Translations under genes and position numbers: made by a program
Notes under the pieces: generated by a model
Databases searched by the model: none
Told to the model about the DNA's origin: nothing
The model's input: only the letters and a program-made list of their open reading frames with translations
Source of the DNA: Candidatus Doudnabacteria bacterium
GTDB taxonomy: Bacteria; Patescibacteriota; Doudnabacteria; UBA920; VMFF01
Reading direction: 5' to 3'
Length of the DNA: 64,000 nt
Assembly: GCA_963840645.1 (NCBI GenBank)
Contig: CAWIZL010000002.1
Location: 81,663-145,662, forward strand
Shown here: one piece after another, positions 1 through 64,000 of the stretch
Layout of the letters: each line of letters begins with the position of its first letter
How positions within the stretch are numbered: the stretch's first letter is position 1

Positions 1-693
1 CAGTCCAGCGCCGAGGTGGGTGACCTGTTCATTCCAAAACGTCTAGAAATGAATGACCGCGGCGGTACCTTTGTGCTGCGTGACGTGCAGTTTGAGCTGC
101 CCATGCCTGGAATGTTCAACGTGTACAACTGCCTGATGGCAGTTGCCACTGCAAGCGAGCTCGGTGTAGATTTGCACATTGCTGCAGCAGCCGTGAAGAA
201 TTTTGCGGGCGTTGAGGGCAGGATGCAAGACGTTCCAAACAGCCGCGGCATTCACGTGTACGTCGACTACGCGCCAGAGCCAGCGCCAATGAGGGCAGCG
301 CTCGAAACTTTGGCGGCCAGTAAAAAGGGCAGGCTCATCCACGTGTTCGGCGCAACAGGTGGCCACCGCGACGTTGCAAAGCGATTTGAGTTCGGGGAAA
401 TTTCCGCGAGCTTTGCTGACGTAATTTTTGTCACCAACGATGACGTGTACGATTCTGATCCGCAGAAAATTGCCGACGACATTTGCACTGGTATTTCTCG
501 CGCCACAGCAAAGCCAGAGGTGCACGTTGTGCTCGACCGCCGCGAGGCAATCCAGAAAGCAATCAGCACGGCACAGCCAGGGGACACGGTGATCATCACG
601 GGCAAGGGCAATGAAAAGTTTTTGGTGCTGCCTGGCAACGAGCGAATTAGCTGGAACGAGCCTGAGTTTGTGGTGGAGGTGCTGGCAAAATGA
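1..693 (+). CDS. murE: Mur ligase family protein (MurE-like), C-terminal part; gene starts upstream of the window
   Basis: ORF 16..693 is open to the window edge. Mur-ligase motifs GMFNVYNCLMAVA, DYAPEP, GATGGHRD, TNDD. TGA stop overlaps the next start (ATGA 690-693). Confidence 0.7.
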   Translation, partial: QSSAEVGDLFIPKRLEMNDRGGTFVLRDVQFELPMPGMFNVYNCLMAVATASELGVDLHIAAAAVKNFAGVEGRMQDVPNSRGIHVYVDYAPEPAPMRAALETLAASKKGRLIHVFGATGGHRDVAKRFEFGEISASFADVIFVTNDDVYDSDPQKIADDICTGISRATAKPEVHVVLDRREAIQKAISTAQPGDTVIITGKGNEKFLVLPGNERISWNEPEFVVEVLAK

Positions 694-1091
694 TTTTGCT
701 CGTAGACACAGCTGAGTTCGAGTCAGTGAGCTTCGCGGCAGCTTTGTCCAGCAAAGTTTTTGAAAAAAAGTACAAGCTTGGGCGGAAGGAGTCGCACAAG
801 ACGCTCGGCTTGCTGGCAAAGTTTTTGAAGTTAGCAAAAGTTTCCCACCCAAAAATCTCTGCACTCTACGTTGTTACAGGCGAAGGTTCTTTCAACGGCA
901 TTCGCACTGGCGTATCAATGTGCATGGCACTCAGCTACGCGTGGGGCATTCCGCTGTACGCCATTGACCGCAAAAATCTCCCCAAAAATTTGCACGACCT
1001 GGCAAAATCAAAAAAGAAAAAGGTTTCCGGTGCAAACGCGCAACTCAACTACGGCCGAGAACCAAACATTACACCTCCCTCTTCCCGTTGA
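690..1091 (+). CDS. tsaB: TsaB/YeaZ-like tRNA t6A biosynthesis protein (short form)
   Basis: 133-aa ORF with a YeaZ-type GEGSFNGIRTGV...WGIPLY segment. tsaD is present at 17537..18535. Confidence 0.55.
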   Translation: MILLVDTAEFESVSFAAALSSKVFEKKYKLGRKESHKTLGLLAKFLKLAKVSHPKISALYVVTGEGSFNGIRTGVSMCMALSYAWGIPLYAIDRKNLPKNLHDLAKSKKKKVSGANAQLNYGREPNITPPSSR

Positions 1092-1812
1092 ACATCCACA
1101 CGTTCACGCACAGGAGCACGACCATCCACACGGCGAGGCCGACGATGTCGTCAGCAGATGCTCCAATGCGCACCGATGTAAAGTTTTCACGCAGGCCAAC
1201 AGCCAGGTACGTTATTGGCAAGAACTCAGAAAATTTTTGTAGAAATTCAGGGAATACAGCTGCGGGGACGAACACATTGCCGAGCAACGTGAATGCCAAG
1301 TTCACGGTTGCCGTAATTGGCGATGCCTCTTCGTAGTTTCGCGCAAAGTTTGAAATGAGGAAGCCGACGTTCAAGAACACAATGCCACCCAGCAGGCTGA
1401 CGAGCGCAATGTTCAGGTAGTTGCCCTGTGCAACAGCGCCAAAGTAGTGAATGCCAATGAACACGAGAATCACCACCTGCACCAGCATGAGCAGCAGGCG
1501 CGTGGTGACGAGCGACCCAATGAGCTCCCACGTGGAAAGCGGCGTGACCATGAAGCGCTTGATCACCCCGCGCTCGCGCATGTCAATGAGCCAGTACGCC
1601 AAGGTGAAAATGCCTGTCTGCATGATTGTCATTGCAATGATGCCTGGGAGCAGGTAGGTTGAGTAGTCTATGGCAATGCCGCCAAAGCTCTTGAGGTGCA
1701 GCAGCCCCACGAAAATGTAAATGCCAATTGGCAGCAGAATGCTGTAGAACAGCGCGCGCCAGTTGCGGTACAGAATTTTTAGGTTTGCGTTGAAGAGTGC
1801 GAAAAAAGACAT
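1069..1812 (-). CDS. ABC-2 type transporter permease
   Basis: 247-aa ORF with multiple hydrophobic segments, immediately downstream of an ABC ATPase gene. Confidence 0.75.
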   Translation of the reverse strand: MSFFALFNANLKILYRNWRALFYSILLPIGIYIFVGLLHLKSFGGIAIDYSTYLLPGIIAMTIMQTGIFTLAYWLIDMRERGVIKRFMVTPLSTWELIGSLVTTRLLLMLVQVVILVFIGIHYFGAVAQGNYLNIALVSLLGGIVFLNVGFLISNFARNYEEASPITATVNLAFTLLGNVFVPAAVFPEFLQKFSEFLPITYLAVGLRENFTSVRIGASADDIVGLAVWMVVLLCVNVWMFNGKREV

Positions 1813-1901
1813 GGTAGTCAGTATAAGTATTTAGTAGATGGATCCGTAAAGCTTTTCATTCTATTGGTGAGCGGGTGTGGTTTAGCTACTGCATACTTAT
1901 A
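1813..1901 (-). repeat. conserved ~90-nt intergenic element, copy 1 (copy 2 at 47061..47167)
   Basis: Fills the stop-to-start gap between two co-directional genes. Shares the colinear core AGCTAAAC..ACCAATAGAATGAAAA..ACGGATCC..CTA..TTATACT.ACTA with copy 2. Confidence 0.6.
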
Positions 1902-2831
1902 CTAACTACTTGTCCCCTGGTATTCCTTCCCAGTTGCCTCTAGGTACACGTCTTCTAGGTTAGCGGTCTTGAGGTTTAAGAACGAGTAGTAAATGCTATT
2001 CTCGCGCAGCACCCTAATGACGCTGCCAGCAACTTCTGGATTTTCAATCTCCATGGTAATTTTTGGGTAGTTCTCGTCTGTCAGGCACGAAATCCCCGGA
2101 ATATTTTTTATCAGCTCAGAAACTCCAGGTTTGTTTACAAAGAACGAAAACTTGTACGTCTGCGAAATTGACTCAACAAGTTCCTTTGGCGTGCCAGTTT
2201 TTACAATGAGACCGCTTTCCATGATTGCAATTCTGTCACACAGGTACTCAGCTTCTTCCATGTAGTGCGTTGTCATTACAATGGTGATACCGCTCTCGTT
2301 GAGCTGTTTGATGAGCTGCCACGCGTCGTGGCGAGCGTGTGGATCAAGGCCAGTTGTCGGTTCATCGAGGAAAATAATTTCAGGGTTGTGCACGAGCGCT
2401 GTTGCAATGGTAAAGCGCTGCTTTTGTCCGCCAGAAAGTTCTTTCACCTGGAAGTTAACTTTGTCTTCAAGGCCAACTCGCGCCAACACCGCTTTTTGGT
2501 CAACGCGCTTTTTGTACAGGCTGGCAAACAGGTTGAGCAGCTCGCCGAGGTTTAGGATTGGCAGGTACTCGCTGGACTGCAGCTGCACGCCAATGTGTTT
2601 TTTAATTTCTTCTGGGTTTTGTAGGTTACCAAAGCCAAGCACTTCCACTGTGCCAGCAGTTTGGTGCTTCAAGCCTTCTATGATTTCGAGTGTTGTAGTT
2701 TTCCCAGCACCATTTGGCCCCAATATGCCAAAAATCTCACCTCGCTCAACGGTGAACGAAATCCCTTTGACTGCCTCAAACTTCTTGTAAGACTTCTTTA
2801 AATTTGCAACCTTGATCACTGCGTCTGGCAT
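1902..2831 (-). CDS. ABC transporter ATP-binding protein
   Basis: Walker A GPNGAGKTT, signature LSGGQKQR, Walker B IIFLDEP. Start placed at MPDAVIKV (the ORF track extends to 2885). Confidence 0.9.
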   Translation of the reverse strand: MPDAVIKVANLKKSYKKFEAVKGISFTVERGEIFGILGPNGAGKTTTLEIIEGLKHQTAGTVEVLGFGNLQNPEEIKKHIGVQLQSSEYLPILNLGELLNLFASLYKKRVDQKAVLARVGLEDKVNFQVKELSGGQKQRFTIATALVHNPEIIFLDEPTTGLDPHARHDAWQLIKQLNESGITIVMTTHYMEEAEYLCDRIAIMESGLIVKTGTPKELVESISQTYKFSFFVNKPGVSELIKNIPGISCLTDENYPKITMEIENPEVAGSVIRVLRENSIYYSFLNLKTANLEDVYLEATGKEYQGTSS

Positions 2832-2867
2832 AAAGGGTATTATATAGAGAAAAGCGGCGCATGACAC

Positions 2868-2896
2868 TTGACAAATAAGATTCATATGTTATATTT
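2868..2896 (+). promoter_or_regulatory. sigma70-type promoter of the DGR-1 target gene
   Basis: TTGACA (2868-2873), 16-17 nt spacer, TATATT/ATATTT (2890-2896). AAGGAG lies just before the ORF. Confidence 0.5.
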
Positions 2897-2957
2897 TAAG
2901 CTAAACCTGAAGATCCACAGGGATTAAATTAAATGGACACTTTACAACTCAAAGGAG

Positions 2958-3597
2958 ATGCAACCAATGGCTAATACCGTTGCGACCATCGTTGAAGGAA
3001 TGTCAGTCGAGCAGGGTGGCAAAATGGCTGACCAGCTGTTGACCTACTGCCGCAAGCACGGCTCAGTTTTGCCGAAGAGTACCGTGCAGGAAGTGTTGAA
3101 GCAGGATGGCGAAGTAGTAGCAAAAGAGCAGTTTGAGGTTCTCAGGAAGTACGTTGAGCGGCGGAGCAAGATCATCGTCCGACGTGTCACCATAAACTGG
3201 GATCTGACGCCCGAGCAGATGATCGCAGCAACAAAGCGGAAACAGTACGTCACCGCCGGGGTGCTCGCAACAATGCCTCGTCAGGGGGCGGGTATCGAGA
3301 AAGATGTCGATATGTACTTTTTTCCCGCTGAACGCCAACTCACCATCGACGAGCAGGAAGCAGAAGCTCGCGGCGTACGGACTGGAGCCGTGCTACTACG
3401 GCCAGATCCAGGCAAACATCGACGACTCCTCTTTCGCCGATGAGCGCTGGAATGGTGCTCAGTGGGACAACAAGGATGGGCAAGCTTCGTTCGTCTCCTT
3501 CTACGGGAACGGTGACGGGCGCAGCGTGAGCTGCAACCGCGACGATCACAGGTGGGTTGCCTACGACTGGTTTGCTGGTCGCCTCGCTCGCAAGTAG
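2958..3597 (+). CDS. DGR-1 variable (target) protein; reading frame interrupted once
   Basis: ORF 2958..3443 (frame 0) and ORF 3304..3597 (frame +1) overlap and together encode one protein. The VR lies at the extreme C-terminus (..FVSFYGNGDGRSVSCNRDDHRWVAYDWFAGRLARK). Confidence 0.8.
3493..3595 (+). repeat. VR1 (variable repeat of DGR-1)
   Basis: Ungapped alignment to 3932..4034 (offset 439). 13 mismatches, 11 at TR adenines. The 3' ~30 nt are identical. Confidence 0.9.
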
Positions 3598-3651
3598 CTT
3601 GGGTGCTTGGCATCTCAGCCATTGGTATTCACTTGAGCCTTGGCTCTTTTT

Positions 3652-3695
3652 AATCCTACGTTCCGATTTATCGGAACGTAGGATTCTCCTTTTTT
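3652..3695 (+). terminator. intrinsic terminator after the DGR-1 target gene
   Basis: Perfect inverted repeat AATCCTACGTTCCGAT/ATCGGAACGTAGGATT followed by CTCCTTTTTT. Confidence 0.7.
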
Positions 3696-3718
3696 AAAAA
3701 CTTTGGTACAATATTTTT

Positions 3719-4072
3719 GGTGAACTGTACCTGCGGCTAAGGCTTCAGGTAGCCACCTCGCACTATTGAGTAACCGGTGTGTTGCTGGCTACGGCTCGCG
3801 ACAGGAGTGTTCCTCAATAGCCTTCCAACGAGGATACTTGGTGCAGGCTTCTGGTGGATTTCAATATCCCAAATAAAATACAGCCCCGAGATTTTTCAAG
3901 GGGCAGTGGCGTGGATGGTAGTCTGCACGATGTCACCTTCAACAGGAACGGTGACGAGCGCAACGTGAACTGCAACCGCAACGACAACAGGTGGAATGCC
4001 AACTACTGGTTTGCTGGTCGCCTCGCTCGCAAGTCTCTTCGTTGCTCTCCCTACAGTGGGAGAGTTTGGTTT
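3719..4072 (+). ncRNA. predicted stand-alone TR1 RNA (leader + TR + 3' hairpin)
   Basis: Extended -10 TGgTACAAT at 3704-3712. Conserved leader blocks CCTGCGG..GGCTTCAGG (3730-3749), GATACTTGGTG (3833-3843), TCAAGGGGCAGTGG (3896-3909). TR at 3932-4034. Hairpin CTCTCCC/GGGAGAG at 4045-4064 followed by TTTGGTTT. Confidence 0.5.
3932..4034 (+). repeat. TR1 (template repeat of DGR-1)
   Basis: AAC-rich (reads ..NRNGDERNVNCNRNDNRWNANYWFAGRLARK in the VR frame). Invariant partner of VR1. Confidence 0.9.
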
Positions 4073-4389
4073 CCAAGCTGCTTTTTCCAGCCGCCAATCA
4101 TTTTGCCGACCTCGGCCAAAGGCTCACCCAAGGCGGCAAAACGTTTGTTATCTAGGATTTTCAATTCCCATGCGAGCTGGACAAAGTACTTCAAGGTATC
4201 AACTTTCAGGCTTGCCTTTTGAATGATAGGAGCTTTTTGTTCTCTGGCCGCGTAAGCTGCCAGTAGAATCAGCTCCATCAGCTCAAGGAACAGCAAGTTG
4301 ATTTTCTCTCCCAGTGAGTAGCGTGTCTGCCGTGGAATATGCGGCGCGTAGCTGTACCAAACTTTGTAGGTATCTGAAATTTTTACCAA
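4051..4389 (-). CDS. avd: Avd-like DGR accessory protein (four-helix-bundle / 23S rRNA intervening-sequence protein family)
   Basis: 112-aa ORF starting at TTG, paralogous to 50638..50976 and 58659..59012. The frame stays open upstream through the C tract. The conserved ATG at 4445 is in frame only if the tract is 11 nt. Confidence 0.8.
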   Translation of the reverse strand: MVKISDTYKVWYSYAPHIPRQTRYSLGEKINLLFLELMELILLAAYAAREQKAPIIQKASLKVDTLKYFVQLAWELKILDNKRFAALGEPLAEVGKMIGGWKKQLGNQTLPL

Positions 4390-4422
4390 GACAGACAGGT
4401 TTGCTGTGGATAAATTAGCGTT

Positions 4423-4432
4423 GGGGGGGGGG
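4423..4432. repeat. G10/C10 homopolymer between the avd and RT starts
   Basis: Counted directly; preceded by TGTGGATAA + 9 nt as in the other two cassettes. Confidence 0.9.
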
Positions 4433-4451
4433 TCTTGTAGGCCATTGTTTT

Positions 4452-5453
4452 ATGAAAGCTACTTTTGATAAAAATTACAGCGAAATAATTTCGGTAGAAA
4501 ATCTACTAGCTGCTTGGCAAGAATTTGTCGTCGGCAAAGCCTCAAAGAGAGACGTGCAGAATTTTAGATTGAACTTGCCTGACAACATTCTACAGCTTCA
4601 CGTCGATCTTGCCAATAAATCCTATAAACATGGTGGGTACACAGCATTTGGGATTTCAGACCCAAAGCCGCGGCGAATTCACAAGGCGAGCGTGCGCGAT
4701 CGTGTGCTGCACCATGCAGTCTACAGGCAGCTCTACCCGTTCTTTGATCGACTTTTCATTGCCCACTCTTTTTCTTGCAGAGACGGCAAGGGAACCCACA
4801 GGGCAATGGATGCTCTCAAATCATTTGCGTACCAGGTGAGCGTGAGCCACACAAAAACTTGCTGGGTGCTCAAGTGCGACATCAAAAAGTTTTTTGCGAG
4901 CATTGACCATGGGGTTTTAATTAAAATTTTAGAAGCTCGGATTGCTGATGAAAATATTTTATGGCTGCTCATGGAAATTATCAGTAGCTTTGAGTCTATA
5001 CCCAGCAAAGGTTTGCCGCTCGGCAACTTAACGTCTCAGCTTTTCTGCAATGTGTACATGAATGAGTTTGATCAGTTTGTGAAACGTGAGCTTCGCAGCC
5101 ATTGGTACATTCGGTACGCCGCCGACTTCGTGTTTCTGTCAGAGAGCAGAAAGCAGCTCGAGGAGAAGATACCGCTAGTATCAAACTTCCTTGGCGAAAA
5201 ACTAAAGCTGTCTTTGCACCCAAACAAGGTATCCATACAGTCGTTTGCTTCCGGCGTAGATTTTTTGGGCTGGATTCACTTCCCAAACTATCGAACTTTG
5301 CGCACAGCAACCAAGAGGCGAATGATCAAACAGGTTAAAACTTCGCCAAAACCCCAGACCCTTCAGTCATACTTGGGTATGCTTCAGCATGGGAATGCTT
5401 ATGATTTAAGCCAAGAAGTACTGGATGAGTTCTTACTGTTAGGAAATAAGTAA
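4452..5453 (+). CDS. DGR reverse transcriptase 1 (motif C reads YAAD instead of YADD)
   Basis: RT motifs VLKCDIKKFFASIDH and the DGR-type LPLGNLTSQLFCNVYMN. Motif C is YIRYAADF (codon 5121-5123 is GCC). Confidence 0.9.
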   Translation: MKATFDKNYSEIISVENLLAAWQEFVVGKASKRDVQNFRLNLPDNILQLHVDLANKSYKHGGYTAFGISDPKPRRIHKASVRDRVLHHAVYRQLYPFFDRLFIAHSFSCRDGKGTHRAMDALKSFAYQVSVSHTKTCWVLKCDIKKFFASIDHGVLIKILEARIADENILWLLMEIISSFESIPSKGLPLGNLTSQLFCNVYMNEFDQFVKRELRSHWYIRYAADFVFLSESRKQLEEKIPLVSNFLGEKLKLSLHPNKVSIQSFASGVDFLGWIHFPNYRTLRTATKRRMIKQVKTSPKPQTLQSYLGMLQHGNAYDLSQEVLDEFLLLGNK

Positions 5454-5603
5454 CAAATAAGAACATTTTTCTTTGATTTAGTCAAATTTTGACTTGACAA
5501 GGTTTGAAATATGCGTATACTCAAATATATGCATCTTTGCTTAATTTCTTAAGGCTAAGAAAAGCGCCCGTTTTCCCGTCGTCGGAAAATGGGGTAGTTT
5601 TTT

Positions 5604-13085
<7,482 letters not shown>

Positions 13086-13100
13086 GGTACAAATTAAAAA

Positions 13101-13185
13101 AGAGACTACTCCCTCGCGCTCGTTTCTCTGGCTTTCGCTCCGCGAAAGAAACGAAACTCGAAGCTCCTGAGTAGTCTCTTTTTTA
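13101..13185 (+). terminator. long intrinsic terminator after rpoC
   Basis: AGAGACTACTC ... GAGTAGTCTCT arms with an inner hairpin, flanked by an A-run and a T-run. Confidence 0.7.
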
Positions 13186-13273
13186 TTTTGCCAACCCATT
13201 CAGCATTTGTACAAAAGTACCAATCGTGCTATAGTGTATGTAAGGTAGCTTCAAAAATAAAAATTGGTAATTT

Positions 13274-14883
13274 ATGAGAAAGATACTTTCGGTTTTGGTA
13301 GGTGCCAGCATCTTGTGCCTATCCTTTTTTTATACCCCAGTAGCCCAGCGTGCGCACGCGAGCACGAGCAGTTTGGTGACGTGCAACTGCCTGACATCTG
13401 ACATGTCAACGTACACTGTTGGGCAGTCGCCAACCTTTACGATTAATGGAGCAACGCCAAACAGTTCAATACTCTGGACTGTCCAGCAGAGCGGCCAAAC
13501 TGCCGCACCTCCAACTTCGCTTGGCCAGCAGACAGACTCAGCTGGCCACTACGTGTGGGTTACGGATACCCCATTTGCCAGTGGAGATGTTGGCACGTGG
13601 GCTGTTTCCATGCAGGCTGGCACGAGCACTGCCTCGGTGGCACTCACGGTTCAAGCTGCCCCACAGTCAGAGTCTCCAGTACCAGATGTCACTGTACCCG
13701 TGACCATCGGCTCTTCTAATTTTTCGGTGAACGCGAACAAGCTGCACTACACAAATGGGGATACGCCAATTTTTACCATCACGGGGGCGCCCGTGAACAG
13801 CCCCATTGAGTACACGTACTTTGAGAATGGCGTGAACACGGTAGGCACACCTGCAAATGCTGGTGCATCAACAGACTCTCACGGGAATTTTACGGGCAGC
13901 ATTGCTGGCTTAACCACCACAGACACTGCATCGTGGGTTGTTGGTTTTGCCATTGGCACAGAGACAGGTGCCATTAGCTTCACGACGGGCAGCAGCTACC
14001 CATTCATGCTCTCGAGCAGTGCTTTGCCGAGCGGCAGTACAGGGCAAACCTACACTGGTTCTGCTGCCTACGTCTACGCTGGCTCAGCGACGAGCGTTGA
14101 CGTTCTGGCTGAGAACCTACCGCCAGGCATTGTTCCGTCTGCACAGTACACCTTGTCTGGAGCGACCGTTACTCAGTACGAGTTCACGGTGCCCGTTGCT
14201 GCTGGTGCGTTCAACGTTGGCTTCACTGGCACGCCAACCCAAGGTGGCACGTTCCCAGTTTTCATTGCACTTGATGGTAGCACCACAGATCCGATAGATC
14301 TTGAAATGGTGAAGCTCACAATTTCAGGAACGAGCGTTGTGCCAACTCTGGCTCATCCACCCCAACGCCGGTGGCAGCGCCAACTCTTACGACGATTCCT
14401 ACCAGCATTCAAGTCCCAGTTTCGAACAGCGGCAGCTTGCTGCAAGTTCCAGGTGGTAGCACTTCCGTCACCAATGGCTCGCAGCCGTACGCACCAGGAA
14501 CTTTGGTGAACTCGAATGGAACAATATTTCTCATCATCGCAGGGTACCAAGTGCCGTTCTTGAACTGGAACGCGTTCGTTGGCTTGGGGTACTCTACCAA
14601 GAACGTGATCAAGGCGAGCCTCACGGGTTCTGGCCTCACGCAGACACCAGGCATTGGGAGCGCTAACGTGCCGCACACGTGGGGCAGTTGGGTGAACTAC
14701 AAAGGAACAATCTACTACAGCAGTGAGCAGGGCATGATCCCAGTGCCTGACATGGCAACGTTCTACGCGAACAACGGCAATTTGCAGTACGTTCTCCCAG
14801 CCAACAAGTACGACATTACCGTGATTGATCAAGCCCCATCCTTGTCACCTTTGATCCCAAATGACTCCCGCGTTCTCTACTAA
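13274..14883 (+). CDS. secreted Thr/Ser/Gly-rich repeat protein (one frame break near 14.37-14.5 kb)
   Basis: Signal-peptide-like N-terminus MRKILSVLVGASILCLSFFYTPVAQRAHA. ORFs 13274..14509 and 14371..14883 overlap. Confidence 0.6.
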
Positions 14884-14888
14884 GTAAG

Positions 14889-14948
14889 GCCCACACAAAA
14901 AAAGAACACCCGAAGAGCTTCGCGTCTCGTTTCTTTTTTTGCGTGGGC
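14889..14948. terminator. long hairpin terminator
   Basis: GCCCACACAAAAAAAGAA ... TTCTTTTTTTGCGTGGGC. Confidence 0.6.
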
Positions 14949-15004
14949 AAAGCAAAAACCCGCCTCAGGTTCTGAAACGGGTTCACGCTAGTGTGAAGTG
15001 AAGA

Positions 15005-15073
15005 CTATCTCTTCTTTCCCTTTTTTGCTGTCTTCTTCTTCGCTGTCTTTTTTGCTTTCTTTTTTGCTGCCAT
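15005..15073 (-). CDS. 22-aa lysine-rich peptide MAAKKKAKKTAKKKTAKKGKKR
   Basis: Own promoter (TTGCAT, 17 nt, TATTAT at 15120-15148, minus strand), RBS AAAGGGGTGA and a downstream hairpin AACCCG..CGGGTT plus T-run. Confidence 0.4.
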   Translation of the reverse strand: MAAKKKAKKTAKKKTAKKGKKR

Positions 15074-15187
15074 TTTTGTATCACCCCTTTCGTTTCGGTT
15101 TTTAATTTTCTTTACCTTCATAATACAGAACATGCGACACGAATGCAAGCGTCAAGGGCAAGCTATCCACAACTTTATTTTCGCAAA

Positions 15188-17260
15188 CTATTTTGGCCAC
15201 GCGGTGACAATGAGCATCTCGTGCGCGTTCCACTGCGCCCACATTTCTTCTGTGATGAACGGCATGAACGGGTGCAAGAGTTTTAAGAGCGTCACGTGCA
15301 CAAGCGCAACCGTGCGCGCCGTTTCTTCAGAGCCAGATTTTTTTGATGCCTCAATGAACACGTCGGCAAAATCGTGCCACGCAAAATCGTAGAGTTCGTG
15401 CGCAGCTTGCCCAAAGTCGTAGCCTTTGATCCTGGCATTGGTAGAGGTAACCAGCAGCTCGAGTTTTTCAAGAATGTCTCGGTTTTCTGCACTTTCTTTG
15501 GTGAAATCTATGGCCTCTGCGAGCGTAGATTTGAGTGCCCAAGCCTTTGCCTCGCTGCTGTTGCCCTCAATTTTCTGCAGGCTGAACCTGTTGATGTTCC
15601 AGAGCTTGTTGCAGAACTTCTTGCCCATCACGAGCACGTCTTCGTTGAAGTGCACGTCTTGTCCGCCGAGCGCTTGGTACATTAGCCCAAAGCGCGTTGC
15701 ATCTGCGCCGTACTTGTCGATGAGCACGAGCGGGTCAATGCCAGTGCCGAGCGACTTGCTCATGCGCTTGCCGTCCTTGGTTAGCACAGTCGCGTGCACA
15801 AAAACTTCTCTGAATGGGACTTCATCCATGAACTCAAGTCCAGAGAAAATCATGCGGGCAATCCACAGGTGAAGAATATCTCGCCCAGATGTAATGGCAG
15901 ACGTTGGATAGTACGTCGACAGGTCTTCTTTTTTGTCTGGCCAGCCCAGAGCTGCGAACGGCCACAGCGCAGCTGAGAACCATGTATCAAAGGTATCTGT
16001 CGAGCCTTCGATTGGTATTGGGTGCCCCCACCAAATTTGACGCGATACACACCAGTCACGAATGTTCTCGAGCCAGTTCAGTGCCACGGGTGTCCAGCGT
16101 TCTGGTACGTACTTCACTTTGCCAGTTTCAATTGCAGCGATAACTTTTTCTGCGAGAGGTTTCATTTTCAAGAACCACTGCTTTGATAGCATCGGCTCTA
16201 TTGTTGAGCCACAGCGGTAGCACTTTGCCACGTTGTGGGTGAGTGCCTCTTCTTTTTCTACGAGCCCAGGCGTTGCAACGACTTTCTCACGTGCTTCGGC
16301 GATTTTCAAGCCATCCCAGCCTTCACCCACGTTCACGATTTTCCCAACCTCGTTGATCACTTTTAGGTAAGGTAGGTTGTTGCGCTCTGCCGTGTCGCTA
16401 TCTGCAAAGTCATGAGCTGGCGTAACCTTTACAGCTCCTGTGCCAAATTCCATTTCAACTGTGTGGTCTGCGATGATCGGAACCTCACGACCAGTGATTG
16501 GCAGCACTACTGTTTTGCCGATTAAGTGCGCGTAGCGCGCATCTTTTGCGTTCACTGCAACGGCTGTGTCGCCGAGCATTGTCTCTGGCCTGGTTGTTGC
16601 CACAACAACAAACTCACCTGAATCTTTCACGGGGTATTTCAAGAACCACAGTTTTGATGTTTCCTCTTCGTACTCAAGCTCTAAATCTGAGAGGGCAGTT
16701 TGGTCTTTGATGCACCAATTGATGACGCGCTCGCCTTGGTAGATCAAGCCTTTTTCTTTGTAGTGTTCGAAGGCGATCTTTACGGCTTTCTGGTACCCAG
16801 GGTTCATGGTGAACTCTGTGCGGCTCCAGTCGCACGAACACCCGAGCATGCGCAGTTGGTTCAGGATGATATCTCCGTACTTTTCGCGGTACTCCCAAAC
16901 CTTCTCGATGAATTTTTCTTTGCCGAGATCGTGGCGACTGAGGCCTTGCTTCTTGAGTTCTTTTTCAATCACGTTGTTCAACGCGATGGCAGCGTGGTCT
17001 GTGCCTGGAACCCACAGGGTTTTGAACCCAGCCATGCGGTGGTACCGCACCAAGACATCAACGCCAGTGTCTTCGAGCGCGTGGCCCATGTGCAGAGAGC
17101 CTGTGACGTTCGGCGGCGCAATCATAATAGAGTACGGCTCTGTGCGTTTGCCCGGCAGCGCGTCTGGGTTGAAGTAGCCAGCAGATTCCCACTGGGCGTA
17201 GATTTTGTGCTCAACGTCTTTTGGCTCGTAAGCTGGCGCTGGTTTTTTTTCTTCTTTCAT
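15188..17260 (-). CDS. valS: valine--tRNA ligase
   Basis: HIGH-type PNVTGSLHMGHA and KMSKS-type RMSKSLG motifs. Start placed at MKEEKK (the ORF track extends to 17302). Confidence 0.9.
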   Translation of the reverse strand: MKEEKKPAPAYEPKDVEHKIYAQWESAGYFNPDALPGKRTEPYSIMIAPPNVTGSLHMGHALEDTGVDVLVRYHRMAGFKTLWVPGTDHAAIALNNVIEKELKKQGLSRHDLGKEKFIEKVWEYREKYGDIILNQLRMLGCSCDWSRTEFTMNPGYQKAVKIAFEHYKEKGLIYQGERVINWCIKDQTALSDLELEYEEETSKLWFLKYPVKDSGEFVVVATTRPETMLGDTAVAVNAKDARYAHLIGKTVVLPITGREVPIIADHTVEMEFGTGAVKVTPAHDFADSDTAERNNLPYLKVINEVGKIVNVGEGWDGLKIAEAREKVVATPGLVEKEEALTHNVAKCYRCGSTIEPMLSKQWFLKMKPLAEKVIAAIETGKVKYVPERWTPVALNWLENIRDWCVSRQIWWGHPIPIEGSTDTFDTWFSAALWPFAALGWPDKKEDLSTYYPTSAITSGRDILHLWIARMIFSGLEFMDEVPFREVFVHATVLTKDGKRMSKSLGTGIDPLVLIDKYGADATRFGLMYQALGGQDVHFNEDVLVMGKKFCNKLWNINRFSLQKIEGNSSEAKAWALKSTLAEAIDFTKESAENRDILEKLELLVTSTNARIKGYDFGQAAHELYDFAWHDFADVFIEASKKSGSEETARTVALVHVTLLKLLHPFMPFITEEMWAQWNAHEMLIVTAWPK

Positions 17261-17280
17261 GAAATTTCCATTAAAATTAA

Positions 17281-17470
17281 AACACCTACGTAAGGTGTTC
17301 AAGTTCGCAAGGCTTTGCCCTGCGAGGTACCAACTTGATTCAGCTCGCTTCGTGTCGAGCCCCTTTATTCAACCCTTGTAACGCTGGGCAGGCGACTGGT
17401 TCTACTGGCATCAATTTCACGTGTGAGGTCAATGCTTTCTTCCAGTACGATTTGCGCTCTGTATATAGAG
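17281..17470 (-). promoter_or_regulatory. T-box leader upstream of valS
   Basis: Minus strand: AGAGCG, candidate specifier GUG followed by A (17418-17420), T-box-like GUUGGUACCUCG (17323-17334), terminator AACACCUUACGUAGGUGUU plus U-run. Confidence 0.6.
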
Positions 17471-17536
17471 GCATGTCCGTTGACAGCGGACGTTCGTATG
17501 TAGTGATAGTAGCAGATTTTTGCCGAAAGTCAAAGC

Positions 17537-18535
17537 CTATAAATCCAAGTTCGGATTCGCTTTTACAGTATTCAAATTTGATGCTCTTGACCCACCTGCC
17601 AGCAAGATTGCAGCTGCATTGCCAATCATTACCGCGTTGTCTGTGCACAGATCAAATTCTGGGACAGAAAATTGCAGGCCGAGTTTTTTAGCAGCAGCTG
17701 CTAAATCACCACGCAGCTTCTTGTTTGCAGCAACGCCACCTGCGAGCGTAATACTCTTTGCGCCAAACTGCTGGGCAGCACGAACAGTTTTTGCAACCAA
17801 AACATCAACAGCTGCATTCTGGAATGAAAAGCAAACGTCGACAACATTGCGTTTACCATCGCGCAGCAGGTACATCACGGCCGTCTTCAGGCCAGCAAAG
17901 CTGAAGTTGTAGTTCTTTTCGTGGATCATCGGACGCGGCAAATTGAAATCATGCTTGCCGCGCTCAGCGGCTCTAGAAACTTCTGGGCCACCTGGGTACT
18001 GTAAGCCGAGCATCCGTGCCACCTTGTCAAACGCTTCGCCAGCAGCATCATCAACCGTGCTGCCCAAAACTTTGTACGAGTGCAGGCTCTTCAGCAAAAT
18101 TAAGTACGTGTGGCCGCCAGACACGGTTAAGTTCACGCTCGGAAACTTCAGCCCAGGGTGTCCGTAAAAAGGCGAGTACAAATGCCCGAGCATGTGGTTT
18201 ACGCCGAGCAGGGGTTTGCCAGTTGCGTAAGCCAAAGCGCGGGCAAACTCAACCCCAACAACCAGCGAGCTTGCAAGGCCTGGGCCAACTGTTACGGCAA
18301 CGCGGTCAATTTTGGACAGTGGCACGCCTGATTCCTGTAGTGCTTTTTCAACAACAGGTCGAATCTTCTGCACGTGCGCACGTGCGGCAACCTCTGGCAC
18401 AACGCCACTGGTCTTCCTGTGGATTTTTATTTGCGATGATACAACGCTGCTCAGCGCCTTCGCGCGCCCGCGCTCAACGTCCATGACCGCAGCAGCGGTT
18501 TCATCGCACGAAGTTTCAATGGCGAGAATTTTCAT
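17537..18535 (-). CDS. tsaD: tRNA N6-adenosine threonylcarbamoyltransferase
   Basis: MKILAIETSCDETAAAV N-terminus and a HMLGH motif, typical of Kae1/TsaD. Confidence 0.9.
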   Translation of the reverse strand: MKILAIETSCDETAAAVMDVERGRAKALSSVVSSQIKIHRKTSGVVPEVAARAHVQKIRPVVEKALQESGVPLSKIDRVAVTVGPGLASSLVVGVEFARALAYATGKPLLGVNHMLGHLYSPFYGHPGLKFPSVNLTVSGGHTYLILLKSLHSYKVLGSTVDDAAGEAFDKVARMLGLQYPGGPEVSRAAERGKHDFNLPRPMIHEKNYNFSFAGLKTAVMYLLRDGKRNVVDVCFSFQNAAVDVLVAKTVRAAQQFGAKSITLAGGVAANKKLRGDLAAAAKKLGLQFSVPEFDLCTDNAVMIGNAAAILLAGGSRASNLNTVKANPNLDL

Positions 18536-18612
18536 CTAAAATCTTAGCTTTCTTTTCCGACATCGCTCATATATACTGTTACTCTAGCACACCATTAACG
18601 CAAAGGAAACAT

Positions 18613-19165
18613 ATGAAAATACTAGGAATATCTGGCAGCTTGCGCAAAAATTCTTTCAGCGGAATGCTCTTGAATGCTGCATCAAAATTGGCACCAGAAG
18701 GTGTGGAATTTGAGATCGCAGACATCTCACAGGTGCCAATGTTCAACCAAGATGAAGAGATGAACATGCCAGCTGCTGTTGCGGCCCTCAAGGCTAAAGT
18801 TGAGGCAGCAGATGCGCTGGTGATTGTCACGCCAGAGTACAACTACTCGTTCTCCGGCGTCATCAAGAACGCCATTGACTGGGTGAGCAGGCCGTACGGA
18901 CAGAGCTCGTTCAAGGCCAAGCCAACTGTATTCATGGCGTCATCGATCTGGACCATTCGGCGGCATTCGCGCGTGGTACCAGCTGCAGCAGGTGGCACTT
19001 GGCTCTGGTGGCATGATCATGCAGAACCATCCGCAGGTTCTCGTGCCAACCATTCAAGAGAAGTTTGACGCTGCTGGCGCGCTCACGGATGAGGCAACCA
19101 AGAAGTACATCACGCAGTCTTTGTCCAGCTTGGTGGAGCTTGCCAAAACGGTTGGAAAGAAGTAG
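18613..19165 (+). CDS. NADPH-dependent FMN reductase family protein (one frame break near 18.95 kb)
   Basis: MKILGISGSLRKNSFS...VIVTPEYNYSFSGVIKNAIDW. The C-terminal part continues in another frame to 19165. Confidence 0.7.
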
Positions 19166-19297
19166 ACTTGTGGTGTGAGGAGGATGAGCTGTAGATGAGG
19201 GTCAGGTTGACCAACTTCGACAACGATTCAACATCTTCCAAAAAACCGGCACCCCCCGAAAGGTTGCCGGTTTTACTTTGCCAAATTTCGATGTCGC

Positions 19298-19915
19298 CTA
19301 GCTCGCCGTAATTTTGAACGTGTTCAGAATTGCATCGAGCCGTGCCTGCACAGCTGCTGTGTCAACCTGCGTGACAGTGTTCGGTGGGTAGTTTTCAATG
19401 TTGCCCGTGTGGATGGTCTCGTTCAGCTCAAGGCACGTTGCGCTGCCGTTGAGCACTTGGTACGTGCGGTACGTTGTTGTCGTGTAGATGTTGCCTGCGC
19501 CAACGCCGTCGCCCTTTGTTATGTAGAACGTCGTGCCATTGATGGTGGTTTGGGTCTTGAACCCATCTCCGCCTTCAGGAGGATTTGTAGCTAGGCAGGC
19601 TGCCAAGGTTGTCTCGTACGATGCGCTCACAGAGAATGCGGCATCGCCAAAGTTTGTGTTCGGGTAGTCTGATTTCACAATGCCAAGTTCAACAATTTTG
19701 TCTTCAAGGTTTGCGTAGTTTGGTGTTTTGAAGCTCACGTTCAGCGGGTACTGGAACGAGAACCCGTACGTGCTGTTTGTGTAGGTTTGCAGTGCCACAG
19801 GTGTTGGCGTTGCCACCGGCGTAGGCGTAGGCGTGGTGCCAGAAGAGCTTAGCTGCTGCGAGTTGCAACCTGCTGCAACAAGGGCGAAAGCTAAAACAGT
19901 GAATATTTTTTTCAT
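19298..19915 (-). CDS. lipoprotein, unknown function
   Basis: MKKIFTVLAFALVAAGCNS lipobox at the internal Met (the ORF track extends to 19993). Confidence 0.6.
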   Translation of the reverse strand: MKKIFTVLAFALVAAGCNSQQLSSSGTTPTPTPVATPTPVALQTYTNSTYGFSFQYPLNVSFKTPNYANLEDKIVELGIVKSDYPNTNFGDAAFSVSASYETTLAACLATNPPEGGDGFKTQTTINGTTFYITKGDGVGAGNIYTTTTYRTYQVLNGSATCLELNETIHTGNIENYPPNTVTQVDTAAVQARLDAILNTFKITAS

Positions 19916-19967
19916 ACGTTTGTGGTGAATGGTCGTGTACCCATCGTAGGTTCTCGGTACGTGCATG

Positions 19968-20882
19968 TCAAGCTGCGCCTGCAACAGCTTCATCGCAGAG
20001 AGCCTGAATGAACAGTGGGTGCGTGTTGCGCATCTGCGTGCGGCTCAGGTGGATGCCGTGCTCGCGCGCAACCGCCTGGCTCTCAATGTCGAGGTCGTAC
20101 ACAATTTCTAAATTGTCGCTCACAAAGCCTATCGGGCACACGACAATATTTTTCTTGCCCTGTTCTTTTAGGCTAAGGAGCGTGTCGTTGATGTCCGGGC
20201 CGAGCCATGGTTCACCCGTGTTGCCAGCGCTCTGGAACGAGAAGCTCCACTCAATGCCCGGGATTTTTCGTGCAACCAGCTCGCACGTTTCGGTGAGCTG
20301 TTTTTGGTACGGATCATTCCACGTCAAGATTCTTTCGGGCAAGCTGTGCGCTGAGAAGAGCACGTGAACTTGCTCGTCGCCACGTTTTGCAAACTCTGCC
20401 TTGAGCTGCTCTGCGATGCACTCAATGAGGTGCTCGTTCGTGTGCCAGCTCTCAACTAGGTGCACAGCATCTCCAAACCCAGCTTCTTGAAGTGCCTTTT
20501 CGTACCCGCCAATGCTAATTTTCGAGTAGTGCGGTGCGAGTGCAATGGCAACAGTTTTTGTAGTGCCCTCACCTTGAATTTCAGCGGCAACGTCTTTGAT
20601 GAACGGGTGCCAGTGCTTCATGCCCGTGAACACCTTGAACTTGCCTGCGCCCTGCTCTTTGTCCAAGAGCTCTTGCAGCGCGCTAGCCTGCGCGCGCGTA
20701 ATTTCAGACAGCGGCGTTCTGCCGCCAACTTTTCTGTACCGGTCTTCCAGGTCTTTAATGAGGTGCTCTGGCGGCCGCACGCCGTGTCGAATCTGCGTGT
20801 AGTACGGCGCAACCTCACCCATGTTTTCAGGGCTGCCGTAGGCCATTAACAAAACCGCTACTGGAACCGGACTATTTTCCAT
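19968..20882 (-). CDS. hemH: ferrochelatase (coproporphyrin-type by context)
   Basis: 304-aa ORF with ferrochelatase-like sequence (LLMAYGSP.., FSAHSLP). Located in the haem operon. Confidence 0.8.
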   Translation of the reverse strand: MENSPVPVAVLLMAYGSPENMGEVAPYYTQIRHGVRPPEHLIKDLEDRYRKVGGRTPLSEITRAQASALQELLDKEQGAGKFKVFTGMKHWHPFIKDVAAEIQGEGTTKTVAIALAPHYSKISIGGYEKALQEAGFGDAVHLVESWHTNEHLIECIAEQLKAEFAKRGDEQVHVLFSAHSLPERILTWNDPYQKQLTETCELVARKIPGIEWSFSFQSAGNTGEPWLGPDINDTLLSLKEQGKKNIVVCPIGFVSDNLEIVYDLDIESQAVAREHGIHLSRTQMRNTHPLFIQALCDEAVAGAA

Positions 20883-21938
20883 GTACGTACTCTGTTAATT
20901 TTATTACGTTCTCGTACGGCGTCTCTGGCAGCACGCCGTGGCCGAGGTTGAAGATGAAGCCAGTGGTGGTTTCGAGCGATGCAAAAATCTCGTCAACTTT
21001 TTTCTTTGCAATGCTGAGGTCGCCCAGCAAGAGCACTGGGTCGAGGTTGCCCTGGATTGCCCTTGCGTTTTGGCCGCCAATTTTTTGCCAAGCTCTGGCG
21101 AGCGGCATGCGCCAGTCAACGCCAACGACCTCTGCGTCAACTGACGCAAAGTCTTCAAGGAACGCTGTGGTGTTCACGCCAAAGTGGATGCGTGGAATTT
21201 TGGCAGCTCCGAGTGCTGTAAAATTTTTGCGCGAGTATGGCAGCACAAGCTCTGCGTAGTCTTGTGCGCTCAGACACCCAACCCAGCTGTCGAACAGCTG
21301 CGCAGCTTGGATGCCAGCACGAGTCTGCACGTCAAGGTACGCAGTGATGTTTTTTGTCAGCACGTCCATGAGGCTTGCCCACGCCTGTGGCTGGCTGTGC
21401 ATGAACAGTTTTGTCTTGGTAAAGTCTCGGCTCGGCTTGCCCTCAATTAAGTAGCTCGCCAGCGTGAACGGTGCACCTGAGAAACCAATGAGGGGAACTG
21501 CACCATGCAAATTTTCTAAAATTAGTGAAATGGTTTTTGCAAGGTACGCCAAGTCTGCTGGGTCAATGTCGCGCAGCTTCGCCACGTCAGCAGCATCTTT
21601 TATGGGGTGTGCGATCACAGACCAACAGCTTCCACAATATCCAGCTCAACGCCCATTGCAATGAGCGGCAGCATAATGTCTGCGAACAGGATTGCAGCAT
21701 CAACGCCAAACGTTTTGATTGGCATGAGGCTCACCTGCATTGCGAGCTCTGGTATCTTGCAGAGCGTTAGAATATCATACTTCTTTTTCAGCTCGCGGTA
21801 CTCTGGCAGGCAGCGCCCAGCTTGGCGCATGTACCACACTGGCACGTGGCCCGACGGCTTGCGCCAGCACGCGTCTAAGAAAGATGTGTTTTCCATTAAA
21901 ATACTGTTAAAGCTTCTTCGAGCGGCGCGTAGACGCAC
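20872..21938 (-). CDS. hemE: uroporphyrinogen decarboxylase (one frame break near 21.62 kb)
   Basis: N-terminal PVWYMRQAGRCLPEYRE (ORF 21615..21938) and the remainder in ORF 20872..21618. Confidence 0.85.
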
Positions 21939-22543
21939 ACAAACACTGGCGTATCGTTCTGCGTGTACAGGCGCGTCTCTGTTGAGCGCAGCTCCATGAC
22001 CAGTGACTGGAAATCGCCGAGCGATTCTGTCTCGTACGATACCACAAATTCATTGTCATCCAGGCCGAACGAGTACACCAGCAACTGGCGCACGCTCTTG
22101 AACGTGTGGCCAACGCGAATGTGGCCACCCATCATCTCGCGGCGCTTTTCTTGGCTGAGCAGGTACCACTCTTTTGTCTTCGTGAACGGGTAGATGACCA
22201 GGTACTTGCCGCGGTTGTCTTCTTGGATAGCCTGCTCCTGTGACGTTGCGCGGTTCACGTACTGCGATGGCCTCACCATGCCAAACAGCACGTGTGAAAT
22301 GCTGAGCTTTGCGCCGAGGCTCGTGTGCATGAGCGCTGTCGCCAAGTTTTGAATGTCTTCTGGCTGCTCACTCTGAACCCACAGCATTGCGCGGCTGCCA
22401 GCTTTGAGGCCAACTGTTTTGTACGTGTTCACTTTTACACCCGAGCTTTTTGAAACAGTACCTGCAAACTCTTTGATCTCTTGTTCTGTTGCACTCTCGG
22501 CGCTATCTTTTAAGTTGAAAAAAATGTAGCTATGGTAGGTCAT
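21896..22543 (-). CDS. chlorite dismutase-family protein, HemQ/ChdC-like coproheme decarboxylase
   Basis: 215-aa ORF between hemD and hemE with family-like sequence (..YLVIYPFTKTKEWYLL..). Assignment rests on context. Confidence 0.6.
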   Translation of the reverse strand: MTYHSYIFFNLKDSAESATEQEIKEFAGTVSKSSGVKVNTYKTVGLKAGSRAMLWVQSEQPEDIQNLATALMHTSLGAKLSISHVLFGMVRPSQYVNRATSQEQAIQEDNRGKYLVIYPFTKTKEWYLLSQEKRREMMGGHIRVGHTFKSVRQLLVYSFGLDDNEFVVSYETESLGDFQSLVMELRSTETRLYTQNDTPVFVCVYAPLEEALTVF

Positions 22544-23231
22544 TGATCTGGTTTAATGTTTCAACTAGGCTGGCCGTGGTGTTTTGCTTTGCCACAAAAA
22601 TTTGTTTGAAGCCCACTTTTTTTGCGGCGGCAACTGTTGTCTGCCCAATGCAGCCCACTGGAACTGCGCGTGCCTGCGGCAAGAGCTTAGATCCAGCCAA
22701 CCTGTGCACAAACCCTGCAATGCTCGATGGGCTCGTGAAGGTGAGGTAGTCAACGTGGCCACCAGCCAGCAGCTCTTCAAACTTGCCATCGCGTTCATCT
22801 ACGTAGAGCGTCATGTACGGCACAACCGTTGTGACTGTTGCGCCTTTGCTTTGCAGGACGTTAGGTAAATCTTCCCTTGCCAGCTGCGAGCGGGGGAGCA
22901 GCACGTTTGCACCTTGCCAGCTTCGCACCTCACTGAAAAGTTTTGCCGCCACGCCGCGGCTAGTAAGTTTTTCCTGCGTTGCTGTGCCAATGGCAATCAC
23001 CTCGACATTTTTCGGGAGCGCCTCTGTAAAAAAATCAACTGCGTGGCTGCTGCTGAAGAGAACGTGCGTGTAGGCTGGTAGGTCGCCAATGGTTTTTTGG
23101 TCAAACGCCAATGGTCGAAACGTAATGGTTGGCAGCTCGTACACTCGAGCACCAGATTTTTGGAGCAGTTCCCTGAGCTGCGCGCTATCCTCGCTCGCGC
23201 GAGTCACGACAACAAGCTTACCGTTCAGCAT
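22530..23231 (-). CDS. hemD: uroporphyrinogen-III synthase
   Basis: 233-aa ORF between hemC and the hemQ-like gene, overlapping both. Weak HemD-like sequence. Confidence 0.6.
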   Translation of the reverse strand: MLNGKLVVVTRASEDSAQLRELLQKSGARVYELPTITFRPLAFDQKTIGDLPAYTHVLFSSSHAVDFFTEALPKNVEVIAIGTATQEKLTSRGVAAKLFSEVRSWQGANVLLPRSQLAREDLPNVLQSKGATVTTVVPYMTLYVDERDGKFEELLAGGHVDYLTFTSPSSIAGFVHRLAGSKLLPQARAVPVGCIGQTTVAAAKKVGFKQIFVAKQNTTASLVETLNQINDLP

Positions 23232-24124
23232 CCGCTTTTTCTAATAGTTCAGCAGCTAGTTTTTTGCCAAGCTCAGCTGTACCTGCAGCGTTGCCACTGG
23301 CAGAACCGCGCACAATTGTGCCACTAGCAGAAAGCAGCATGCCCAGCAGCGTAATGGTTTCACCGTTGCACGTTGCGTAAGCGCCAACAGGCTCTTTGCA
23401 CCCGCCGCCAACAGCCGAAGAGAATGCCCGCTCAGCTTCTACAGCTGCTCGCGTAGGCGCATGGTCGCACTTCGCGACAATTGCGGCAAGCTCGTCGTTG
23501 CCAGCTTTCATTTCTACTGCCATTGCCCCTTGCCCAGGTGCTGGCGTGAAAGTTTCAACAGGCAGGTACTCTGTAATACGATTACCAACGCCAAGTCGGT
23601 GCAGGCCAGCAGCAGCGAGCACGAGCGCACCGTAGCTTTGTGTCGCCAATTTTTCTAGGCGCGTTGGCACGTTGCCGCGGATGCTCTGCACGGTCAAATC
23701 TGGCCGCACTGCCAAAAGTTGAACCTTCCTGCGCGAGCTGTCAGTGCCAATAACAGAGCCTGCAGGGAGACCAGCCAGTAGTTTGCCACTCTTTGAAACA
23801 AGAACATCGCGCGCATCTTCGCGCTGTGGAATTGCGCCAATGGCCAAGCTCTCACCGAGCTGCTCTGGCAAATCCTTCAGGCTGTGAACAGCAAGGTCAA
23901 CGTCGCCAGCTTGCAGAGCTGCTTTCAATTTCTTTGGTGAACCAGCCTTTGCCAGCAACTTCAGTTGGCACTGGGCTCTGGTTTGTGTCTCCTTCGGTTT
24001 TGATGACCAGCACTCGCACGTCGAGCGAGCTGTCTATGCGCAGCAGCATAGCCTTAACCAGCTCTGCCTGCGCGAGCGCTAGTGCGCTGCCGCGCGTGCC
24101 AATGGTGATGATTGGGTACTGCAT
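23218..24124 (-). CDS. hemC: hydroxymethylbilane synthase (one frame break near 23.93 kb)
   Basis: MQYPIITIGTRGSALALAQA N-terminus (ORF 23897..24178) continues in ORF 23218..23958 (..AVHSLKDLP..). Confidence 0.85.
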
Positions 24125-24231
24125 AAACCTAAGTTTAGCGTATATATAGAGGAGCTGCAAAATAAAGAATGCACACACCTGCTGAGATCAGACAGGTGTG
24201 TGCGGAGAGTTTGAACACGCTGGTGGCGGCA

Positions 24232-24741
24232 TTAGCCTACTATTTCCGCAAGAAGGTCAGAGCCGCTGATTCGGCTCAAAATTTCCAGCCACACAAAGGC
24301 GTGCGTAGCCATTTGATGAAGGACGATAGCATCAGCTACTGTTCGGCAACGTGCGCGAGCAGAGTGCCTGTACAGGTCTGGCACCATGGCAACATCGCGC
24401 GTTACCTTTGCCTCGCCGTAACCCCAAACCATCTCACTTCCAACGACACCTTGAAGAATCAGGATTTGATTTGCGGCCAGTTCTGCTTGGATAAGTGTTT
24501 GCTGGTCTTGTGTTTTTCGTACGGTTCTGGCAAGTTCTTCGTAGCTTCCGAAGAACCACGGGCTATCAACCCCCATTCTTTGAGGCGTAACAGCGCTCTC
24601 GGCTAGCTTTGTTGCCATGTACCCAATTTCCGAGGGTTGAACTGATACGTGGGCGAACTCTGTTGAATTCACCACGCCTGACACCGTGCGCAAGAAAAAT
24701 TGGACGGCAAGTGCTCTATCGTACCCAACAATACGTTTCAT
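24232..24741 (-). CDS. hypothetical protein
   Basis: 169-aa ORF, divergent from the MarR gene. No motif recognised. Confidence 0.5.
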   Translation of the reverse strand: MKRIVGYDRALAVQFFLRTVSGVVNSTEFAHVSVQPSEIGYMATKLAESAVTPQRMGVDSPWFFGSYEELARTVRKTQDQQTLIQAELAANQILILQGVVGSEMVWGYGEAKVTRDVAMVPDLYRHSARARCRTVADAIVLHQMATHAFVWLEILSRISGSDLLAEIVG

Positions 24742-24853
24742 GAGTAAACCTCCTTCATCGCCTCGAGAACATTATACAGGCTAGCGAGCGCTATTGACAG
24801 CGCTGACTTGCTTGCTATATACTTTACTTATCAACAATTAATCAATCAAAATT

Positions 24854-25264
24854 ATGTCAGTTATCAGCAAGAAGCTAAAGCTCATGTTCCAGATTGCCAA
24901 GACAGACGCAGTCTTGTCCCGCAAGTTCAGCAGCCAGGGTCTTGGCTTTGGCGACCTTGCAGTGCTGTACGCAATCAGCACTGCGAACGGCGGAAAAATT
25001 AGACGAATCGATTTAGCAGAGAAGGTAGGCCTCACAGCATCTGGCGTCACGCGCATCCTCATTCCGCTCGAAAAGATTGGCGTTGTGAAGCGCGAGGCAA
25101 ACGCCCGCGATGCACGCGTGAGCTACGCGATGCTCACGCAGTCAGGCAAGACGCTCTTGCACGAGTCGCTCGAGTCAGCAGAGGTTGTGTGCGATGACCT
25201 CATTCCTAGCGAAAAAGAAAAGCAGCTCGATGGCTTGCACGAGCTGCTGGCGAGCATTGGGTAG
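24854..25264 (+). CDS. MarR family transcriptional regulator
   Basis: 136-aa ORF with a winged-helix segment IDLAEKVGLTASGVTRILIPLEKIGVVKRE. TTGACA promoter upstream. Confidence 0.8.
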   Translation: MSVISKKLKLMFQIAKTDAVLSRKFSSQGLGFGDLAVLYAISTANGGKIRRIDLAEKVGLTASGVTRILIPLEKIGVVKREANARDARVSYAMLTQSGKTLLHESLESAEVVCDDLIPSEKEKQLDGLHELLASIG

Positions 25265-25269
25265 GAATC

Positions 25270-25373
25270 AAACCAAAACAGGTCTCCTTTGTGCTGTCCT
25301 CGCATTTCAGCTGGCGTACGCTGCACGCCGCTGAAATTGCTGCGGAGGCACTTCAGGAGACCTGTTTTGGTTT
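25270..25373. repeat. 104-nt extended hairpin (19-bp perfect outer arms)
   Basis: AAACCAAAACAGGTCTCCT (25270-25288) pairs with AGGAGACCTGTTTTGGTTT (25355-25373). Inner pair ATTTCAGC/GCTGAAAT. Confidence 0.8.
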
Positions 25374-25444
25374 ATCCATGAATCCAAATGGCTCTGGACT
25401 TCTCTGAGTATTTTTGCTATTCTTTGCCCAGAGAGGAGGAATGC

Positions 25445-25841
25445 ATGGGTAAGAAGAACAGGTACTTCAATAAAGTACAAGGTTGGGTCGCACCGAAAAC
25501 AACTGACCCTGAGGTTGTGTGTCGTCAACGCGAGCAACGTGAACGAGCCGAGGCTGCTGCAAGAGATTTTCGGCTGCAGGACATGCCGGAGGTTGTGATG
25601 AAGGGTGGACAAGCCCTTTGTCCGTTTGCGGAGTGTGGCTACAAGCAACGGTCACTTGAGCATTGGGATTAATGTTTGCAGCAATACAAGGTGTGGACGT
25701 GAATTCTCAGTGCCTGACAACTCCACCACCCAGAAGATCAAGGAACAGCTTCGTCGAGGGGAGGTTGCACAGCGTGAGAAAGAAGAGCGACAATACGAAA
25801 GAACTTACGGGTCGTATGGCCGCAGCAGTGATCAGTGGTAG
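25445..25841 (+). CDS. hypothetical zinc-ribbon-like protein (probable frame break near 25.63 kb)
   Basis: AGGAGG RBS. CPFAECG in the first frame and CSNTRCG in the overlapping frame 25605..25841. Confidence 0.35.
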
Positions 25842-25916
25842 AAAATAAAACCGCCTCGGTGCTTTCTGGCACAATCGCATGATTGTCCAGGTGCACCAGG
25901 CGGCTCTTTTATTTTC
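25841..25916. terminator. bidirectional long hairpin terminator
   Basis: GAAAATAAAA..CCGCC..GGTGC..CTGG.ACAATC arms with loop GCAT. A-run and T-run flanks. Sits between convergent genes. Confidence 0.6.
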
Positions 25917-25928
25917 TAAAGTATTTTT

Positions 25929-26681
25929 CTACGCACTCGTCCACTTGAAGTATTTGATTCCCACTCCTGCAAACACAGCTGCGTACACGAGCGTCACGAG
26001 CAGGCTGAGCCACGCTGTGCCTGTCCAGCCCCCGTGCACCATTGCAGCGTCGAGAATTGATTTCACTGTTCCGTACGGAGACCACGCAACAATGTTTTCT
26101 GTCACTTTGCCAAAGATGCCCAGCTCGCCGAGCGCACCAAAGAGGATGAATGCAAAGTACACGAGGCGTGTCACAGAGTTCAAGGTTTCAGCAGAGGCAA
26201 TCAGCCCGACCATTGCCTGTCCAAGTCCCAGGTACACAGCAGCGCACACAACTGCCATGAGCGTGGTGACCACGTACTGCAGCGGTGTCAGCACTATCTT
26301 GTTGTAGTAGCCTGCAACCACGAACACGATGATGGTCATCACAACTATTTGCACAACCTGCACGATGAGGCGGCTCGCCATGATTGCAGCAGGCGATGCT
26401 GGCGTTGCGCGCAAGCGCTGGAACACGCCCTTCTCGCGGTCACGTGCAGTTGTGTTTGAGTAGCCAAGCAGGCCAATTGCCACAATCCCGAACGTGATGC
26501 ACGATGCGAGCACAAACGGTCCGCCAAATTCTTTGACCAGTCCTTTCCACGAAACCAGAATTATGAGCGGCACGAGTAAGCTCAGAATGCTCGCGCGACG
26601 GTTGCGCCACTGCACCGTGAAGTCTGCTCGCAGGAGCGACTTTAGTATCTCGCCTTTTGCCGGTGTTGTCTGTGTTGCCAT
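25929..26681 (-). CDS. ABC-2 type transporter permease
   Basis: 250-aa hydrophobic ORF downstream of an ABC ATPase gene. Confidence 0.75.
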   Translation of the reverse strand: MATQTTPAKGEILKSLLRADFTVQWRNRRASILSLLVPLIILVSWKGLVKEFGGPFVLASCITFGIVAIGLLGYSNTTARDREKGVFQRLRATPASPAAIMASRLIVQVVQIVVMTIIVFVVAGYYNKIVLTPLQYVVTTLMAVVCAAVYLGLGQAMVGLIASAETLNSVTRLVYFAFILFGALGELGIFGKVTENIVAWSPYGTVKSILDAAMVHGGWTGTAWLSLLVTLVYAAVFAGVGIKYFKWTSA

Positions 26682-26711
26682 GGGAGTAGTATTAATTACG
26701 CAGCAGCGAAC

Positions 26712-27494
26712 TTACGCGCGAACCTCTTGGCCAGTCAGGCCAATGAACACGTCTTCGAGCGTGATCTTGCCACCGCGCGAAACGCTGGTGACGCGTGGAT
26801 CGTTCTGGTGCTTTTCAATGAGGCCAGCTGGCGTGTCCACCGTGATTATTTCGCCGTGGTCAATGATGGCAATTCTGCCGCACACAGCTTCAGCCTCTTC
26901 CATTGAGTGCGTGGTGAGCAAGATGCTGCGGCCAGAGTCGCGCAATTTTTCCATGCGACCCCAGAGCTGGCGGCGTGACTGCGGGTCAAGGCCTGTTGTC
27001 GGCTCATCTAAGAGCGCGAGCTGCGGGTTGTGAATTGTGGCAATGACGAGCGACACGCGCTGCTGCTGTCCGCCAGACAGCTGCCCAAAGCGCTTTGATG
27101 CGTCTGTCTCAAGCTGAATGTCTTGCAAGATTGCGAGAACTTTTTCTTCTGTAAGCTCTACACCGTACAGGGCAGCGTACAGCCGGATAATTTCTTCAAT
27201 GTTCAGCTCTGACTGGAAGCTGGTTGCCTGGAGCTGGACGCCAAGGTTTTGGCGAGCTGCTGCTGGGTCTTCGTTGATGTCGTGGCCCGCAATGAAAACC
27301 TTGCCAGAGTTTGGCGTGATGAGACCTTCAATGGCTGAGAGCGTGCTGGTTTTGCCAGCGCCGTTCGGCCCGAGCAAGCCAAAGATCTCGCCTGGCGCAA
27401 TGCCAAAGCTGACGTTCTTCACAGCCTGCTTATCGCCGTACGAGATGTTGAGGTTCTCTACGCGGAGGATTGAGTTTTGTGGGGATGTGTCCAT
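26712..27494 (-). CDS. ABC transporter ATP-binding protein
   Basis: GPNGAGKTS, LSGGQQQR, LALLDEPTTGLD. Confidence 0.9.
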   Translation of the reverse strand: MDTSPQNSILRVENLNISYGDKQAVKNVSFGIAPGEIFGLLGPNGAGKTSTLSAIEGLITPNSGKVFIAGHDINEDPAAARQNLGVQLQATSFQSELNIEEIIRLYAALYGVELTEEKVLAILQDIQLETDASKRFGQLSGGQQQRVSLVIATIHNPQLALLDEPTTGLDPQSRRQLWGRMEKLRDSGRSILLTTHSMEEAEAVCGRIAIIDHGEIITVDTPAGLIEKHQNDPRVTSVSRGGKITLEDVFIGLTGQEVRA

Positions 27495-27514
27495 AGGTTT
27501 AGTTCTTTTTACTG

Positions 27515-28081
27515 CTAGTTTAGCACTTCTTCAAGAACAATGGGGAGCTGTATAGTACCAGAGTCGTCGCCGAAATGGCCTTTGCCGTGCTCGAGGATTA
27601 TTTTTGAATTGAGCAAGGTCTTAAACATTGGCGCATTGACGTCGTGGTCTACGTCAGGATCGTCATCGGAAAAGATAGAAACAATCCGGTTAGCCTTTTC
27701 TTTGACCAGCTCTGTGTTTACGAGGATGCTACCCCATTTGTTCCATAAATCTTTTTCAGTTTGGGTTTCCAAATTGGTTAGTTTGAAGAATGGGGCTACC
27801 AGTATGACTTTGCCCACGCGCGTTCCCGCTGGGAGTTTTTCTATATAACGCAAAATTGTTTGGCACCCAATGCTGTGGCCTACTAAGCAGGTTTTCTCAT
27901 CTGGATTTTTGATCTCATCCAAAAGTGTTTGAGGCCAACTCACAGGGTCAGGGTTAGTTGGATCCGGCATTGCCAGAGCGTGTACCTCAAAGCCGTGCTC
28001 TTCCAAGCTTTGCTTCAGCCACGGAAACCAACTGTTGTTTGGATTTCCTTCCCATCCATGAATTAAGTATGCACGTTTCAT
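27515..28081 (-). CDS. alpha/beta hydrolase, YdeN/RBBP9-like serine hydrolase
   Basis: 188 aa. MKRAYLIHGWEGNPNNSWFPWL N-terminus and nucleophile elbow GHSIG. Confidence 0.65.
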   Translation of the reverse strand: MKRAYLIHGWEGNPNNSWFPWLKQSLEEHGFEVHALAMPDPTNPDPVSWPQTLLDEIKNPDEKTCLVGHSIGCQTILRYIEKLPAGTRVGKVILVAPFFKLTNLETQTEKDLWNKWGSILVNTELVKEKANRIVSIFSDDDPDVDHDVNAPMFKTLLNSKIILEHGKGHFGDDSGTIQLPIVLEEVLN

Positions 28082-28177
28082 ACCTCAAGCATACCAGATA
28101 GTCCTGTACTTCAGAAACCAACGGCAGTATAATGGTTAGGCACACTAACCATAAAATTAAACGAAAGGTTCAAAAGT

Positions 28178-28402
28178 ATGTGGCACAACTACACGATTTT
28201 TCCTCTCACGCCAGGGATGAAAATTCTCTTGCTGCTCTTGGTCATCTGGAGCTTAATTTGGAAAGGCATTGCGCTGTGGAAGTCAGCGCGCAACACGCAG
28301 AAGGCGTGGTTCGTGGTAATGCTCATTTTGAACACAGTTGGCATCCTCGAAATTATTTACCTCATCTGGTTCAGCAAGAAGCACACAGCGCTGAATAGCT
28401 AA
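28178..28402 (+). CDS. small two-TM membrane protein (DUF5652-like)
   Basis: 74 aa, LIWKGIALWKSARN..WFVVMLILNTVGILEIIYL. Confidence 0.5.
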   Translation: MWHNYTIFPLTPGMKILLLLLVIWSLIWKGIALWKSARNTQKAWFVVMLILNTVGILEIIYLIWFSKKHTALNS

Positions 28403-28481
28403 GTTCGCCACGAGAGAGTGGTAACTTAAAAGACACCAGCACAGCGCTGGTGTCTTTTATTCTCCGCGAGTTTACGCTTGC

Positions 28482-28751
28482 TTAAACTGCTGCTGGCCTG
28501 TTCCTGTTTGGCAGGAGCAGGATGATGATAAACCCAATGAGGTTTAGGAATCCCAGCAGGGCGAGCCACCCAGAGTAGCCCTTTGCCTTTGCGTAGTAGT
28601 AGAACCAGAAGAATGCCACTATTTCACTCACCAAGAAGAAGAGCTTTTCAAGTCGGACTGCACCCTCGGCACTGAAGAGCAGCGCGATGAGGAAGACAAT
28701 AATGAATACTATTGCTGAAGTTCTAGCCCCTGCCCTATATTGGTTTCCCAT
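28482..28751 (-). CDS. small membrane protein
   Basis: 89-aa ORF with three hydrophobic segments. Confidence 0.5.
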   Translation of the reverse strand: MGNQYRAGARTSAIVFIIVFLIALLFSAEGAVRLEKLFFLVSEIVAFFWFYYYAKAKGYSGWLALLGFLNLIGFIIILLLPNRNRPAAV

Positions 28752-28756
28752 ATTGG

Positions 28757-29602
28757 TTATTGAGCTGATCCAGCTGGCGTTGCAGTTGGGGTTGGTGCCA
28801 GCTTCATTGCCACGAGCGCCTTCACAATGCTGCCTGCATCTTGGCGAGCTGCCTTTAGGTCTGTGGTCACTGTTGCCAAGTCAGCACGTGCGGCCTTGAG
28901 TGCGGTTTCGTTTGACTGGAACACTGTTTTGTTGCCGTTGTCTGGCTGGAGGCCAGATACCAGCGCCACTGCTGCCTGAGCCTGCGTGTTTGCATCAGAC
29001 ACCTTCGCGTTCATGTCAGAAAGGCTGGCGTTCAGAGCTGTAACGTTCTGTCCAGCTGTCTGTGCTGCCGTGATGCGCGTCTGCAGCTGCGTGCCCAACG
29101 TCTGCATGAGGCCGACAATTGTTATGGCCCTGTCGCTCTCAGCAACAATGCGACCCTGCGGCACCACGAGCACGTAAATGCGGTAAGATTTCGTAATTGA
29201 CTGGATATCTGTCTTCAACGCCGTGTTCGTTGTATCAGCCTGTATCTGTGCCTCGAGCGAAGACATGGCAGTCAGGGAAGACTGGATTGTTGCATCCAGG
29301 CTAGTTTTCTCAGTTGCGCTGACCTTTGTCATTTGGCCGATGCGGGTCATCAGCGAGTTGAGCGCCGCAGTGCGCGCATTGATTTCGGCAACCGCTTTTG
29401 CCTGCGCTGTCGTGTTGAACTTGCCAGTGGTTGAGACTGAGATGCTTGTTGGCAAATTAGGGTTCACTGCTGCTGTCGTGCTCACCGATGTGGTTGCGCC
29501 AACTGCTGTGGTTGCGCTATCTGCAAGTGCTGGAGCTGCCAACGCAGCTACCAGTGCCAGAGATGCAACGGCAAACATTGCCTGAATTTTCTTTGTGTCC
29601 AT
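28757..29602 (-). CDS. secreted Ala/Thr-rich protein
   Basis: Signal-peptide-like MDTKKIQAMFAVASLALVAALAAPALA. Low-complexity helical repeats. Confidence 0.55.
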   Translation of the reverse strand: MDTKKIQAMFAVASLALVAALAAPALADSATTAVGATTSVSTTAAVNPNLPTSISVSTTGKFNTTAQAKAVAEINARTAALNSLMTRIGQMTKVSATEKTSLDATIQSSLTAMSSLEAQIQADTTNTALKTDIQSITKSYRIYVLVVPQGRIVAESDRAITIVGLMQTLGTQLQTRITAAQTAGQNVTALNASLSDMNAKVSDANTQAQAAVALVSGLQPDNGNKTVFQSNETALKAARADLATVTTDLKAARQDAGSIVKALVAMKLAPTPTATPAGSAQ

Positions 29603-29625
29603 AGGTTTGTGCTTAATGGTTAGGG

Positions 29626-29889
29626 CTAGGGTGCCTGCTCAGCGCTCGTGCTCGCAGCTGTGTTTGCCGAGTCTGTGCTCAGGCCATTCATCTGAGTGTC
29701 TACGTTGTTCAGAGACGCATTCAGGCTAGCGTTCGTGTTCTCAGACGCGCTCATGCCTGCCGTGCTCGTTGCGCCAGAAACTGCTGGCGTAGAGGTTGGG
29801 GTCTGCATGCTCGTCGTGGCAGATGTCTGCGAGTTGCACCCTGCTGCAACCAGGAACACTGCTGCAGCTAGAAAGAAAATTTTCTTCAT
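29626..29889 (-). CDS. small lipoprotein
   Basis: MKKIFFLAAAVFLVAAGCNS lipobox. Confidence 0.55.
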   Translation of the reverse strand: MKKIFFLAAAVFLVAAGCNSQTSATTSMQTPTSTPAVSGATSTAGMSASENTNASLNASLNNVDTQMNGLSTDSANTAASTSAEQAP

Positions 29890-30012
29890 AGTTTATTTTT
29901 AATGCTTAGTTGCAAAATCATTGTACTCTCAGGTGTATTCATGGTCAAGTGTGCAACGTTTGTGTATAATTTAACCAACAGGTTAGCTAATTACAATTAA
30001 GAGCAAAAAAGT

Positions 30013-30426
30013 ATGGTAGGTGTAAACGTTTGGGCAGTGCTCGTGGCAGCTGTTGCGAGCATGGCAATAGGCAGCATTTGGTATGGACCGTTGTTCGGCA
30101 AGGTTTTCATGAAGGAACGTGGCATGGGCGAATGGAGCAAAGAAAAGCAAGACTCCATGAAAAAGGGCATGGCAATGACGTACGTATGCCAGTTCATTGC
30201 CAGCGTTGTGATGTTCTACGTCTTGGCAATGTTCATGGTTGCCACTGGCCACACTGGCGTTGGCGATGGCATGTTCATTGCATTCTGGGCGTGGCTCGGC
30301 TTCATTGTGCCATTGAAGTTTGGCGATGAACTCTGGGGCGGCAAAATGAGCTTGTTCTGGCTCGGCATTGGCAATACGCTGATTACCGTGCTGGTTGGTG
30401 CTGCGATCTTAGGTGTTTGGAAGTAG
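30013..30426 (+). CDS. DUF1761-like membrane protein
   Basis: 137 aa, VWAVLVAAVASMAIGSIWYGPLFGKVF N-terminus, four TM segments. Confidence 0.55.
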   Translation: MVGVNVWAVLVAAVASMAIGSIWYGPLFGKVFMKERGMGEWSKEKQDSMKKGMAMTYVCQFIASVVMFYVLAMFMVATGHTGVGDGMFIAFWAWLGFIVPLKFGDELWGGKMSLFWLGIGNTLITVLVGAAILGVWK

Positions 30427-30440
30427 GTAAAGAGAATTAC

Positions 30441-30938
30441 ATGAACGTACCACTCGGACAAATTTACCTCTCGCAGCTAGATTCTGAAGCTGAAGCAACG
30501 CGCAAGTGCCTGGAGCGCATTACGGATGAAGTTTTGGATTTCAAGCCAACTGATAAGGCAATGCCAATGAAGAGCTTGGCTATTGTCTGCTCTGAAATTC
30601 CCAAGTGGATTGCATCTATAATCAACCAAGGTGACATAAACTTCGCGACGTACGAGGGCTTTAAGATGAAATCGGCAGATGAGCTGCCCGCGCACTTTGA
30701 CGAGTGCATGGCGCTCGCCCGCAAGGCGCTGGAAAATGTTTCTGACGAGGAGCTCATGACAGAGTTTTCGCTCAAGATGGGCGACAAGGTGCTATCTACT
30801 GACACCAAAAAGAACAGCATTGATCAAACTGTCCGCCACTTGGTGCACCACCGCGGCCAGCTCACCGTGTACATGCGCCTCAAGGGCATCCCAATTCCTA
30901 AAATCTACGGCCCATCTGGCGATGACCAGAGCTGGTAG
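30441..30938 (+). CDS. DinB-family protein
   Basis: C-terminal HLVHHRGQLTVYMRLKGIPIPKIYGPS. Start placed at MNVPLG. Confidence 0.65.
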   Translation: MNVPLGQIYLSQLDSEAEATRKCLERITDEVLDFKPTDKAMPMKSLAIVCSEIPKWIASIINQGDINFATYEGFKMKSADELPAHFDECMALARKALENVSDEELMTEFSLKMGDKVLSTDTKKNSIDQTVRHLVHHRGQLTVYMRLKGIPIPKIYGPSGDDQSW

Positions 30939-30958
30939 CCTAAAAGTTTCTGGCTAGA

Positions 30959-31144
30959 TTAAAAAAGCGGCTCGTGCGCGAGAGGTTTCCTCGCACACGG
31001 GCCCGTGTTGTTTTGTTCAGCCTTCAGAGCCAGCTCGTCAAAAATTTTGCGATCTATTCTAGCGTTGCTTGAGTGGTTTGCAAACCAAGAAGTGTAAGGG
31101 TTCTGACAGGCGACACCATAAAAATCAAAGATGAGGGTTTTCAT
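30959..31144 (-). pseudogene. HAD-hydrolase N-terminal fragment
   Basis: MKTLIFDFYGVA (DxDGV-like motif) followed by only ~50 further codons. Confidence 0.4.
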
Positions 31145-31150
31145 TTGGGA

Positions 31151-31193
31151 AAGTTTTTTACTGGTAGACCGATTCAACGCGGGTGGAAAACTT
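31151..31193. repeat. 43-nt imperfect palindrome, copy A
   Basis: AAGTTTTTTAC-TGGTAGACC-GATTCAACGCGG-GTGGAAAACTT. Outer arms pair over 11 positions including two G-T. Confidence 0.75.
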
Positions 31194-31241
31194 ATCTGAC
31201 TTTGGTTAGCCAGATCTACGTTGGCCTAGTACTTCGCTAGT

Positions 31242-31700
31242 TCAGCGCGTGCGCATTTCCTCAAGAACGGCGGCAAGCTCTATGAGATCTCGTCGCAATC
31301 GCGATACTTTCACTTTGCCAAGCTTCGCGATAACAGTGGACTGTAGCTCATTTCTCGCGTCCGCACATGCTGCATATAAGGCGACCCCGCGCTTCGTCAG
31401 GCGCACGATCTTGGCGCGCGTGTCGGTTGAGTCGGGTACCTGCTCGACATAGCCGCGTGTTTCCAGTTCCCGAACCAGCTGACCAATCGCCTGTTTGGTG
31501 GTTCCGGCTCGTTGCGCCAGGGTGGTTGGACGGATGCCGGTCTGCATCTAGCAAGGACATAAGGCTCGCGAAGGCAGGCGTGATGCCGTTGAAACCATAC
31601 CTAACAAGCTCGGGCATCATGGTGGCGACCAAGGCGCGGCTAGCGGCAACAAGGGCCGGTGCAAAGTTGTCTTCGTTCTTTTCTTTTGGCTTACTCATGA
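31242..31700 (-). CDS. MarR-type transcriptional regulator (one frame break)
   Basis: ORFs 31348..31698 (N-terminal part) and 31242..31547 (..TTLAQRAGTTKQAIGQLVRELETRGYVEQ..). Confidence 0.6.
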
Positions 31701-31843
31701 AGTGGTTATGTTATCCACAATACATAGATAATAAAGGTTCTTGACTATATTGTCAAAGTAAATTAATATTAAGTAAAGGTACTTTACTATACCTTGGCTA
31801 CATTAAGTTAGAGTTTGAATAATTATTATTATAACACTAAAAA

Positions 31844-32768
31844 ATGAACGAAAGCATATTAATAACCGGAGCAAATAATGGGCTTGGGAAAGAGACTGCC
31901 CGGCAGTTAGCATTGAGAAAAGAAACAAAAAAGGTAATACTTTTCTGCAGAAATCAAGCGAAAGCCGAGGCAGCAAAAAAAGACCTGGAGGAGAAAACGG
32001 GAAGAAAGATTTTTGAAATTATTATTGGGGATGTTTCTGATGCAAATTCTGTAAGAAAAGCGGTAGAAAAAATAAAGGAACCTATTGATGCAGTAATTTT
32101 AAATGCAGGTGGAATGGTGGGGAAAACGGCTGCGAAAATTACGCCTTCCGGCATGAATGAATTAGCTGCTACGAATATTTTAGGCCATGTGATCTTAGTG
32201 GAGGAATTAATTAAACATGATAAGTTGAAAAAAGCAGTACTGTCAGTCAGTGCGGAAGCTGTGCCGGGAGTAAAGATGCTCGGAATGAAACCGGTTGCAA
32301 TGAAGACTTCTTCTGTAGATGAGTTTGCTGCTGTTCTTGATGGATCATATTTTGGTAATAAGTTCGATGCAGTGCAAGCATACGGATACGTCAAATATGC
32401 ATCAACCATGTGGACCTTATCAATGGCAAGAAAATATCCTCACCTCAAATTTGTTGTTATGAGTCCCGGGAACACAAAGGGAACTGGGGCACCGGATAAT
32501 GTCCCCCAACCAATGAAGTTTATGTTGACGTACATTATGATGCCTATTGTAATGCCATTGATAGGAGTGGTGCATAAGCTTAGAAGTAGGTGCAAAACGC
32601 TTTGTGGATGGCATTTCGGATGAGCGATATAAAAGTGGCGTTTTTTATGCAAGTAAACAGGGGAAGTTAACAGGTGACGTGGTTGACCAGAGCACGTTTT
32701 ACACTGATTTGAAAAATACTACATTTCAAGATAACGCTGATGAAGCAATTCATCGGTTTATAAAATAG
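31844..32768 (+). CDS. short-chain dehydrogenase/reductase (one frame break near 32.59 kb)
   Basis: ITGANNGLGKE Rossmann motif. The C-terminus continues in another frame to the TAG at 32766-32768. Confidence 0.7.
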
Positions 32769-32800
32769 TAGTGCGGAGACGGGTCGTTGCGGAAAGACCG

Positions 32801-32843
32801 AAGTTGAAGCTTGGTAGACCAGTTCAAGCAGGGTGGAAAACTT
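32801..32843. repeat. 43-nt imperfect palindrome, copy B
   Basis: AAGTTGAAGCT-TGGTAGACC-AGTTCAAGCAGG-GTGGAAAACTT. 32 of 43 positions identical to copy A, same length. Confidence 0.75.
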
Positions 32844-32875
32844 TTGAACCGATTGTGAGGGAGATTTACAGTTCG

Positions 32876-33073
32876 CTACTTACTGTCCAACTCAGCACCT
32901 CTATCCTGTGAAGAATTTTTTAATTTTAACCTATCATATACTTTGACTAGGAGCTTGAAAAAGCCTATCAGATTTTCTGCTCCGTCCCTGGCTTCTTCCT
33001 CCGTTAATTCCTTATCGTGGTATTTCTGAAAAATTCGTTTGAATTCTTGGATGCCCTTGTCGTCTATTTCCAT
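32876..33073 (-). CDS. small helical protein, unknown function
   Basis: 65 aa. IQEFKRIFQKYHDKELTEEEARDGAENLIGFFKLL resembles the 48-aa ORF at 35558..35706. Confidence 0.4.
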   Translation of the reverse strand: MEIDDKGIQEFKRIFQKYHDKELTEEEARDGAENLIGFFKLLVKVYDRLKLKNSSQDRGAELDSK

Positions 33074-33174
33074 ATTTGCGTGATTTTAGTTGTTGATAAC
33101 TACTATTGAACGTCCGTACACCTCTCGATATAATACCTGTACAGATAGCCTTAAGACCGATATGATACAATCGT

Positions 33175-34322
33175 ATGTTAAAATCGCCTTTGAAACAAAA
33201 AAGTAAAAGAAAACTAACCGCCATTTCTCTGTTCTCTGGAGCTGGCGGCATGGATGTTGGTTTTTCCAAAGCCGGGTTTGAGATACTCTGGGCTAACGAT
33301 TTCGATAAGAACGCTTGTGATACGTACAGGGCAAACCACGGCTCTATCATTGAGCACGGCGATATTAATGAATTTATTCCAAAGCTTGGAAAGTTTAGAG
33401 GTAGCGTTGATGTGGTATTTGGTGGCCAGCCGTGTGCCAGGGATTCTCGGTTGCGGGAAAAATGAATCCTGATGACCAGAGAAGTAAGTTGGTGTTCTCT
33501 TTTATGGACGTTGTTGCGCAGGTGCAGCCAAAAATCTTTGTGATGGAAAACGTCAAGGCTCTGGGGGTTCTTTCGAAGTGGAGCGCGGTTAGGGAGAGAC
33601 TTTTCAAGAGAGCTTTTGATTTGGGTTATAAGTTCAGGCAGATTGTTTTGGTGAATTCATCTGAGTTTGGTGTCCCCCAGAAACGAGAGAGGATGCTTTT
33701 TATAGGGGTTAAAGATCCAGCGCAGATCAATGCGTTGGTTGGGATAGAAGGGTACCTAAATAAGCACAAGAGCAAGGCTCCAAATGTCGGTGATATTATC
33801 AGGAAACTCGGTAGGGCTGGCTCCATTACGAATCCATCTACCTGTAAAGCTAAGATAACAACCGCAACAAATCCAATACTGCGCCGCTCTCCTTATGCGG
33901 GGATGCTGTTCAATGGGGCTGGAAGGCCAATTGATCCAAATGGCTACGCAAATACACTCCCCGCTTCAATGGGCGGAAACAAAACCGCTATCGTTGATGA
34001 GGCGAATATCTTTGATCACAAGAAGAGTTGGGTCGAGGGTTACCATAAAAAACTTTGGAAAGGTGCCAAGGCACTTGCTTCCAAAGAGGCACCAAGGTTT
34101 CTGCGAAGGATAACGGTGAGAGAGGCGATGGAAATACAAACGTTCCCCAAAGACTACAAGTTTGTTGGTGGAAATAACGCGGCGTACAAGCAGATCGGAA
34201 ATGCCGTACCCTGCAATCTTGCCTACGCTGTCGCAAGCGTAGTGGGCGACTTGCTAGATAGCGATAATCTAGGATTAGAGAAAATTTTGGACACGCAAGG
34301 AGTCTTGCTTAACGCGGCGTAA
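33175..34322 (+). CDS. DNA (cytosine-5)-methyltransferase, frame broken inside catalytic motif IV
   Basis: Motif I LFSGAGGMDVGF, motif IV split (GGQPC | CQGFSVAG) at 33430-33445, FVMENV, QKRERMLFIG, IGNAVP. Confidence 0.85.
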
Positions 34323-34329
34323 TAGTTTT

Positions 34330-35445
34330 TTACTGGGCACCATCTTCTGACAGTCGAGCCTTCCAGAAAACTTTTACCTTTTCTGCGGTATTTGGGTGTG
34401 AAACGTAGGTGCTCAATTTACCGAAGAAGCTTGCCCTAGATTCGCTAGGCATTCTCAGTAAGTTTGCGGTTATCCATTGGTAGATATCTAGGAAAAAATA
34501 GGTCAGATCTTGGTATTCAAACTTGCCGATCAAAATTTTGTCCTCGCCATCTGGCAGTATTGCTAGAGAGTCAGTTTTTCGACAGATAACCTGTACCTCT
34601 TGTATCTCACTAGAAGCAATAACGTTATAGGCTTTTACAGCTTCGTAAGATTCAGTCATCCTTGAGAAATTGAAAGGCTTTACGGTTACCTCGTAAACGA
34701 GCAAGACTTTGCCATCGGATGTTTCTTCGTTTATGTCACCAGGTTTCTTGCTGGTCGTGCTTGTAACTGAGGCTCTGTCCTCGTGTCCCGTAATTATTAT
34801 GTTGCTGCGTCCCTGGTGGTAAGCCTCTAACAGTAGCCCGCAAATCCGCTGAGGAGTATTGCCAGCATCTGGAACGCTATCGATAAGATATCTGCTTAAA
34901 TTGGAGAGATACACTGGATCGGTCTTCGGATCTATGTTAACGATGAGGTCTGCCACCCTGTGAGCCTCTTGTAGAAATTTTCCAGCGAGGATCCTCCCAA
35001 AATTTTCTAAATCGGCCTTCGAGTATTTTTCAATCAACCTGGTTAAGGCAACGACCTCAGAGGCGACATTGGCAGGTCTCCTCTGAGCGGCCCACTGGTC
35101 ATTGATGCCAGCTGTTGCCTTCGCTACGTTCAGCGGTCCTGACTTTCTGTGGGGAATACTGTGGTTACCCAAGACTGTTCGTATTGGTCTTTCGTACAGT
35201 GCTCTGGGGTTACAGGCGTAAAAACCCATGCTAGGTTTGTACTTTGAATTCAAAATTCTACCCACCGTCATGACCAGTAGTATTTCCCTGTATCCCCATA
35301 CGGGGGTAGAGAATATGACGTGCAGCCGATCATCTAATTTTGAATTAGAGGTTGCTTTGGAGTGTTTGGTAAAGAAACTTTCAACCAAAGCACTAACGCC
35401 TGTATTTCTAGTTGTAATGCTGCTTGTCTCGGTAAGCATAAACAA
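34330..35445 (-). CDS. putative restriction endonuclease partner of the methyltransferase
   Basis: 371-aa ORF convergent with dcm, 7 nt apart. Assigned by position only; no clear PD-(D/E)XK motif. Confidence 0.4.
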   Translation of the reverse strand: MFMLTETSSITTRNTGVSALVESFFTKHSKATSNSKLDDRLHVIFSTPVWGYREILLVMTVGRILNSKYKPSMGFYACNPRALYERPIRTVLGNHSIPHRKSGPLNVAKATAGINDQWAAQRRPANVASEVVALTRLIEKYSKADLENFGRILAGKFLQEAHRVADLIVNIDPKTDPVYLSNLSRYLIDSVPDAGNTPQRICGLLLEAYHQGRSNIIITGHEDRASVTSTTSKKPGDINEETSDGKVLLVYEVTVKPFNFSRMTESYEAVKAYNVIASSEIQEVQVICRKTDSLAILPDGEDKILIGKFEYQDLTYFFLDIYQWITANLLRMPSESRASFFGKLSTYVSHPNTAEKVKVFWKARLSEDGAQ

Positions 35446-35557
35446 TATTTCTATAGCGCAAGTATAACCCTTAATCTTTGGCAGAACAAATTAGTGCCGC
35501 ACCTAAACTATTTAGCGGTTTTGCTCTATGCTAACGGCGGATAATTAATCTAATATT

Positions 35558-35706
35558 CAGATGAAATATTCAGAAGATATTAAACGATCCTTAATTGAAT
35601 ACTTCAAACAGAAGCACGGTGTATCCGTCTCGGATGAAGAGGCAGACCTATACCTGGAAAGGTTGGCCGACTATTTTTTGCTTAAACACCAATACAGGTC
35701 ACACTA
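35558..35706 (+). CDS. 48-aa small helical protein, homolog of 32876..33073
   Basis: MKYSEDIKRSLIEYFKQKHGVSVSDEEADLYLERLADYFLLKHQYRSH. Below the ORF-track length cutoff; translated by hand. Confidence 0.35.
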
Positions 35707-35750
35707 AGTTTTCCAAAGCTAGTTGGTACACCAGCACACAGGTGGAAAAC
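35705..35750. repeat. imperfect palindrome, diverged copy C
   Basis: AAGTTTTCCA..TGGTACACC..GTGGAAAACC. 8-bp arms GTTTTCCA/TGGAAAAC. Confidence 0.6.
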
Positions 35751-35852
35751 CAGAGTAGCTAGAAATGGTGCTTGTTAGTTTGTTGCTGTATATATAGAGT
35801 ATAAAACTAAAAAACTGGTTTTTAAGACAGGTGCGGGTTTGGCAAGCTATTT

Positions 35853-36962
35853 TTAAGCTCTGCTAAAGAGGGTAAAATTTTTTGGATCCCTCAATCCTCG
35901 CTTAGCTGGATTTTGGGTCAATCCGTGTATTTCTTTGTGACGTGGATCAAAAGCGTGCCCATTCCCAAAGTCGTCTCTATTAATCTCGTCTGGCATCTTT
36001 CCCAAAAGGACTTTGTATACAAGGCGCCCAGCAAAGCTGACTTTTGCTAATAAATTTCCACCCTCATTCTGAATAGTAATTATGTGAACTATAAATCGAA
36101 CCCCTCCATTTTTTTCCTCAAGTAAAATAGGATCATAGGTTGGCCTCTCTACTATCACCCCTCTCATCGGCCACTCAGTTTCACCAAGGATATACGATTT
36201 TATTTTGGAGAAGTTTTTGTGATGTAAAATATTTTCCATCCCAGATTCAATAGCACAATAGGCAAAATAATTGAAAGTAATTTTTGCTATGATCCGAGCG
36301 CTATCGAAGCCAATAGTTGAATTTACCGATACATCGGCTCTTTTCTCGTCACTCCCATCTCCCACAAACGGTACTGTTTTCTCTGTGCCTGGTTTATAAT
36401 CCACGCCAAGTTCTCTAACTAGATCCATTGCCTCGTTTAACTCGCGACGACCGGGATCTTCTCCACCATGTGTAAATATTGAGACGTTCTTGCTCTCCTT
36501 ATTCCGCAGGATATTTTTAAGCTTACGAAATCTTTTCCCATCTCGAGGTAGAGCTTTTACCTTATCAACCAAGAGGACGATATAACCATTCTTGCCGTAG
36601 CCCTTTATTTTGATCTGAGAGATAAATAAAATTTTCCAGCTGCCATCCCTAAAAGTTAGAAATGGAAATGTTTCGTTAAAAAATGGTTCTCCCAAGCCAA
36701 GATCTACTGACAGCTTCATGTTTCCATTTCTAATTCTAATTTCATAGCTATCAGAGAAGTTCACCATTTGACAAAAAAGTCCCTCCTCGGTATCTTCTTT
36801 GAAACGAGTCTCAAGCGGGTTAAAGATGGAAGAATTGCAGTGATTACAGACACAACGAAGTTTCAGGTTCTCCTTAAAATTTCCCAGTAGTTTGGGTATG
36901 ACGTGTTCTCGACTTCCGAACGCTGTCTCGTCTTCGTTTTTGGCACAGTATATGCAAACCAT
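35853..36962 (-). CDS. HNH-nuclease-domain protein with an uncharacterised C-terminal domain
   Basis: N-terminal CIYC..(13)..REHVIPKLLG..(14)..CNHCN pattern. 369 aa, AT-rich. Confidence 0.5.
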   Translation of the reverse strand: MVCIYCAKNEDETAFGSREHVIPKLLGNFKENLKLRCVCNHCNSSIFNPLETRFKEDTEEGLFCQMVNFSDSYEIRIRNGNMKLSVDLGLGEPFFNETFPFLTFRDGSWKILFISQIKIKGYGKNGYIVLLVDKVKALPRDGKRFRKLKNILRNKESKNVSIFTHGGEDPGRRELNEAMDLVRELGVDYKPGTEKTVPFVGDGSDEKRADVSVNSTIGFDSARIIAKITFNYFAYCAIESGMENILHHKNFSKIKSYILGETEWPMRGVIVERPTYDPILLEEKNGGVRFIVHIITIQNEGGNLLAKVSFAGRLVYKVLLGKMPDEINRDDFGNGHAFDPRHKEIHGLTQNPAKRGLRDPKNFTLFSRA

Positions 36963-37077
36963 GACCTTTACTTTAAGAATCTATCAATCGAGACACTAAT
37001 AGTATCCTATGCCTTTGTACAAGTTGAATCAAACACGATACGATGAACTTGATTGTTTGAATTAAAAATCAAACTGA

Positions 37078-37374
37078 ATGCAACGAGGCGGCAGGAGAGT
37101 GGGTGCAGGTAGACCAGCGGGTAGTCAATCTGAAAAGAGCCTAGAGCGCGAAGCACTACGGCAGTACATTTTTGACCAAGTAAGTCAGAACAAGGAAGCA
37201 ATCATCACGGCGCTCATCAAAGAGGCTACGAGTGGTCAGGTTTCGGCGGCGAAAGAGCTGCTGGAGCGGTGCCTAGGCAGGGTGAAGGGCGAACCCGAGG
37301 TCGAGGTGCAGGAGGTCAGCCTCAGCGCGCTGCTGATGGAGATCAGGGACGAGCGTAAGCAGGGATTGCGTTAA
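37078..37374 (+). CDS. hypothetical phage-like small protein
   Basis: 98 aa, N-terminal GGRRVGAGRPAGS basic motif. Confidence 0.4.
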   Translation: MQRGGRRVGAGRPAGSQSEKSLEREALRQYIFDQVSQNKEAIITALIKEATSGQVSAAKELLERCLGRVKGEPEVEVQEVSLSALLMEIRDERKQGLR

Positions 37375-37833
37375 GTAAGCGGCACACTTCTGCCTTTTCA
37401 CTGTGTCGGTACGGGCTGAACGGGGTACTGCTCGTGGCACTGCGCTATGGAGTGGTCGAGTTCACAAATGTTAGCCTGACGGAGCTGCTGAAAGGCATCA
37501 ACGCATAAAGGCAAAACCTATAACCGCGAACAGCCCGAGGGTGAAGAGGAAGCCGCCCACGCCGAAGATCGCAGTCATCATGGTGATGAATATCAGCGCA
37601 GCTAAACCCAGAATCAGCCTGATGATTACCCGCATGGCTTTATTGGTTCAGGCAGCTCAGGTAGGACTGGTTGTAAGCTGTCTGACCCTGCGTTTGAACG
37701 TACGCAGCAGCTTCCTGTGCTTGTTGTTGCAGCTGTTGATTGTAGAGGGTCAGGGTCATGTTTATCTCATCTCTGTTGCCACTGTTCAAACTATCTTGCA
37801 CAGACTGTGGCAGTGTCGCCATCTGCGCGGCAG

Positions 37834-38280
37834 TCAGGGTCCGTTGTACATCGCGCTGATGATGAGTTGTCTCTGGATGACCAGTGGATTGCTCGCTTCT
37901 GCTTCCGCACTCATCTGATTGGCTAGGCTGATGAAGTTCTGCTGGTCTTCACTGGCCTTGGTCTTGCACTCCTCAATTTTAACCGAAGGATCGACTGCGG
38001 CTTGGTTCGTGGTATTGGTTGACTTCGGAGCCTCTTTCTTTGGCTGCGGTGTAGGCGTTGCTATGCTATCCACTGATGGACTTGGTGTCGGTGTTACAGT
38101 GATTGTTGGTTTTGCCTGGGCAACAGGTACGCCAACTTTTTGATCAGCCGCAATCTTTTGTCGTAGCCGTGCGTTTGACCTGCTCAGCCTCACCTGTGCG
38201 TACGCGAGGGTGCCAATGGCAAGGACAGCGACAACACAGATTCCTGGCACTAGAAACTTTTTCATGTCAGCTATTTTCAT
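37834..38280 (-). CDS. membrane-anchored protein
   Basis: 148 aa, N-terminal TM segment LVPGICVVAVLAIGTLAYA. May continue into ORF 37640..37822. Confidence 0.45.
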   Translation of the reverse strand: MKIADMKKFLVPGICVVAVLAIGTLAYAQVRLSRSNARLRQKIAADQKVGVPVAQAKPTITVTPTPSPSVDSIATPTPQPKKEAPKSTNTTNQAAVDPSVKIEECKTKASEDQQNFISLANQMSAEAEASNPLVIQRQLIISAMYNGP

Positions 38281-38292
38281 GGTGATGATTGG

Positions 38293-38481
38293 TTAGTGGT
38301 GTACGTCTGGTGACACCGTGTCCTTTGCCCTGTTCATGTGCCGCCGCATCTGCTCTCGTTCCGCCATCGTCTTCTTATCTGCGATGTCCTTTTCACCACA
38401 TTTCGGGCACTGATCCTTACAAACAGGGCAGTAGCCTTCACCACACTTCTTGCAGTCAATGGATTGGAACATATGAGGCAT
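38293..38481 (-). CDS. small cysteine-rich (zinc-ribbon-like) protein
   Basis: CKKCGEGYCPVCKDQCPKCG. Confidence 0.45.
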   Translation of the reverse strand: MPHMFQSIDCKKCGEGYCPVCKDQCPKCGEKDIADKKTMAEREQMRRHMNRAKDTVSPDVHH

Positions 38482-38486
38482 GGGAT

Positions 38487-39035
38487 TTATCTTTTAAAAT
38501 GTTTGTAAACTTTCTTCCAGCCGTCATTCCCAAGGTACTCAGTAAAGTCTCGTGCCTTTACGTTGTAGGTGCCATCTACGATCCGTTGCTTTTCTGTGCG
38601 CCTTAGATCCCTTGTCTCCCAGGCAAGCTTCTTCTTGGTGACCCAGAAGTACACCTTCATGGATTTGCTGAGCTTGTGGACAGACCCGAGCCTTTTCAAA
38701 AGGTCGGATGGTTTGATTACCAAATACTGTATGTCTTTCCGATTGAGGCTGTAGATTACAAATACCCAGTAGTCAGCCTTGGAACTTTTTATTTTTTCAG
38801 CGTTCAAGGTTCAGAAGCCCCACCCGGTTAACTTTTTTTGAAGTTCTGGCTTCAGGAGTTCTGTGAAGTTTCTTGAAAATTTTACCTGCAGTGAGACTGT
38901 CTTCGTGTTCTCTCTGTTGGAGGCAAACAGGTCTACGCCCGTGTCCTTGGATGGAACCCACACGTTCAGTTTTTGCTGTTCCAAAAAGGAACCGACAAGG
39001 TACTCGCCCGCGTGAATTGTGAAGATTGGTGTCAT
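38487..39035 (-). pseudogene. PD-(D/E)XK-like nuclease-fold protein interrupted by an in-frame TGA
   Basis: HAGEYLV..DTGVDL..SLQVKFS in ORF 38811..39035. Same frame continues after the TGA (38811-38813) as ORF 38487..38807. Confidence 0.45.
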
Positions 39036-39469
39036 GGGTTTGGTCTAGAGGGACAGCGGAATCAAAAATGACCACCCGCTTGCCCCACCTAACCTTTCGG
39101 CTAGGGACCCTTGTAAAGGCTAAGACAAAACGGATGGCCGTCTCTGCTTTACAAGGGATTTTTGCCATGCCCAGAGCAGACCGCTCGTAGGTTTAGGCAA
39201 ACTATTAAATTGTGCCTAAATCATAGTATTTTTGGAGTCTTTGTGCAAACGCGTGGTTTTCTGTAAAACTGGCAGCCCAGGGCACAGCGCAGGTTCGTCC
39301 CTCGGAGTGCCACGGCAGCCCACGTGGAATCTTTGCGCCAAAAGCTTAGAATTGTATGCCCGTCCAAAATCTCTCACTCTGAAGTTGTTTAAAGGCTGGG
39401 CTACCGACACTTGGTTTTAACCGAGTGTAGTTTGGTGCAGGTGTTGCACATTCTTAAAGTTGTAAACCC

Positions 39470-39498
39470 TTGACGCTATAAAATGCTAGAGGTATAAT
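39470..39498 (+). promoter_or_regulatory. strong sigma70-type promoter
   Basis: TTGACG (39470-39475), 17 nt, TATAAT (39493-39498). Confidence 0.6.
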
Positions 39499-39504
39499 TG
39501 GCTT

Positions 39505-39829
39505 ACTTTTATTAAAAAGTAAGTTCGATGAACAGAAAAATTTATTCTCACAACCAAATATAGAGCACTTGGAATCTTCAGCAGCTACGCCTTTCGTGAA
39601 ATCTGGCTGCAAGTGGGGACGGGGTTCCGCCGTCCGACCTACAAGCGGTAAAAGCTTGATCGCCGTCTCGCGTTGAGGCGGAATCGAACATCGCAGCGGT
39701 GGAGGCTGTATGCGGTGTGTGCAAAAGCCCACAACGGGCATGAGTATTAGAGGCTCAAGAGTTGTGCAAACTTTCTTTTCTAGAAAGTGTGCGCGGCTCT
39801 TGGGTCTTTTTGTATTTAAGACCACGATC
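39505..39829 (+). ncRNA. candidate structured leader or ncRNA downstream of the promoter
   Basis: ~325 nt without a convincing ORF. Hairpins CTTACTTTT/AAAAGTAAG, GGACGG/CCGTCC, CCGTCTC/GAGGCGG, ACTTTCT/AGAAAGT, GGTCTT/AAGACC. Confidence 0.3.
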
Positions 39830-40930
39830 ATGAACAAATTAAATCAGTTAGCAGATCATGACCCACAGAAGAATATTGAATTGGAAGAGCTGCAGCCGTA
39901 CCTAGACTACATCCAGGCTGTGCTGTCTGTGGTTGCTGATCTAGAGGAGAAAATAAACGCAAATGGAAGATATACCAACGATGTCTCTGGCGGATCTGCT
40001 GGGGATGGAGTTCAGTGAAGATAAACGGTCGGACCGTCAGACGGCCTGGTGCCAGCAGAGGGCATGGTGATTCTATCGGGTGAGCCAGGCAGCTACAAGA
40101 CGTGGCTGTTGCTGCACATTGCCCTGTGTGTGGCGGCGGGCAAGCCGGTGTTCGGGCAGTTCGCAACCACGCAGGGCCCAGTGCTAATCATTGACGAGGA
40201 GAACAGGCACGCGCTGTTACAGGATCGCCTGAAGCGCTTGGGTGCAGATCAGCAGCTCCCGATCACCTTCTCAATCAAGAGTGGGTTTAGCCTGGAGTCT
40301 CGTTTCGCGCAGCTGCTGCAGTGCGTGGTCATCTACGGGATCAAGCTCGTCATGCTCGACAGTTTCGTGCGCATGCACGAGAGGGACGAGAACGACGCGA
40401 AGCAGATGTCGTCGGTGTTCAAGCTGCTCTCGAGTTTACAGGCAGCGGGGGCAGCGGTGCTCATGACGCACCACCACCGCAAGGACTACGGCGGCGGCGC
40501 AAGGAAGTCCCAGAGCCTCCGCGGTTCGTCCGACATTCTCGCTGCACTCGACAGCCACCTCTCCATCGAGAGGAAGGGCAGCGGACAAATTGAAATTACG
40601 CAGACGAAGCTCCGCGACAGGGAAGAGGTCGAGGCGTTCGGCTTAACAATTACTAACGTGGACGATACGTCCACCACGATTGAGTTCATCGGCTCGATCC
40701 TGAAGAAGAAGCAGGACGAGGCGAAAGCGCGGATTCCTGCGTTGCTCGTTGACCGAGGCGAAATGGCCAGAGCAGACCTCGTTGCAGAGCTGAAGGACGT
40801 GGCGGGCGGCAACGCCGTTGCCAACGCAATCAAGGAGCTGCTTACAGAGCAGAAGATCATCGAACGCGTGGGTGAGAAGAACAAGAAGTTCTACTCGGCA
40901 CAGTCGCTCGACAGCTCTTTAGTCTCTTAG
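39830..40930 (+). CDS. RecA-fold AAA ATPase (RepA/AAA_25-like), two frame breaks near 39.96-40.05 kb
   Basis: Walker A GEPGSYKTW, VLIIDEEN, LVMLDSFVRMH. The N-terminal part is spread over three frames. Confidence 0.6.
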
Positions 40931-41155
40931 TACCTATATAGGATAAAAGGCTAAAAAGCAGGTTACATGTGAATGGGCGGGTAGTTTGTTAGTTTGCCAC
41001 CTTGTATATAGGGATACCAGACCAACAACTACCTTCGCCAAACAATAGTAAATAATAGCAGCACTTTCAGTGTAAAGTTGCACCTTGTTGTACATTGTTA
41101 ACACAACACGATAGTATAGTAATGTCAAGGAAAATGTAAAGAAAGTTCAATAGAT

Positions 41156-42659
41156 ATGGCAAAGAATCAATTGAAGCACAACGGAAGGTACCTCGCATAC
41201 GTCCGCGTATCATCAAGAGACCAAGAAAACGGCATGAGTTTGGACGTTCAGCAGAGCCAGATTGAGTCGTACGCGCGGGAGCGTAGCATGCAGATCGGAA
41301 AATTCTTCGGTGGCGTGGAGGCTGCCTCGCAGACGGGCCGAGAAGAGTTCGGCGAGATGGTCACGATGCTGAAGCGGGAGAAGTACCAGGGGATCATCTT
41401 CGCGAAGGTGGATCGCAGCGGCAGAAATCCGTCTGGACCAGGCGAAGCTCTACGAGCTCATGGGAGCCGGGTACGAGTTCCACTTCGTGGCGGAGCGGCT
41501 GACCACGGCAGAGCACACGGCGAAAACCATGCTGTACCTCCTGTGGGGCGTGGCGAGCGGGTTCAGTGAGAACCTAAAATTTGAGGTGAACAAGGGCATC
41601 TACGCCATGCTGAAAGCGGGTAGGTACCCGAACCCTGCGCCGATCGGGTACCGCGATGCAGGCCGTGGCGTGAAGGAAATTGACGAAGTAAAAGGGCCGA
41701 TCATCAAGAAGCTATTTGAGCTGTACAGCACGGGCAACTGGGACATCCTGTCGCTGCACAAAAAAATTACTGACATGGGACTCGTAACGAAGGTGACCAA
41801 GCAGTACGGCTCAAAGCCGCTCAAGGCGAACGCACTGTACAAGATCCTGCGCAACCCGTGGTACTACGGCTGCATGCTGTACAACGGGGAGAGCTACTTG
41901 GGCGCGCACACGCCGATCATCAGCAAGCAGCTGTTCGACAAGGTGCAGAACCTCTTAGACAGGAGGAGCTTCAAACACCAGCGGAAGTTCCAGTACGTGT
42001 TCCAAGGACTGCTAACCTGCCACACTTGTGGAAAGCCGTTGCGCTCCATTTCATCAAAGGGAAAGTACAAGTACTACGCCTGTAGAAACTTGGCCTGCAG
42101 GTGCAACGTCAACGAAGACTTTGTTGCAATGCAGTTCGAGTACGACCTTCGGCAGCTAGAGTTCTCGGACGAAGAGGTAGAGCTGTTCCTGAAAGCAGTG
42201 GCAATGTTCAGGCAGGAACTCAACCAGTCTAAGGCTGATGAGATCAAGACAATCAACATGGAGCTAGGCAAGACCAAGGCTGAAGCCGAGCGATTACTGC
42301 AACTGTATTTGCAACAGAGCGTGAGCGAGCAAGACTACAAGTCCATGAGATCGAAGCTGGTGAACCGAGAGCTGGAATTGCAAGAGCGGAAGGTTGCGCT
42401 GGAGACCGCCGACAGGAAAACGGTGGACGATATAACAGAAATTGGAAAACTACTCAAAAGGCCATCCCTGGCATACAGGATGGCCTCTGAGGAGAAGAAA
42501 CGTTTTCTCGTGAAATCTCTAGTGGAAAACTTTTCCTGGAATGAGAAAAAGCTAACCACCAATTGGCAGAAACAGTACAAAGTCGTTGCAGAAAGACCGC
42601 GGGTAGAGTTTGGTAGCGCTACCGGGAATCGGACCCGGATTCTCACATTGAAAGCGTGA
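41156..42659 (+). CDS. large serine recombinase (one frame break near 41.44 kb)
   Basis: Resolvase domain YLAYVRVSSRDQ..; recombinase domain; zinc ribbon CHTCGKPL..YYACRNLACRC; coiled coil. The last 49 nt overlap tRNA-Glu. Confidence 0.85.
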
Positions 42660-42685
42660 TGTCCTAACCATTAGACGATAGCGCC
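42611..42685 (-). tRNA. tRNA-Glu (anticodon UUC), CCA encoded
   Basis: Hand-folded cloverleaf: acceptor GGCGCTA/TAGCGCT, D arm GTCT/GGAC, anticodon arm TCACG-CTTTCAA-TGTGA, T arm CCGGG-TCCGATT-CCCGG. The T loop has C where U55 is expected. Confidence 0.75.
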
Positions 42686-42753
42686 AAGTTGTTCGCATGC
42701 GTGCAAATTCGAATTTGCCAGTAAATTATAGCCTTTTTGGTGCGTTTTGTAAA

Positions 42754-44554
42754 CTACGCAACCTCCTCAGCCTCACCACCTGCAAACCCGCCTGCCTGAA
42801 TATTCCACAGCCTCTGGTACGTGCCTGTCTCAAGCTTCAAAAGCTCCTCGTGCTTGCCCTGCTCGGTAATCTTGCCACCCTCAATGACCACAATGCCGGT
42901 CCATCTGCATTACCGTCGAGAGGCGGTGCGCAATCACAATGACTGTTTTGTGCGCCATCAGTGTATCAAGCGCGTCTTGAATTAAGCGCTCAGACTCAGA
43001 GTCCAAGCTGGACGTGGCCTCATCCAAAACCAGGATAGGTGCGTTCTTCAAGATGGCGCGGGCAATGGCAACGCGCTGGCGCTCGCCGCCAGACAGCTTT
43101 ATGCCGCGCTCGCCAACGAACGTCTCATATTTATCTGGGAAACCGTTTATGAACTCGTGGCAGTGCGCGAGGCGAGCTGCTTCAAGAACCTCTGCGTCTG
43201 TTGCATCAGGCTTTGCGTAGCGAATGTTCTCCATGATGCTGCGGTGGAACAGAATTGGGTCTTGCGGAACAAGAGAGACGTTTCTTCGCAGGCTATCTTG
43301 CGTCACGCTCGCAATGTCCTGGCCATCTATTAAGATTTGCCCGCTCGTTAAATCGTGGAAGCGGAGCAAGAGCTTGACGAACGTAGACTTACCACCGCCA
43401 GATGGCCCAATGAGCGCAACTTTTTCACCGCCAGCAATTTTCAAGTTGAAGTTCTCGTAGATGCTCGTACCTGTGTAGTAGCTGTACGCAACGTCTCTGA
43501 ATTTAACTTCGCCAGTCGTCACGGCGAGTTGAGCAGCACCAGATTTATCCTGCACTTCGTGCGGCGTTTCCAAAATTTCTGTCATCTCGTTTGCGTCAGA
43601 CATAGCCTCGTAGAACCGCTTGAGGTAGCGGGAGAAGTTCCACACAGTGTTGAACGTTAAAATGACGTAGCTCTGCATGAACACAAAGTCGCCGATTTGA
43701 AACTTTCCTTCTTGCCATAGGTGCAGGCCAATGTAGAAGACAAAGAACTCCATGAGCACCATGAAGAAGCCTTGAATGCCGTACGAAATTGCGTCCAGGT
43801 CCCAAGCTTTGCGCGTGATCAAGAACCACTTCTGCGCGAGGCTGCCGTACCCAGCTTTTTCCATCTCAAGGTTCGTGAACAGCTTTATGTTCGTGTTGTT
43901 TGAAATTGTATCTGCCAAGTACCCAGACAACTTAGTGTCAATCTCAGATTTCTGTAGGTCTTGGCGTAGCTTGTATAGCGTGAAGTAGTAGTTGAATACA
44001 GTATGCAGGATTGACCAGACGAGCACGGCAATGCCGAGCTTTGGGTAGGCAATGAGCAGCACCACAATGACAACGAGCACGCGCAAGATGCTGGGCGTTG
44101 CTTCCCATATGATGAGGTCTGCAATATCTTCGAACGAGCGCGAGAACCTATTGACCTTGCGCTGGAGGGAGCCTGAGAAGTTGCTGCTGAAAAAGTTGAA
44201 CGAGTGGTCGTGGAGGTATGCGAAGCACGTGTTCGTGATGTCTCGCATTGCGCTCGATTCAAAGTAGTCATTCACGAAAAATATAACCCTGTTCGCGATC
44301 CAGTTTATAAAGTTGTAGAGCAGTACGCTGGCTACTATTGATAGGAGGGTGGCTGCCACAGCTGGTGTGCGGACATTCTGTCCGAGCACATTGAAGAAGT
44401 CTTTGTACAGGAAAGGCATGTACAGCTGGGCTGCCAAGCCTACCAGTGTAAAAATACCGAGCGATGTAACTGCAATCGGGTACTTCTTGGCATGCTGCCA
44501 GTATATTTTGAACGTCTTTGATGAGTAGTTTTTCTTTGGTTCTGGATTGGCCAT
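42754..44554 (-). CDS. ABC exporter, fused permease/ATPase (one frame break near 42.89 kb)
   Basis: TM domain plus GPSGGGKST, LSGGERQR, ILVLDEATSSLD. The C-terminal ~45 aa are in another frame. Confidence 0.85.
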
Positions 44555-44579
44555 AAATCTGCTAGAATGTGAGAGCTGA

Positions 44580-45522
<943 letters not shown>

Positions 45523-45550
45523 AGTTTTTTTGTGCTAAAATACAGGAGCA

Positions 45551-45838
45551 ATGCCAGAAGATATCCAAAAGATAAAAGATAAGATTACGCCCCTGCTTCA
45601 ACAGGCAGGCGTATTAAGGTCGTCAATTTTTGGATCTGTTGCCCGCGGAGAAGCAACCAAAAATAGTGATGTGGATATTTTAATTGAATTTCCCAAGGGG
45701 AAAAACATGTTTGACCTTATTGATTTGGAAGAAAGACTCGGCTCAACATTAGGCAAAAAAGTTGATTTGGTCACGTACCAGTCGCTCCACCACTTACTAC
45801 GAGATGGCATCCTTAATGAGCAAGTTAGAATTCTATGA
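45551..45838 (+). CDS. MNT-type nucleotidyltransferase (antitoxin-like)
   Basis: IFGSVARGE..SDVDIL motif. Stop overlaps the start of the downstream HepT-like gene. Confidence 0.8.
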   Translation: MPEDIQKIKDKITPLLQQAGVLRSSIFGSVARGEATKNSDVDILIEFPKGKNMFDLIDLEERLGSTLGKKVDLVTYQSLHHLLRDGILNEQVRIL

Positions 45839-46167
45839 GCAAAGACCCGCAAATTTTACTGAAGCACATCTTGGAATCCATAGAGCAGGTTCAAGGCTAC
45901 CTGGTTAACATGGACGAAGAGGACTACATGGTTAATGTTGAGAAACAGGATGCCGCTGAACGCAGGTTGCAGGTTATTGGGCAATCAATCGTGTCTCTAC
46001 CGCAAGATTTTAAGGATGCTCATCCTGAGATAGAGTGGGCAAAGATTGCAGGTCTGAGAAACCGCTTAGTTCACGAGTACCTAGAAATTGATCACGAGCT
46101 TATCTGGAATATCATCGCCCAGTCACTTCCAGAGTTCCAAAAGTCTATCGAAAAACTTTTACAATAG
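45835..46167 (+). CDS. HepT/DUF86 HEPN-domain protein (toxin-like)
   Basis: RNRLVHEY (Rx4HxY HEPN motif). Confidence 0.8.
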   Translation: MSKDPQILLKHILESIEQVQGYLVNMDEEDYMVNVEKQDAAERRLQVIGQSIVSLPQDFKDAHPEIEWAKIAGLRNRLVHEYLEIDHELIWNIIAQSLPEFQKSIEKLLQ

Positions 46168-46259
46168 AGCCAGGGTGTGGCTAAATATAAAATATCAGAA
46201 AAAAGAACACCCGCTGGGTGTCCTTTTAAAACAACGTTTTACTGGCCGCGCCAGTTTGC

Positions 46260-46820
46260 CTAGCTATTCGCCCTCTCAACGTACTCGCCAGTTCTGGTGT
46301 CCACTCGCACAGCATCACCTTCTTTAATGAACATTGGCACCTGAACCACTAAGCCGCTTTCCAAAGTTACAGGCTTTGTGACAGAGCCGCCAGAGTTGCC
46401 AGTGACGTTTGGAGGGGACTCAGCCACCCTCAGCTCAACCTTCACAGGCAGCTCAATAGAAACTGGGTTGCCGTTGAACCGCAGCACGCTGACCTCTGTG
46501 CCTTCTTTCAAAAACTTTGCCTGCTCGCCAGTGGCATCCAAAGACATGTCAATTGTCTCGAACGTATCTGCACTCATGAAGTGCGTGCCAGAGCCATCGG
46601 CGTACAGGAAGCTGGCGCGCTCGCGCGCAACGTCTGCCTCTTCGATTTTCTCGCCGAACTTGAACGAGTACTCAATGACCTTGCCCGTGATGACGTTCTT
46701 GAGCTTTGTCTGCATCACAGGCTTGCGCTGCGCCGTGCGCATGCGGTTTGACCACGTGATCTGCATTGGCTGGCCGTTCATGAGCACAATGCCGCCAAGC
46801 TTAATGTCGGAGATATCCAT
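46260..46820 (-). CDS. efp: elongation factor P
   Basis: 186 aa with typical EF-P sequence (..VPMFIKEGDAVRVDTRTGEYVERA). Confidence 0.9.
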   Translation of the reverse strand: MDISDIKLGGIVLMNGQPMQITWSNRMRTAQRKPVMQTKLKNVITGKVIEYSFKFGEKIEEADVARERASFLYADGSGTHFMSADTFETIDMSLDATGEQAKFLKEGTEVSVLRFNGNPVSIELPVKVELRVAESPPNVTGNSGGSVTKPVTLESGLVVQVPMFIKEGDAVRVDTRTGEYVERANS

Positions 46821-46844
46821 ATGTTTGCGTTACTTGCCGAAGAA

Positions 46845-47060
46845 TTAGCTTGCCACGAAAGGCAGCAGCGCCATGTGGCGTGCGCGCTTGAGCGCAGATG
46901 TTACCATGCGCTGGTGCTTTGGGCACGTGCCTGTCTTTGCGTGCGAGAGAATCTTTGCGTGCGGCGACATGAAGCGGCGCAAGGTCTGCGCATCTTTGTA
47001 GTCCACGGTGCTGATTTTGTTGCTGCAGAAGTAGCAAATTTTTCTGGTGACTGGAATCAT
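46845..47060 (-). CDS. rpsR: 30S ribosomal protein S18
   Basis: CYFCSNKISTVDYKD..LRRFMS... Confidence 0.9.
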   Translation of the reverse strand: MIPVTRKICYFCSNKISTVDYKDAQTLRRFMSPHAKILSHAKTGTCPKHQRMVTSALKRARHMALLPFVAS

Positions 47061-47167
47061 AGGGGCAATTAGTTAGTATAAATAGTTACTAGACGGATCC
47101 GTATTTTTTTCATTCTATTGGTAGGCACACGTAGTTTAGCTATTAACTACTGACTAGTGACTAGTTG
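47061..47167 (-). repeat. conserved intergenic element, copy 2
   Basis: See 1813..1901. Fills the ssb-stop to rpsR-start gap. Confidence 0.6.
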
Positions 47168-47656
47168 TTAGAATGGAATGTCTTCGACCGTAATTTCTTC
47201 GTCTGCGCCAGCTTGGTCTTGCTGGATTGTTGGGGTCTGGCTATCAGCTGACATGAAGTCGTCTGACGGGGCTGATGTTTTTACTGGTGCACTTGCTGCG
47301 GACGAGCCTGCGCTGCCCATGCCACCTGGAGCACTGCCGAGCATGATCATGTTGTCAACGACAACCTCAGTGCGGTAGTTTTTCTTGCCGTCTTGGCCGT
47401 CCCACGTGCGCGTTTGCAGGCGTCCTTCAATGTAGACCTGGCGACCTTTTTTCATGTACTGGTAGATGATGTCTGCCAGCTTGCGCCACGCCACGCAGTT
47501 TGTGAACTCTGTGCGCTCTTGCTTTGCGCCGCTGGCGTCTGTGAACGTGAAGCCCGTTGCCACTGAGAACGAAACCACGTTTGTGCCCTGCGGCGTGGTG
47601 CGCATTTCTGGGTCACGCGTGAGGCGTCCGATTAGCATTACTTTGTTGAGATCCAT
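47168..47656 (-). CDS. ssb: single-stranded DNA-binding protein
   Basis: OB-fold N-terminus MDLNKVMLIGRLTRDPE and acidic tail ..EDIPF. Confidence 0.9.
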   Translation of the reverse strand: MDLNKVMLIGRLTRDPEMRTTPQGTNVVSFSVATGFTFTDASGAKQERTEFTNCVAWRKLADIIYQYMKKGRQVYIEGRLQTRTWDGQDGKKNYRTEVVVDNMIMLGSAPGGMGSAGSSAASAPVKTSAPSDDFMSADSQTPTIQQDQAGADEEITVEDIPF

Positions 47657-47749
47657 ACAATTCCTTTCGCTGTTAATGTTGCTTTTCGTCAGAGTAGCAC
47701 CCTGACTTTAAATCAACGTTAGCTTTAGGTTAACTTTGTGTTAGCTGGA

Positions 47750-48268
47750 CTAGATATTCACGTTCAGCGCTGCATCGATTTTTTCATCGAGCGCTTCGTC
47801 TGTCAAAGGAGCTGCTGGCTTGCTTGGTTCTGCCGGTGTAGCCGGCTGAACCTTGCCAAGCTGTGGCTTTTCCTCAGCCACTCTATCAGCAGGAGCTGGA
47901 ATCCCGCCTGCAGGTGCGTTCTCGCCGCGCGTCTTGTTCATCCTCTCTTGCTCGATCAAATCTTTTGCCTGGCGAAGTAACATCTCTTCAATGTTCACCA
48001 CAATGTGGCGAATGATGCCGTCAGTGTGCAGAATCTTTGTGTCGAGCTCGCCGAGCTTTGCGCCTGGCATCTCGAACACGACAACATCGTAGAAACCATT
48101 GCGCGTCTTCTTAATTGGGTAGGCAAGCTTCTTCTTGCCGAGCTTTTCTTCGCGCTCGACAGTGCCGCCCACTTCTCCTATTAAACGTAAAACCCCATCT
48201 GTGACAGTGGGGATTTGATCATCGGAAACAGTTGATGCAACGATGTACATCAGTTCATATTTCGGCAT
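47750..48268 (-). CDS. rpsF: 30S ribosomal protein S6 with a C-terminal extension
   Basis: MPKYELMYIV N-terminus. rpsF-ssb-rpsR gene order. Confidence 0.8.
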   Translation of the reverse strand: MPKYELMYIVASTVSDDQIPTVTDGVLRLIGEVGGTVEREEKLGKKKLAYPIKKTRNGFYDVVVFEMPGAKLGELDTKILHTDGIIRHIVVNIEEMLLRQAKDLIEQERMNKTRGENAPAGGIPAPADRVAEEKPQLGKVQPATPAEPSKPAAPLTDEALDEKIDAALNVNI

Positions 48269-48368
48269 GATGACAAATTCCTTTCTCATCATCACCACGA
48301 TTGCTCGCGGCGAATATTAGTATTAAGTTGTTAGAAACATTATACACCAAGAGTCAGAGACTGTATAC

Positions 48369-48397
48369 TTGACAAAGTACAATATATATGATAATAT
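48369..48397 (+). promoter_or_regulatory. sigma70-type promoter now facing the IS element
   Basis: TTGACA (48369-48374), 17 nt, TAATAT (48392-48397). Same hexamers and spacing as the DGR-3 target promoter. Confidence 0.5.
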
Positions 48398-48430
48398 GCG
48401 AACAGGCTCAGTTTGGCACCCGCACCCCCC

Positions 48431-49493
48431 AATCCGAACACTCGGATTTTTTCTTTTCAGCCTTTCTTTGCAGCGCTCCGGCGCTGTTTCCGTTCGCGGT
48501 ACTCGTCCAGCCTCTCTCGCGGCGTCGCGTAGTTCAGAACCTCCATGAATTTGCCCGCCATTTTTTTCTCGATGGCCGCGACCCGACGCACCGAGAGCCT
48601 GGAGATATCTGAGCCCTTCGGCACGTAGACCCTGACCCTGCCGTTCAGGTTCTCCACCTGCGGCTTCTCCCACATGTGGCCGGGTAGCAGAAGTACACGC
48701 GGATGCCGAGCTCGCGGGCGAGCTGCTCGTGGTGCACCCAGAGCAGGTCGTTGTCCGTGGTCATGCTCGACCACTCGGGGTAGCGCGCCTTGATCCGCTT
48801 GGCTGCGGCGAGGACGGCGCCTGCTGACGGCGCCAGGGTGCGCTCGAGGAACGGCGCCCGGGTCGGCATGTCCTCGACGACGAGCAGGGTGCCGCGACCC
48901 GACCTGCCCGAGACGATGAAGTCGCCCTCGGCGTCGCCGACGCGGGGCTGCTGCCCAATGGATTTGGGTCGTTTGTCTATGAACGTGCGGCCGTCAGCGA
49001 GTTTCTTCCGCGCCCCGTTCCTGCGCCGCTTCCTCTTCTTCAGCCTGCTCCGGTGGTGCTCAATCTTCCTGCCGTGCGGCGAGGCGACGTACCGGTACAC
49101 GCTGTTCTTGGACACGTCTGGCAGGTTCGGCTCGTGGGTCCTGATCCTGCCAGACACGGCCTCGGGCGACTGGTCGTCGAGCAGCTCCCGCTCGACGAAC
49201 TCGCGGAGCCCGAAGTTCTCGACGAGCTTCTTGCCCTGGTACCTGGCGTTGTGCCGCCGCACGTACGCCCTGTGGTGCGCCTTGGCCGGGTCGTACGCGC
49301 CGCGCACGCTGTTCCGACCCACCTCGTCGCTGACCGTGGACACCGACCGGTGCATAGCGCGGGCGACCGCGCGCATGGAGTACCCCTTCCCCAACAAAAT
49401 TTTTAGCTCGCCGCGCTCGGCCTTCGTGAGGTGCGAGCGCTGTTTTTTTCATGCCTACATTCTAGCAGCTTTTTCTGGCCGAGTGTTCGGATT
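48431..49493 (-). mobile_element. IS30-family insertion sequence, GC-rich
   Basis: 15-bp terminal inverted repeats AATCCGAACACTCGG (48431-48445) and CCGAGTGTTCGGATT (49479-49493) flank an IS30-like transposase gene. Confidence 0.7.
48457..49452 (-). pseudogene. IS30-family transposase, at least two frame breaks
   Basis: Fragments in ORFs 49060..49452 (start plus an A7 run), 48645..49397 (HTH and DDE core) and 48457..48774 (C-terminus). Confidence 0.8.
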
Positions 49494-49547
49494 CAAAAGG
49501 GAACCCGCCTTTTACTGGGTACTTTCAAAAATTAGGAGGATACGCCA

Positions 49548-50156
49548 ATGTCTGAAATCGAAACATTGACCGCATCTGAACCATACGACAGGCAGGTTGA
49601 GAAGTTGACCGAACGGTTGCTCGCAGCAGGGCGCAAATCGGGAATTCCACCATCTCAGTTTCAGGTGGGTCTCGAGTACCCTGGTACTCAGCTCGAAGAT
49701 AAGATTGCGAAGATTATTGTCGAGTTCTCGAAGAGGGCATCTGGAATCTTTACTCTCATGGCCGCAAAGGACACTGGCCTCGTACGAGATGGTTGGACGA
49801 TCGAGAGCGATGACCCGTGCAACGTTGATGTCGCCAAACTCGATTATTCGTATTGCCCCGTAAAGGCAGGCGAAGGTTCCATCAACGGAACCGTCTTGCT
49901 AGAACGTGCGTGCGGCATCGGATGTCTTGGCTTCGGCAAGCTCGTGCTCGACGAGCAGAAAGCGGGAAGGAATGTTATTCCCGTGGAACTGCAAGGGAAG
50001 ATTTATATTCCTCTCACCAGAACCATTCTGCGGAACCGTTACGATGACCGCTACGTGCCGTGCCTCCATTGGAATGGTTCGGAGTGGTGCGTGATCTTCT
50101 TCTGGCTCGACGACAGGTTCAACTCGGATGCTCGTTTGGTTCGCCCCAGCGAGTAG
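49548..50156 (+). CDS. DGR-2 variable (target) protein
   Basis: 202 aa, AGGAGG RBS, no signal peptide. C-terminal VR ..RNRYDDRYVPCLHWNGSEWCVIFFWLDDRFNSDARLVRPSE. Homologous to 57510..58175. Confidence 0.85.
   Translation: MSEIETLTASEPYDRQVEKLTERLLAAGRKSGIPPSQFQVGLEYPGTQLEDKIAKIIVEFSKRASGIFTLMAAKDTGLVRDGWTIESDDPCNVDVAKLDYSYCPVKAGEGSINGTVLLERACGIGCLGFGKLVLDEQKAGRNVIPVELQGKIYIPLTRTILRNRYDDRYVPCLHWNGSEWCVIFFWLDDRFNSDARLVRPSE
50026..50150 (+). repeat. VR2
   Basis: 125-nt ungapped alignment to 50494..50618 (offset 468). 13 mismatches, all at TR adenines. Confidence 0.95.
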
Positions 50157-50278
50157 CACTCAGACACTTGGCTACTCTTTGCTTTTGGGTCTTGTACCCT
50201 TGGCACTTGCGCCCACGGTTTTGCAGCAATGCAAACCCGTTGGTTTTACTTTTCATAAAATTTTCCTATACTACTTTT

Positions 50279-50660
50279 GGACAGAGCGTTCAGCCTGGGT
50301 TACGGCTTCAGGCAGCAAGTCTAGCGTTACCAAAAAATGAGAGTGTCAGGGGGTACGCCTCATGGCAGAAATATTTTTTGGCAATCTTTAAAAAAAGATA
50401 CTCGGTGTGCAGTGTCAGAGAGCTGACGGCTCTGCGTAAAATTCAACCCCGAGAGTATTCAAAGGGTGGTGGCATGGACGACACTGCGCACGTTTCTGCG
50501 GAACCGTAACGATAACCGCAACGTGCCGTACCTCAATTGGAATGGTTCGAAGTGGTACGTGAACTTCAACTGGCTCGACAACAAGTTCAACTCGAATGCT
50601 CGTTTGGTTCGCCCCAGCTAGTATCTCCCACTCCTCCTTAAGCAAGAGGAGTTTGGTTTG
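50279..50660 (+). ncRNA. predicted stand-alone TR2 RNA
   Basis: -10 TATACT at 50267-50272. Leader blocks at 50294-50312, 50397-50407 and 50459-50472. TR at 50494-50618. Hairpin ACTCCTC/GAGGAGT at 50630-50652 followed by TTTGGTTTG. Confidence 0.5.
50494..50618 (+). repeat. TR2
   Basis: Reads ..RNRNDNRNVPYLNWNGSKWYVNFNWLDNKFNSNARLVRPS in the VR frame. Confidence 0.95.
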
Positions 50661-50976
50661 TAAGTTGCCTTTGCCAGCCGCCGAGCATTTTGCCGACCTC
50701 GAGCAGAGGGTTAGATATCGCCGTGTATTTTTTAGTATCAAAACTTTTCAGCTCCCACGCTATTTGCAGAAAGAATTTTAACGTATCCAGTTTCACAGTC
50801 GCTCTCTGAATAATCAAGCTTTTGTGTTCACGTTTTGCAAAAGTTGCGATCAGAATCAACTCAGATGTATCAATGAACAGCAGGTCTATTTTTTCTCCAA
50901 GTGAGTACCGAGAAACCCGCGGAATATTTGGTAGTACGTTATGCCAGATTTTGTAAGCCGCTACTATTTTTTGTAG
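50638..50976 (-). CDS. avd: Avd-like DGR accessory protein 2
   Basis: The ORF track gives only 50638..50859. The frame is open upstream to 51033, and the position of the TTG start of avd1/avd3 is CTA here. The conserved ATG at 51044 is in frame only if the C tract is 11 nt. Confidence 0.7.
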   Translation of the reverse strand, partial: LQKIVAAYKIWHNVLPNIPRVSRYSLGEKIDLLFIDTSELILIATFAKREHKSLIIQRATVKLDTLKFFLQIAWELKSFDTKKYTAISNPLLEVGKMLGGWQRQLTNQTPLA

Positions 50977-51021
50977 AATTGGTAAGTTGCTAGCTGTTTG
51001 TTCTGTGGATAAGTTTCCATT

Positions 51022-51031
51022 GGGGGGGGGG
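51022..51031. repeat. G10/C10 homopolymer
   Basis: Counted directly; TGTGGATAA lies at 51004-51012, 9 nt upstream. Confidence 0.9.
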
Positions 51032-51053
51032 TCTTATAAGTCATGATTTTAAG

Positions 51054-52073
51054 ATGAAGATTACATTTGAAAAGAATTACAGCGAAATTATTTCCCCAGA
51101 CAACCTGTTTGCTGCTTGGCAAGAGTTTACCATTGGCAAGAGATCGAAGAAGGATGTGCAAAATTTCAGCCTGCACCTATCTGACAATATTCTACAGCTT
51201 CACCGCGACCTTGCCAATTTTACTTATAGGCACGGTGGATATTCCGCGTTCAATATCTCTGATCCAAAGCCGCGCAACATTCATAAGGCAAGTATCAGAG
51301 ACAGGGTTTTGCACCATGCAATCTATAGGCAACTCCACCCATTCTTTGACAGGACCTTCATACCAGATTCATTTTCATGCCGCATCAATAAAGGTACGCA
51401 CAGAGCAATGAATCGGTTTCAAGCCTTTGCATGGAAGGTTAGCGGCAACCATACGAAAAATTGTTGGGTGCTAAAGTGTGACATAAAAAAGTTTTTTGGA
51501 AGCATTGACCACGCTGTCTTGCTGAAAATTTTAATCACCCACGTACGAGATGAAAAAATACTTTGGCTTCTCCAAAACCTAATCGAGAGTTTTAATTCTG
51601 GCAGTCCTGGAAAAGGTTTGCCTCTCGGTAACTTAACGTCCCAGTTGTTTTGCAACGTGTACATGAATGAGTTTGATCAATTTGTGAAGCATAGACTCTG
51701 TGCGAAAAATTATATTCGCTACGCTGATGATTTCGTGTTCATGTCTAACGATGAAAGGTGGCTCAGGAACCAGATCCCTAGAATCTCAGAATTTTTAGAG
51801 AACCAGCTACAGCTACATTTGCACCCAAACAAACTATTTGTGAAGAACCTTGCTTCGGGCGTGGATTTTTTAGGTTGGGTACATTTTTCAAAATTTAAGG
51901 TGGTTCGTTCTACAACCCAGAAGCGCATGGTACGAAGGATCTCTGAACAGCCAACGAACGAAACCATACAGTCGTACCTGGGACTACTGAGGCACGGAGA
52001 TGCCTATGATCTTCAGCAAGAAATTTTGAACCTGTATGGCTTGCTTGCGTCGCGCTCGTTTGACCACACATGA
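51054..52073 (+). CDS. DGR reverse transcriptase 2
   Basis: LPLGNLTSQLFCNVYMN, YIRYADDFVF. Confidence 0.9.
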   Translation: MKITFEKNYSEIISPDNLFAAWQEFTIGKRSKKDVQNFSLHLSDNILQLHRDLANFTYRHGGYSAFNISDPKPRNIHKASIRDRVLHHAIYRQLHPFFDRTFIPDSFSCRINKGTHRAMNRFQAFAWKVSGNHTKNCWVLKCDIKKFFGSIDHAVLLKILITHVRDEKILWLLQNLIESFNSGSPGKGLPLGNLTSQLFCNVYMNEFDQFVKHRLCAKNYIRYADDFVFMSNDERWLRNQIPRISEFLENQLQLHLHPNKLFVKNLASGVDFLGWVHFSKFKVVRSTTQKRMVRRISEQPTNETIQSYLGLLRHGDAYDLQQEILNLYGLLASRSFDHT

Positions 52074-52121
52074 AGAAAAGAGTACAATTGTTAGTAAATT
52101 GAGTTCACAGGAGGAATTTCA

Positions 52122-52721
52122 ATGTCCCAAGCTCGGAGTTTTTCATCAGACGTCAATCTTGTCATGCCAGGGTTCTATACGGATTCAAGCAAGATCTTCC
52201 GTGCTTGGAAGACTGCCAAGCACACGTGTCGAAATATCGTAGAGGTTCGCTTTCTTCTCATCCAGGGCCAGTGCAGAATGGATAAATGGACTGACGACGT
52301 GCTCTCTCAGCGCGCAAACTTCATTTCCAAGGATAAGAGCGTGGTAGATCCAGAATTCCCGTTGGTAAAAGTTTCTGGGTACAATCTCGGTTTTAAAGTC
52401 CCTGCGAAGCACAGGGCAATCGTCGAGCGCGCTGAAGTTCTGGGACTCAACCGGTGCGAGCTAGAGGATTCTCCTTACGTGCGGCTGGCCTACGCTGATC
52501 AGCCGAGAGGAGAGTTGGCACTCATCGCCATGGATTCAGTGGCAGCTGCTCTGTACGGTAACGAGCCTCCGCCGGTTTATCCTGGGCCTCGCTTCCGAGA
52601 CGTTGACCTGGATTTCTGCTACTTGCACCGGGAGATTACGGGCGAAGTCTTCCTGCACATGTATTACGGTACTCAGGACGATGAATTTGATCCGAGCGTG
52701 CAGTGGGTATTCCGGCAATAG
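52122..52721 (+). CDS. hypothetical protein with a VR-like but non-templated C-terminus
   Basis: 199 aa, AGGAGG RBS. C-terminus RFRDVDLDFCYLH..FLHMYYGTQDDEFDPSVQWVFRQ mirrors the pattern of the TR2/TR3 products. No nucleotide match to any TR. Confidence 0.6.
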   Translation: MSQARSFSSDVNLVMPGFYTDSSKIFRAWKTAKHTCRNIVEVRFLLIQGQCRMDKWTDDVLSQRANFISKDKSVVDPEFPLVKVSGYNLGFKVPAKHRAIVERAEVLGLNRCELEDSPYVRLAYADQPRGELALIAMDSVAAALYGNEPPPVYPGPRFRDVDLDFCYLHREITGEVFLHMYYGTQDDEFDPSVQWVFRQ

Positions 52722-52791
52722 TTTTGAACAAAGACAGAAACAACAGGGCTCCGCGCTATCCAGTGCGGAGCCATACTTTTTATCCGCTTTT

Positions 52792-53865
52792 TTATGCATT
52801 CACCCTGAAGTGCACCACGTCGCCATCTTGGATGACGTACTCTTTGCCTTCAACGCGCAGCCAACCGCGGTCTCGTGCAGCTGCGTAGCTGCCAGCTTCG
52901 AGCAGCTTGTCCCATGCAATGACCTCTGCGCGGATGAAGCCAGCCTCAAAGTCTGTGTGAATTTTGCCTGCTGCTTGCGGAGCTTTTGTGCCCGCCACGC
53001 ACGTCCAGGCTTTGCTCTCCTTTGGGCCCGCTGTAATGAACGTGACCAAATTCAGAGTTTTGTATGCAGTGCGGGCAATTTTATCTAACCCGCTCTCGTC
53101 CATGCCGAGTTCTTTTAAGTAAGTGGCGCGCTCAGCATCATCGAGCTCAGAAAGTTCGCTCTCGATTTTTGCAGAAATGGGAATGAATTTTTTCTCGCCC
53201 TGTGCTTCTTTAAAGTTTTTCACCTCGTCTTCTGCGACGTTTGCCACGAAAAGGAATGGCTTGTTGGTGAGCAGCTGGATGTCCAGTGCCTTTGCCTCGT
53301 CGTCGGTGAGTACAGCGTCTTTTGCCATTTTGCCTTCAGCCAGTACAGTCTGAATTTTTTCTAGCGCAGATTTTTTCAACCCAGCTCCAGCTGCGCCAGA
53401 CTTAATGTCTTTCTGTAAAGTTTCCAAACGCTTGCCAACCATTTCTAAATCAGCCAAGCCAAGCTCAATGGCAATTGTCTCAACGTCGCGCAGCGGGTCA
53501 ACTGTTTCGCTGACGTGGATAATATCCTTGTCTTCAAAGAAGCGCACCACTTCCATGATGGCATCAACCTCGCGGATTTTTGCCAGGAACTTGTTGCCCA
53601 AGCCTTCGCCCTTGTGCGCGCCTGCGATGAGGCCTGCAATGTCAACGAACTCTATTGTAGTTGGCACTATTTTCTCTGAATTTTCTAGCGCGGCAAGTTT
53701 TGCCAGGCGGTCGTCCGGCACGGCAACAACGCCAACGTTCGGCTCTATGGTTGCGAACGGGTAGTTTGCAGCCTCAACCTTGCTCTTTGTGATGGCATTG
53801 AACAGCGTAGATTTTCCAACGTTTGGCAGGCCGACGATTCCGATGGAGTGAGTTGAACTGGACAT
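52792..53865 (-). CDS. ychF: ribosome-binding ATPase YchF
   Basis: GIVGLPNVGKSTLFNA G1 motif. 357 aa. Confidence 0.9.
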   Translation of the reverse strand: MSSSTHSIGIVGLPNVGKSTLFNAITKSKVEAANYPFATIEPNVGVVAVPDDRLAKLAALENSEKIVPTTIEFVDIAGLIAGAHKGEGLGNKFLAKIREVDAIMEVVRFFEDKDIIHVSETVDPLRDVETIAIELGLADLEMVGKRLETLQKDIKSGAAGAGLKKSALEKIQTVLAEGKMAKDAVLTDDEAKALDIQLLTNKPFLFVANVAEDEVKNFKEAQGEKKFIPISAKIESELSELDDAERATYLKELGMDESGLDKIARTAYKTLNLVTFITAGPKESKAWTCVAGTKAPQAAGKIHTDFEAGFIRAEVIAWDKLLEAGSYAAARDRGWLRVEGKEYVIQDGDVVHFRVNA

Positions 53866-54034
53866 CTAGTGGTATGTATCCGATTACTTGTAAGTGGTAT
53901 TTCGTTCCAATGACCTTATCTACCGTATTGAGGATTATCGCCCGTCTGGCGGCAAATTTCAAGCCCTGTAGGGTTTCCTTAGCCTTCTCTGCAAAGGCTT
54001 CCATGTCTCGCTCGGTTGGTGTTTCTAGCTGCAA
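53866..54034 (-). pseudogene. possible C-terminal remnant of a recombinase-like gene
   Basis: ..QLETPTERDMEAFAEKAKETLQGLKFAARRAIILNTVDKVIGTKYHLQVIGYIPL runs into the ychF start with no start or stop of its own. Confidence 0.25.
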
Positions 54035-54235
54035 CTGGGTAGCTTCATTTGTTACGTTTGCGATTTGTGCCTCAAGCTGGCCAATTTTTTCTCTGAGCGG
54101 TGTCGTGTAAGCCTGAAGCTGCTCAAGGAAATTCTATCTATCCAAAATCAAGATTTGAGCAAAATTAAAATTGAGATTAGCAAGTTTAAAGAATTAGAAG
54201 ATAAATCGCTCATCGGCACTGGCGGCATATTCATG

Positions 54236-55066
54236 AGTGAAGGACGTGCTGATTATCATCGAGCACAAGCAGTAAAAGAGCTGAAAGAGGTTGGCAACCT
54301 TACTTTTTATGAGATGGTTGAACTCATCAACCGCCGTACACATTTGCCCTGCATTGCCATTGAGGAAGTTTTGGAAAAGAATGGGCTGTCAAAAAGTGCG
54401 CTTGTGAGACGGGTAAATGAAAACATGGCTTTACTGTCATTTATCACCAGTAGTATTCTAGCAAATGCTTACAGGTATGAAGAAAAAATTGAGATGGTTG
54501 AGGAAGAAATCGAATTAGCAAAGATGTATCCGTTCAAGATTAGCGTCGAGCAAGGTAGAAGCACCCTCGTCATTTCGAGAGAACAGATGAATGAATTTAG
54601 CGGCAAGAGCCGTATTGGTTTCCATATTAATCCGTACAATTTTGACAGCACCGATGAAAAAGATTTGTTCAAGTATTTGCGGGATGTTTTGAATAAGGAC
54701 GAGGTGGTTGCCGACGTGTATTTTACAGGTGGAGCAACTGACCCAACTCATAATGATTTCTACGTTGAGTATTACAGTCCTGAAAACAAGCGGGTTGCTC
54801 GCTACTTCCCTGATTTTCTTATTGAGACCACGAAAGGCAGGTTTTTAGTGGTTGAGGTTAAGTCTAATCGAGAGAGGGAAAGTTATGAGAAAAATAAGCG
54901 AGACTATGATGGCAATTTAGAAAACCTCTTCAGTGAAGTTTTCGCAAAGGAAGTCGGGTTCAATGAGTTCCAACAGTCTAACAAAGATTTTGCTTACCAT
55001 CTTGTATTTGATGCGTCTTTGCAGAAACGACAGCAGGAGCTACTCGAAACTATTCGGGGAATTTAA
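54236..55066 (+). pseudogene. C-terminal fragment of a helicase/restriction-type nuclease (PD-(D/E)XK end)
   Basis: ..YFPDFLIETTKGRFLVVEVKSNRE.. nuclease motif. No N-terminal ATPase/helicase domain present (ORF track 54065..55066). Confidence 0.4.
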
Positions 55067-55171
55067 ATATCAAAACCGAACGGTTATGTACTACGTTACG
55101 GCACGTCGCTATTTAAGTGGTTTTTTGCTATTATTAAGTAAACTTAGAATCAAAATTACGATTGAAATTGT

Positions 55172-57133
55172 ATGGCATTTGGAGACCCAATAGAGAATTC
55201 GCCTGAACACCAGCCAGCAGCAACTGAGACTAAAGAAGCTCACGCAGAGCGACTTAATAGCACGATAGAAAATCTTGTGTCCAATTACATCCCCGAACAG
55301 GACTACGCGGCTATTGCTGCTGAGAGAGCTGGGACTACGGTGGATAAACTGCCAGAAGAGTGGCGAGGCTGGGTTGGCTCGCAACAGCTTAACCAGATGT
55401 TCTCGAAGGATGCTATTTGCAGGAGGATTTCTCAGGCTGGCATCGATGAGAAAGATTTGCCGCAGTACGTTGAAAAGGTCTTCGCTTTTCAAGATGAGCT
55501 GTCAAAGATTGAACCAGAAGAATCAGAGGACATTAACAGCATGCGGTACGCGGCAGAGTTTATCATTGATTCGTCCGAATCCGTGCAGGATATTGAGCTG
55601 TGGGGCAAGGTGCTACAGGAATGGAAGCAGCTAATACCCGAAGATGCCACGGTGGAAGAGAGAAAGAAAAAGATAGGTGATTTAACCTATTTCATTAAAG
55701 AGATGTCGGGGAGTGGTCGCAGCCCTAAGCCGCCTCGCCGAACACAAGAAGAGGTAGAAGCGCAGCTTGTGGTATACAAGGAAGTAAAAAACTACCTTTA
55801 CCATCTGCCAGAAGATACCGCTAAAAACCCAGCGGTTGTTGAGCTTCAGTCAATGTATTTTAATCTCGGGGTAATCTGGCATGACCCTGAACAATCAAAG
55901 TTGTTTTTTGAGCTTTTTGAAGACACACAACAGGAGACAAGGGTAGAGGTTGTGGCAAAATTTCTGCACGCCGTTGCCCGCTATGGTTCTCACCACAAAC
56001 TAACGCCACAGTCACTTCAGGGTTTTGAAGAGAAATTACTACCAGCTATAGAACATGGCGAGCCTCAGGTGGCGGTATTGCAGGAGGCGGGCAACGTTTG
56101 GGGAATGGCGAAGGGCGACTACGGCATCGGCGACTTTACGGTTGGGTGCTATGCGTTGGAAGTCAGCCCTAAGAACATCAATCAGCTGCTAATGGCTCTG
56201 CGAGAAGTCCCAACTACTAATGTCGCTAGGCTTGAGCAAAACAGGAGAGATGCCTTTCGAACACCGTTTGGGTCGTTCAGAGACTTCATCCACGACCAGC
56301 GTCCTTTGGTGCGCGAGGTGGTGCAGGCGATGGTTAGGTACTACGAAACTGGCGATAGGGCTGATTTAGAGGTGTTGCTTCCCAAAACAGAGGGCTACTT
56401 GGGCACGCAGGAACGTCAAGCGCAAATTTACGACTTGGCCAATTATGACAAAGAGGTTGAGGCAGACGTGTACGGGAAAAAGGTGAACGAAAAGGTCATC
56501 GATGTGCTGCGAAGGTTAGAGGAGAACACCAAAATTGTGGATGAGCAGCCGCCAGTTACTTCCAACGTCGAGTTAAACCAGTGTCTGCAAGACTTCCAGC
56601 GTGAAGACGTTCAGGCAACACAGGTTTTGCAGCGGGCATTAGATGCATTAAATATTGAACTAGAGGAAGCAATAAAAAATAGCGCAGTTGGCATCGAGCC
56701 TAATACTATTTTAGCCATAGCGTGGCTAGAGCGAAAGGGGTTTGAGGCACTGCAAGGTTTGGATTACGAAAGCCAGCAGAGTGCATATACAAAGCCTTGG
56801 TTCCACGCCCTGTTAAAATTCCAAGAGCTAACTGCTTCAGGGCAACCGTACAACGCCGAAGAGTTTAACAAGTTCATTGCCAAGCTATCAAGGACAAAGG
56901 ATTTGAAAGAGGCTTACAAGGCCGTGATGGCCAGAACGCTTAGTCGGGTAAGTGAGCTGGCGAAGGTGTACAGCAAAACTTCCAAGTCTCATATTAGTGG
57001 TGCTCTTTGGTCTGGCAACATCGCCCACGAGCTGACCGCACTTACCGACCTAAGGCCAGCAACCACGGCTTACGGCGAAAAGCATAAAAAGGAACAGGAA
57101 GTTCCATTTCACTTGAGAAACACTGGGGATTAG
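55172..57133 (+). CDS. hypothetical 653-aa protein
   Basis: Long uninterrupted ORF, acidic and helical. No motif recognised. Confidence 0.6.
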   Translation: MAFGDPIENSPEHQPAATETKEAHAERLNSTIENLVSNYIPEQDYAAIAAERAGTTVDKLPEEWRGWVGSQQLNQMFSKDAICRRISQAGIDEKDLPQYVEKVFAFQDELSKIEPEESEDINSMRYAAEFIIDSSESVQDIELWGKVLQEWKQLIPEDATVEERKKKIGDLTYFIKEMSGSGRSPKPPRRTQEEVEAQLVVYKEVKNYLYHLPEDTAKNPAVVELQSMYFNLGVIWHDPEQSKLFFELFEDTQQETRVEVVAKFLHAVARYGSHHKLTPQSLQGFEEKLLPAIEHGEPQVAVLQEAGNVWGMAKGDYGIGDFTVGCYALEVSPKNINQLLMALREVPTTNVARLEQNRRDAFRTPFGSFRDFIHDQRPLVREVVQAMVRYYETGDRADLEVLLPKTEGYLGTQERQAQIYDLANYDKEVEADVYGKKVNEKVIDVLRRLEENTKIVDEQPPVTSNVELNQCLQDFQREDVQATQVLQRALDALNIELEEAIKNSAVGIEPNTILAIAWLERKGFEALQGLDYESQQSAYTKPWFHALLKFQELTASGQPYNAEEFNKFIAKLSRTKDLKEAYKAVMARTLSRVSELAKVYSKTSKSHISGALWSGNIAHELTALTDLRPATTAYGEKHKKEQEVPFHLRNTGD

Positions 57134-57431
57134 AATCGGTTCAGTAGCTACAGCGGTTTTAGCTTTTAAAAGACGAGATACGCAAAAGCTTGAACGCTGG
57201 AAAATATTTCTAAAGTTTGATATTGTTGTATCGGAATAGCCAGAGTTGGTATTTGTCGGTCTTTGGCTGGCAACAGCGTTGTGTAATAAGTCTCGCCTTA
57301 TGCGGTTAAAAGCGATGCTGGCTTACGGGTCTACCAAGCGTGCTATTCCAATCAAAAGCTCCTCAAAAGGGAGTTTTTAATTAGCTTTACTGCTCATAAC
57401 CTAGGCTTTTTAAGGCGAAAACACTGAATAT

Positions 57432-57460
57432 TTGACAAGATTATAATAGTATGTTAATAT
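57432..57460 (+). promoter_or_regulatory. sigma70-type promoter of the DGR-3 target gene
   Basis: TTGACA (57432-57437), 17 nt, TAATAT (57455-57460), then hairpin TTTACCC/GGGTAAA and an AAGGAGG RBS. Confidence 0.6.
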
Positions 57461-57509
57461 TGATTTACCCTAAATTGGGTAAATCAAACGAAAAAGGAGG
57501 ATGCTGACA

Positions 57510-58175
57510 ATGTCTACATTGCTCACGTCCAAGAAGAACGCTACCGAGGCTCAATTTCGCCGCGTGCGAAACCTGACCCAGGAAGCAATTGAAGCAGCCA
57601 ACCTCGAACAGGCAGGCTTCACCCACGACGATATGCAGGCTATCCATGCCAACGCCGCACCGTACAAGAAGGAGCTTGCGGTCGCCTTCATCGCTTTTCT
57701 CACTAGCTTCACCAAGAAGCTGCTGGGCATCGCAACCCCCGTCCCCGCCGACAAGACCAGCCTGATTCCAAATGGCTGGACTGTCAAAGTCAGGGAGAGC
57801 GTTCCGCAAGACTTTCCCGAAAGCGACGTTGACCTCTCCAAGCTCGACTACTCGCTGTGCCCAGTTCGGGGCAGCGAGGAGCACATCAACGGCACAACGA
57901 TGATGGCACGGGCGAGAGAAGACAAGGCAATCGGCAGCCTCGGCTTAGCGGCTGTGCTCCTCAAGGCTCAGGACGAGGGTAAGGAAATCTTCCCCGTCGA
58001 ATCTCGCGGCAAGCACTATTTCATCATGCCGCTGACTGAGTTGCAGGGCGTCATCGGTTTCGGCTACGTGGCGTACTTCCGCTGGTCTCGCGGGGAGCGG
58101 CGTTGGGTGCTGGGCTTCGGCTGGCTCGGCCGCAGCTTCGTCCGCGACGGCCGCTTCGTTCGCCGCAGCGAGTAG
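57510..58175 (+). CDS. DGR-3 variable (target) protein
   Basis: Start at the ATG 9 nt after GGAGG (ORF track starts at 57501). C-terminal VR ..GVIGFGYVAYFRWSRGERRWVLGFGWLGRSFVRDGRFVRRSE. Confidence 0.85.
   Translation: MSTLLTSKKNATEAQFRRVRNLTQEAIEAANLEQAGFTHDDMQAIHANAAPYKKELAVAFIAFLTSFTKKLLGIATPVPADKTSLIPNGWTVKVRESVPQDFPESDVDLSKLDYSLCPVRGSEEHINGTTMMARAREDKAIGSLGLAAVLLKAQDEGKEIFPVESRGKHYFIMPLTELQGVIGFGYVAYFRWSRGERRWVLGFGWLGRSFVRDGRFVRRSE
58041..58175 (+). repeat. VR3
   Basis: 135-nt ungapped alignment to 58528..58662 (offset 487). 25 mismatches, 24 at TR adenines. Confidence 0.95.
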
Positions 58176-58306
58176 CTCTCGGACACTTGTCACCTTGGTG
58201 CTTTCGGGTTTTGAACCCTTGGCACTGCGCTCTATCCTCACACCTCAGGCTTCGGTCTCTGGTGTGGGGATTTCTTTTTCGAAATTTCTTCTGGTACAAT
58301 TCTTTA

Positions 58307-58696
58307 GGATAGATGCTGCGCCTGCGGTCACGGCTTCATGCAATCTCTCTAGCGATTACTAAAAATCAGGGTATCGGCGGCTACGGTTTCCGATAGAGCA
58401 TTCTTTAGTAACTCTTCAAAAGAAGATACTCGGTGCGAGGTGTTGGCGAGGTTTAATTCCTCCTAACAAAAAGATACAGCTCCAAGAGCACTCAAGGGGC
58501 AGTGGACAGGATGACACCCCGCATATTTTGCAGGACGACAACGGTAACGGCAACGTGGCGTACTTCAACTGGTCTAACGAGAAGCAGCGTTGGGTGCTGG
58601 ACTTCAACTGGCTCGACAACAACTTCAACCGCAACGACCGCTTCGTTCGCCGCAGCGACTAGCTTCTCACTCCTACTTCGGTGGGAGTTTCTTTTG
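58307..58696 (+). ncRNA. predicted stand-alone TR3 RNA
   Basis: Extended -10 TGgTACAAT at 58292-58300. Leader blocks at 58321-58340, 58425-58435 and 58492-58505. TR at 58528-58662. Hairpin ACTCCTAC-TTCG-GTGGGAGT at 58669-58688 followed by TTCTTTTG. Confidence 0.5.
58528..58662 (+). repeat. TR3
   Basis: Reads ..DNGNGNVAYFNWSNEKQRWVLDFNWLDNNFNRNDRFVRRSD in the VR frame. Confidence 0.95.
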
Positions 58697-59012
58697 CGAG
58701 CTGTCTCTGCCAGCCGCCGAGCATTTTTCCCGCTTCTACCAGTGAACTCGAAATTTGCACATACTGCTTATTATCAAGCACCTTTAGCTCCCAAGCCATT
58801 TGCAAAAAATATTTCAGGGTGTCCAGTTTAATGCTGGCCTTTTGAACAATCGGCAGCTTGGTTGCCTTGGCGGCAAATCCTGCCGTGAGAATCAGCTCGA
58901 TGACATCTGTGAACAGTTGGCCTATCTTTTCTCCCAGCGAGTGCTTCGACAGCCGTGGGATGTGCGGCAGCAGGCTGTGCCAGAACTTGTAAGCACCGCC
59001 AACCTCTTGCAA
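58659..59012 (-). CDS. avd: Avd-like DGR accessory protein 3
   Basis: 117-aa ORF from TTG. The frame is open upstream through the C12 tract. The ATGs at 59064 and 59073 are in frame only if the tract is 11 nt. Confidence 0.8.
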   Translation of the reverse strand: MQEVGGAYKFWHSLLPHIPRLSKHSLGEKIGQLFTDVIELILTAGFAAKATKLPIVQKASIKLDTLKYFLQMAWELKVLDNKQYVQISSSLVEAGKMLGGWQRQLAKETPTEVGVRS

Positions 59013-59045
59013 GACAGGGAGGTTGGCTGTGGATAAGTTAGCGTT

Positions 59046-59057
59046 GGGGGGGGGGGG
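59046..59057. repeat. G12/C12 homopolymer
   Basis: Counted directly; TGTGGATAA lies at 59028-59036, 9 nt upstream. Confidence 0.9.
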
Positions 59058-59084
59058 TCTCCATATAAAGCATAAAATTTAAGA

Positions 59085-60101
59085 ATGAAAATTAAATTTG
59101 AAAAAAATTACGAGAGCATCATCTCACTTGAGAATCTATTTTTAGCCTGGCAGGAATTTATTGTGGGCAAAAGAAAGAAACGTGATGTCCAGCAGTTCAG
59201 TTTAAGTTTAACCGATAACCTTGTCCAGCTCAACGCCGAACTCACAGCTCGTTCCTACAAGCACGGCGGCTACAAGGCCTTTAACATTTCTGACCCAAAG
59301 CCACGCAACATACACAAGGCGACTGTTCGAGACAGGGTGCTGCACCATGCTATCTACAGGCAGCTGTACCCTTTCTTTGACCGAACCTTCATTGCCGATT
59401 CATTTTCTTGTCGTTTGGGCAAGGGAGTTCATAAGGCGTTGGGTCGGTTCGAGAGCTTTGCGTTGCAAGTGAGCAGAAACAACACCCGCACTGCTTGGAT
59501 TTTGAAAATGGACGTGAGGAGATTCTTTGCGAGCATTGACCACGAAATCTTGCTAGGCATCTTAGCCGCTCACATACCCGACCAAGACATTCTCTGGCTC
59601 TTGGGGCAGATTATAGAGAGCTTCTCATCTAAACCTGATACAGGGTTGCCCCTCGGCAACTTAACCTCGCAGCTGTTCTGCAACGTGTACCTGAATGAGT
59701 TTGACCAGTTCGTGAAGCACAAGCTCAAGGGTAAATATTACATTCGCTATGCCGACGACCTCGTTCTCTTTTCCGATGACAGGGAGTGGCTGTTGGGTCG
59801 GGTGAGCCTGGTATCTGATTTCTTGGAGCAGCGGCTTTGCCTGTCCTTGCATCCTGACAAACTTTGCTTGAAGAGCCTATCGTCAGGCATGGACTTCTTG
59901 GGATGGGTAAATTTTCCCCACCATCGGGTTCTGCGAACCACAACGCAAAGGCGGGCAATGAAAAGAGTACAGGCTCACCCCACCGATGACACCGTGCAGT
60001 CCTATTTAGGACTGTCAGTCCACGGCAACGCCTTTGATTTTAAGCAGCGAATTTTGAACTGGTATGGGTTGATTTCAGAGAAAGGATATTATAAGAAGTG
60101 A
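59085..60101 (+). CDS. DGR reverse transcriptase 3
   Basis: LPLGNLTSQLFCNVYLN, YIRYADDLVL. Confidence 0.9.
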   Translation: MKIKFEKNYESIISLENLFLAWQEFIVGKRKKRDVQQFSLSLTDNLVQLNAELTARSYKHGGYKAFNISDPKPRNIHKATVRDRVLHHAIYRQLYPFFDRTFIADSFSCRLGKGVHKALGRFESFALQVSRNNTRTAWILKMDVRRFFASIDHEILLGILAAHIPDQDILWLLGQIIESFSSKPDTGLPLGNLTSQLFCNVYLNEFDQFVKHKLKGKYYIRYADDLVLFSDDREWLLGRVSLVSDFLEQRLCLSLHPDKLCLKSLSSGMDFLGWVNFPHHRVLRTTTQRRAMKRVQAHPTDDTVQSYLGLSVHGNAFDFKQRILNWYGLISEKGYYKK

Positions 60102-60212
60102 GAATCGTAAGAGGAATTTTTTGAGATAAGACGGGATATGTTGGACTTTACAAATCTTTCTATATGTGGTAATATGTTATGTCCAACTAGGACTTAGGGT
60201 AGAGGAGGCTGT

Positions 60213-60644
60213 ATGAACTTTTTGCACACGGTAGGGATGGAGCTGGAGCAGCTCGACGTGACGAAGCTCTCAAAAGAGCTGGCCGAGCCGCAGTTCCCAG
60301 TCGAGAAGCAGAACGGTGAAAAGATTGTCGGCGAGGTCGAAGAGGACACCCGCAAGCTGTGGATTCTCTACACCGTCTGGGCGAAGCTGTCCATGGAGAC
60401 GGTGGTCGAGGCTCGCTTCTGCGGCAACAAGAAGCAGTCTGCCGAGCTCCTGAACCGTGCCGTTTCCCTGGGGAAGAAATCCGAGCTTCTGTCGGAAATC
60501 TTCTGGGCTTCGGTCAAGGATGCGCTCGACCTGTGGGGGCACAACGGCAGCGTCGGCATTCGAGCTGGCTGGAAGGTGGTCACCACCAACCCTGAAGAGC
60601 CGCCGTTCCTCGCTTCGCTCCGCGACCTGTTCGGCGGGATGTGA
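60213..60644 (+). CDS. hypothetical protein
   Basis: 143 aa. Own extended -10 promoter (TTTACA, 17 nt, TAATAT at 60147-60175), AGGAGG RBS and a downstream terminator. Confidence 0.6.
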   Translation: MNFLHTVGMELEQLDVTKLSKELAEPQFPVEKQNGEKIVGEVEEDTRKLWILYTVWAKLSMETVVEARFCGNKKQSAELLNRAVSLGKKSELLSEIFWASVKDALDLWGHNGSVGIRAGWKVVTTNPEEPPFLASLRDLFGGM

Positions 60645-60659
60645 CATCCAACACCCCGC

Positions 60660-60706
60660 AATCCTTCTGGGTTCACCAATCATCGGTGGACTCGGAAGGA
60701 TTTTTT
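60660..60706 (+). terminator. intrinsic terminator
   Basis: AATCCTTC ... GAAGGATT followed by TTTT. Confidence 0.65.
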
Positions 60707-61038
60707 ACTTGTGGGGTAGAACGGTTAATTTGTAACCCTCTCAAACCTACCTGAGACCCCTCTTGCAGCCTTAACCTGCCATGCGTGCTCTGGGATGTTG
60801 ATGCTGAACTCAAACGGGACAACCCCATATTGATGCCTGGTTGTGTTCACACCATACCGATTTTGAATGACATGGTGGAGCGGTGTTACTGATGTGAGAG
60901 CTTACCTGTGCTCATACCAATTTACAGGAAGAATGAACGAGTGGCAAGGGTTTGGGTCGATTTTGACGAGAACTAGCCGTGGGAGTACAATGCGGGTAAG
61001 GATCCTGGAAACAGGGTTCGGTACACCATACCTAGGAG

Positions 61039-61458
61039 ATGCCGGTGAGTCCAAGACATAGGCAGTGCCAGAAGCGTGGCAACAAGCAGGCCAGGAACAG
61101 CTCAAAAGTGTTCTGGAACAAGCTAAAGCCGCGCAAGAGAAGCGATTTGCTCACGTGCCTTACGTGGAGCCTGAGGGACAAATTGAAGAGAAGCTTCAAG
61201 GATCCCGAAGATGTGATTGGTCGTTTCTCTGAGGGGTTCGCAAAAGGTGTTACCGTGAAGGTGGGCACGTGGGTGATGGAAATTGCGAAAATAACGCCAG
61301 ACCCTAAAGGCGTTTCGCTCCTCATTCGCGTGCAGGGCGGCGCGCCTCACCAGTACCGCTGTCCGGTTGCACGCCTGTCGATGAAGACGGGGAGACAGAC
61401 TGACCGCGCCCAGGAGCGCGAGACAGACCAGCTCATTCGAAGTTTGCTGTATCGGTAA
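61039..61458 (+). CDS. hypothetical protein (weak call)
   Basis: 139-aa ORF followed by hairpin CCCGGCGCA/TGCGCCGGG plus T-run. N-terminal half looks non-coding or frame-shifted. Confidence 0.3.
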   Translation: MPVSPRHRQCQKRGNKQARNSSKVFWNKLKPRKRSDLLTCLTWSLRDKLKRSFKDPEDVIGRFSEGFAKGVTVKVGTWVMEIAKITPDPKGVSLLIRVQGGAPHQYRCPVARLSMKTGRQTDRAQERETDQLIRSLLYR

Positions 61459-61569
61459 AATAAGACTTAAGAGGGAAGTTCGTTTTTTAAGGCCCCGGCG
61501 CACCAACGTTGCTGCGCCGGGTTTTAATTTGCCTACGCACATCGAAGCCGCCAGTGCTATACTTACCCC

Positions 61570-62955
61570 ATGCACATTGACCCAGCTATTTTCAAAGCGT
61601 ACGACATTCGCGGCGTGTACCCTGAGCAGATTGGCGAAGACCAGGCGTATGCGCTCGCGAGAGCTTTTGCCACCTTGCTGCTCGTAGAAAATCCAGGCAA
61701 GCACTTGACCGTGGCTGTTGGCAGCGACATGCGGACGTCGAGCCCAAGCCTGAAGGCGCGCGTGATCGCAGGCATCACCGACAGCGGCGTTGACGTTGCA
61801 GACATTGGCCTTGCGTCAACGCCAACATTTTACTTTGCGGTTGCATACTACAGCTACGATGGCGGCTTGCAAATTTCTGCATCGCACAATCCAAAAGAGT
61901 ACAATGGGCTGAAGCTCGTGCGACGTGGGGGCACGCCTGTGAGCGGTGAGACTGGCATTAAAGAAATGCAAAAGATCTGCGAGGCAGAAAGTTTTGTGCC
62001 AAAAGCTGCTGTGCTTGGCACTGTTAAAACTATTGAAGGCACAGTTAAGGCAGAAGTTGACGAGCAGTCAAAAGGTTTTGACGTTGCTGCCATCAAGCCA
62101 TTTAAAATTGCGTTCGATGGCAGCAACGGCATGGGCAACGTAGACATGGCAGAGCTGTTTGGCAGATTGCCGCAGTGCACAGTTGTGAAAATAAACGAAA
62201 CGCTCGACGGCACGTTCCCAGGACATGCAGCAGACCCAATGGTTGCAGAAAATTCAGCCGAGCTTCGCAGTCTCGTGGTGGCGCAGCACTCCGACCTCGG
62301 CATTATTCCCGACGGCGATGCTGACAGGTACTTTTTCGTAGATGAAAAAGGCGTAATGATTCCGCAGTACATTCTGCGTGCAATCATGGCGTCTATTGAG
62401 CTGCAAGAGCACCCAGGCGCAACTGTTGCGTACGACATCCGCCCAGGTCGCATCACGCGCGACGTCATAGAAAAACTTGGTGGCCATGGAATTGTCACGC
62501 CTGTTGGGCACTCGCTCATCAAAGCGGAGATGCTCGCGCGCGACGCGATTTTTGGCGGTGAGTCTTCTGGCCACTACTACTACAAATTGCCCTACGGCAC
62601 GTTTGAGGCGCCGGTTATGCTCGTGCTCAAGTTTTTGAAGTTCTTGGGCGAGCAGGGCAAGCCGCTGCCAGAGATTGTTGCGCCGTACAGCGTGTACTCA
62701 AACTCTGGAGAAATAAATTTGGCATTGCCGAGCCGCGAAGTCGGCCTTGCGAAAATCGAAGAGGTTAAGGCAAAGTTTGCTGATGGCGTGCAGAGTTTCA
62801 TAGATGGCGTGAGCGTTGAGTACCCAACGTGGTGGTTCAACGTTAGGATGTCCAACACAGAGCCGCTCATCCGTCTGATTGTCGAGGCTGTTGACGCGCA
62901 AACAATGGAGGCAAAAAAACAGCAGCTCTCAGAGCTGCTAGGCCAGGCCAACTAG
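61570..62955 (+). CDS. phosphomannomutase/phosphoglucomutase
   Basis: Active-site ISASHNPKEYNG, GIIPDGDADR metal loop. Confidence 0.9.
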   Translation: MHIDPAIFKAYDIRGVYPEQIGEDQAYALARAFATLLLVENPGKHLTVAVGSDMRTSSPSLKARVIAGITDSGVDVADIGLASTPTFYFAVAYYSYDGGLQISASHNPKEYNGLKLVRRGGTPVSGETGIKEMQKICEAESFVPKAAVLGTVKTIEGTVKAEVDEQSKGFDVAAIKPFKIAFDGSNGMGNVDMAELFGRLPQCTVVKINETLDGTFPGHAADPMVAENSAELRSLVVAQHSDLGIIPDGDADRYFFVDEKGVMIPQYILRAIMASIELQEHPGATVAYDIRPGRITRDVIEKLGGHGIVTPVGHSLIKAEMLARDAIFGGESSGHYYYKLPYGTFEAPVMLVLKFLKFLGEQGKPLPEIVAPYSVYSNSGEINLALPSREVGLAKIEEVKAKFADGVQSFIDGVSVEYPTWWFNVRMSNTEPLIRLIVEAVDAQTMEAKKQQLSELLGQAN

Positions 62956-63273
62956 GTAGACCAGTGCGATTCCGCCAATGAGCACGTAGATAGACCAGTC
63001 GTATAAATTTTTAAGCGAGGCTAGCTGGGCAAGCTGTGCCTCGTCTTTTGTTTGGGCTGCAATGTTGTTGATGACGTCGGTTTGCTTGCAGATTGTGCAG
63101 TGCGTCAGCGTGTGGAATATGCCAAGGTCTGCCAGAAGCTTTGGGTCAACATCCGTGGCAACTTTTTTGAAGTGTCGGGCATGAATATTGTACACAACCC
63201 ACATCACGCCACTAGTAGCAAAGGGGATTAAGTACGCGAGCGCAAAAGATGGATGGTTTCTAAACAAGGCCAA
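62938..63273 (-). CDS. small membrane protein
   Basis: 111-aa ORF with N- and C-terminal TM segments. Confidence 0.5.
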   Translation of the reverse strand: MALFRNHPSFALAYLIPFATSGVMWVVYNIHARHFKKVATDVDPKLLADLGIFHTLTHCTICKQTDVINNIAAQTKDEAQLAQLASLKNLYDWSIYVLIGGIALVYLVGLA

Positions 63274-64000
63274 CGAGCTTTTTTACTTTCAAGAGAGTTT
63301 CACTTGCCACTGCACGGGCTGCTTTTGCGCCATCGCCGAGCACCTGCGCAATCTGCTCTTTATCAGCCAGCAGCTCTGCACGTTTTTCGCGGAACGGCGC
63401 AAAGTGGTCTGAGATCTGCGTTGCCAGAGTTTCCTTCAGCTCAGAAAACTTTATGCTGCCGCCAGCCCGTTCGTCTGTGAAAAATTCAATTTGCTCTGCT
63501 GTGCCAAACTCATTCAGCAGCACGAACAGGTTGTCTACGCCGAGCGATGCGCCTTTCGCATCTGTTGCTGTCACGGCGCGCTTGAGCTTGCGGTGAATTT
63601 CTTCTGGTGAGTCTGCAAGGTTCAGTGGCTCGTCGTGCGTCTTGCTCATTTTCTTTTCTGGGTGGATGAGGCTCTTGATGCGGAGGCGTTTTTCCAGGAG
63701 AGGCTTCGGCTCTGTGAAGGTTCTCCCAAATTTTGCATTGAACCTTCGGGCGAGCGTGCGCGACAGCTCAACGTGCTGGTCTTGGTCTTCGCCAACAGGA
63801 ACAAGCTCAGGGTGGTACAGCAGAATATCAGCTGCCTGTAGCACTGGGTAGGTCAGAAGGCCAGCGTTCACGCTAGTCTGTTTTTCATCGCTAGATTTAT
63901 CTTTGAACTGCGTCATGCGCTGTAGTTCGCCGAGCGGGGTGATGCAATTGAGGATCCACGCGAGCTCAGCATGTTCTGGCACATCTGATTGCGCAAAGAG
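63260..64000 (-). CDS. trpS: tryptophan--tRNA ligase, C-terminal part; gene starts beyond the window end
   Basis: VPVGEDQDQHVELSRTLARRFN and KMSKT motifs. ORF open to the window edge. Confidence 0.85.
   Translation of the reverse strand, partial: LFAQSDVPEHAELAWILNCITPLGELQRMTQFKDKSSDEKQTSVNAGLLTYPVLQAADILLYHPELVPVGEDQDQHVELSRTLARRFNAKFGRTFTEPKPLLEKRLRIKSLIHPEKKMSKTHDEPLNLADSPEEIHRKLKRAVTATDAKGASLGVDNLFVLLNEFGTAEQIEFFTDERAGGSIKFSELKETLATQISDHFAPFREKRAELLADKEQIAQVLGDGAKAARAVASETLLKVKKLVGLV

Follow-up and report, generated by a model that had tools for sequence, protein, structure and literature searches.

A conserved leader RNA pairs with both flanks of the template repeat in architecture B3 DGRs of Patescibacteria

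When the template repeat (TR) of a DGR is separated from the reverse transcriptase (RT) gene by an avd gene on the opposite strand, where might the elements lie that prime cDNA synthesis and stop it? The 64,000-nucleotide stretch of DNA from a Candidatus Doudnabacteria bacterium analyzed here (the window) raises this question three times, in the cassettes DGR1, DGR2, and DGR3. To our knowledge, the mechanistic understanding of DGR priming rests entirely on a single phage element, whose RNA is arranged the other way round. A large share of the known DGRs sits in CPR and DPANN organisms, and according to a review the CPR accounts for about 40% of the distinct bacterial DGRs. The best explanation of the whole, to which we assign a rough probability of 0.6, is a DGR of architecture B3 with a dedicated TR RNA, in which a leader strand acts as a splint for the TR flanks and cDNA synthesis would be primed in cis from the leader.

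The three cassettes are ordinary CPR-type DGRs of architecture B3. Each of them runs from the target gene (+) through an extended -10 element, a leader of about 215 nt, the TR (+), and a hairpin with a U-tract to avd (-) and the RT gene (+), which bears out the order of genes and elements given in an earlier sequence-only reading of this DNA (Table 1). All three RTs match RVT_1 (E from 1e-22 to 1e-25) and carry LGNLTSQ, which, read from the sequence, fits the DGR-type (I/L)GxxxSQ; their nearest relatives are RTs of Patescibacteria loci sharing the avd-TR-VR layout. The minus-strand ORFs of all three cassettes belong to bAvd (PF22296, 50.9–56.5 bits with a curated cut-off of 40). A single VR per TR was found in the 64-kb window, located at the 3' end of the target gene, and the TR/VR mismatches coincide with TR adenines at 11/15, 13/14, and 24/25 positions in the three pairs. 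A DGR-type RT, an adenine-biased TR/VR pair, and Avd, by which a DGR is recognized, are hence all present.

A TR upstream of a reverse-strand avd, followed by an RT gene on the TR strand, occurs in each of the three cassettes and also in 72 related loci. This TR-(avd)-RT order is the 'Architecture B3' that comprises 90% of the CPR DGR set in Wu et al. 2018 (NAR 46:11, PMC5758913), who point out that separate transcription units are needed when DGR components occupy different strands and who cite Paul et al. 2017 as a further source for CPR/DPANN B3 DGRs. The sequence-only reading was aware of no description of the arrangement, but the layout had already been catalogued as B3. The window cassettes share with the CPR/DPANN B3 DGRs the gene order and orientations, the bAvd type of accessory protein, a single neighboring target whose VR is C-terminal, and Patescibacteria hosts, and we found no difference at the level of the layout. 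Wu et al. 2018 (PMC5758913) give B3 no leader RNA, promoter, or RNA pairing scheme. The leader RNA and its pairing scheme go beyond the known gene order.

Table 1. Features of the three DGR cassettes in the window
Feature	Position	Strand	Remarks
DGR1 target gene	2958–3597	+	split into 2958–3443 and 3304–3597 in the assembly
DGR1 VR	3493–3595	+	homologous to TR 3932–4034
DGR1 intrinsic-terminator-like hairpin after target	3652–3695	+	15-bp stem (3652–3685) and T-run
DGR1 extended -10 of TR RNA, TGGTACAAT	3704–3712	+	predicted start ~3719–3721
DGR1 leader hairpin P1	3729–3750	+	apex GGCUAAGGCU
DGR1 leader hairpin P2	3768–3814	+	long, internal loops, UACG loop, apex GGCUACGGCU
DGR1 helix 1 leader strand, CAACGAGGAUACUUG	3826–3840	+	candidate primer strand; pairs with 4030–4044
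DGR1 helix 2 5' strand, GUGCAGGCUUCU	3841–3852	+	candidate stop strand; pairs with 3917–3928
DGR1 hairpin P4	3856–3869	+	followed by conserved single strand CAAAUAAAAUACA
DGR1 hairpin P5	3883–3904	+	covarying 4-bp stem, conserved loop; conserved GUGG after it at 3907–3910
DGR1 helix 2 3' strand	3917–3928	+	3 nt short of TR
DGR1 template repeat	3932–4034	+	homologous to VR 3493–3595
DGR1 helix 1 3' strand, CAAGUCUCUUCGUUG	4030–4044	+	candidate template side of priming duplex; shares last 5 nt of TR
DGR1 3' hairpin CUCUCCC/GGGAGAG and U-rich tract	4044–4074	+	terminator-like; avd stop 4051–4053 inside
DGR1 avd (bAvd family)	4051–4446	-	first listed in-frame start TTG at 4389
DGR1 G10 tract	4423–4432	.	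between divergent avd and RT starts
DGR1 reverse transcriptase	4452–5453	+	RVT_1; LGNLTSQ
DGR2 target gene	49548–50156	+	VR 50026–50155
DGR2 promoter-like element and leader	50267–50493	+	-10 TATACT 50267–50272
DGR2 leader hairpins	P1 50292–50313; P2 50332–50378; P4 50420–50432; P5 50446–50467	+	
DGR2 helix strands	helix 1 50396–50404; helix 2 50405–50416 with 50480–50491	+	
DGR2 template repeat	50494–50623	+	helix 1 partner AGUAUCU 50620–50626, plus C50618
DGR2 3' hairpin and U-rich tract	50630–50661	+	covers avd stop 50638–50640
DGR2 avd (bAvd)	50638–51033	-	G10 tract 51022–51031
DGR2 reverse transcriptase	51054–52073	+	
DGR3 target gene	57501–58175	+	VR 58041–58177
DGR3 extended -10 and leader	58292–58527	+	-10 at 58292–58300
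DGR3 leader hairpins	P1 58320–58341; P2 58360–58406; P4 58448–58461; P5 58479–58500	+	
DGR3 helix strands	helix 1 58421–58432; helix 2 58433–58444 with 58513–58524	+	
DGR3 template repeat	58528–58664	+	helix 1 partner CGACUAGCUUCU 58656–58667
DGR3 3' hairpin (UUCG loop) and U-tract	58669–58696	+	inside last avd codons
DGR3 avd (bAvd)	58659–59078	-	G12 tract 59046–59057
DGR3 reverse transcriptase	59085–60101	+	

We compared the leaders using nhmmer and MAFFT alignments, with subsets of 57 leaders and 48 loci. Among 80 related Patescibacteria loci, out of at least 562 relatives, a leader profile search located the leader in 74, on the + strand and at a constant distance from the RT gene; five of the six loci without a match are contigs that end less than about 200 nt upstream of the RT gene. 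The sequence-only reading had proposed checking its leader blocks in homologous cassettes and had named their absence as the finding that would speak against it, an objection that fails because the leader is conserved there. The elements it had taken for promoters (TGGTACAAT in DGR1 and DGR3, TATACT in DGR2) and its three leader blocks were all found, the latter with the claimed spacing and well beyond what chance would give. TAnnnT occupies a single alignment column in 56/57 loci, and the extended TGnTAnnnT, the pattern of a putative sigma-70 extended -10 promoter, is found in 46/57.

Covariation shows that the leader, about 215 nt long, folds as a structured RNA. From the 57 leaders, RNAalifold predicted 49 base pairs, including a 12-bp long-range helix, and 43 of the 49 have compensatory changes. 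The leader consists of P1 and P2, two long hairpins with UACG-type apices, followed by a splint, P4, an A-rich conserved single strand, and P5. The splint is a contiguous leader strand of about 27 nt (...AAAUGAAGAUACUUG|GUGCnnnnnnnU) pairing with both TR flanks. Its 3' half forms helix 2 with the 12 nt directly upstream of the TR, and its 5' half forms helix 1 with about 15 nt at and directly after the TR 3' end. Because the two halves pair with opposite flanks, the TR is looped out between two adjacent helices, and the RNAalifold prediction contains no unpaired linker between them. G-U pairs are frequent, and the structure is therefore specific to the + strand. The guess that the key elements might reside in the 5' leader is thereby substantiated by comparative evidence, which places the partner strands for both TR flanks there.

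In a count of the named structures over 48 loci, 97.0% of the cells are paired in helix 2 and 97.4% in each of P4 and P5; none of 500 shuffles reached the observed values, and with the partner strand slid out of register 37–49% were paired compared with 87%. Helix 1 alone has 74% of its cells paired, with two systematic mismatch positions that fall in the part nearest the proposed priming site. Changes on both sides occur in 13/15 of its pairs, and 0/500 shuffles attained the observed value on any of five measures. Duplex energies of cognate versus non-cognate strands gave z = -9.1 for helix 1 and z = -22 for helix 2, with z = 0.3 for the negative control; next to the putative priming site, the helix 1 segment AUACUUG with CAAC... 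varies too little to display covariation (z = -1.2). Single-sequence MFE folds recovered the model partly and are not counted as evidence: the full-length fold of DGR1 (energy z = -3.65) shows helix 1 in its MFE form, joined by helix 2 in the centroid, and helix 1 is absent from the MFE folds of DGR2 and DGR3. Two other pairings were rejected. A pseudoknot between GAUACU and the P5 loop AGUAUU was dropped because the loop changes (AGCAC, AGCAU, as seen by eye in the alignment) without compensation in the constant GAUACU. A small hairpin P3 (CUUC-A6U-GAAG) competes with helix 1 and has weak support (z = -2.3); it could be an alternative state.

The two helices closely frame the region exchanged between TR and VR. 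VRs were found in 48/48 loci, where the TR-VR homology begins, in the median, 3.5 nt past helix 2 and extends 3 nt into helix 1, the end lying 0–5 nt from the edge of helix 1 in 43 loci. Where the homology runs out on its 3' side in the window cassettes, the TR/VR differences at sites other than adenines (4035–4036, 50619, and 58659) are inside helix 1.

The hairpin and T-run reported after each TR are present in all three cassettes, at 4044–4065 followed by TTTGGTTT in DGR1, at 50630–50652 followed by TTGGTTTGT in DGR2, and at 58669–58688, with a UUCG loop, followed by TTCTTTTG in DGR3. A similar hairpin with a U-run was detected at the expected site after the TR in 48/57 loci. It fits the pattern of a Rho-independent terminator, a GC-rich stem-loop with a U-run directly after it, and is thus a predicted terminator, which may have a role exceeding that of a terminator because the stem sequence is conserved. 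The statement that every hairpin overlaps the avd stop codon holds for DGR1 and DGR2, with the stop inside the hairpin, but not for DGR3, where the stop (58659–58661) is 8 nt upstream and the hairpin therefore sits inside the last avd codons, leaving the stop uncovered. The strong terminator after the DGR1 target gene was also confirmed, and the TR unit has, as had been suggested, a conserved promoter-like element to itself and a 3' end that resembles a terminator. In DGR1, the avd ATG at 4443–4445 is out of frame with the 10-C tract. We rejected the poly-G tract as coding poly-proline or as a phase switch, since its lengths of 8–17 have no mod-3 preference and most loci lack an in-frame ATG ahead of it; the tract lengths in the window are unreliable because the window assembly contains indels.

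The template lies, as far as the comparison of sequences can tell, in a conserved structured RNA, and the priming and stop elements are probably upstream of the TR here, because the 5' leader pairs with both TR flanks. In the model we propose, the TR would be part of a dedicated non-coding RNA of about 350–390 nt with two predicted ends, starting about 7 nt after the conserved extended -10 and terminating at the hairpin and U-tract that lie within the last part of the convergent avd. RT-Avd would bind this TR RNA, and cDNA might be primed in cis from the leader nucleotide at the junction of helix 1 and helix 2, approximately G3840/G3841 in DGR1. The TR would be copied from its last nucleotides until the halt at helix 2, and the adenine-mutagenized cDNA would then replace the VR. 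For DGR1, the cDNA would be expected to start at ~4029 and to stop at ~3929–3931. The dominant CPR architecture would thus gain a concrete RNA model that names the strands pairing with the TR flanks as well as the start and stop sites of the cDNA. The model suggests that one short ncRNA gene holds all cis requirements, which could be useful for reconstituting CPR DGRs; if it is true, a compact template RNA, apart from the avd and RT genes, would be at hand for study and engineering.

The RNP of the Bordetella phage BPP-1 provides the closest comparison. There, Sp47-56 pairs with the TR 3' end as the template:primer duplex, and two nucleotides on, Sp59-70 pairs with a segment upstream of the TR as the cPRT stop (bioRxiv 10.1101/2023.10.23.563531). 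The BPP-1 DGR RNA is composed of the avd 3' end, the TR, and the 140-nt Sp (Handa et al. 2018; 10.1101/2023.10.23.563531; Rfam motif RT-10). In the window cassettes, too, a single strand pairs side by side with the 3' end of the TR and with the stretch immediately ahead of the repeat, so that the TR is looped out, and the stop duplex is likewise about 12 bp. The Sp and the window leader have a common order of a UACG stem-loop, primer strand, stop strand, small stem-loop, A-rich single strand, and stem-loop, and the apex of the Avd-binding loop in the BPP-1 sequence, GCUACGGCU, is identical with the P2 apex; beyond this apex there is no detectable sequence homology, and the likeness is topological. 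However, the spacer that holds the priming and stop strands of BPP-1, along with protein-binding stem-loops, follows the TR and shares a transcript with brt, whereas the module in the window is 5' of the TR, and avd, part of the RNA in BPP-1, is convergent and outside the RNA here. BPP-1 has one UACG hairpin and the window leader two, the two-nucleotide linker between the duplexes has no predicted counterpart, and helix 1 is nearly all outside the TR-VR homology (~3 nt overlap), in contrast to the BPP-1 duplex at TR118-129 of a 134-nt TR. DGR RNAs of the BPP-1 type are cis-primed from an internal 2'-OH, which yields RNA and cDNA in one covalent molecule. The matches listed for the DGR1 and DGR3 leaders, at E up to 10, did not include RT-10. 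By analogy, the TR RNA of the window cassettes would be the canonical DGR RNA in circularly permuted form, its Sp-like module lying ahead of the TR. The wider proposal that CPR DGRs use a naturally circularly permuted DGR RNA, with the entire Sp-equivalent preceding the TR on an independent ncRNA of about 370 nt that has its own promoter and terminator and is cis-primed from the leader, stands at even odds in our judgment. In such an RNA, the Sp-equivalent would comprise Avd-binding-like UACG hairpins, the primer strand, the cPRT-stop strand, and RT-binding elements. The logic of template:primer and stop duplexes is apparently kept despite the permuted RNA, which argues that this logic forms the core that DGR reverse transcription has conserved.

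Covariation is proof of pairing but not of priming, and the leader could instead be a scaffold for protein binding and folding that clamps the TR without a primer role; the cDNA primer would then be the 3'-OH of the RNA, once terminated or nicked, or else nicked target DNA. An earlier study on the phage element proposed the 3'-OH of nicked template RNA as the primer (PMC5703328), and the A-rich portion of the splint has a generic complementarity to the U-tract. Yet pairing of the leader A-run with the 3' U-tract, which we rejected, shows no covariation (z = -0.4), and the junction geometry, with a primer-like strand, the stop strand at once after it, and the TR 3' end abutting, matches a cis-priming RNP. 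Together with the position of the homology end at the helix 1 edge, this makes a mere scaffold unlikely in comparison with cis-priming from the leader.

Slightly less probable still is a canonical-like operon, in which the TR promoter would drive a long RNA through the TR, antisense avd, and RT, with priming and stop strands downstream of the TR and the 3' hairpin merely an Avd-binding stem-loop or a leaky attenuator. A published survey assumed such downstream strands and folded 40 nt upstream and 100 nt downstream of the TR together, and Handa et al. reported that 207/278 DGRs, with CPR members among the taxa named, have putative Avd-binding stem-loops right behind the TR along with duplexes between its upstream and downstream sides. 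By eye, the three window cassettes have no RT promoter in common, and the hairpin stem CUCUCCC/GGGAGAG is conserved beyond the needs of a terminator. However, the 12 nt upstream of the TR are already paired with the leader, in 97% of the cells and with massive covariation, whereas the TR flanks show no covariation with the 100 nt downstream (cognate versus non-cognate z = -0.7 and 0.0), where partner strands in antisense avd were accordingly rejected. The U-tract directly after the hairpin in most loci also speaks against a long RNA, and read-through for RT expression would fit the main model as well and leave the partner strands in place. If CPR DGRs do use a circularly permuted RNA that is cis-primed from the leader, the searches published so far for Sp elements downstream of the TR in B3-type DGRs were directed at the wrong flank.

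Trivial conservation, through recent cassette duplication, a riboswitch or other unrelated cis-regulatory RNA, or the relic of a coding sequence, could be suspected from the ~74% identity of the three window leaders over the aligned cassette stretch, but is refuted by the covariation and by the same element at 74 loci from many Patescibacteria lineages, beside RTs only 57–66% identical to the query, with no + strand gene after the leader and no Rfam family attaining its gathering score across the window and 18 related loci.

The leader defines an RNA family of about 215 nt captured by no Rfam model at threshold. Structured RNA motifs near RT genes have been described as RT-1 to RT-19, some of which were speculated to act in DGRs (Weinberg et al. 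2017, PMC5737381). RT-16 (RF03019) matched 3842–3926 with 24.6 bits against a gathering score of 50 (E = 0.12–0.28), and RT-9 (RF03080) matched 58370–58479 with 19.3 bits against 46.1 (E = 1.6). We rejected membership in either family, as these matches are sub-threshold and neither motif matched 12 other loci at E up to 5. The RT-16 consensus resembles 3842–3926 in its closing helix, AUAAAAUACAG, a P5-like stem, and GGUG, and the RT-9 hairpin GguUAcGgcUu matches P2; both are orphan motifs near RT genes, with no assigned function or described link to TR flanks (Weinberg et al. 2017, PMC5737381). The msr-msd RNA of retrons is similar to the proposed TR RNA as a stand-alone structured ncRNA beside an RT gene that combines primer (an internal 2'-OH) and template in one molecule, but retrons are devoid of a TR/VR pair, Avd, and adenine mutagenesis, and the window RT has the DGR-type LGxxxSQ.

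The three diversity-generating retroelement (DGR) cassettes of the window, DGR1, DGR2 and DGR3, all have the order target gene (+), leader (+), template repeat (TR, +), hairpin with U-rich tract, avd (-), G-tract and reverse transcriptase (RT) gene (+). The RTs gave RVT_1 matches in Pfam, the minus-strand ORFs matched the bAvd family with scores over the curated cut-off, and the target genes had zero Pfam matches. Each TR has a single variable repeat (VR) within the window. The -10 and TATACT elements, the three leader blocks, the three 3' hairpins and the strong terminator were all found where the sequence-only reading had placed them. It had also placed each hairpin over the avd stop codon, which holds for DGR1 and DGR2; in DGR3 the stop (58659-58661) is 8 nt upstream, and the hairpin is located within the last avd codons.

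Coordinates of cassette features in the window, and elements of the leader fold predicted by RNAalifold from 57 aligned leaders
Feature	Coordinates	Description
DGR1 VR / TR	3493-3595 / 3932-4034	adenine-site differences 11/15
DGR2 VR / TR	50026-50155 / 50494-50623	adenine-site differences 13/14
DGR3 VR / TR	58041-58177 / 58528-58664	adenine-site differences 24/25
DGR1 strong terminator	3652-3695	
DGR1 extended -10 element	3704-3712	
DGR2 TATACT element	50267-50272	
DGR3 extended -10 element	58292-58300	
P1, P2		long leader hairpins, apices GGYUACGGYU
P4		leader helix
P5		covarying 4-bp stem, conserved loop
Helix 2		long-range helix, 12 bp

The layout had been regarded as non-canonical and undescribed, which is wrong because it is already published as architecture B3, TR-(avd)-RT (Wu et al. 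2018; PMC5758913). Using the RT of DGR1 as the query and one genome per species, we found more than 562 relatives and used the best 80, nearly all Patescibacteria MAGs with RT identities of 57-66%. Leader, TR, reverse-strand avd and RT could be placed in identical order in 72 of these best 80, which makes the layout typical of the clade and no oddity of this genome. With the gene layout already known, the new part is the apparently permuted template RNA described below.

Conservation of the leader blocks in homologous cassettes was borne out by an nhmmer profile iterated from the three window leaders, which detected the element in 74 of the best 80 relatives, without exception on the RT strand, with its 3' end about 560 nt before the RT start. 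Of the six loci that lack a match, five are on contigs ending just upstream of the RT; one related locus (CAJWTE010000008.1) is the sole one with about 1.1 kb upstream of the RT yet without a leader match. A promoter-like TGnTAnnnT begins the conserved block at its 5' end in 46/57 loci, and TAnnnT occupies one shared alignment column in 56/57. Conservation extends over the leader, the -10 element and the 3' hairpin with its U-tract. Read on the opposite strand, the hairpin 3' arm and U-tract (window 4051-4075, 50638-50661 and 58659-58697, plus related loci) encode the C-terminal tail of Avd (KQNSP, KETPP, NQT(L/P)..), so this tail and the 3' element of the TR RNA constrain each other.

For the 57 leaders, RNAalifold predicted 49 pairs, of which 43 show double compensatory changes, and a covariation term of -16.5 kcal/mol; because G-U pairs are frequent, the fold is specific to the plus strand. 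In helix 2, GUGCnnnnnnnU, directly after the invariant GAUACUUG, pairs with the segment just before the TR. Helix 1 was recognized by eye: the 15 nt before GUGC (consensus AAAUGAAGAUACUUG) are complementary to the segment from the TR end to the 3' hairpin (consensus CAACUCUCUUCAUUU). Its partners change jointly in related loci, AUACA with UGUAU (L039), GUGAG with CUCAC (L017) and AUAACA with UGUUAU (L063), and are CAACGAGGAUACUUG with CAAGUCUCUUCGUUG in DGR1 and AGAAGAUACUCG with CGACUAGCUUCU in DGR3.

Across 48 loci, the helix 1 duplex energy was -7.24 kcal/mol for cognate strands versus -4.79 ± 0.27 kcal/mol for non-cognate ones, a value reached by 0/20,000 permutations. The same comparison gave z = -9.1 when helix 1 was retested using the 20 nt before the hairpin and z = -22 for helix 2. 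No signal came from an unrelated control strand (z = 0.3) or from the leader strand against the hairpin 3' arm and U-tract (z = -0.4), and the TR flanks did not covary with the 100 nt downstream (z = -0.7 and 0.0). In the alignment of 48 loci, 97.4% of cells were paired in P4 and in P5 each, 97.0% in helix 2 and 74.2% in helix 1, which has two systematically unpaired positions and both sides changed in 13/15 pairs. Taken alone, helix 1 exceeded 500/500 shuffles on all five measures, and slid registers were just 39-49% paired. Its covariation is confined to the distal 11 nt; the proximal AUACUUG/CAAC part (z = -1.2) is too highly conserved for testing. Among single-sequence folds, the DGR1 minimum-free-energy structure recovered helix 1 and its centroid both helices, DGR2 recovered helix 2, and DGR3 recovered neither long-range helix. 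Covariation demonstrates a base-paired architecture including both long-range helices.

An ungapped, adenine-tolerant search located the VR in 48/48 loci. The median start of TR-VR homology is 3.5 nt past the 3' strand of helix 2 (-2 to +11 nt in 46/48 loci), and its median end is 3 nt inside the template-side strand of helix 1 (overlap 0-5 nt in 43/48). Helices 1 and 2 thus bracket the TR, which is evidence independent of covariation and links them to the limits of information transfer. At the 3' end of the homology, the non-adenine TR/VR differences of the window (4035-4036, 50619, 58659) lie within helix 1; if synthesis started at its 5' edge, they would not be copied. The pairing with both flanks lends strong comparative support to the proposal of recognition and priming elements in the 5' leader, and priming itself would occur in cis from the helix 1/helix 2 junction, with cDNA synthesis halting at helix 2 and Avd binding P1/P2. 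The TR RNAs would be independent transcripts of ~355, 382 and 390 nt. Read-through from the TR RNA into the RT may occur; no RT promoter common to the three window cassettes was seen.

In the Bordetella-phage BPP-1 RNP (bioRxiv 10.1101/2023.10.23.563531), nucleotides 47-56 of the spacer 3' of the TR (Sp) pair with the TR 3' end, A56 being the primer, and two nucleotides on, Sp59-70 pairs with an avd segment just upstream of the TR, forming the cPRT stop of 11 canonical bp and leaving the TR as a loop between the two duplexes. Sp comprises, in order, an Avd-binding UNCG stem-loop, primer strand, stop strand, small stem-loop, adenosines, a single-stranded thumb ring and an RT-binding stem-loop. 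In the CPR leader this order recurs, with the P1/P2 UACG hairpins, helix 1 strand, helix 2 strand, P4, a conserved C(G/A)AAUA...GAUACA single strand and P5, but 5' of the TR, unlike Sp. In this light, the CPR RNA resembles a circularly permuted form of the canonical DGR RNA: the cut would fall at the TR/Sp boundary, and the join would link the Sp 3' end to the upstream stop strand. In a published RNA-element survey, the sequence folded was 40 nt upstream plus 100 nt downstream of the TR. Our literature text searches, with Paul et al. 2017 outside them, found no leader-borne or permuted DGR RNA described; an earlier description is possible.

By our reading of the BPP-1 sequence, its Avd-binding apex (GCUACGGCU) is identical to that of P2. 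The apical 9-10 nt of P2 (GGCUACGGCU; window 3784-3797 and 58376-58389) equal the BPP-1 apex GCCAACGCUACGGCUUGGC (L081, 2859-2877, -) and the consensus apex of Rfam RT-9, and this identity points to a common Avd-binding module. The motifs RT-1 to RT-19, located near RT genes, come from Weinberg et al. (2017), who equated RT-10 with the BPP-1 spacer and speculated on a DGR role for others. No Rfam family reached its gathering score for the leader RNA in the window and 18 related loci. The domain closed by helix 2 (3842-3926) matched RT-16 at 24.6 bits against a gathering score of 50, sharing the closing helix, AUAAAAUACAG, a P5-like stem and GGUG, and P2 of DGR3 matched RT-9 at 19.3 bits; both matches were reproduced in 0/12 other loci.

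Indel errors seem to be present in the window assembly. The rpoB gene (5604-8649) is split into two overlapping ORFs near 6620 by one extra base outside any homopolymer, and the DGR1 target (2958-3597) is also broken (2958-3443/3304-3597), which calls for caution on frames and tract lengths. A G homopolymer of 8-17 nt separates the divergent avd and RT start codons in 66/72 related loci and in the window (4423-4432, 51022-51031, 59046-59057), usually 7-20 nt before the RT ATG and without mod-3 preference in length. An ATG-started avd frame (M..K/E-T-P-P-P-N) needs 11 C, and 10, 10 and 12 are observed in the window. Possible explanations of the tract are a ribosome-binding or 5'-UTR element of the RT, a switch prone to slippage and, for the window, a homopolymer assembly error.

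A LOOT RNA (RF03000) lies at 39070-39199 (-), with 53.4 bits against a gathering score of 46.4. Directly upstream of the DGR2 target is a frameshifted transposase-like remnant with an HTH_38 domain (48323-49452, -), G+C-rich by eye. An inverted repeat flanking the IMH helps retrohoming in Bordetella and Legionella DGRs. A conserved block of about 50 nt just 3' of the target stop (50157-50207, 58176-58226; weaker at 3598-3650) holds a small hairpin, GGGTCTTGTACCC/GGGTTTTGAACCC, and is a candidate for such a repeat.

Follow-up and report, generated by a model that had tools for sequence, protein, structure and literature searches.

A simple-sequence repeat at the avd/RT junction of Patescibacteria DGRs is a candidate slipped-strand switch on Avd translation

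Homopolymeric G or C tracts within 5' coding regions underlie contingency loci such as the poly-G genes of Campylobacter jejuni and the pilC and lgt genes of Neisseria, and the lic and lgtC loci of Haemophilus influenzae are contingency loci built on tetranucleotide repeats. Repeat tracts can also act at promoters, as do the (TA)n of H. influenzae hifA/hifB and the poly-C of Bordetella fim, which affect transcription through the spacing between −35 and −10. Long homopolymers inside coding sequence are known from yet another setting: poly(A)-tract frameshifts in insect endosymbionts are rescued by transcriptional slippage, and Shigella mxiE and Thermus dnaX depend on slippage for their expression. 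DGRs, on the other side of the present comparison, are commonly taken to be always active or to follow the phage life cycle, and to our knowledge little of their regulation has been described. That the DGR reverse transcriptase (RT) needs avd for cDNA synthesis has been established in the Bordetella phage DGR, and we presume the same here. The prototype, the DGR of Bordetella phage BPP-1, has the order mtd-avd-TR-brt (PMC5758913). A literature search found no description of phase variation in Patescibacteria, and a repeat tract in avd was mentioned neither in the full texts searched nor in the NAR 2018 DGR survey (PMC5758913). We propose, with a probability of roughly 0.6, that a C tract near the 5' end of avd in three DGR cassettes acts as a slipped-strand contingency switch for the translation of Avd and would thereby gate DGR mutagenesis.

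The window, by which we mean the whole 64,000-nt stretch analysed, carries three cassettes with the gene order target(VR)-TR-avd(reverse)-RT. The RT gene of cassette 1 (4452..5453, + strand) gave an RVT_1 match with E = 3.9e-25, and its translation contains LPLGNLTSQLF, which fits (I/L)GxxxSQ, a motif that we take to be typical of DGR RTs; RT homologues with E <= 1e-60 numbered more than 7,900, mostly in Patescibacteria MAGs. The RT genes of cassettes 2 and 3 lie at 51054..52073 and 59085..60101 (both +). Divergent from the three RT genes are the avd genes, which, when rebuilt through the tracts described below, occupy 4051..4445, 50638..51044 and 58659..59073 (all − strand); each matched PF22296 (bAvd) above the curated cut-off, with E-values of 5.6e-15, 3.2e-13 and 1.7e-13 for cassettes 1, 2 and 3, respectively. 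The TRs were placed on the + strand at 3932..4046 (by TR/VR comparison), 50420..50630 and 58528..58710, and the paired VRs at 3493..3607 (+), 49953-50162 and 58041-58228; the first of these VRs forms the 3' end of a target gene that is frame-broken. Mismatches between TR and VR fell at TR adenines in 11/17 cases in cassette 1, in 27/44 in cassette 3, and in 21/52 in cassette 2, where the alignment overruns the repeat. With a DGR-type RT, adenine-biased TR/VR and an adjoining Avd-type gene, the window cassettes are DGRs. A lower fidelity has been reported for the DGRs of the candidate phyla radiation (CPR) (PMC5758913), and the TR/VR differences at bases other than A fit both that report and a noisy assembly. 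Rfam gave no match at the junction (3850-4650) at E <= 1, and a search of the whole window at the gathering threshold returned only tRNA and LOOT RNA, both away from the junction. RT-1 was also present on one Logan contig, and database look-ups with the cassette 1 Avd (P0001, annotated at 112 aa) and with RT-3 gave no match.

Re-reading of the window placed the homopolymers where the sequence-only reading had put them, at 4423-4432 (G10), 51022-51031 (G10) and 59046-59057 (G12) on the + strand, which are C10, C10 and C12 in the sense of avd. No other G/C homopolymer in the 64,000 nt exceeds 6 nt, the next longest being two C6 and nine G5 runs; A/T runs of 7-8 nt occur, and no other notable simple repeat was found in the 64-kb window. 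Just beyond each tract, also as described before, the minus strand carries an ATG: ATG GCC TAC AAG A-Cn at 4443..4445 in cassette 1, ATG ACT TAT AAG A-Cn at 51042..51044 in cassette 2, and two ATGs that share one frame, at 59071-59073 and 59062-59064, in cassette 3. The tract begins 13, 13 and 7/16 nt after the ATG in cassettes 1, 2 and 3, and the RT start codons (4452, 51054 and 59085) are divergent from these ATGs at the 6-20 nt that had been given, with 6 nt in cassette 1. Translation bore out that the ATG and the Avd core are in different frames in every cassette as assembled; joining them takes one additional nucleotide in cassettes 1 and 2 and one fewer in cassette 3, that is, a tract of 11 nt (or 8 or 14) in all three. 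The joining length of 11 held for the window but not generally, since relatives are in frame at 8, 9, 10 and other lengths. At 11 nt the N-termini read as predicted, MAYKTPPPNANLSTANLSVLVK..., MTYKTPPPNGNLSTEQTASNLPILQK... and (MLY)METPPPNANLSTANLPVLQE.... Between start codon and ORF body there is thus an unbroken repeat of at least ~7 units, the layout of a contingency locus, and by frame arithmetic and translation a change of one unit toggles between a full-length and a truncated product.

Comparison with homologous cassettes, about 150 of them from CPR bacteria, revealed that the arrangement of a repeat and an upstream ATG is clade-wide. Of 147 divergent avd/RT junctions, 137 have a C tract at the homologous site that measures 6-19 nt, most often 9-10, and elsewhere the same site holds (GA)10 (L016), G8 (L098-100 and L190-193) or (CA)9-10 (the P0063 group); the avd and RT start codons are 6-20 nt apart or overlap by 21 nt. 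Within related loci totalling 632 kb, nearly all G/C runs of at least 8 nt were at this junction: 124 were mapped to it, ~13 more were at contig edges just upstream of RT, and ~4 were in other places. Given that CCC makes up only 19% of the Pro codons in the related RT genes, codon preference does not explain the C run, and a requirement to encode polyproline was rejected as a sufficient cause on the same count and because G8, (GA)n and (CA)n occupy the site as well. The RT ORF itself must cross the tract in 23 relatives, in which no RT start codon lies downstream of the run, so that in some lineages the switch would not concern Avd alone. The P0122 group, a degenerate cassette, was uninformative.

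An ATG open into the tract was present in every related cassette, and in about 60% of them it lies exactly antisense to RT codon 7, a His. This codon is CAT in 76 cases and CAC in 3, against 1099:758 for the other His codons of the same RTs (Fisher P = 8e-14), and, judged by this bias, the upstream ATG is under selection in the relatives. The mechanical avd ORF of cassette 1 (4051-4389, −) starts at an internal TTG, although its frame stays open up to the tract and the PF22296 profile begins ~3 residues upstream of that TTG. In cassette 2, in which the profile begins at 'LPILQK', there is no ATG, GTG or TTG between the tract and the Avd core, leaving the upstream ATG as the sole canonical start before the core, as had been claimed. 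The same absence was seen in 52/130 cassettes, and 124/130 had no ATG in this interval; in addition, the Leu of the conserved 'LP' corresponds to TTG, CTG, CTT, TTA or ATC in different cassettes. An internal TTG or GTG was therefore discarded as the start of Avd in general. Termination of an upstream ORF followed by reinitiation was considered as well, given that the out-of-frame ORF of cassette 1 stops at TTGGTAA beside the TTG, and was rejected because cassettes 2 and 3 differ. Where the tract is interrupted, as in CCG CCG CCG (L060) and CCT CCC CCC (L001-10), only third positions have changed and Pro-Pro-Pro is retained, and in-frame homologues are annotated as MPPPNANLSTANLPILQK... and MNPPPNGNLST.... 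Initiation of Avd at the upstream ATG, with translation through the tract, is thus well supported by the relatives. A candidate avd promoter, TTGGCA-17-TAGAAT at 4587..4615 (− strand), and homologous sites at 51189-51217 and 59199-59227 were chosen by consensus alone and are confounded by RT-coding constraint, the first lying inside RT codons ~46-55.

The frame relation between the upstream ATG and Avd depended on whether the repeat was intact. All of the cassettes with no repeat or an interrupted one (6/6) were in frame, whereas of those whose C tract is intact only 29/126 were (Fisher P = 2.5e-4); among the 126, a further 50 need −1 nt and 47 need +1 nt. The in-frame share, 23%, is below the 33% expected by chance (binomial P about 0.008). 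Length differences of exactly one unit with 100% identical flanks were detected in 4/10 same-strain sets, and three of these flip the predicted state: C9 (ON) in L168 versus C10 (OFF) in L171, (CA)9 in four (OFF) versus (CA)10 in two (ON) members of the P0063 group, and C7 in four (OFF) versus C8 in one (ON) member of the P0132 group, the type closest to the window. L014 and L015, from one strain, carry C12 and C11. Behind the polymorphic pairs are the data sets Ga0172373 versus Ga0172375; ERZ27254752/-767 and ERZ4903055/-137 versus JGI 3300025317 and ERZ27254845; and JGI 3300056820/-819/-655 versus 3300060299. The (CA)9/(CA)10 locus is the cleanest of these, since homopolymer error does not readily affect dinucleotide repeats. 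The remaining 6/10 sets were invariant, and three of them were OFF throughout across 4-15 contigs, which fits slow switching, selection for OFF, or production of Avd from out-of-frame alleles in another way. Lengths were reproducible between independent assemblies (C9 in 15 contigs from 3 places, G8 in 7 contigs and C9 in 4), arguing that the out-of-frame states are not assembler noise. The suggestion of the sequence-only reading that the tract is a hypermutable repeat setting Avd ON or OFF was strengthened by these comparisons, that is, by the one-unit polymorphism, the scrambled phase, the interchangeable repeats and the in-frame state of every repeat-free cassette.

We envisage the switch as follows. 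The repeat, a hypermutable simple sequence a few codons after the true avd start, would gain or lose units by slipped-strand mispairing during replication. If ribosomes start at the upstream ATG and read the tract as Pro-Pro-Pro, full-length Avd would come from a single one of the three length classes, and the other two would lead to termination after about 10-25 codons. The tract would then turn Avd, and through it mutagenic retrohoming, ON and OFF in a heritable, reversible and stochastic manner, with each of the three cassettes of this genome switching independently. We infer that the length polymorphism arises from replication slippage within populations, that OFF alleles fail to give functional Avd and that mutagenesis in these cassettes halts when Avd is lost; if OFF is a null state, most of the sampled cassettes would be inactive. 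For the organism of the window itself, switching of the tract is inferred from its relatives.

One alternative takes the out-of-frame state as normal, with a low, set level of Avd obtained by RNA polymerase slippage, or by a tRNA-Pro shift on CCC.C tied to a polyproline stall, such that DNA length would matter little and the tract would tune the Avd:RT ratio. Transcription is known to slip on long homopolymers, and +1 shifts are known to occur at CCC-C; moreover, avd is out of frame in 77% of the 126 cassettes, reproducibly so for three strains in 4-15 contigs, and cassettes look maintained in that state, with RT and Avd intact and, in the window, TR/VR pairs present. However, programmed recoding sites normally hold one shift direction, and here no fixed out-of-frame relation was found among homologues, 50 needing −1 nt, 47 needing +1 nt and 29 no shift at all. 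The (CA)n and (GA)n repeats at the same site are classic substrates for replication slippage but poor ones for slippage of RNA polymerase or the ribosome, and the length polymorphism was seen directly in DNA. Were the DNA phase irrelevant, in-frame alleles should make up ~33%, not the 23% observed. We therefore consider recoding unlikely. A second alternative is that the tract is fixed at 11 in all three cassettes and that 10/10/12 are long-read homopolymer miscalls, in which case only the re-annotation of the ATG would stand. The assembly does have random indels, as had been cautioned, and not at homopolymers alone: a 1-nt indel near 6618, outside any homopolymer, breaks rpoB, and the DGR-1 target and IS ORFs are split as well. 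The 10/10/12 calls are accordingly unreliable, each tract is exactly one base off the same in-frame length, and the window tracts may be either truly OFF or miscalled 11s. On the other hand, out-of-frame is the majority state, reproducible between assemblies, in about 126 independent and mostly short-read assemblies, so there is no prior for an in-frame true state here, and a miscall would touch the state of the switch rather than its existence. A tract fixed at 11 thus appears very unlikely.

The third alternative, a secondary idea of the sequence-only reading, places the function of the G run on the RT side. Located at or just after the RT transcription start, or in the 5' UTR, the run would be a cis-regulatory element whose length modulates RT transcription or translation, for instance by altering ribosome-binding-site spacing, promoter geometry or reiterative initiation, and any change in the Avd frame would be a by-product. 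Between the run and the RT start codon downstream of it are 3-45 nt, in the 23 loci mentioned above RT lacks any start codon after the run, and a Shine-Dalgarno-like AGAGG follows the run in many loci (TAGAATTAGAGGT-ATG). In addition, the RT-strand DNA motif AAAWWnCGTY-Gn-T flanking the run is conserved in all three Avd reading frames, which hints at an additional non-coding role for the tract region. The sequence-only reading had proposed an extended −10 element for RT, TGTGGATAA(A/G)T; the motif is present, with TGTGGATAA ending 9 nt before each run, but its role as RT promoter found no support. An extended −10 was taken to require, after TGn, a hexamer like TATAAT, with A in second and T in sixth place, that is kept in relatives; with TG in register, the hexamer here is ATAAAT or ATAAGT, in which position 2 is T and not A. 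A consensus scan of the three cassettes found no sigma-70-like site at TGTGGATAAAT and no promoter around the tract, and no conserved RT-strand promoter emerged from 130 cassettes aligned on the Avd anchor (11/130 match). In the closest relatives (the P0132 group) TGTGGATAA is replaced by TGTGGACAAGT and the proposed −10 reads GGACAAGT; TGTGGATAA(A/G)T appears to be the N-L-S-T codons read in antisense. Replacement by C-strand G8, (GA)n or (CA)n is not accounted for by an RNA or DNA signal that depends on particular bases, nor does this alternative account for the selected antisense ATG or for the frame contrast between repeat-free and repeat-bearing cassettes, and of the three alternatives we regard this one as the least probable.

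Slipped-strand switching of Avd, if true of this locus, could extend well beyond it, and we see about even odds that a conserved, interchangeable repeat in the avd/RT overlap, which in some lineages is inside both ORFs, provides second-order stochastic control of DGR hypermutation in much of Patescibacteria. The mutator would then be OFF in most cells and ON in a minority, and the rate of diversification would itself be phase-variable and heritable. In a stronger variant of this reading, out-of-frame would be the selected default, Avd would in all cases arise via slippage and the repeat would be an obligatory recoding signal for Avd dosage. Given the episymbiotic lifestyles of the candidate phyla radiation, bet-hedging on surface proteins is plausible, and contingency-locus biology would be extended to this group. 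Tract length would serve as an ON/OFF indicator readable from sequence for cassettes in any metagenome, VR heterogeneity could be set against tract phase within samples as a cost-benefit test of targeted hypermutation, and the many CPR avd genes annotated as short or start-less would be accounted for and their start codons corrected. Polishing and annotation pipelines are best advised not to auto-correct homopolymer calls at the avd tract.

The locus resembles the BPP-1 DGR in having an RT, an Avd-family accessory, an adenine-biased TR/VR and a VR at the C-terminus of the target, but it differs in its divergent avd and RT genes and in the repeat tract at the 5' end of avd. Like the endosymbiont, mxiE and dnaX cases, it has a long coding homopolymer, many DNA alleles out of frame and a gene that is nonetheless maintained; those cases, however, involve A/T runs and, where programmed, one consistent shift, whereas the repeats here are G/C or dinucleotide, the shifts go in both directions and the DNA is polymorphic. 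It has in common with the hifA/hifB and fim tracts that a simple repeat stands between or inside divergent genes and that expression would depend on how long the repeat is, but here it is the reading frame that appears to matter, as indicated by the selected upstream ATG, the synonymous changes in Pro-Pro-Pro and the in-frame state of repeat-free cassettes. In design it also resembles the contingency loci of Campylobacter, Neisseria and Haemophilus, in which an unbroken repeat likewise lies within the first few to ~15 codons, a one-unit change alters the reading frame, both ON and OFF alleles are seen within one strain, repeat types are interchangeable at the site and the repeat is far more frequent than in the remainder of the genome. 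Unlike those loci, the avd switch would act one level up, on the generator of variation, since what it would gate is the accessory protein of a retroelement mutator rather than a surface or modification gene; it also differs in lying where avd and its partner RT gene overlap head to head.

Each of the three DGR cassettes in the window has the layout target(VR)-TR-avd(reverse)-RT, and each carries its own G/C homopolymer tract. Direct reading of the sequence placed plus-strand G runs of 10, 10 and 12 nt at 4423-4432 (cassette 1), 51022-51031 (cassette 2) and 59046-59057 (cassette 3), exactly where the sequence-only reading had put them. In a homopolymer census of the 64 kb no other run of G or C exceeded 6 nt, and Tandem Repeats Finder detected no other notable simple repeat in the window. 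Every tract sits between a minus-strand avd ORF (4051-4389, 50638 onward and 58659-59012, respectively) and a plus-strand RT ORF (4452-5453, 51054-52073 and 59085-60101). Pfam identified bAvd and RVT_1 domains, and in each cassette a TR is paired with a VR that differs from it with a bias towards adenines, from which we conclude that the three are DGRs; they are paralogous, with RTs 61-65% identical. Minus-strand translation confirmed that the Avd frame is open as far as the tract, that an ATG lies 7-16 nt past it in a different frame, and that cassette 2 has no ATG, GTG or TTG from the tract to the Avd core. As assembled, the tracts need +1, +1 and -1 nt to restore frame, and a length of 11 C (or 8, or 14), as had been calculated, unites the ATG and Avd frames in all three cassettes.

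Related loci (L-numbers) were collected by searching a five-RT alignment against one genome per species and then against JGI metagenomes, with 80 loci from each scan, and the junctions were read after the RT start and the Avd anchor (the Y of A-Y-K-x-W) had been placed by tblastn. Almost all RT relatives came from Patescibacteria (CPR) MAGs, including Doudna-, Kaiser-, Yanofsky-, Falkow- and Paceibacterota. On the avd strand, 137 of 147 divergent, adjacent avd/RT junctions carry six or more consecutive C at the homologous place, which precedes the conserved LP(I/V)LQK by 2-10 codons; the length of this run was 9 nt in 59 junctions, 10 nt in 39, 11 nt in 14, 8 nt in 11, 12 nt in 4, 15 nt in 3, 7 and 13 nt in 2 each, and 6, 18 and 19 nt in one each. 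Within 632 kb of related loci, G/C runs of at least 8 nt were nearly restricted to this junction (124 mapped there, another 13 or so located immediately before RT at the end of a contig, and about 4 elsewhere). Codon preference is not the source of the run, because CCC accounts for only 19% of the Pro codons in the RT genes of these loci. Sister lineages have other simple repeats at the tract site, namely (GA)10 in L016, (CA)9 or (CA)10 in a Sungbacteria group defined by the RT protein P0063, and, on the avd strand, G8 in L098-100 and L190-193. What is conserved is the repeat as such and not poly-C, and the variety of repeats at one site argues against base- or structure-specific explanations (for example an RNA signal rich in G, or polyproline by itself) and for selection of slippage-prone sequence.

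Many metagenome contigs (L096, L104, L106, L108, L128, L152, L155, L169, L173 and L175) end at the tract or within about 100 nt of it, L155 beginning with G15 and L175 with several long G runs, which suggests that the repeat breaks metagenome assemblies, through either heterogeneity or sequencing difficulty. In L036 and L037 the RT start is set apart from the avd ATG and the tract by a 60-110 nt palindromic insert with GTCATTCCCG...CGGGAATGAC-like arms, which in L037 contains a G11 run. The insert, similar to a miniature inverted-repeat element, leaves the ATG-tract-Avd arrangement undisturbed.

In every cassette read, an ATG lies upstream of the tract and is open into it. It is located either in a short avd-RT spacer, as in the window, or exactly antisense to the codon of a His at RT residue 7, an arrangement in which avd and RT overlap head-to-head by 21 nt. 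This His codon is CAT in 76 cases and CAC in 3, compared with 1099 CAT and 758 CAC among the remaining His codons of the same RT genes (Fisher p = 8e-14), indicating that the antisense ATG is under selection. Of 130 non-redundant cassettes, 52 lack any canonical start from the tract to the Avd core, and 124 lack an ATG there. The upstream ATG reads straight through in cassettes that lack the repeat (L022 and L024, giving MTQL(P/L)(F/L)HTDKNNTKIKGLPETTDLPVLQK..., and likewise L082, L141 and L143). Interrupted tracts are also read through, Pro-Pro-Pro being retained by third-position changes only (CCG CCG CCG in L060, CCT CCC CCC in L001-10), and for in-frame tracts the gene callers already give MPPPNANLSTANLPILQK... 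(protein P0002) and MNPPPNGNLSTANLPILQK... (P0003). The Pfam bAvd profile starts at about the LP motif, and the annotated TTG of cassette 1 cuts the domain by about 3 residues. Given the selected ATG, the missing downstream starts, the read-through cassettes and the start of the profile, the earlier re-annotation of the Avd start to the upstream ATG is right. At the P0003 loci (L001-L010), avd is intact, its tract is interrupted (ATG AAC CCT CCC CCC AAC), and it abuts a 5'-truncated remnant comprising only RT residues 58-107; this arrangement was seen in many groundwater samples, on 24 contigs, and therefore represents a stable RT-less avd.

We determined the phase of the canonical ATG in each of 126 non-redundant C-tract cassettes. 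The ATG was in frame with Avd (ON) in 29 (23%), slightly fewer than one third (binomial p ~0.008), and out of frame (OFF) in the others, 50 needing -1 nt and 47 needing +1 nt. Six non-redundant cassettes lack the repeat or have it interrupted, and all six were in frame (Fisher p = 2.5e-4 versus intact tracts). The phase is scrambled in cassettes with an intact repeat and in no others, and given this scatter the 10/10/12 of the window is typical and no oddity.

Tract length was compared in same-strain sets, that is, loci from different samples whose flanks, or whose RT proteins, are identical, and 4 of 10 sets differed by exactly one repeat unit. L168 and L171, which share 350 nt of identical flanks, have C9 (in frame) and C10 (out of frame); the P0063 group has (CA)9 in 4 samples (out of frame) and (CA)10 in 2 (in frame, MALPHTHTHTQASVLPIIQR...); the P0132 group, the type closest to the window, has C7 in 4 samples (out of frame) and C8 in 1 (in frame, MNTPPNGNLSTSNLPVLQG...); and L014 and L015 have C12 and C11. 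The (CA)9/(CA)10 difference is not attributable to homopolymer sequencing error. In the invariant sets, for each of which 2-7 loci were read out of at most 15 contigs, a single length was seen: C9 in P0002 (ON), P0084 (OFF) and P0127 (OFF), G8 in P0034 with L098-100 (OFF), and C10 in L084/148 and L150/154. This constancy shows that the assembly calls are reproducible and that the out-of-frame states are real.

In the window itself, indel-type breaks are present as the sequence-only reading had cautioned: rpoB (ORFs 5604-6824 and 6577-8649) is split, an indel of 1 nt lying near 6618 in the non-homopolymer context GGGAGAAGCTG, and breaks also affect the DGR-1 target and one IS-like ORF. With random indels in the assembly, 10-12 nt homopolymer calls are unreliable to within one base. 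The 10/10/12 tracts are possibly miscalled 11s, which would alter the state of a switch but not its existence. The DGR-1 target gene (2958-3597) occupies two overlapping ORFs, 2958-3443 and 3304-3597, its split upstream of VR being either an assembly indel or a genuine frameshift. Directly upstream of the DGR-2 target, 48323-49569 contains frame-broken IS30-like ORFs with HTH_38 as the only match; this segment, GC-rich by eye only, looks foreign to the surrounding sequence. The minus strand also has a LOOT RNA at 39070-39199 (RF03000; its 53.4 bits exceed the gathering score) and a tRNA at 42614-42685.

The simplest account, to which we give a probability of roughly 0.6, is that the tract is a classical slipped-strand contingency switch on Avd translation. 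The data show how the junction is built, that it is conserved, that the ATG is selected, that the tract is translated, that the phase is scrambled and that the DNA varies in length by one unit; the length polymorphism would arise by replication slippage within populations, and OFF alleles would be null for Avd, with the expected consequence for mutagenesis. The RT of the Bordetella system needs Avd for cDNA synthesis. If this requirement also holds in the window and its relatives, adenine mutagenesis would be possible with ON alleles, OFF alleles would hold the variable protein fixed, and the three cassettes, each with its own tract, could switch independently. The core of the sequence-only reading (an upstream ATG, a tract that is read through and an ON/OFF contingency switch) is supported and extended to the whole clade, apart from the state of the window's own tracts.

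A recoding model, in which slippage of RNA polymerase or the ribosome makes Avd from out-of-frame alleles, would also suit the surplus of such alleles and the strains that are stably OFF; however, the shift would be needed in both directions and dinucleotide repeats serve equally well, and we consider this model unlikely. A role of the tract in RT expression seems less probable still. It would fit the RT-strand motif AAAWWnCGTY-Gn-T, which flanks the tract in 77 cassettes (4413-4422, 51012-51021 and 59036-59045 in the window) and is kept whatever the Avd frame; its AACG encodes N-G, Q-R or (P)T depending on the locus, and coding does not explain its conservation. It would also fit 23 relatives in which the RT ORF itself crosses the run: these have no RT ATG, GTG or TTG downstream of it, so that RT must start upstream, in frame in about half of the loci, and the repeat be read as poly-Gly. 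In these lineages (including L029, L031, L034, L046, L048, L056, L071, L077, L078, L083, L095, L111, L114, L118, L123, L136 and L142), one repeat is predicted to lie inside both overlapping ORFs. No conserved RT-strand promoter was found across 130 cassettes. The extended -10 element earlier proposed for RT is not supported: a consensus scan gave no match at that place, the hexamer would be ATAAAT or ATAAGT if TG is kept in register, and the motif reads GGACAAGT in the P0132 group. A switch on Avd translation is the reading that we prefer.

On the avd strand, RT codons ~46-55 of all three window cassettes contain a sigma-70-like site (minus strand; TTGGCA-17-TAGAAT at 4587-4615 and 51189-51217, TGGACA-17-TAAACT at 59199-59227), and about 50 of 140 relatives match TTGnCA-17-TAnAAT at the corresponding place in at least 9 of 12 positions. 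This candidate avd promoter, confounded by RT coding constraint, would produce a leader of ~110-135 nt antisense to the RT 5' end. In cassette 1 only, a small hairpin and T-run (GGTCTTGTAGGCC ATTGTTTTAT; 4431-4453), probably a chance match, directly follows the G run ahead of the RT ATG.

The cassettes described here differ from the Bordetella prototype DGR in gene order, in their divergent and overlapping starts, and in the addition of the repeat. The DGR literature searched, including a large NAR survey with a CPR set (PMC5758913), makes no mention of a repeat tract in avd, and an earlier description may exist elsewhere. The tract has the sequence features of the class of contingency loci, in where it lies, in its effect on the frame, in being over-represented and in varying among relatives, and the device would work as do the short-repeat and poly-G/C loci known from Campylobacter, Neisseria and Haemophilus.

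Follow-up and report, generated by a model that had tools for sequence, protein, structure and literature searches.

A 64,000-nt stretch of DNA from a Candidatus Doudnabacteria bacterium (positions 81,663–145,662 of contig CAWIZL010000002.1, assembly GCA_963840645.1; hereafter referred to as the window) carries three cassettes of the diversity-generating retroelement (DGR) type, and the reverse transcriptase (RT) of the first of these lacks one of the two aspartates of the catalytic YxDD box. This raises the question of whether a single substitution has disabled an otherwise ordinary cassette, or whether the locus is better understood as a decaying element, as a cassette served by its neighbors, or as the product of an assembly error.

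A single substitution in motif C of RT1

Within the ORF of RT1 (Table 1), the motif C codons read TAC GCC GCC GAC in frame and specify Y222, A223, A224, and D225. At the same position, RT2 reads YIRYADDFVF (YADD at 51720–51731, with GAT as the codon concerned) and RT3 reads YIRYADDLVL (YADD at 59748–59759, with GAC), and RT1 departs from these paralogues by one A-to-C change at position 5122 (i.e., GAC/GAT to GCC). All three proteins match Pfam RVT_1, while a YxDD box with both aspartates is found in RT2 and RT3 (YADD) and is missing from RT1 (YAAD). This absence bears on the activity of RT1, not on its descent from the DGR RT family. The initial annotation of the window had read the three motifs in this way, which is borne out by codons and frame, and had taken the difference for a substitution rather than an indel, which agrees with the single A-to-C change and with the occurrence of the same protein in an independent assembly.

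More specifically, an identical 333-aa RT1 is encoded on a 2189-bp contig from the independent Logan assembly of run ERR11571140, in which RT2 is also reproduced exactly. The Logan contig spans VR1 as well, and encodes an identical peptide for the last 75 residues of target 1, all of VR1 included. Window and Logan assembly show zero amino-acid differences over these 747 codons (RT1, RT2, and the VR1 peptide), and substitution error must therefore be low in those stretches. Since the Logan contig of cassette 2 is one base longer than the window in the interval from the avd2 stop to the RT2 start (with avd there being called as 135 aa, a product that the window sequence does not allow), the Logan assembly represents a separate consensus, and because it encodes an identical RT1, A224 is not a consensus-polishing slip. 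The A224 codon in RT1 is probably a real allele.

Table 1. Features of the three cassettes and of related metagenome cassettes. Positions refer to the window unless a locus is named.
Feature	Position	Strand	Remarks
Target gene 1	2958–3597	+	Two frames, 2958–3443 and 3304–3597; frame change within about 3318–3375
VR1, variable repeat, 3′ end of target gene 1	3493–3607	+	Stop codon 3595–3597
Non-adenine mismatch 1	3546	+	VR1 T vs. TR1 C3985; synonymous GAC>GAT
Non-adenine mismatch 2	3565	+	VR1 G vs. TR1 T4004; TAC>GAC, Tyr>Asp
Structured non-coding leader 1, between VR1 and TR1	3598–3931	+	Aligned with cassettes 2, 3, L012, L016, and L017
TR1, template repeat	3932–4046	+	Direct repeat with VR1, 85% identity
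Hairpin directly after TR1	4045–4064	+	CTCTCCC / loop TACAGT / GGGAGAG
avd1, four-helix-bundle accessory protein, divergent from RT1	4051–4389	-	112 aa from TTG; Pfam bAvd PF22296, E-value 4.6e-15
G10 homopolymer, avd1 core to RT1 start	4423–4432		Counterparts: cassette 2 51022–51031 (G10), cassette 3 59046–59057 (G12)
RT1, RT of cassette 1	4452–5453	+	ORF of 333 aa plus stop; Pfam RVT_1, E-value 3.9e-25
RT1 motif A catalytic Asp, D143	4878–4880	+	Retained; LKCDIKKFF over bRT LKSDFSKFF (contains D138)
RT1 DGR-type motif B, LGNLTSQ, residues 190–196	5019–5039	+	Retained; invariant in RT1, RT2, and RT3
RT1 motif C, Y-A-A-D	5115–5126	+	A224 codon GCC at 5121–5123; Asp in the family
RT2, cassette 2	51054–52073	+	VR2 50020–50162, TR2 50488–50630, avd2 on minus strand from 50638
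RT3, cassette 3	59085–60101	+	VR3 58037–58177, TR3 58524–58664, avd3 58659–59012 on minus strand
Other leaders	50157–50493; 58176–58527; L012 2518–2875 (-); L016 2091–2433; L017 2114–2447		~330 nt
L012 RT (JGI metagenome contig Ga0182027_10048862)	976–2064	-	Motif YIRYAADF; TR 2394–2517, VR 2878–3001

Cassette 1 as a probable member of the CPR DGR family

RT1 falls within the DGR clade of RTs by its RVT_1 domain, by its LPLGNLTSQ stretch at residues 188–196 (the SQ motif being a hallmark of DGR RTs; PMC3521204), and by its best solved relative, i.e., the RT of Bordetella phage (bRT; 8ub7_A, E-value of 6.6e-36). A group II intron RT/maturase or a retron RT was rejected as an identity for RT1, with Pfam returning only RVT_1 and Rfam returning no intron RNA in the window; as kin of RT1, group II RTs gave much weaker PDB matches (E-value of 1e-16 vs. 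1e-36 for bRT). The only Rfam matches above gathering score in the window were a LOOT RNA (RF03000; 53.4 bits) at 39070–39199 and one tRNA at 42614–42685, both on the minus strand.

The order of parts appears to be the standard one for Patescibacteria-type DGRs, i.e., a target gene with a 3′ VR, a leader of ~330 nt, a TR, a hairpin, avd on the opposite strand, and the RT. Between TR1 and VR1, 11 of the 13 internal mismatches are located at TR adenines and the other two are not. VR1 ends at the stop codon of the downstream frame of target gene 1, from which the 5′ part of the gene is separated by a frame change that may be an assembly error. Target gene 1 had no Pfam match, and a tblastn comparison with targets 2 and 3, meant to place the frameshift, revealed no homology. 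Pfam bAvd matches were obtained on minus-strand ORFs between TR and RT in all three cassettes; for avd1, the match covers positions 6–106 of the 107 in the profile, and the Logan contig likewise has a bAvd call for this gene.

The three RTs are roughly equidistant from one another (65% identity for RT1–RT2, 61% for RT1–RT3, and 62% for RT2–RT3), and the three Avd proteins are 53–60% identical to one another. Protein P0042 is identical to RT3, and no relatives of RT1 above 71% identity were present in the databases searched. The named homologues of RT1 all belong to Patescibacteria/CPR (Paceibacterota, Sungbacteria, Jorgensenbacteria, and similar), and are cellular, not viral. The same layout, with a VR-to-TR spacing of 439–487 nt, was found in all six cassettes that were compared (i.e., cassettes 1–3 and the metagenome loci L012, L016, and L017). 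A Patescibacteria/CPR-restricted "DGR clade 2" has been described by Roux et al. 2021 (PMC8144416), and cassette 1 fits such a CPR-restricted clade as far as the taxonomy of its matches, rather than a tree placement, allows it to be assigned: clade 2 shares its cellular hosts with the homologues of cassette 1, and architecture and leader are common to L012, L016, and L017.

Cassette 1 and the DGR of BPP-1 are both built from an RT, an Avd, and a TR RNA flanked by structured RNA, and both show adenine-specific TR-to-VR differences. The arrangement differs, however: BPP-1 has a same-strand avd upstream of the TR and a structured spacer downstream of it, whereas in cassette 1 avd sits between TR and RT on the other strand, and a structured leader of ~330 nt precedes the TR. 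Within the known family of CPR DGRs, cassette 1 is probably best described as an ordinary representative that carries a recent loss-of-function allele.

Predicted role of the lost aspartate

In an alignment of RT1 with bRT, the RYAAD of RT1 lies over RYMDD (Y213-M-D215-D216), with A224 corresponding to D215 of bRT and D143 to D138. In the cryo-EM structure of bRT, a putative Mg2+ is located 2.2 Å from D138 and 2.3 Å from D215 (bioRxiv 10.1101/2023.10.23.563531). In motif C, the YMDD of bRT thus places D215 on the Mg2+ where RT1 has an alanine, while the motif A aspartate and the SQ motif are kept in both enzymes. The equivalence with D215 supports the view of the initial annotation that the first motif C aspartate is a metal-binding residue. 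In bRT, an engineered change of YMDD (Brt positions 213–216) to SMAA abolishes homing (PMC3240598). This BrtSMAA mutant, the standard RT-dead control, resembles RT1 in having lost the motif C aspartate, but it is a laboratory triple substitution in which the tyrosine and both aspartates are gone, whereas RT1 has a natural single D-to-A change and keeps the tyrosine and the second aspartate.

Both aspartates of YxDD have been reported to be 100% conserved in DGR RTs (PMC3521204). Aligning RT1 with the DGR RT family, as the initial annotation had proposed, agrees with that report. Among the 120 best homologues examined, the 119 besides RT1 all have the motif C aspartate and read YADD, one of them as YSDD. 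Of 135 cluster representatives (50% identity) that span the motif, 134 have the aspartate, the sole exception being an out-of-frame fragment, and the motif A aspartate was present in 141 of 142 aligned representatives. Judged by these alignments, the departure of RT1 at motif C is far beyond chance. Since A224 takes the place of a residue that sits on Mg2+ in bRT, and since the aspartate is near-invariant in the family, RT1 is very probably polymerase-dead, in keeping with the earlier prediction of its inactivity.

Rarity and recurrence of YAAD

When 185,579 species genomes were scanned with a degenerate DNA pattern for Y-[IVLM]-R-Y-A-A-D-F-[VIM], 11 places were retrieved, none of which was inside an RT. 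A slightly longer pattern retrieved three places from JGI metagenomes, i.e., a DGR-type RT (L012), a group II-like RT (L014), and one chance match. The viral contigs of IMG/VR contained no YAAD, against the small denominator of just 32 YADD matches. Finally, a motif-centered profile search, in which 60 family segments carrying an Asp-to-Ala exchange were compared with 5.8 billion proteins, returned only fragments of 33–83 aa with no YAAD among them, the motif C variants being a single YVND and a single YAGD fragment. Within the collections searched, YAAD is a matter of sporadic singletons, not of a lineage.

The RT of L012 belongs to the same family as RT1, has the same YIRYAADF motif, and stands in a cassette of the same layout. 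Since its identity to RT1 is 58%, against 66% to YADD enzymes, its YAAD appears to be an independent mutation. The two cassettes differ in other respects. The TR/VR pair of L012 has about 22 adenine mismatches and, unlike that of cassette 1, no internal non-adenine mismatches; YAAD need therefore not accompany an idle cassette. Moreover, the L012 RT departs from conserved columns at seven positions (vs. four in RT1), which is above any of the 120 homologues (maximum of six).

As a separate observation, the group II intron-like RT at L014 (Ga0137362_10145844; ~1192–1223, minus strand) also reads YIRYAADFIVL, and its upstream part looks fused or rearranged.

State of the remainder of cassette 1

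The initial annotation had further described cassette 1 as a decaying DGR, with reference to the split target gene and the two non-adenine TR1/VR1 mismatches. Both features are present in the assembly. Nevertheless, the split of target gene 1 is no evidence of decay, because indels have likewise disrupted the essential genes rpoB and rpoC of the window (5604–13085): rpoB is spread over three frames and rpoC over at least eight pieces, with at least 10 frame breaks between them, and these also occur away from homopolymers. Split genes in such an assembly should not be taken for decay. RT1, RT2, RT3, and some further long ORFs of the window are free of frame breaks, the errors being unevenly spread along the contig.

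The sequence of RT1 also speaks against decay. At columns with at least 93% conservation across the family, RT1, RT2, and RT3 each show four departures, and the dN of RT1 to three outgroup RTs (0.22–0.29) is the lowest of the three paralogues, a comparison of relative dN only, with dN/dS being unusable because synonymous sites are saturated in every pair. Since RT1 has no more departures than RT2 and RT3 and the smallest dN to the outgroups, the YAAD mutation is probably young compared with the gene itself. In addition, avd1, the leader, and TR1 are intact. An RNAalifold alignment of the leaders of the six cassettes yielded 61 consensus pairs, 33 of which show compensatory changes, and cassette 1 keeps 53 of these pairs, compared with 52 in cassette 2 and 55 in cassette 3. 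A hairpin of 7–8 bp with covarying stems directly follows the TR in all six cassettes (in the regions 50634–50655 and 58669–58690 for cassettes 2 and 3, the latter with a UUCG loop).

What stands of the earlier claim are the two non-adenine mismatches, which lend it some weight. Among the six cassettes, cassette 1 is the only one with such internal mismatches, cassettes 2, 3, L012, L016, and L017 having none, and the VR side of the mismatch at 3565 is confirmed at the protein level in the Logan contig. Adenine exchanges without a piling-up of non-adenine mutations have been published as the mark of continuing diversification (PMC3521204). Since non-adenine mismatches are a published sign of VR idleness, VR1 has probably remained unrewritten for some time, and the pair suggests that there has been no recent homing at VR1. 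However, two mismatches are few, and RT misincorporation or an error on the TR side could be their source instead.

A proposed recent knock-out and its alternatives

On balance, we favor the reading that cassette 1 is an otherwise intact and ordinary cassette that was recently knocked out by D224A and is now idle, and we hold it to be reasonably likely, though well short of certain. In this scenario, a real and evolutionarily recent GAC-to-GCC point mutation in RT1 would have removed the first motif C aspartate, one of the two carboxylates predicted to hold the catalytic Mg2+. Since an RT1 without its metal-holding aspartate would not be able to make cDNA from TR1 RNA, cassette 1 would no longer diversify VR1 on its own, even as its remaining parts are seemingly still intact. 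VR1 would then preserve the adenine-specific scars of earlier activity together with two ordinary substitutions that were not overwritten, and the cassette would probably have lain idle for a while. Provided that the base call is correct, the locus represents a natural single-residue knock-out of a DGR RT in a small genome that also carries two intact paralogous DGRs, and thereby a natural test of whether DGR cassettes strictly need their own RT, and of the speed at which VR and TR drift apart after homing stops.

The base call itself could nevertheless be mistaken, in which case the true codon would be GAC, the C at 5122 having arisen during base calling or consensus building in an error-rich long-read assembly, and RT1 would be a normal, active YADD enzyme. 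Essential genes of the window do contain many indel errors, also outside homopolymers, and window and Logan assembly disagree on the length of the avd2–RT2 interval. Natural YAAD is moreover very rare, maybe no commoner than the per-base substitution error in a poor assembly, and if ERR11571140 is the same long-read set as that behind the MAG, a systematic base-calling error would be carried into both assemblies. Yet, an independently built k-mer assembly of that run encodes exactly the same 333 residues, the 747 shared codons are without any amino-acid difference, and the errors seen in the window are indels, not substitutions. We regard an artefact as unlikely, although it deserves to be kept in mind.

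The other alternatives accept the mutation and concern its consequences. The conservation of leader helices, post-TR hairpin, and sequence blocks across the three cassettes might allow RT2-Avd2 or RT3-Avd3 to bind TR1 RNA via its leader and hairpin and to rewrite VR1, leaving RT1 dead and cassette 1 functional in trans, and the intactness of all cis parts of cassette 1 and the adenine-only state of L012, another YAAD cassette, would suit such servicing. The initial annotation had raised this idea because of the shared leader blocks, and these are indeed common to the three cassettes; as a ground for trans servicing they fall short, being family-wide (i.e., also found in unrelated metagenome loci) rather than specific to this genome. 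Leader 1 is 62–63% identical to the leaders of L016 and L017 vs. 52–54% to leaders 2 and 3, and RT1 is 71–67% identical to the foreign RTs P0002, P0004, and P0005 vs. 65% and 61% to RT2 and RT3. Since leader and RT are both closer to foreign than to co-resident cassettes, RNA and RT apparently co-evolve. Further objections come from the Avd proteins being only 53–60% identical, from the extensive, essential, and specific RNA–protein contacts of the bRT RNP (10.1101/2023.10.23.563531), and from the persistence of two non-adenine mismatches in TR1/VR1 that regular homing would erase, and we rate functional servicing in trans as improbable.

It is more improbable still, in our judgement, that the YAAD enzyme is not dead at all, but either retains reduced polymerase activity via D143 and D225 or serves a non-catalytic role in binding or chaperoning DGR RNA. 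Its ORF is fully conserved apart from residue 224, with no excess of damaging changes, and L012 offers a second, independent YAAD DGR RT with an intact cassette; RT-dead group II intron proteins, for their part, can keep maturase function. Against this, the aspartate is essentially invariant at its position and contacts the metal directly in bRT, YAAD forms isolated singletons and no conserved clade, and the seven conserved-column departures of the L012 RT are more easily explained by decay of that copy than by selection for the variant. A broader form of cross-talk, in which a dead RT1 would be tolerated because RT2-Avd2 or RT3-Avd3 copy TR1 RNA, or in which RT1 would act as an RNA-binding scaffold, likewise has little probability in our view; if true, it would turn the three cassettes into a network instead of autonomous units.

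Leader RNA, hairpins, and the avd–RT interval

The leader of ~330 nt, similar in length and structure in all six cassettes, matched no Rfam family. In BPP-1, bRT is wrapped in structured RNA, and the leader may be the equivalent of that RNA in a position upstream of the TR. The hairpin after the TR resembles the Avd-binding stem-loops described for other DGRs. When the DNA downstream of each VR was folded in search of a target-recognition hairpin, no fold was better than those of shuffled sequences.

Every cassette has a simple-sequence tract that separates the avd core from the RT start codon, being G10 in L017, G9 in L012, and (CT)n(GT)n in L015 and L016, next to the G tracts of the window. 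A G11 tract would put all three avd genes of the window in frame from an upstream ATG (M-x-Y-K-T-P-P-P-N...). Either the assembly has the length of the homopolymer wrong, or the tract varies in length, perhaps by phase variation, and controls avd.

The divergent avd and RT genes leave almost no intergenic space between them (4390–4451 in the window, and equivalents). Extended –10-like sequences (of the TGnTAnAAT type) are present on the RT strand inside the 5′ region of avd in cassette 2 and in L015–L017, and the –10-like sequence is weaker in cassettes 1 and 3 (CAAGAC).
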